A stretch of 34,957 bases of DNA from Dimargaris cristalligena (lineage: Eukaryota). Below, piece by piece: positions 1 to 34,957 of the stretch. The position numbers were made by a program, and so were the translations under genes. The notes beneath the pieces were generated by a model. It ran no database searches. It was given only the letters and a program-made list of their open reading frames with translations, and had not been told where the DNA came from. The stretch lies in NCBI GenBank assembly GCA_003614675.1, contig ML002385.1, positions 1 through 34,957 of the forward strand, in the 5' to 3' direction. Position 1 is the first letter of the stretch. Each line of letters starts with the position of its first letter.

Positions 1-11218: not shown

Positions 11219-11337
11219 AGTTGTGGCCATATGTCGGGATATGCTCCGTATCCCGTTAGATCTGCGAAGATAAGCCCCGATCAGTTGATTTAGTACTGAG
11301 GTGGGTGACCACTTGGGAATAGTCAATGCTACAACTT
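11219..11337 (+). rRNA. 5S rRNA gene (dispersed copy)
   Basis: ~119 nt. Helix I AGTTGTGGC/GCTACAACT, CCATA, CCGTATCCCGTTAGATCTGCGAAGATAAGC (box A region), TAGTA, GTGGGTGACCAC (box C region), GGGAA. Helix II TCGGG/CCCGA can pair. Confidence 0.95.
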
Positions 11338-11346
11338 TTTATTTTT
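11336..11346 (+). terminator. RNA polymerase III T-run terminator of the 5S gene
   Basis: TTTTTATTTTT directly after helix I 3' strand. Confidence 0.8.
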
Positions 11347-13718
11347 GGAATTTCGAATTATATGTATATATATTCTTTGGGGACTTTGTATTACAACCTA
11401 GGGGAAACTCCAACCCTCATAATCAGGAGGACAGCCGACCACATTATACTCTCCTTTTGGAAGATGATCCGCCAATGTATATGGGGGTCCAACCAACCCC
11501 CCTAATGGAAGAGGACGATCCTCCCTCGCCAACACAAGAACTACACCTCATCCCAGAAGAATAAAACTAACCACCCGCCCAGTGGAAAAGGATTCTGTGT
11601 CTTTAAATAAAATACTATTATTTTACCAATACGCCTATAGTTATTTTGCCTTCACGCCTGCTCCTCTCAGCACTAATTTCTTTACACGTTATCCTGTCCC
11701 ACTCGGCACTAGGTTACAGTATTATATTAGTAGCTAGAGAAGTAGGCCAGACCTTAACCAATCCCATATAAATTCGTCACAGTGATTATTCAGAAGGTGT
11801 CCTATGAAAATTTTATTTATGGTGTTAGTATAGTTTCAATGAGGAGGCTACTATACCGAAACCCGGTAGAATACATAATACTATTGCATATGTAGTTCGA
11901 TAATATAGTGAAAACCCCGTTCGCCAGGCTATATCCCACGGGCTTAGGAAATTCCCTAGCAATTACGCTGTATATATTTAAATATTTCTAAACAATTGCG
12001 CTAAACTACGATTGTATCTATTAATAACACTCGGTGTTTCATCAAGTATATTATTACTGCATCTGCACTTCTCGGTCCTTGTATCCAGTAATCGTGCTTC
12101 TAGTGGGGTTTCTCCTGTTGTTATAACACATAGTCGGTAACCTTCAACATTTGTGGGCATATGGGCGTATCAACAGGAATAAAAGAGTACCACCATATTC
12201 TAAAAATGTCTGTATTATACATTGCACTAAAAAATTCGAAGATCGATGGCTCCGCTGAATATATAGTGCCCAAGCCCATATACTTGTGAGGTCTTGTTAG
12301 AGGGGAGAGTGCTGGTCCGGCAAGGATAACCGCAAATTAGACCTTACGTATATGAATAATGGTCGATACGTCACTAACAGCCTCTTAATGCATGGGTAAG
12401 GTTCTCATAGCTTACATGGGAGGACCTCCGGCGATGGATACACCATTCAAATAGACTGGTATATATTTGGCCTCTGACTTGCTGAAGTTAATAGCTACAT
12501 TAAGCGTCCTTGAATTGGGATTGCTTTCCCACTTGTAACACACTCTTTATCCAAATAGATTGCTCCTGTAAGTCAAGTAAAAACAGAGATACCAATACGC
12601 TAGGTAGAATGATGGCTAAAATATTAGCGATGCATGACCGAATCGGATTGCAATAGATCGCAGCTCCAGCCTTTAGAACATACCCTGATAAACTATGGAC
12701 CCACACCAATGAGTCACCCGAGTGCGCTGCTTCATAATATGAACCTGTTTTTATTGTTTAGTAGCAGAGCATTAAGTTTGCTAGGAGGGATCGACAAGCT
12801 CCAATGTTAGTTGAGAAGACCTCGCACAATGATCTGTTAAACAAGCTGTTGTGCAACTGAACTTGTCTAAAATAAAAGGGTGGAAAGACGTGGCTTGAAG
12901 GACTCCCTCCTGATGAGGTTATCCATTCCACCCAAATTATACACATGCATAGTGGCTTTTGAATACTATTATAGCGTGGGACTTCCGAATCCCAATCAGG
13001 ATACGGTCTGCTGTAAATGTACTAGACATGCTATTGACGGGGGGCTGGTCAATTTCAAGACGCATCTGGTTTTGCCCACAATTCACTGGCTGAATTTAGT
13101 GATTGTCACCAAAAATCACCAAAGAGGAGGTTTTGGCCATCCGTTTTTTGTAGGGTTGCTTCGCCAAAACAGCATCTAGTACATGACTGTTCGCACTGCA
13201 TCCTATTGCTGACATGCGTGGTCATCTACGTGAAATACCTACTATAACGAAAGCGGGTAGGCAGGAAGGAATGGTACTTAACGAATTAGCGGCAGCTTGC
13301 GTCTATACCGACGAGGCCCAGCAAACCACACGAGTCTACTGGTACAGCAAAGGAGGCTGATGACTATAACAAACATCCGGCTGAATCCTTGGCATAACGG
13401 ATAAAGAAATGTATACCTTCTTGCGGTCAGTGGTAGCAGCATGTCCATTTCCCAATCTGAGCTGCGCTAATCACTGCGGCATAACACATACAGTATGTAT
13501 TATTAAACAGTCTGCTATTTCAACAGAAAGATGCAGCAATGACATGTCGCCGCATACATCGTTTTCCCAAAGACTTCTTCCAAGCCGCGTAATGCGCCGC
13601 CTTTATAAAGCGCCTATCCGCCGGTTTCCCAACCGCCACCCCTTTCTTAATATATCTCATTCTTTATAGGCATATCTTCTCAGCCCCTTTGATCCGTCCT
13701 TTCCCATTGTTATCACCT

Positions 13719-13892
13719 GTACGTCAAGCGTTGTTTCAGCTTCCTGCCTGTATTGCCCGACTCCCCCCGTTTGTGTATTATACACTTACCCACCCAACCA
13801 ACCGGTCCCAATCGGCCGTCATTACCGTCTACCTTCCTATTAAAAGTGTCTGAAGTCTGCCTGCCCTGGTCCAACTAAAACCTTCCCACTAG
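13719..13892 (+). other. Probable 5'-UTR intron of the Argonaute gene (174 nt)
   Basis: GTACGT donor at 13719, ACTAAA branch-like site at ~13874, pyrimidine tract and CTAG acceptor ending 13892. TATAAA at 13604-13609 upstream. Confidence 0.55.
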
Positions 13893-13971
13893 GTCGAATC
13901 GTTTTCCTATATACCTGTTCCCTTATTGTACACCACCCCTTAGCACACCCTCCCTCGGACCAAGCACCATT

Positions 13972-16524
13972 ATGGCCCAGCAGCTCACTATCGCGCAGCG
14001 TCCGGACTTTGGCACTCAGGGTGCCCGTTTACCCATTCACGCCAACGTCTACGAAATCACGAGCTTTGGCAAGGATACCATCCACCACTACGACTTCAAA
14101 ATCGACCCTGAGGTGCCCGCCGACCTGGGTCGCCAGGTGTTTGGGGCCCTGGAGAACCGGCAGCGCCACAAGGCCTTCAAGGGCTCCTTCCCCGTCTTTG
14201 ACGGCAAATTCAACGTGTTCTCGCCGGTTCGACTGGCCCTACAGAACAACACGGGCTCCTTCGAGGTGTATCTGCCCCGCGACGAGAAGCGCCGCCAGGA
14301 AGCACCCCAGGGCAAAGGTCCCAAACCCTTCAAAGTCACCATTAGCCACGCCGTCGAAATTAACCTGGCGCTCCTGCACGAGTTCATAGCCGGGCGCACC
14401 GGCAGTAGCCCGCCCGTCCAGATGGCCATCAATGCCCTGGACATTGCTTTCCACCACCTGCCCGCCAGCCAATACCCCAGCGCCAAGAACTCCTTCTACA
14501 CCTCGGCCGAAAAGCGACCTCTGTCGGGTGGGATCGAGGTGTGGTCGGGCCTGTTCCAGTCGGTGCGTCCCTCCTTGGGTCGCCTGGTCCTTAATGTGGA
14601 CGTGAGCTCGACGGCCTTCTATGCCGCTGGTCCCCTGTTGGACAGCGCCGCCAAATTCATGAACCTGCGCAGCCCCAGCCAGTTGACTTCCCTCCGGGAG
14701 GCCGACTGGCGTAAACTGCACAAGTGGGCCAAGGGACTGCCCATCACGGTGAGCCACCGGTCCGACGGCCGCACCTTCAAGGTGAAGGGCATCACCTCTC
14801 GAGGGGCCGACCGAACCATGTTCAAGCTGCGCCAGGATGACAACACCGAGATTGACATGTCGGTGGCGAACTACTTCACCAAGAATTTGAATGTCCGTTT
14901 GAATTACCCGGAGCTCCCCTGTGTCGAACTGAAGCGTGGGGTCATGCTGCCCCTGGAGATATGCCAGGTCGCCTCGGGCCACCGCTACCGCCGCAAACTC
15001 GACGAGAACCAGACGGCCGAAATGATCAAGTTCACCTGTGTAAAGCCCTCGGATCGGTTCAATCGTATCCGCAAGAATGCCGAGCAGCTGCTCCGGTTTG
15101 AGGCCAACCCCTACCTCAAGGCGTTCGGCATCAAGGTGGGCCGCGAGTTGCTCACTGTCGCCGGCCGGGTGCTTCCCCCACCCACCGTGATTTATGGTGC
15201 CACATCCCGGGAACCCACCATCCGCCCCCGGGACGGCTCCTGGAATATGCGCGACAAAAGGCTGGTTATGGGTGCTGACTTGCCCTCCTACGGGATTCTG
15301 GTGTTGGATCGACAGAGTGAGCAGAACAGTCGGATGGTTCTGGATTTCATGCAACAGTTCAACAACAACCTGCGCAACATGGGTATCAGAGTACCTAGCG
15401 GACGTCCCCAAATTGAATTCGGCCACCCGATGCAAGACATGGGCAGTAATCTTCGCAAGGCCTGGGATAGCGGCCGAAAGGCGTTTGGTGCACTACCCAA
15501 GATTATTTACGTGGTACTAGGCTCGACGGCTGCTGTGATTTACGGCGAGGTCAAACGTATCTCGGATACCCAAATGGGGGCTCCAACCCAGTGCATGCAA
15601 ATTAAACATTTGCGACGTCCCAACATCCAGTACATGGCGAACGTGGCCCTCAAAGTGAATGTTAAGCTAGGCGGTGTCAACAGCTATCTGGAGCCCCGTG
15701 ACACCCCGTTTCTGGCCCGCGAGCCCACGATGGTCATTGGGGCGGATGTGACTCACCCTGGCCCCGGCAACACCACCGACCCCTCCATCGCCGCTGTTAT
15801 ATGCTCGATGGATTCACGCATGACCAAATTCAAGAGCCAGGTCAGCCCCCTACCCCCGCGTACCGAGATCATCGCAAACCTGGAGGGCACGATGGCCCAA
15901 ATGTTCCAAGCCTTCCGAAACCAGACCACACAGCTCCCCCGCCGTATCCTGTTTTACCGGGATGGTGTGTCTGAATCCCAGTTCCAAACCGTGCTGACCC
16001 ATGAACTGGGGGCGATTAAAAAAGCCGCCGCATCCTTCTACAAGAATTCGGTCCCAGTTACCTTTGTGACTTGCCAGAAGCGCCACCATATCCGCTTTAT
16101 GCCCGCCCAGGCCAACCGGGCCGACCGCTCGGGCAATTGCCCCGCGGGTACCGTGGTGGACCGCGACATTACCCACCCCAAGGAGTTCGACTTCTTCCTG
16201 CAGGCCCACGGTGGCCTCCAGGGCACTTCACGCCCCACCCACTACACAGTGCTTCACGACGAGAACAAGTTCACTGCCGACAGCCTTCAGGTGCTCACCA
16301 ACCAAATGTGCTACCTGTTCCCCCGCTGTACCCGTTCCGTATCCCTGTGTCCACCCGCCTACTTTGCGGACCTGTTGGCCTTCCGCGCCCGTTACCACCG
16401 CCATGGTCGAGTAGAATCTACTGACGACGATGCTGGCAGTACTATTTCCACGGCCGCCCAAAACCAGCCCACTGCGCTGGTATCCGTCGTGGACCGATTG
16501 ACCAGTACTCTATACTTTATGTGA
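13972..16524 (+). CDS. Argonaute protein (N-L1-PAZ-L2-MID-PIWI), RNA silencing effector
   Basis: 850 aa uninterrupted. RPDFGTQG, GLFQSVRP, LNVDVSSTAFY, SVANYF..LNYPELPCV (PAZ), YGEVKR..TQC, KVNVKLGGVN (MID), GADVTHP, YRDGVSESQF, QKRHHIRF, GTVVDRDITHP, QGTSRPTHY, PPAYFADL (PIWI). Confidence 0.98.
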   Translation: MAQQLTIAQRPDFGTQGARLPIHANVYEITSFGKDTIHHYDFKIDPEVPADLGRQVFGALENRQRHKAFKGSFPVFDGKFNVFSPVRLALQNNTGSFEVYLPRDEKRRQEAPQGKGPKPFKVTISHAVEINLALLHEFIAGRTGSSPPVQMAINALDIAFHHLPASQYPSAKNSFYTSAEKRPLSGGIEVWSGLFQSVRPSLGRLVLNVDVSSTAFYAAGPLLDSAAKFMNLRSPSQLTSLREADWRKLHKWAKGLPITVSHRSDGRTFKVKGITSRGADRTMFKLRQDDNTEIDMSVANYFTKNLNVRLNYPELPCVELKRGVMLPLEICQVASGHRYRRKLDENQTAEMIKFTCVKPSDRFNRIRKNAEQLLRFEANPYLKAFGIKVGRELLTVAGRVLPPPTVIYGATSREPTIRPRDGSWNMRDKRLVMGADLPSYGILVLDRQSEQNSRMVLDFMQQFNNNLRNMGIRVPSGRPQIEFGHPMQDMGSNLRKAWDSGRKAFGALPKIIYVVLGSTAAVIYGEVKRISDTQMGAPTQCMQIKHLRRPNIQYMANVALKVNVKLGGVNSYLEPRDTPFLAREPTMVIGADVTHPGPGNTTDPSIAAVICSMDSRMTKFKSQVSPLPPRTEIIANLEGTMAQMFQAFRNQTTQLPRRILFYRDGVSESQFQTVLTHELGAIKKAAASFYKNSVPVTFVTCQKRHHIRFMPAQANRADRSGNCPAGTVVDRDITHPKEFDFFLQAHGGLQGTSRPTHYTVLHDENKFTADSLQVLTNQMCYLFPRCTRSVSLCPPAYFADLLAFRARYHRHGRVESTDDDAGSTISTAAQNQPTALVSVVDRLTSTLYFM

Positions 16525-17161
16525 TTGGCTTCTCCTGTGGATCTGCGCGTGACGCACGCAGCACAAAGAGGAATAATACCTTCATCATGTTTAGCCAGGC
16601 TTTTATTTTTAATTTGTTATCCCGTGATCTATTATTTCAATTGGTTGGGAGGGTGAGGCATTACTTTGCATCTACTATTATAGTATTTGCCTTGCTTATT
16701 ATCGATTACTTAAAGTATTCTGGCATTTTTCAACGACTATGGCTAGGATATGATATCTAGTATACTGTGCCATTTCTATCACGAACGACAAGTTTCGAGG
16801 CACATTTTCCATCTTTTTTTCGACGGACCTCTCGTCTAGTCTTTAAAACACACATTCGCTTTGCTTGCATTAAACCCCTTTCCATATAAACGCAATACAA
16901 ATATAATTTGCATCCGACATGCTAACGCTTGCAAAGCCGAGGGGTTGATTGAAGAGAATTTCCAGTGTTGAAGTGGAAGCTGAAGTGAAATGGATAACTT
17001 CGCTGTATCGAATTGAAAAAAATGGCGCAAGTCCTACTATTACATTTACCATCTCAGTATATTTATTTGCAGCCAACAGCGTCTTGAGCATCCTAAAAAA
17101 CAATCCTAGTATGGCAAGATATGGGGAGGGGATAAAAGATAGAACCATAATATTTATTGGC

Positions 17162-18775
17162 TTATTGGCCTTGGCGAGGCTGAGATGATGGCGAAGCTTC
17201 ATCAGGTTTACTCAAAGAGCGAAGGAAATCGACATACGAGGAGGACTGGGTGCCTGTTGGCTGGGGGGGTGGCGGTGAAGTAAATCCCGGTTGGCCGTAG
17301 ATTGCGGCCTGGGGATGTTGGGGATAGTGGTGTGGGTGGGGTTGGTAAGACTGATGCGGATTTGGGTGGTGTTGGGGCTGGTAATGGGGTTGCTGCTGAT
17401 GTTGGGGATGGGGATGGGCATTAGTATGGGGATGAGGCTGGGGTTGTGCATAAGCGGGGGCGGGGGATTGGTTATCGGAAAAGAACATATCATCGTAATT
17501 TACGATCCGGGCATCGGGGCGGGCGGCGGGGAATAATGCCGACGGCCGGTCATCACTGAATGGATTCGACGGTGGAGCGATGGTCGGTCTAGGAGCGAAG
17601 AGCGACGACTGCGTCTGGGGCAGCGACTGTGGCTGTGGCTGCGATTGGAATTGAATCTGAGGCGGAGCATAAGAGTGAGGGTTAGGGTGTGAATATGGAT
17701 ACTGTTGTTGTTGCGGCTGTGAAGCATGGCTACCAAATGGGTTCATTCTTGTGGACGCTGACGCGAGAATGGAGGAAGCGGGTACTGACGCCACACCAGT
17801 AGTGGGTTTGCCCGCCGCCGCTGCCACCTGCTGTTTCCGGGCCTGGGCCTTGGCCCGCTTTTCCTTCTGTTTCTTCGCCTTATAATCCATCTCGGCATCA
17901 TCGTCCGAAAAGTCAACATCACTGCCCACGATTTCCTCGTCGTATAAATTACTGGCGTCCGACCCCTTATTCTGGGACCGTAGATAGTAGAGCGAGATTT
18001 TGGAAGCCGTTGGGGGGGAGTAGTAGAGGGTGGTGCCGAGGGCAATGTGCCACTTTTCGGTCAGTTCAACAGTCGAAGCGAAACGCACCACAAAAGTGGG
18101 GCGGAAAATGGAACCAATGGACTCGTCGAGGCCCCCAATTACCTGGCGGTCGCCCAGGGCAATGGGTGTACCCAAATTGAGGGTCTGGTTTTCCCGGTTG
18201 AGTTGTTCGGCCGTTTCTGGTGCGGAGGTGATCATGATGGCCCGGTCAACGATGGAGGAGACCTGCCCCAGTATGACAAGGGGGACATCGTCGGGAAGGT
18301 GGGTAATGGTCACTTGGGTGGGTTCGGCGTCGACGGCTTCATTTTTGGAGTGAATGGGCCGTTTGGAGTAGTTGTCATCATCGGCCCCCCCTCCGTCCTC
18401 GGGGGCTTCATCATCCGCAAACTGACCGGCGAGCTGGGCCATGCGGGCGATAATATCGCTGTCGTCGTCCGAGCTATCCGAGTCACTATCGTCATTGCCG
18501 GCGGGTTCGTTGTTTGTGGGGAGTTCAGGACTAACCGTAACGGGAGTGGGTTCAGGCCCCTTCTCGGGGACATGCGAAGTCTTTGGTGGTTCAGTCTGTT
18601 CAATAACAACAGCAGCCGTGTCGGGTTCGCTATCGGACTCGCCAGCTCCAATTAGGGCAGCGTCGAATTCCAAGGACTGGGTGGTTTCGCTCACGGCCGG
18701 TGCAACCGTCTCAGTTGCCATAACGGCCGGAGGAGGAGGGGTTCCCAAGGGGTTGTTAGAAGAGTTAGGTTCCAT
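17162..18775 (-). CDS. NAF1: H/ACA snoRNP assembly factor Naf1 (Gar1/Naf1 domain)
   Basis: Likely start at MEPNSS (18775), giving 537 aa. Acidic N-terminus, SKNE, LGQVSSIVD..LNLGTPIALGDRQVIG..PTFVVRF domain, hallmark KGSDASNLYDEE..DFSDDDAE, basic stretch and P/Q/H-rich C-terminus. Confidence 0.9.
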   Translation of the reverse strand: MEPNSSNNPLGTPPPPAVMATETVAPAVSETTQSLEFDAALIGAGESDSEPDTAAVVIEQTEPPKTSHVPEKGPEPTPVTVSPELPTNNEPAGNDDSDSDSSDDDSDIIARMAQLAGQFADDEAPEDGGGADDDNYSKRPIHSKNEAVDAEPTQVTITHLPDDVPLVILGQVSSIVDRAIMITSAPETAEQLNRENQTLNLGTPIALGDRQVIGGLDESIGSIFRPTFVVRFASTVELTEKWHIALGTTLYYSPPTASKISLYYLRSQNKGSDASNLYDEEIVGSDVDFSDDDAEMDYKAKKQKEKRAKAQARKQQVAAAAGKPTTGVASVPASSILASASTRMNPFGSHASQPQQQQYPYSHPNPHSYAPPQIQFQSQPQPQSLPQTQSSLFAPRPTIAPPSNPFSDDRPSALFPAARPDARIVNYDDMFFSDNQSPAPAYAQPQPHPHTNAHPHPQHQQQPHYQPQHHPNPHQSYQPHPHHYPQHPQAAIYGQPGFTSPPPPQPTGTQSSSYVDFLRSLSKPDEASPSSQPRQGQ

Positions 18776-19831
18776 GGCCAATAAGAGGGAAATGTAGAGC
18801 AATGTGACCAGAAAACGTATATCGATAAGCAAAGGTACTGTGAAGAGAACTAGGCATGTATGGTCCCAGTTATGCGCATTGAAACCGAAGTTTGCCAAAA
18901 AAAAAAAAAAAAAAACCGTGTGGTAAGGGTAATAAATTATCTGGTCAGTAATAGATGATTCTGCCACTGGAACCAACAAAATCAATGGCGTAAATAGGAA
19001 GCACTGGTGGCAAACGAAGTCACATGACCGGCCCATTGCGAGAAATACACCCATTACAATATTCCTATGTCACTGAATCTGCTGGACATTCCTCCGCCAC
19101 TACCTCTACAAATTTAGGGGGTTATTCTTCTAGTAGATACTATCACAAATCAAAAATATAAATGAAGTGTCCAAAATGGACTCAAGCGGAGCTTGGAGGA
19201 CTAGTTCAGGGCTCTGAATATGAGTGATCTGGTGGCTATTCATATTTTTATCATGGATTAGCATTCGGTTAACAGAGACACAGGAAGCACCACTGACGTA
19301 GAATTATGTTGACCCACACTACCCAATTCAGATAGTCCAAGTCAACCATTCACAACATTAAGTCACGTCAATGCCCTACCAATTTGGAATGCCCGAATTA
19401 CGGCAAGCTGGTTTAGAGACCTAGCTTATAATTAAGGAACTCATAGTATTAAAAAGGGGCTCGCTAATCAGATAAGATACATATATATACCGCTGCAAAG
19501 GGGTGTACGATTTATTGGAGGATTACAGACAACGGACATTAACAGCCCCCTCGCTGAATAAGTTAAACGAGTATCACCCTAGTCAAAGATCAAGGAGAGA
19601 GGGGGTAGAGTAGGGGGTATAAACAATATAGGGACATCAGTCCTATCTCGTTATATATAGCATAAATGGGCGAGATATGGGCCTGACCAACTTCCAGTAT
19701 GATTCCTATGCATTATAAGTACGAGTCAGGGTAATCGGGGCACTAACGTGTCTATAGAGAGAGGGGGGGGAGGGGATAAGCGCACGGGGGGGGGGTATAG
19801 CAATAAATAAAACTGCCCAGCGGCCAGTTAC

Positions 19832-20689
19832 TTAGTTGCCGAAAGTGAGAGAGAGACCCAGACGGTGGGCGTTCTCGTTCAACTTGGAGGTGTCGAACAG
19901 ACCACCCAGAGCCACAGTGACACCGGGGCGGAGAGACTGGGAGTAGCCGAGACCGAGCTGGCCAGCGTTGTTGATCTTGGCCTTGACGAAGGAGTAGGAG
20001 TCCAGGTAGTACTTGGTACCGACCTCGAGGTTGACAGCGTTGGCGGTGGACTTGGCGTCGAAGGTGGCCTTGGCACCGGCTTCGACATCGGCGCTGACGC
20101 GGTGGTAGAAGGAGGCGGCGAACAGGTTCAGGCCCTCGAGGGCGTGCAGGGCCACGGCGTAGTCGGGACCGGTGTAACCCAGGGCACCGGTGTATTTGGT
20201 GACCTTACCGTTGAGCAGGTCGTAGCCGACCTCACCACCGGCCAGAAAGCCGTCACGGCCGACCACCAGGTCGGTGTGGAAGGTGGGGCCCTTGAAGAGG
20301 TCGATCACCGACTTGGCGGTCAGGTTCTTCTGCTTGTAGTCCAGGGTGACCTTGGCGTTCTTCGCGCCACCGGTCACGGGGAGGAGGGAGCCGGCCACGT
20401 TCAGCTTCAGACCCTTGGCAGCCTGGTTCAGGACCTCAACTTCAGTGGTGAGCAGGTTCTTAGTGGTCCAGGAGTGGGTGAAGGTGAGGCCGTTGACCTT
20501 GTCGGCATATTTGGTCTTGAGCTCACCAGTGATGCCACCGGACTTCTGGTCCTGGGTACCGTTGACGGTGAAATTGACGCCGTTGGCGGTCAGGGTCTTG
20601 ACCTCCAGCTTGACGCTGCCGATGGGGAAATCCTTACCCAGGAGATCCTTGGAGGACTTGCCAATATCGCAGTAGGTGGGGACGGCCAT
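19832..20689 (-). CDS. POR1: Mitochondrial outer-membrane porin (VDAC)
   Basis: 285 aa. MAVPTYCDIGKSSKDLLGKDF N-helix, KLEVKT..NGVNF, SFYHRVS, VKAKINNAGQLGLGYSQSLRPGV, HRLGLSLTF beta-signal. Confidence 0.97.
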   Translation of the reverse strand: MAVPTYCDIGKSSKDLLGKDFPIGSVKLEVKTLTANGVNFTVNGTQDQKSGGITGELKTKYADKVNGLTFTHSWTTKNLLTTEVEVLNQAAKGLKLNVAGSLLPVTGGAKNAKVTLDYKQKNLTAKSVIDLFKGPTFHTDLVVGRDGFLAGGEVGYDLLNGKVTKYTGALGYTGPDYAVALHALEGLNLFAASFYHRVSADVEAGAKATFDAKSTANAVNLEVGTKYYLDSYSFVKAKINNAGQLGLGYSQSLRPGVTVALGGLFDTSKLNENAHRLGLSLTFGN

Positions 20690-21310
20690 GATGTTAAAGA
20701 AGCGAAGTGTGTGGAGGGATCGGAAGGATCAGGAAAGGGGAAGAACAAGTAATCAGGAGATGGACAACAGGAGTTGGTGTATAAGAGAGAAAAGCAAGAG
20801 CGGTGGCACAACTAAGTCCGTATTATACGTTGGCCGGAACGGGGTGGGCGGGTGGCTTCGGGTGATACACTGGCGGCGGGGCTGGGAAAGTGAATAGATA
20901 GCAGCAACGCCCTGCTAAACACCACTCCGAAACTCAGACCCGCCGGTTTGACTTAAGGATGGACCAATCACCGGTGGTTATTTTACCCTAATGCGCATAC
21001 AGCTAGAAGGGGGTGGCCTGACCTGTTTGCATTTGTCCCACCCGCACCGCCCAATGGCCAACGTGACTGAGGGGAAAGAGCCTATATGCTAACCGCAGCT
21101 TGTCCTACACAACACCCTCCTAATCGTGACGCCATGAGCATATAGGCTCCCCAACGACAACCCCGCGCGCCTTATCCATAAGAGAGACCCTCCCCTGCCT
21201 CCTTTTCCCAAACCCCCCGTTCACTACTTCTCTCCTACTCCACCCCGTATCACTCGTCCTTTACCTTTCCTTTACTTTATATTCCTTCCCCCACCCCACC
21301 CTCTACCACC
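20690..21310. promoter_or_regulatory. Divergent (probably bidirectional) promoter region between VDAC and PGK
   Basis: 621 nt head-to-head spacer. CCAAT at 20964 and 21051, TATAAT on minus at ~20822-20827, perfect 13-bp inverted repeat 21078-21090/21137-21149, pyrimidine-rich leaders on both sides. Confidence 0.7.
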
Positions 21311-22716
21311 ATGACCGATAACAAGCTAAGCAACAAACTGGGCCTCGCCGAGGTTGACGTCAAAGGCAAGCGTGTGCTGATCCGCGTCGACTTCAACGTA
21401 CCCTTCCAGAACGGCAAGATTTCCAACAACCAGCGCATCACCGCTGCCCTGCCCACTATCCAATACGCCCTGGACAAAGGTATGTCAGCTCCCCGGGATA
21501 ACTGCCCCTCTTCACTCATTCTATCGCATTGAAACCAACCCGGTTGACCCGCCCGCCTCCCCAACTCCATAACTCACCCCCCCCCGATTATACTATATTT
21601 TTCTATTTACGCACCCTGTCTCCAGATGCCTCCGCGGTTATTCTCATGAGCCACCTGGGTCGCCCCAATGGTGAAGTCGTGGCCAAATACTCCCTCCGCC
21701 CCGTTGCGGAAGAGCTCAGCAGCCTGCTCGACCGCCCCGTCGAATTCCTGGATAACTGCGTGGGTGCCGAGGTTGAGAAGGCCTGCGCCGCTGCCTCGGG
21801 CGGTAAGGTTATCCTGCTGGAGAACCTGCGCTACCACATTGAGGAAGAGGGCAGCCGCAAGGAGGCCGATGGCAAGAAGGTCAAGGCCGACCCCGCTGCC
21901 GTGGAGAAGTTCCGCGCCTCGCTGTCCAAGCTGGGTGACGTCTACGTCAACGATGCCTTCGGTACCGCTCACCGAGCCCACAGCTCCATGGTCGGAGTTA
22001 ACCTGCCCGTACGGGCCGCCGGTTTCCTGATGAAGAAGGAACTTGACTTCTTCAGCAAGGCCCTCGAGAACCCCGAACGGCCCTTCCTGGCCATTCTGGG
22101 TGGTGCCAAGGTGTCCGACAAGATCCAGCTGATTGATAACCTGCTCGACAAGGTCAACATGATGATCATCGGTGGCGGCATGGCCTATACCTTCAAGAAG
22201 ACCCTTGAGAACATGAAGATCGGCAACTCTCTGTTCGACCAGGCTGGTTCGGAAATTGTGGCCAAGTTGGTCGAAAAGGCCCACCGCAACAACGTCCAAT
22301 TAATCCTTCCCGTCGATTTCATCACAGCCGATGACTTCTCGCCCGACGCCAAGACCGGCTACGCCAAGCAGAGCGAGGGTATCCCCGAGGGCTGGCAGGG
22401 TCTGGACTGCGGTGACGAGTCCAACAAGCTCAACCGCGACGCTATCCTGAGCGCCCGCACCATCATCTGGAACGGTCCCTTGGGCGTGTTCGAGTTCGAA
22501 AAGTTCGCCACCGGTACCCGCAAGGGCCTGGAAGCCGTGGCCGAGGCCACCAAGAACGGCGCCACTACCATCATCGGCGGCGGTGACACCGCCACCGCTT
22601 GTGCCAAGTGGGATTTCGAAAACAAGGTCAGCCATGTCAGTACTGGGGGTGGTGCTAGTTTGGAGCTCCTTGAGGGTAAGGCCCTGCCCGGTGTGGCTTC
22701 CCTGTCCTCCAAATGA
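21311..22716 (+). CDS. PGK1: Phosphoglycerate kinase; exons 21311-21479 and 21626-22716 (419 aa)
   Basis: RVDFNVP in exon 1; [67 protein letters not shown] in exon 2. The splice restores the frame (K-D-A). Confidence 0.98.
21480..21625 (+). other. Spliceosomal intron of PGK (146 nt, phase 1)
   Basis: GTATGT donor, CCAG acceptor; joins two PGK-homologous frames. Confidence 0.93.
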
Positions 22717-23459
22717 TTTGCCAAATCAGGAACTCCCCATCTTTAAGGACCTGTGATTGGGGGAAAAGCAGAGGTGCGTTTATAGAGATATACCATTGGT
22801 ATGGTTACATTTGTCCCTATTAATTAGAACACCCCCCCCCCCTTTACCACTCTCTCCACTCCCGGTATTGTCGCAAACATTATTGGATGAGCAAGCTGGG
22901 GACGACTATGCTTCTTATTTGGGTTGGTTTTCCCCCAAGTAAACTATGCTCGTGCCTCTCGAAATCGAATGGCGGTTTCTACTGACTATTCAAAACTAAA
23001 AACAAATGCGCGTCTCCCCCCTCTCATTCCTCCCATTTCGGTCAAAATCAGCGCCCCCTTTCTATCTCTGCAATTCCCTAGCGGGTGAGCAGCTTTTGAT
23101 CCCCTGTATCCATTACATCTTATAAAAATATATCTATTTGGGAATAAACTTCAGTCAGGACTTTTATTTAAGGATGATACCCACAGGGTATTATTATATG
23201 AACTAACGAGTGATTGTGTACTATTGTCGGTAGGAAAGCGCCGGCCCTTTCTGATCTATGAGTGTGGTTTAAACCCAACTGGATTGTAGTTTGAATGGAC
23301 TTGCCAAGAAAATAGGCGCAAAACGGCATTATAAGTAGTATGCCCTACCACCATTCCTCAATTTTTTCGTTTTACAGCCTGACCAAACCTCACATATTGA
23401 TTTTTAATAACCTCCGTGATGGCTCATTTAAGCCGATGGAAGTCCGCGGGTTGGATCCA

Positions 23460-24419
23460 CTAAACATGGTTGCTCTTATGTCTAGTTAATTCCTCTTTCA
23501 GCATAAATGCCTTAGTGCACTTGCCACAGTGGAATTTATGGGTATTGTGCATGCGTCTTATATGTGTTTGAAATGTAAATTCAGATCCAAACTGAGTGTC
23601 GCATAGCGAACACTTTAAGTCACCGATTTCAGCGGAGGTACCGGGCAAGCTGGGGGCATTACCAAGTGGAGGAGGGGAATCCGCCTCCGGAAGAGCTGGT
23701 TGGCTAATCTGGTTAACCAAGGGTGGTTGGGGTTTAGGTACCATCATCACCCGGAAAGTTCCCGTGGTGGGGCCGCTGGGTCGAGGGAGGGGCTGAAACC
23801 TTTTCATTCGATCAGCCGGGGTAGCCAATCGGAGGGGGAGAAGAGAGTTGTTCAGTCGGGATGTAAATGGGCGTTCTAAACGTTGTTTCGCGATGAGCCT
23901 GGGCTTGGGCTTGGGCTTGGGTTTATCGGCTGATGTACGGAGGATGTACGGCGCACTACGGATATCATAGGACTGGCGTGGGTTATGGAGAGGGACGAGA
24001 CGAATCATATCAGAGGGTGGCGGCGGTGGGGAGGCGGGGTTTTCGTCATCACTATCGCCAATACCGCTACCACCACCCGTACTACTACTACTACTACTAC
24101 TACCACTTCCATTACTATCGGAATCGCTACCAGCGGAGACCGTTGGTGGTAGAAGTGCTGCGGGTGGCAGGTGGGGGGTTGTGAGCGGTAGCAGTATGGG
24201 CTGATGGCAGGGCACCGGGGCAGGGGTTGGTTGGTAAGGATGGTCGACCGGACTTTGTTCGGTCATGATTAAATTAAGCAAGTGATCGAGGGCCCAATCC
24301 TGGTCTTCCGGAAAAAACAACCCGGTAGTAGCGGAGGATGGTTGAAGGCCCCAGCTGCACCACAAAAGGATACACCACCACGCGCAGGGTAGGTGAGCTA
24401 TAGTAAGTAAACCCTTCAT
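23460..24419 (-). CDS. Two-finger C2H2 zinc-finger protein with an apparent N-terminal signal peptide (319 aa)
   Basis: First ATG at 24419: MKGLLTIAHLPCAWWCILLWCSWGLQPSSA|TT. C-terminal CSLCDTQFGSEFTFQTHIRRMH and CGKCTKAFMLKEELTRHKSNH. Pro/Ser-rich middle, basic KPKPKPKPR..KQR patch. Confidence 0.85.
   Translation of the reverse strand: MKGLLTIAHLPCAWWCILLWCSWGLQPSSATTGLFFPEDQDWALDHLLNLIMTEQSPVDHPYQPTPAPVPCHQPILLPLTTPHLPPAALLPPTVSAGSDSDSNGSGSSSSSSSTGGGSGIGDSDDENPASPPPPPSDMIRLVPLHNPRQSYDIRSAPYILRTSADKPKPKPKPRLIAKQRLERPFTSRLNNSLLPLRLATPADRMKRFQPLPRPSGPTTGTFRVMMVPKPQPPLVNQISQPALPEADSPPPLGNAPSLPGTSAEIGDLKCSLCDTQFGSEFTFQTHIRRMHNTHKFHCGKCTKAFMLKEELTRHKSNHV
24080..24102. repeat. (CTA/TAG)n trinucleotide microsatellite encoding the poly-Ser run of the C2H2 protein
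   Basis: tactactactactactactac run in the coding region. Confidence 0.75.
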
Positions 24420-26498
24420 TGGGAAGGTGGTGGTGGTCACGGGGCGGCTTAAGGGAGTTTGGTAATAAGCCCCAACAGAAAACGTTTGGTTTAGCGGCCC
24501 GTTGGTTGCCTAAAGTGATTCCGAATAGGCCAAAATATAATCGTAAATACTGTCAAAACGAAAATGAAATCATGAAAAAGAGTCAAACTGTTGAATTAAA
24601 CAAGGTCGATCTTAGAGAAATTACCGACTATTTATGCTATTTTTTATTTGCGCTCATAATTAGATATCTTTAATGGGTATGCACTTGCAAAAAAAAAAGC
24701 CAATATTTCCCTGGTCATCCATTGTTTACCTGAAGTGGATGAATTATACACAGCCCCAATCTGAAGATTGATGGTCAAGAGAAATGGACAGTTTTGTGGT
24801 ACCTAAATCTCACACTGCGCCAGCCAGTGGCCGCTTATCTGTAAATCATTATAATCGGCAGCCGCACTAGCCGTTTCTTTAGTTATTACCTATTGGGAAA
24901 TGGCAAGGTCTGGGTTGTACCTTTCCAACATGTGACGGAAGCAGGCATATCGCATGCGTTACACTGGTTTTTGAAACAAGTGATGGTGGATAAGACGTGG
25001 TTGAGATGCATCGTTATCAAATATGATAATCCGCTCAAATCCAGGGTGCCTTGTATTTTCCAGGACGGTCGCACCCTAGAGCCGCTCGAGATAATTTCAT
25101 GGTCGTGTGTGCGGATCGCCCACTATGGTCTAGTATATGGGTAATCGAAGGCGGGAGCTATCAAAGCGACGTGATAAACCGACTCGGAGATACTGTAAGC
25201 ACTTTAAAGCCGCTCGGCTAATAGTTGGATATCGCCTTTATACTCTCGGTGACCAAAGCCCCCAGCTTACCAATGACTGGACTTAGTAGCGATCTTGTTG
25301 ACCCAACGCCGACCTTACCAGTTCGTAAATTTTCCAATGATTTCATCTTTAGTAGTTATCTAAATGTATAAAGACAAATTGATAATCCATCGGGACATAC
25401 CTTCGTGGTTATTTCCATGATTATAGGCCAGTCCATCGGACAGTCACCCAAGCCATGCTGTACACCGTGTCCAAAGCCTTGCACTCTAGAGGCGATCATT
25501 ATCCGACTCTTAAGGGAATATCAGCTCTTAAGTGTTCCCAGCCTATATCCGATTTATAATCTAGTACCAGGGTTAGATTGTAATCCGTCATTATGATTTA
25601 ACTACTCTTCCCCGCGTTATTTAAGAGTTTTCTATATATTACAACTCATCCAGTTCAATGGGGGCCGTCTTTCTATAATAAGGCGTACTATTGATCAGTA
25701 ACGGGTATATTCTGTTGACGGTAAACACTGCAGCCTGGATTTATCACTTTCAAGAAATCTCAAATCAAGTGGTGTTTTTTTTTCCTGGGTTTTTACTGTT
25801 GTATTATACCCAAAATGTGTAGCCCAGTCCCAGGCTAGTAATGCCGATTTCCTACATTGTACATTCAGAAGTAGACATTGTTATAATTGAACGTAAAGTT
25901 TTATAAGGTATACCTTGACTAACTTGGGGCAAAAGTCTCTATTAGATCATTCTTGGCCCCGTACGCATGCATTGGGACTTGCAATTCACATTTTGCCCGA
26001 AAGATTATATTTATATGAATCTACAGTGGGTGTGAATAGTATTTATACATTTGCCGCTGGGTTCGATATAACTCCGACTACTTATGTACAGATAGATTAT
26101 ATCAGCCAATATCGGAGGGGGCTGTTACGATCTATTGCAATAGTCAACCCATTCGCCTGTTGGGAAGTGGATGGTTATCTTACTTTCGTTAGCTATCTCT
26201 CTGCTAACAGAATAAGCCGCGCCTTGCCATCCCTTCGGAACCCGCTCCAAACACATCTCCGATTCAACTATTTGTTAAAAGGTCCGTATATGAACATTGT
26301 CCTAGTTATTTGTGGTTATAAATGTTTATTAGGTGATGGAAGCGACAACTGGATAAACCAACTGGGGTTAACTAACAGAAAGGATTGGAATTCAAGTCGA
26401 ATAGGGGGTCGACTGAGGAGGGGGGGGGTACCTTGGGCGGATGACGGGCAGCGAGGCCACAAAAATTCGTTGAGGACGAGTATAGTGGAGTGGGGTAT

Positions 26499-26672
26499 TT
26501 ACCAGCCCCAGCTGGAGCCCCAGCCAAGGCCGACACCGCCGCTGTCGTTGCCGGACCCGCCGGTCAATTGGCGCTTGCTCAAATCAGGGGCGCGGAACTC
26601 AGAAGGGCCAGCCTGGGCACCAACGAAGAGAACAGCCACGGCGGCGATGACAGCGAAGCGAATGGAAACCAT
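26499..26672 (-). CDS. Secreted prepro-peptide, 57 aa, copy 2
   Basis: MVSIRFAVIAAVAVLFVGAQAGPSEFRAPDLSKRQLTGGSGNDSGGVGLGWGSSWGW*. Only 2 nt differ from copy 1 (gtt gtc vs gtc atc, V9I in the signal peptide). TATAAA at 26805-26810 and AATAAA at 26325-26330 on minus. Confidence 0.88.
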   Translation of the reverse strand: MVSIRFAVIAAVAVLFVGAQAGPSEFRAPDLSKRQLTGGSGNDSGGVGLGWGSSWGW

Positions 26673-26928
26673 GGTTAATAGAATGGATACAGTTAGTGGG
26701 GGGTTGAGGTGATAGGAGTTGGAGTTGGAGTTGGAGGATAAGCGGTGTGTTGGAGGGTAGTGGAACTTGTGGATGTCGTTTCTTGGTGGGCGCAGAAGAA
26801 CTCCTTTATATTCGCCGGGGGGAGGGGTTGCCAGGATAGAGCCGGTACGTCAATAGGTGCCTTATGCAATAAGGGACTTAGTCTACCTACCGTTCTAGAT
26901 TGACAATGGGTCATTAAGGTGTGGATCA

Positions 26929-27216
26929 TTGGCAGTTTGACACTCTGCTTCTACTTCCCAGGGCGCATTAGCTTGCGGTGTAGTAGGCCTTGCCGGCACC
27001 AATTGCATCCATCAAGGCGTGATTGCCAGAGTAGGTTGGGTTAAGCACATGTATTCTGCCGGCCAAAGGTCCGACGTACGCGAAGGATTCACCAAATTCC
27101 CATAGCTCCAGCCAAAGGTGGGTTATTTACACTGGATTGGTTAAAGTAAGCCTAGCCCAGTTAAATGACAGACAGGGCTTTAAACTAGGGAGATGATCCT
27201 GGTCGGAAAGTGTCTA
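26929..27216 (-). promoter_or_regulatory. 288-bp near-identical non-coding block upstream of the peptide gene (copy 2)
   Basis: Reverse complement of 5108-5395 with 6 mismatches. Confidence 0.5.
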
Positions 27217-30200
27217 GTAGCCGGGGAACTGCCAGCTGCAGCTCTCTAGCCGGTTGAGGCCTTGTCAATCGCCAAAGGTATCTTCCCTGTATCCCATGTA
27301 GAGCGAATACATTATGGCGCAATACCCAAACACAACTCCAGGCGAATCTTTAAATATTTAACATTGGCTGGTGAGCTGACCACCTACTCAGAAAGGGATC
27401 CGTCAATGAGGAACCACTATTGGTCGACCAGCCTATCTAACCCAGGGATGGGAACTCTCACCCGGGGACTGGGCCAACCCCCTACGAGGGAAGTTTGCCC
27501 TGGCAACGCAGCTTCCAGGCATATCCCTGGATTGTTATTCAAAGGAGTGGTGTATGCTGAGTGTGAAATGTTTAGCGACCTTGCACGGCGGCTCGATATT
27601 TTAGCCCGAAGTACTCACTAGTAGCCGTACCCATTGGCTTTAATTGAATTGCTCGGCTTTTGACCCCCGATAAAGCTGGGTCACCTAGTCTGCTATAATT
27701 CAGCCCTCTGACTCGGTGAATTATTCATTGTGCTCGATAACATTCTTCAATCGAGCACTTAGGGGCTGTTGCGCCGTAATAGCCACTTACCATATAGGAA
27801 GCGCATCTTGGCACTGCTTCGGACAGACCAAGCTTCTTTTTAGCAGAATAGTGGAGGTCCAATCACCCAAAAACAAAACACTACGAGGTAGTTGTAAACC
27901 AGCAATGGGTATACTGGATGATACACCGTGCCGATCCGCCCGGGTAGCCCTAATAGGTTCAGCAGTAAGCAGGGTTGTGAAGGTCGTCTCGACGCCGCTA
28001 ATTAGAATCACCTTATTTGGTTTATTGGGCTAAAAGGGCCTGGTTAGCAGTATGTGAGAATGACTTGCGTTAAATCCCCGACCATGACTCGTAGACCGCC
28101 CCGGGTGATTATGGGATTGACCTAGCCTGCACCCGGTGGACTTTTTAGTTCTACCCACGTACTCGTGACAGGGCCTATGTCGGTGGTTTAGGGCGGGAGG
28201 GCACAATCGACAAATACTAAGAATTCGCCTAGCACCAACCAAAATTCTGCGACTGGAGCTATGGATATCTATATTTTAAGAACCCTGCACTATCCCTACA
28301 ACGCTAACTTGTTAAGTTTAACTGTATAGTAACATCGTCCGGGGCAAACAGCTGGGCGATTGGTTGAAGATAAGCATTCCATTTGAAGGAGAAATTCATG
28401 AGAGTTGTTTTGGACGAACGGAGCGACTTCCCCTATTGCTCTATAGAGTAGTTTTGTACTACGTTGACTCGCGCAAAATTCGATTATACAACCTCATTAT
28501 GTTAATAGAGGGGAAATAAAATATAGAGCGAGGATTCGTTTCTTATCCTTCTCCCGTTTAAAATTCTTCCTACCAGCCGACCCTATTTAGTTTAGTTTAT
28601 TTTTAGAGTCAAAATGTATTATATGCCGTGGTCTTTACACATGTTCACGGCGACTTTCTGGATATTGCAGACCGTGTAATAGTCCATTGAGCGTAATAAG
28701 TATTGCCAATAAATAACAAAACGTTGACAGCATCCATTAATGGTAATAGGTCAGAGTTCGCATTTTGGGATTTCAAAGGGGTATGCTATCTTATCAGTCA
28801 ATGGATGACCGACCAATATGGACATTGCTATTTGTGACTAAGGGCATTCGACGATTTACTCTACTCCACTATAGCACCCCTTTCTATTTTTGAGGTTAAG
28901 GAGCGGCATGACAGAATGGATTTACCGTGGTAATTGGCATGAAGGGGTGGTGGTGGACTACTCCAATTGTAGACAATCACGCGTACAGTATTTCTAGTTC
29001 AGCGCAAACCACGCAGTGCTAGTGACATTATGTAACCTGGGATGAATGGTGAAGTGCAATTTGCTAGAACAGGATATTGGCGATAATTTTAATTGTTTTA
29101 ACTGGGTGCCATATACCTCGAATCCAGAGGAGTTAAATGTTCGCAATGTGTCTCCACTACTACGTGCAATGTTTATTCATTTTTTACCAATAACATCTGC
29201 CACATTAAGTGTATTTTTTGTTATACAGCCTTGTTGAACCTCCCACATGCGGTCGAAACAGGCGCACTATTACGTTATTGCCACTAGACTGCCGTGGAAT
29301 AGACAAACCTGGTAAATGTCCAGGTACAATAACTCTAGTCGGTCTTCGTTTACTCAGTGTAGCAGCCCCTACACTGCAGTGAAGCAATCTCGGGTGTGGT
29401 GGACCCCTCTTCCCTATAGCAGACACGGAGGATTCCAGATAGGCCCACTGCAATGGGAAGGCCGGCCGCCAGGACAATGTCCACTTTTCTCTGAAGAATA
29501 AGCAGCATACTAGCAAATCAGATACTAGGACCCTCCTATACCATGTCTCTCGCCGTGTCATTTCAACCCAGTGGCTCTATTGTCGACTAGTCCAGTACAG
29601 ATGGTCACCGTGGTAGCAAGTGATGTGCGGATGGCTTTCACGGTATTGGTGTGCAATATTCAGAGCGCGGATCCTAGTAGCTTCTATTCGTCCGCCGTAC
29701 TCATGTGGACCACTATCGACACAGCGACTTGTCACCTACTAGACTTATTTTATTTATTTTTCCGGTTGATAACCGCGTAGAGGTATAAGACGATTTCTAT
29801 TCGTGGTGAAAAGCGTTGGTAAAAGAGACATGGGTATATCATAGTAATCTTACGGATTTGGGGGCACTGTTAGAACACCTAACCAATCTGTCACCTTCAG
29901 TCGAGGCTCAATATCATTTATTCCCGTAGTAATACCAATACTCTTATTCATATGGGTGAAATTCGGCCCAGCTATATAAGGGTTTACATTATACGTGTAT
30001 GGGAAATGTATTTTTAACTAGTAATATTGGCCGAATCTAATGGATTTTTCGTTGTACAGCTTAGATGAACTTCTCCCATATGTATAGGGGGAACCTACAG
30101 GAATCATCATGTCAGTAGGTACAGTAAGGAATTGGCGCCTGGCAGGAGTGGGGAATTCCAATGGCATGTATAAAATATAAATGTCCCATCGAGGGTATGC

Positions 30201-31457
30201 AAGTGATAAGCACATATCGGTAAAGAGGGATCACTCCTGACAATCCATATTCCCTGTGCGAAAGCAGAGCAGGGCGGTAGAGATGTAGAGTAAGATGTCG
30301 GAGGGGGCATTGTCGGGAGGTCTATTCCGGCTTGAAATTCACTGGTCACCCTTTGGATAGAGGTGGATTCCCGAGAAGGATAGCAACGCCGAATTAACCA
30401 AATGAGCCATAATCCTACCGATGGAGGCGATATACCCGACCAAACCGGGAATTGATAAACGACAACAGGGTTCAGTGGGAAAATAGAAGTGGAAAAGAGA
30501 GAGAGAAAATGAAACAATGAATCCGGCCAGGAGTAACGCCGATGAGGCCCAGGGCTACTGTCACCATCCCCATGTTTGCCCAGCTGATCGAGGCACGGCC
30601 GGCGGGGCCATTTCCCCTGGACTCGAGGCGGCAACACTCCCCTTAATAGAGGTCCATTGGCAGAGTTGGTGCGGGGGCATGGTTAAGCAAACCACCCGCG
30701 GAAGGGCATTGTACTCTGTAGTCCAACGCTCTACTGACGCGTGATTTCGTGACTTAGGCACTTGCCTATTGTTATTGGCAATTACCCCTGGAATACGAGG
30801 CAGGGTCTGTGTGGTGCGGTATGGGATGTGTGGTATAGTACGGTACGGTTCGGGGAAGGGCCCTCGGTATTACCTTCCAGCCGCCCGGTTCCACCAAACA
30901 TTTACACCGGCATGGTCAGTTCAAAAAGATGGCGGGTGTGTTACTGATTCATTCGACCTACTCGCCCCGCCAGGAACCGCGATGGTGGGCATTTGATAGA
31001 GCTGGTCTAGCCAGCCTAAATACCGTTTCGCCAGGCAGGGTGATCGACGTACGGGGTTGGCGGCTGGGAGGGCGGTCCTTTATTATTTTTTTTCATTCAA
31101 GCGTGAATGGGTCCATATAGTACTAGAGCCCACCCGTCATTCAGTGGTCTCAGTAGTGCCATTCAGACCCTCCCAGTGCCGTTATTGGCCCACCGAACCT
31201 GGTTCAAAGTCCGCCTCTTCTTTAGGTAGTCTTCGCTGCGTGCGCGATTCCTTCCTCTCGTTTGCTAGTTTTCCTTCTCTTGCTTTGGCTATAGCCCCCT
31301 ACAATACCTTTCCTTCCCTCCCTCCCACTCTAGCCAGCCCTGTTTCCATACGTATTCGTCTTTTTAGGTAGCACCACCGTCATTTAGGCCCCGCGTTTGT
31401 AGTCCAGCCTCTGGAGTCGTCGCAGTTGTAGCGATAGTAATAGTCGCCGTGTCCCCC

Positions 31458-34400
31458 ATGCTATCCACCCCCACGCTACCCCACAGGGTCAGCCAGCGCC
31501 ATACTCTGGATAGCCTGGCGCCCCTTGACCCTCGCCAAAGCACCCTCTCGACCATTTCGGGCCACCCCTCCGCCAGTCCGGCGCCCTTTGCCCCGGCCCA
31601 GCAGGAGCTCGTGGAACATATCCTCAATGCCACCCAAACCTACCCACTGCTACCCGCGAGCGAGGGTCAGGCCCTCGAAACCCAATGCCATACCCTCCAG
31701 GCCGACATTGCCGGCCTCTCCGCCCGCGTTGAAAAGGAGGTTCGGATGGGTGAAGGTCTGCGCAAATTACTTAAAACGCAGGAGGACGATCCCAACGCGA
31801 GCTGGAAGACCCAAAACGAAATCGCCCTGTGCGAGAACCGTATTCTATCCCTTAATAAGGAAATCCACGACAAGAGCTATCTCCGCCTCACCTTTGAGAA
31901 TGAACTGCACCACCACTACTTGGCTGCTTTCCGGAACCAGCTGATCTGGCACCGGGACCTGGCCCAGTCCACTTACGGCTGGACCACTCCCATGGTCCTG
32001 GACTCGGGCCGGTCCACGGTCGCCGATAATTCTCCCTTGGCGTCAGTGGACCCCCACCCGTCTTTAAGTACCCTTCCCGTATTGTCCGCCAAAGGTACCA
32101 CTGTTCCACTCTCCGCTGCCACAGCAGCCGATAGGCCACCGCCGTCCGACACCCCGGCCAAACCCGTCGAGTCCCCGGAGACCACCCAGCGGGTTCGCCT
32201 CCTACAGGGTCGCATCCAGCAACTGGCCATCGAGCTGTACCAAGCCCAGGACGAACTGGTGACCCAGCAGTCCAATAACAAGCGGGTATCGATGGAGCGC
32301 AACCAGCTGCTGCGTCAGGTGCGCGCCCTGCAGCTGGGTCTGGACACCATTTTTCTATACACTCAAGAGCCCTACTCGGTCGCCTCTGAGGACATTGACC
32401 TGCGTGAATCCCTAGACCAACTGTTTGCCGAGCATGATCGTTCATCCTTTATAACCGCCACTTCGGCCGCCGATGACCCCAGCCCTTCGAACCGTCAGAG
32501 TTTGGTGGGCTCTAACTGGAGTCCGGCAGCTTCCAAACGGCTGTCCCATCTGAACACCCTGCCCAATGACACCGAGGCTACGCTAGGTGATCCTCAGCAA
32601 CTGAAACTCACCTCCCGGCAGTTTACCCTACGCCTGTACGACGCTTTCACCAAGTGTCGTAATGACGTATGCGACGCCAACGCCCAGCTCAAGTCGAAAG
32701 TCCAATACCTCAAGATCCTACGCAAATTCGTCGACCTGCACGATATCGATGCCCCGCCACCCCACCTAGTCGGCCGCCCCGACGCCCGATATTCCTTTCC
32801 CTCCAGCCAAACCCAGACCTCCATGGACGAGGAAATGGCGCGTGACTCCCACTTGTTTGAGTGGTTTAACAAGCATAACCAGCGCCGGCTGACCAGCAAT
32901 CCCAACCCCCAGCGACACACCATTAACGGCTCCCGGGCTTTGGGCATGCTCGGTGAAGGGGAGATCGCCCGTAGTCCCCACCCAGCGGCCGGGCCGCTGC
33001 CCAGTGAACCCATTCCGGCGGCAACCCCCGATAAGGAAGCCCGACCCCCCTCCACTTTCAAACAACTGCGTCGCCAACTCTCGACCGTGCTGCGGGCTAG
33101 CCAGAGCCCAAGTAAATCCACCGAGCGAAAGAAATCGACCGGCGGATGGTTTCGACCCAAGTCCATTCTCCGACCCGAAGCCGAGCATACCATGTCCCAG
33201 ACCTCCCCTCTGATGAGAAACCAGAGCCCCACCATCAATAAGCGCCATACGGTGGCTTCCACCGACCACGAGCCCCTGTTTTCCCCCGCCGGTACCATCC
33301 GAAACTCGTCCAGTGACCAGCATATTCGGCAGTGGATCGCCCCGCCGGATACTATGGCGGAATCTTTCGGGCCGCTCCCCCCTAGCGAAAACCACTCGAT
33401 CCGTCACCGCATCGCTCCACCCCCCGCACCTCAGTTTCTGGCCCCGCTCCAGACGCACCCTGATTTTGCGGGATATGAGTCCCATATCACCCAACGGCTG
33501 GGTAACCTGGAAAATGCCATTTACGAACGAGATACGGTCATTTCCGAGCTCACCGGCCAGTTGCGCGAACTTACTCTCAATCTGGACCACATTCAAAGCC
33601 GACACCTCAAGGTGGTGCGGCCGATCAAAAACGTGTTCTACCAGCTACCAATCTTCGCCCCACAGACCACGTTTATCCCGCCCAGGGCTTTGGCCGAATG
33701 GATCGAGCAGGAGCAGCATAAGCAGCAGGCGGCAGTACTCAAGTACATTGAAGGACCCCCGGCCCCAGCGCCGAGTACACCCGTCTCTAAACAGAGCCTT
33801 CCCCCCTCCCGAACCTCCCTCCAGTTCCTGAACCGATCCCACCGCAATTCTGTGGAGCAAACAGGGGCCGTGATCGGCAATCCCGTTCCGGTAATACCTT
33901 CTAACCTCCACACAACCACCACAATTACTAATCGTACCACCTCAACGTTAACGCTGACCACCACCACCACTTGGGACCCGAGTACCGTTACCCACCCCTC
34001 CGCCCCGAGGCGCACCTCCTCCGCGCAATGGCCCACTGAATTGTCCACCATGACGACGGACAAGGTGATCGATTTAACCCAGGCCATACTGCCCGACCAG
34101 CTTCCCCGCTACATGTTTAATTTTGCCGAATTTCTGGAGCGTATCGATACCCTGATCCAAGAGAACGCCGGCCTCCACAGCCAGGTCTACCACCTCGAAC
34201 TGGTCCGAGTAGAATTGGATCAAGTCCGCGAGCAGCTGTACAACGATCGGGAAAATCTAGTCATCGAACGGGAACAACTCTATCACGACCGGGAAGTTCT
34301 GTGGGAGGAGAAGCAGACCCTACTCACCGACCGCGCCCGATTAGCCGAACAGGTGGCCAATTTCAATACCCATTTTGGAGCCGCTTCCCTGTCGGCCGAC

Positions 34401-34957: not shown

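What the first reader, a model, noticed from the sequence alone, without database searches (positions are those of the whole stretch)
23460..24419. Transcription-factor architecture behind a signal peptide: candidate secreted C2H2 effector
Seen, in order: MK + hydrophobic CAWWCILLWCSWGL + QPSSA cleavage-like site; acidic-hydrophobic FFPEDQDWALDHLLNLI containing LxxLL (LDHLL); Pro- and Ser-rich disorder; basic KPKPKPKPRLIAKQR; two canonical C2H2 fingers at the C-terminus. Knowledge: acidic/LxxLL segments, an NLS and C2H2 fingers typify nuclear activators, which normally lack signal peptides. Inference: an exported factor that could reprogramme a host nucleus, conceptually like TAL effectors, plausible if the organism is a haustorial mycoparasite.
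Basis: partly seen in the sequence, partly recalled or inferred. Interest (0 to 1): 0.72.

Follow-up and report, generated by a model that had tools for sequence, protein, structure and literature searches.

The report
Orphan zinc-finger gene with signal-like start
A fungal gene found in only one species encodes a mostly disordered protein that ends in two C2H2 zinc fingers and starts with a signal-peptide-like stretch, so it might be a secreted regulator aimed at a host nucleus, but nothing yet shows it is exported.

Summary
ORF 23460..24419(-) encodes 319 aa: MK, then 35 uncharged residues with a Trp/Cys-rich core, QPSSA, an acidic-hydrophobic stretch with one LxxLL, Pro/Ser-rich disorder, a KP repeat, and two C-terminal C2H2 fingers.

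A 98%-identical protein is labelled Dimargaris cristalligena, a mycoparasite. Outside the fingers no homologue was found.

Export is unproven. No RNA run is listed, no whole genome is held, and no signal-peptide predictor was available.

- **For M1 as the start:** it is the first AUG behind a C-rich, G-poor leader typical of real starts in this window.
- **Against M1:** it has C at -3, where seven genuine-looking starts have A. M52 has A at -3, and another annotation starts there.
- **Weak signal evidence:** a crude signal-peptide rule passes 17 of 200 open ATG frames in the window. No classical NLS pattern is present.
- **Precedent:** secreted C2H2 nuclear effectors are already known in Magnaporthe oryzae (MoHTR1-3).

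Best reading (about 0.5): a lineage-specific C2H2 regulator acting in the fungus itself. Secreted host-nucleus effector: about 0.2.

The parts
23460..24419 (-). Single-exon ORF of 319 aa plus stop (P0001). The identical protein is on record in public collections.
24330..24419 (-). Residues 1-30, the signal-peptide-like segment: MK, an uncharged hydrophobic stretch (core C12-L25 with 4 Trp and 3 Cys), then QPSSA with S at -3 and A at -1.
   Evidence: AF2 single-sequence model gives a helix at 10-23
24267..24329 (-). Residues 31-51, an acidic-hydrophobic segment (4 D/E, no K/R, pI 4.05) holding the only LxxLL match, at residue 44.
   Evidence: predicted helix 40-52
24264..24266 (-). ATG of M52, the alternative start. 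It has A at -3 and is the start of the 137-aa model P0002 from another annotation.
24015..24263 (-). Residues 53-135, an acidic Pro/Ser/Gly-rich disordered region. The Ser run is encoded by a (TAC)9.3 microsatellite at 24080-24107.
23625..24014 (-). Residues 136-265, a basic Pro-rich region (20 K+R, pI 11.35). It contains KPKPKPKPRLIAKQR (23880-23924). The KP repeat is a (TGGGCT)3.7 microsatellite at 23900-23921, and P0002 has one unit fewer.
23547..23612 (-). C2H2 finger 1, residues 270-291 (C-x2-C-x12-H-x4-H).
23466..23528 (-). C2H2 finger 2, residues 298-318 (C-x2-C-x12-H-x3-H).
24420..24479 (-). C-rich, G-poor 60-nt leader directly upstream of M1 (C 0.42, G 0.15), like the leaders of genuine-looking starts in this window.
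24521..24700 (-). AT-rich stretch (GC 0.28-0.32) upstream of the leader. That it is the promoter region is inference only.
23650..23881 (-). 232-nt intron implied by the other annotation's model P0002 (GT at 23881-23880, AG at 23651-23650). It shifts the frame and removes both fingers, so I judge it an ab initio artefact.

Best explanation
The ORF is a real, intronless gene that the searches found only in this species. Its protein is mostly disordered and ends in two classical C2H2 zinc fingers, so it is a sequence-specific nucleic-acid-binding regulator.

The most likely mechanism is inferred from the established behaviour of tandem C2H2 fingers:
- The two fingers and the basic Pro-rich flank (residues 136-265) bind DNA.
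- The acidic segments (31-51 and 52-135) recruit cofactors.
- The protein acts in the fungus's own nuclei.

The N-terminal hydrophobic stretch is really encoded and probably lies on the mRNA. I do not count it as a demonstrated export signal, for four reasons:
- Its initiation context is weak.
- A better-context AUG (M52) follows it.
- Its composition is Trp/Cys-rich and only marginally hydrophobic.
- Stretches like it arise at an appreciable background rate in this DNA.

Shown: the ORF, the fingers, the composition, the orphan status and the leader/context statistics. Inferred: DNA binding, nuclear site of action, and non-function of the hydrophobic segment.
For: - The fingers are genuine: two exact C2H2 patterns, 848 phmmer hits at E<=0.001 confined to the finger region apart from P0002, and PDB matches to CTCF, Aart, HKR3 and INSM1 fingers.
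- The fingers are in frame with a 319-codon ORF. The only competing model needs a 232-nt frame-shifting intron with a GTTTAG donor that deletes them.
- M1 has C at -3. All 7 genuine-looking starts with the same leader type have A at -3, and 7 of 8 presumptive starts have a purine there. M52 has A at -3, with the same 'atcATG' as the porin gene.
- An independent annotation of the species starts at M52.
- The crude signal-peptide rule passes 17 of 200 open ATG frames in the window.
- Four of the protein's 5 Trp and 3 of its 8 Cys sit in residues 1-30.
- On a hydrophobicity scale recalled from memory, the 14-residue core scores +0.25. The textbook signal peptide at 5634 in the same window scores -1.45.
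- No K[KR].[KR] NLS is present.
- In a published secretome prediction for this species, 815 of 7456 genes (10.9%) were called secreted (supplement file 5 of PMC9391592). A signal-like call on any single gene is therefore not rare.
Against: - M1 is the first AUG on the likely mRNA.
- Its 60-nt leader (C 25 of 60, G 9 of 60) belongs to a class found before only 14 of 1049 ATGs in the window. Seven of those 14 open genuine-looking genes. M52's upstream 60 nt (C 0.23, G 0.23) does not look like a leader.
- GC content rises from about 0.30 to about 0.5 at roughly 24520, upstream of M1.
- If M1 is used, MK plus 35 uncharged residues plus S-x-A fits the n/h/c layout of a Sec signal.
- Among 149 other proteins in hand that start with M (148 finger hits plus P0002), only about 3 (P0129, P0028, P0123) have a comparable N-terminus. 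Ordinary C2H2 proteins rarely look like this.
- A conserved regulator would be expected to have orthologues. None was found outside the fingers.
- The organism is a biotrophic mycoparasite, and secreted C2H2 effectors are known in another fungus.
Confidence: 0.5

Rival explanations
1. Secreted host-nucleus effector, the first reader's idea and MoHTR-like. Translation starts at M1. Residues 1-30 act as a cleaved ER signal. The mature 289-aa protein is secreted at the haustorial interface, enters the host fungus and its nucleus, and binds host promoters through the two fingers.
For: - n/h/c layout with S28 and A30 at -3/-1.
- First AUG behind a typical C-rich leader.
- The window's own public protein record is the M1 form.
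- Orphan status.
- Species label of a mycoparasite.
- Precedent: 20 predicted secreted DNA-binding proteins in M. oryzae, half of them C2H2, with MoHTR1/2 seen in rice nuclei. The paper calls MoHTR1/2 M. oryzae-specific, and the MoHTR3 abstract reports low conservation in other fungi.
- Only about 3 of the 149 other proteins in hand that start with M (148 finger hits plus P0002) have a similar N-terminus.
Against: - No predictor, transcript, proteome or localisation data.
- C at -3 of M1, against A at -3 of M52.
- A Trp/Cys-rich core of marginal hydrophobicity, compared with a true signal peptide in the same window (scale recalled).
- 8.5% background for the crude rule.
- No classical NLS.
- Neither annotation is known to rest on transcripts. 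The term 'transcriptom' occurs 0 times in PMC6784888. PMC9866270 defines its low-coverage genomes as lacking a transcriptome.
Confidence: 0.2
2. Two isoforms from one mRNA by leaky scanning. Some ribosomes start at M1 (weak context) and make an ER-targeted or secreted form. The rest start at M52 (good context) and make a 268-aa nuclear form that lacks the hydrophobic and acidic-hydrophobic segments.
For: - M1 has C at -3 and A at +4. M52 has A at -3.
- No other ATG in any frame lies between 24572 and 24266, apart from M1.
- Both starts have been chosen by annotators.
Against: Purely inferential. How strongly context governs initiation in this fungus is unknown, and the sample of starts is small (8, 14).
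Confidence: 0.1
3. Membrane-tethered zinc-finger protein. The 23-residue uncharged segment G3-L25 is an uncleaved signal anchor that holds the protein at the ER or nuclear envelope until proteolytic release.
For: - The 19-residue hydropathy window scores 1.61, near the usual transmembrane threshold (threshold recalled).
- It is the only hydrophobic segment in the protein.
Against: - The charge distribution (K2 before the segment; E38, D39, D41 and D45 after it) would put the finger domain in the lumen, where it could not reach DNA. This follows the positive-inside rule, which is established knowledge.
- H9 and P11 interrupt the segment.
- The 19-residue sum on the recalled scale is +2.33.
Confidence: 0.05
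4. Young, decaying or weakly expressed ORF, or a mis-modelled gene with an unseen upstream exon. On this reading the N-terminal residues have no biological meaning.
For: - Weak codon bias: log-odds per codon run from -0.45 to +0.28 along the ORF, and GC3 from 0.23 to 0.63, against 0.57-0.83 in five neighbouring genes.
- Two microsatellites lie in the coding sequence, and one varies between assemblies.
- No homologues.
- AG dinucleotides behind pyrimidine-rich runs inside codons 1-22 could serve as acceptors (read; not tested).
Against: - The 319-codon frame, both finger patterns and the typical leader are all intact.
- The ORF is identical in a second DNA source that differs at 9 other positions over about 7 kb.
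Confidence: 0.1

Closest known systems
MoHTR1, MoHTR2 and MoHTR3 of Magnaporthe oryzae (secreted nuclear C2H2 zinc-finger effectors; PMC7672089 passages, PMC10189765 abstract)
   Same: The predicted layout is an N-terminal secretion signal followed by C2H2 finger(s) with basic flanks. The gene is restricted to one species. The producer is a biotroph that feeds through an interface with a living host cell.
   Different: - Export, host translocation, infection-specific expression and DNA binding were shown for the MoHTRs. None is shown here.
- The host would be a fungus, not a plant.
- The producer is a zygomycete (Kickxellomycotina), not an ascomycete.
- MoHTR3 is called small in its abstract, whereas this protein has 319 aa and long disordered regions.
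- No sequence comparison with the MoHTRs was made, because no MoHTR sequence was fetched.
Ordinary fungal C2H2 transcription factors with two C-terminal fingers (Msn2/Nrg1/Mot3-type layout; recalled, not tested)
   Same: Long disordered acidic and basic regions followed by a C-terminal pair of C2H2 fingers.
   Different: - Such factors have orthologues across genera. This protein has none detectable.
- They lack a hydrophobic N-terminus.
- The linker between the fingers here is NTHKFH, not the TGEKP type (read; the TGEKP type is recalled).
TAL effectors of Xanthomonas
   Same: Only the concept of an exported protein that binds host DNA and carries an acidic activation segment.
   Different: - No TAL repeats: Pfam lists only zinc-finger-type and zinc-ribbon models at E<=1.
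- TAL effectors travel by bacterial type III delivery (recalled), not by a eukaryotic Sec signal.
- This protein is not a member.

Membership tests
C2H2 zinc finger (Pfam PF00096 / PF13894) | C-x2-4-C-x12-H-x3-5-H spacing of the zinc ligands | tested here: met
   Two matches, at residues 270-291 and 298-318.
C2H2 zinc finger (Pfam PF00096 / PF13894) | Score at or above Pfam's gathering threshold | tested here: not met
   PF13894 scores 24.9 bits against a cut-off of 27. PF00096 scores 22.6 bits against 25.2. With only two fingers the summed score falls just short.
C2H2 zinc finger (Pfam PF00096 / PF13894) | Significant similarity to established finger proteins | tested here: met
   848 phmmer hits at E<=0.001, the best finger-only hit at 1.8e-24. 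16 PDB sequences match at E<=0.01, including Aart, CTCF and HKR3.
Sec-type N-terminal signal peptide | Positively charged n-region, uncharged hydrophobic h-region, and c-region with small residues at -3 and -1 | tested here: met
   K2; uncharged run 3-37 with a 15-residue hydropathy of 1.70; S28 and A30. The crude rule also passes 17 of 200 open ATG frames in the window.
Sec-type N-terminal signal peptide | Call by a trained predictor (SignalP, Phobius, DeepTMHMM) | not testable with these tools
   No such predictor is available. The Atlas feature search on residues 1-60 gave no usable hit.
Sec-type N-terminal signal peptide | The segment is actually translated, with the start at M1 | tested here: inconclusive
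   For: first AUG, C-rich leader and GC step. Against: C at -3, A at -3 of M52, and another annotation starting at M52. No RNA run is listed.
MoHTR-type secreted nuclear C2H2 effector | Secretion and translocation into host nuclei | not testable with these tools
   This needs experiments. For MoHTR1/2 it was shown with RFP fusions (passages of PMC7672089).
MoHTR-type secreted nuclear C2H2 effector | Nuclear localisation sequence | tested here: not met
   There are 0 matches to K[KR].[KR]. The KP repeat and RLIAKQR are basic but not a classical monopartite NLS. A non-classical NLS is not excluded.
MoHTR-type secreted nuclear C2H2 effector | Expression specific to the infection stage | not testable with these tools
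   No RNA holder is listed.
MoHTR-type secreted nuclear C2H2 effector | Sequence homology to MoHTR proteins | not tested
   No MoHTR sequence was fetched. Outside the fingers, the only match found in any search is P0002 of the same species.
TAL effector | Tandem 33-35-residue TAL repeats | tested here: not met
   Pfam at E<=1 lists only zinc-finger and zinc-ribbon models and DUF7066. The tandem repeats in the gene are a 3-nt and a 6-nt microsatellite.

The most novel reading that the evidence does not exclude
A zygomycete haustorial mycoparasite exports a C2H2 zinc-finger protein into the nuclei of its fungal host to rewire host transcription. One mRNA makes two forms by leaky scanning: from M1 an exported effector, and from M52 a form that stays in the parasite's own nucleus. 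As far as my two literature searches show, this would be the first DNA-binding effector reported for a fungus-on-fungus parasitism. It would also be the first from the early-diverging fungi.
Probability: 0.15. Interest if true: 0.7.

Novelty: new member of a known kind. Interest (0 to 1): 0.35.

Why it matters
If the protein is exported, trans-kingdom-style transcriptional reprogramming, so far shown for plant pathogens, would extend to fungus-on-fungus biotrophy in an early-diverging lineage. It would also give a concrete handle, in the form of DNA-binding specificity and host target genes, on how haustorial mycoparasites keep their hosts alive.

If it is not exported, this is one more species-specific C2H2 regulator. 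It would then serve as a warning that signal-like N-termini in ab initio gene models of single-cell or low-coverage genomes need transcript support.

One practical by-product concerns start codons in this window. Genuine starts sit behind a C-rich, G-poor leader with A at -3. That pattern could help to re-annotate starts in this genome.

Tried and rejected
- **RNA evidence:** The look-up of sequencing runs listed 5 DNA runs from 2 studies and no RNA holder. Transcript start, splicing and expression could therefore not be examined.
- **Whole genome:** none is held for this window. Signal peptide plus C2H2 proteins could not be counted and no paralogues could be sought.
- **Cross-strain selection test:** contigs of 4 runs were laid on 19500-27500. 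The only non-source run (X5) differs at 9 positions over about 7 kb, none of them inside 23460-24419. The two microsatellites were skipped by the tool. No dN/dS or indel test was possible.
- **Homologues:**
  - Whole protein, near lengths: 3137 candidates, none at E<=0.001.
  - Residues 1-62: 1 candidate, none at E<=10.
  - Residues 125-268: 383 candidates, none at E<=1.
  - These three searches covered only proteins of 175-559 aa.
  - The exhaustive phmmer search showed only P0002 outside the fingers among the 150 listed of 848 hits. The other 698 were not seen.
- **Codon-usage log-odds along the ORF:** codons 1-30 score -0.45, but the finger region also scores -0.30 to -0.35. The measure does not discriminate.
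- **RNA hairpin around the M1 AUG** (a CCA-rich tract pairing with a TGG-rich tract): MFE -36.9 kcal/mol, z = -1.19, and 25 of 200 shuffles fold as well. Rejected.
- **Open-frame argument for coding upstream of M52:** frame 2 is also stop-free from 24555 to 24276, so openness carries little weight.
- **AlphaFold2 single-sequence model:** mean pLDDT 46.5, with helices at 10-23 and 40-52. Too poor for a fold search.
- **ESM Atlas on residues 1-60:** no usable feature hit, and structural rows at TM 0.37-0.51 with no family.
- **Rfam on 22700-26000:** 0 matches.
- **Earlier findings of this scan:** nothing by place, words or sequence.
- **Names of signal-like C2H2 hits (P0129, P0028, P0123):** the sources give none.
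- **Literature:**
  - No passage on zinc fingers, C2H2 or transcription factors in PMC9391592.
  - Its 11 held supplement files have no PF00096 or zf-C2H2 entry, and two of them were cut when stored.
  - Two searches for nuclear effectors of mycoparasites returned no paper on that subject, judged from the listings only.
- **Hypothetical upstream exon:** an exon from the ATG at 24722, spliced to the CAG at codon 21/22, would be in frame. Its donor would be GTGCAT and the exon holds a T10 run. This was read by eye and not pursued.
Full report
**1. What is there**

On the minus strand an ATG at 24419 opens a 319-codon frame that ends with a stop at 23462-23460. The frame stays open upstream to a stop at 24512-24510. 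M1 is the only in-frame ATG before M52 at 24266.

| Residues | Feature |
|---|---|
| 1-2 | MK |
| 3-37 | Uncharged run of 35 residues |
| 12-25 | Hydrophobic core with 4 Trp and 3 Cys |
| 26-30 | QPSSA |
| 35-51 | Acidic-hydrophobic stretch; the single L..LL match is at residue 44 |
| 52-135 | Acidic, Pro/Ser/Gly-rich (pI 4.05) |
| 136-265 | Basic, Pro-rich (pI 11.35); includes the KP repeat and RLIAKQR at 166-180 |
| 270-291, 298-318 | Two exact C-x2-C-x12-H-x3-5-H patterns |

- The Ser run is encoded by a (TAC)n microsatellite at 24080-24107. The KP repeat is encoded by a (TGGGCT)n microsatellite at 23900-23921.
- All of the highest hydropathy windows of the protein lie in residues 1-25.
- A single-sequence AlphaFold2 model is poor (mean pLDDT 46.5). 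It shows only helices at 10-23 and 40-52 and otherwise no confident structure.

**2. The fingers are real**

- The two Pfam finger models fall just under their gathering scores (24.9 vs 27 bits; 22.6 vs 25.2 bits).
- An exhaustive phmmer search of 1.84 billion representatives gave 848 hits at E<=0.001. Of the 150 listed, 149 match only within residues 215-319.
- Sixteen PDB sequences match at E<=0.01, among them Aart, CTCF, HKR3 and INSM1.

**3. Organism and context**

- The neighbours are eukaryotic housekeeping genes: Argonaute (13879-16524, +), a Gar1/Naf1-domain protein (17162-19069, -), VDAC porin (19832-20728, -) and phosphoglycerate kinase (PGK; 21311-22716, +).
- PGK has one GTATGT...CAG intron of about 146 nt.
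- The one hit outside the fingers, P0002 (137 aa, 98% identical over residues 52-182), is named by its source as a hypothetical protein of Dimargaris cristalligena.
- The exact 319-aa protein is also on record in public collections.
- Passages of PMC9866270 describe the Dimargaritales as mycoparasites. That they are haustorial is my recollection.

**4. Orphan status**

- Word-indexed searches found nothing with the whole protein, residues 1-62 or residues 125-268. Each covered proteins of 175-559 aa only.
- The phmmer list shows no match outside the fingers other than P0002.
- The best finger matches in that list are at most 41% identical, and most are proteins with many fingers.

**5. Is the hydrophobic segment translated?**

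No RNA run is listed and no genome is held. I could therefore use only sequence statistics from the window.

For M1:
- (a) The 60 nt upstream of six presumptive starts are C-rich (0.42-0.48) and G-poor (0.02-0.10). These starts are Argonaute, porin, PGK, the 434-aa ORF at 1741, and two small secreted-peptide ORFs. M1's leader has C 0.42 and G 0.15. The 60 nt before M52 have C 0.23 and G 0.23.
- (b) Such leaders (C>=25 and G<=9 of 60) precede only 14 of 1049 ATGs in the window. They make up 2.1% of all 60-nt windows.
- (c) Seven of those 14 open genuine-looking genes, and M1 is an eighth.
- (d) GC content steps up from about 0.30 to about 0.5 near 24520, upstream of M1.
- (e) M1 is the first AUG after that step.

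Against M1:
- All seven genuine-looking starts in that class have A at -3, whereas M1 has C.
- Seven of 8 presumptive starts have a purine at -3.
- M52 has A at -3, in the same 'atcATG' as the porin gene.
- The other annotation starts at M52. That model also contains a 232-nt intron (23881..23650, donor GTTTAG) that shifts the frame and deletes both fingers. I regard the intron as an ab initio artefact, so the model carries little weight.
- Neither annotation is known to rest on transcripts. PMC9866270 defines its low-coverage genomes as lacking a transcriptome. PMC6784888 does not contain the word stem 'transcriptom'.

Uninformative tests:
- Codon usage.
- A possible hairpin around the AUG (z = -1.19).
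- A second DNA source, which has no substitution in the ORF.

My estimate is that some initiation at M1 is more likely than not (about 0.65), with leaky scanning to M52 plausible.

**6. If translated, is it a signal peptide?**

- The layout fits the n/h/c scheme: K2, an uncharged hydrophobic stretch, and S and A at -3 and -1.
- The charge balance is K2 before the segment and four acidic residues after it. By the positive-inside rule (established knowledge), this favours translocation of the C-terminal side.
- The core is unusual, with 4 Trp and 3 Cys among 14 residues. On a hydrophobicity scale that I recalled from memory it sums to +0.25. The corresponding 14 residues of the textbook signal peptide at 5634 in the same window sum to -1.45.
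- My crude rule is passed by 17 of 200 ATG frames in the window that are open for 51 codons or more. The likelihood ratio is therefore modest if the start is in doubt.
- Conversely, among the 149 other proteins in hand that start with M (148 finger hits plus P0002), only about three have a comparable N-terminus (P0129, P0028, P0123). A correctly modelled C2H2 protein rarely looks like this.
- A published secretome prediction for the species of 7456 genes (10.9%) secreted (supplement file 5 of PMC9391592).
- No trained predictor was available, and that is the main gap.

**7. Other parts of the interpretation**

- The 'NLS' is basic, but the K[KR].[KR] pattern has no match anywhere in the protein.
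- The LxxLL is a single occurrence of a short motif and carries little weight.
- The acidic-hydrophobic helix at 40-52 is compatible with an activation segment, but that was not tested.

**8. Comparison with what is known**

- The idea of a signal peptide on a C2H2 protein is not new.
[quoted passage not shown] MoHTR1 and MoHTR2 were seen in rice nuclei and bound DNA on arrays (passages of PMC7672089). MoHTR3 is described as a small secreted C2H2 protein (abstract of PMC10189765).
- The present protein shares the predicted layout and species restriction. It has none of the functional evidence.
- It is not a TAL effector.
- Two literature searches returned no paper on nuclear effectors of mycoparasites, judged from the listings only. 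A validated case would therefore be new for fungus-on-fungus parasitism.

**9. Verdict**

- The interpretation can be neither confirmed nor refuted with the tools at hand.

| Reading | Weight |
|---|---|
| Lineage-specific C2H2 regulator acting in the fungus itself; the hydrophobic N-terminus is unused or not functional | 0.5 |
| Secreted host-nucleus effector | 0.2 |
| Dual isoforms by leaky scanning | 0.1 |
| Membrane tethering | 0.05 |
| Meaningless or mis-modelled ORF | 0.1 |

Interest is moderate (0.35). It is a reasonable candidate worth a predictor run and a signal trap. It is backed only by heuristics, and the concept has a clear precedent.

Noticed in passing
window 5634-5807 (+) and 26499-26672 (-): Two near-identical 57-aa ORFs differing only at residue 9 (V/I). 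Each has a textbook Ala/Val/Leu-rich signal peptide, a KR dibasic site and a Gly/Ser/Trp-rich tail. They look like a duplicated small secreted pre-pro-peptide gene. They lie in an inverted duplication of about 1.45 kb (roughly 5024-6468 against 25780-27300). Laid contigs show extra diverged copies and uneven depth at 26199-27200.
   Followed up: partly
window 7151-7480 (-): A 109-aa ORF with a signal-like N-terminus, a C-rich G-poor leader and A at -3. Pfam found no family on the stop-to-stop frame 7151-7591. It is another candidate small secreted protein.
   Followed up: no
window-wide; starts at 1741, 5634, 13972, 21311 (+) and 7480, 20689, 26672 (-): Genuine-looking start codons in this window share a C-rich (>=25 of 60), G-poor (<=9 of 60) leader and A at -3. 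Only 14 of 1049 ATGs have such a leader, and 7 of those 14 open plausible genes. This could serve as a start-codon signature for re-annotating the genome.
   Followed up: partly
proteins P0129 (243 aa) and P0028 (406 aa), unnamed, from public assemblies: Among the zinc-finger hits, these two have signal-peptide-like N-termini followed by arrays of C2H2 fingers. Their sources give no name or organism. They suggest the signal-plus-finger layout recurs elsewhere.
   Followed up: no
window about 21480-21625 (+): The PGK gene has a 5' exon starting at 21311 and one phase-1 intron of about 146 nt with a GTATGT donor and a CAG acceptor, read. It is the only confidently placed intron I saw in the window.
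   Followed up: partly
window 1741-3045 (+): A 434-aa ORF with a typical leader, a strongly hydrophobic N-terminal segment and no Pfam family.
   Followed up: no
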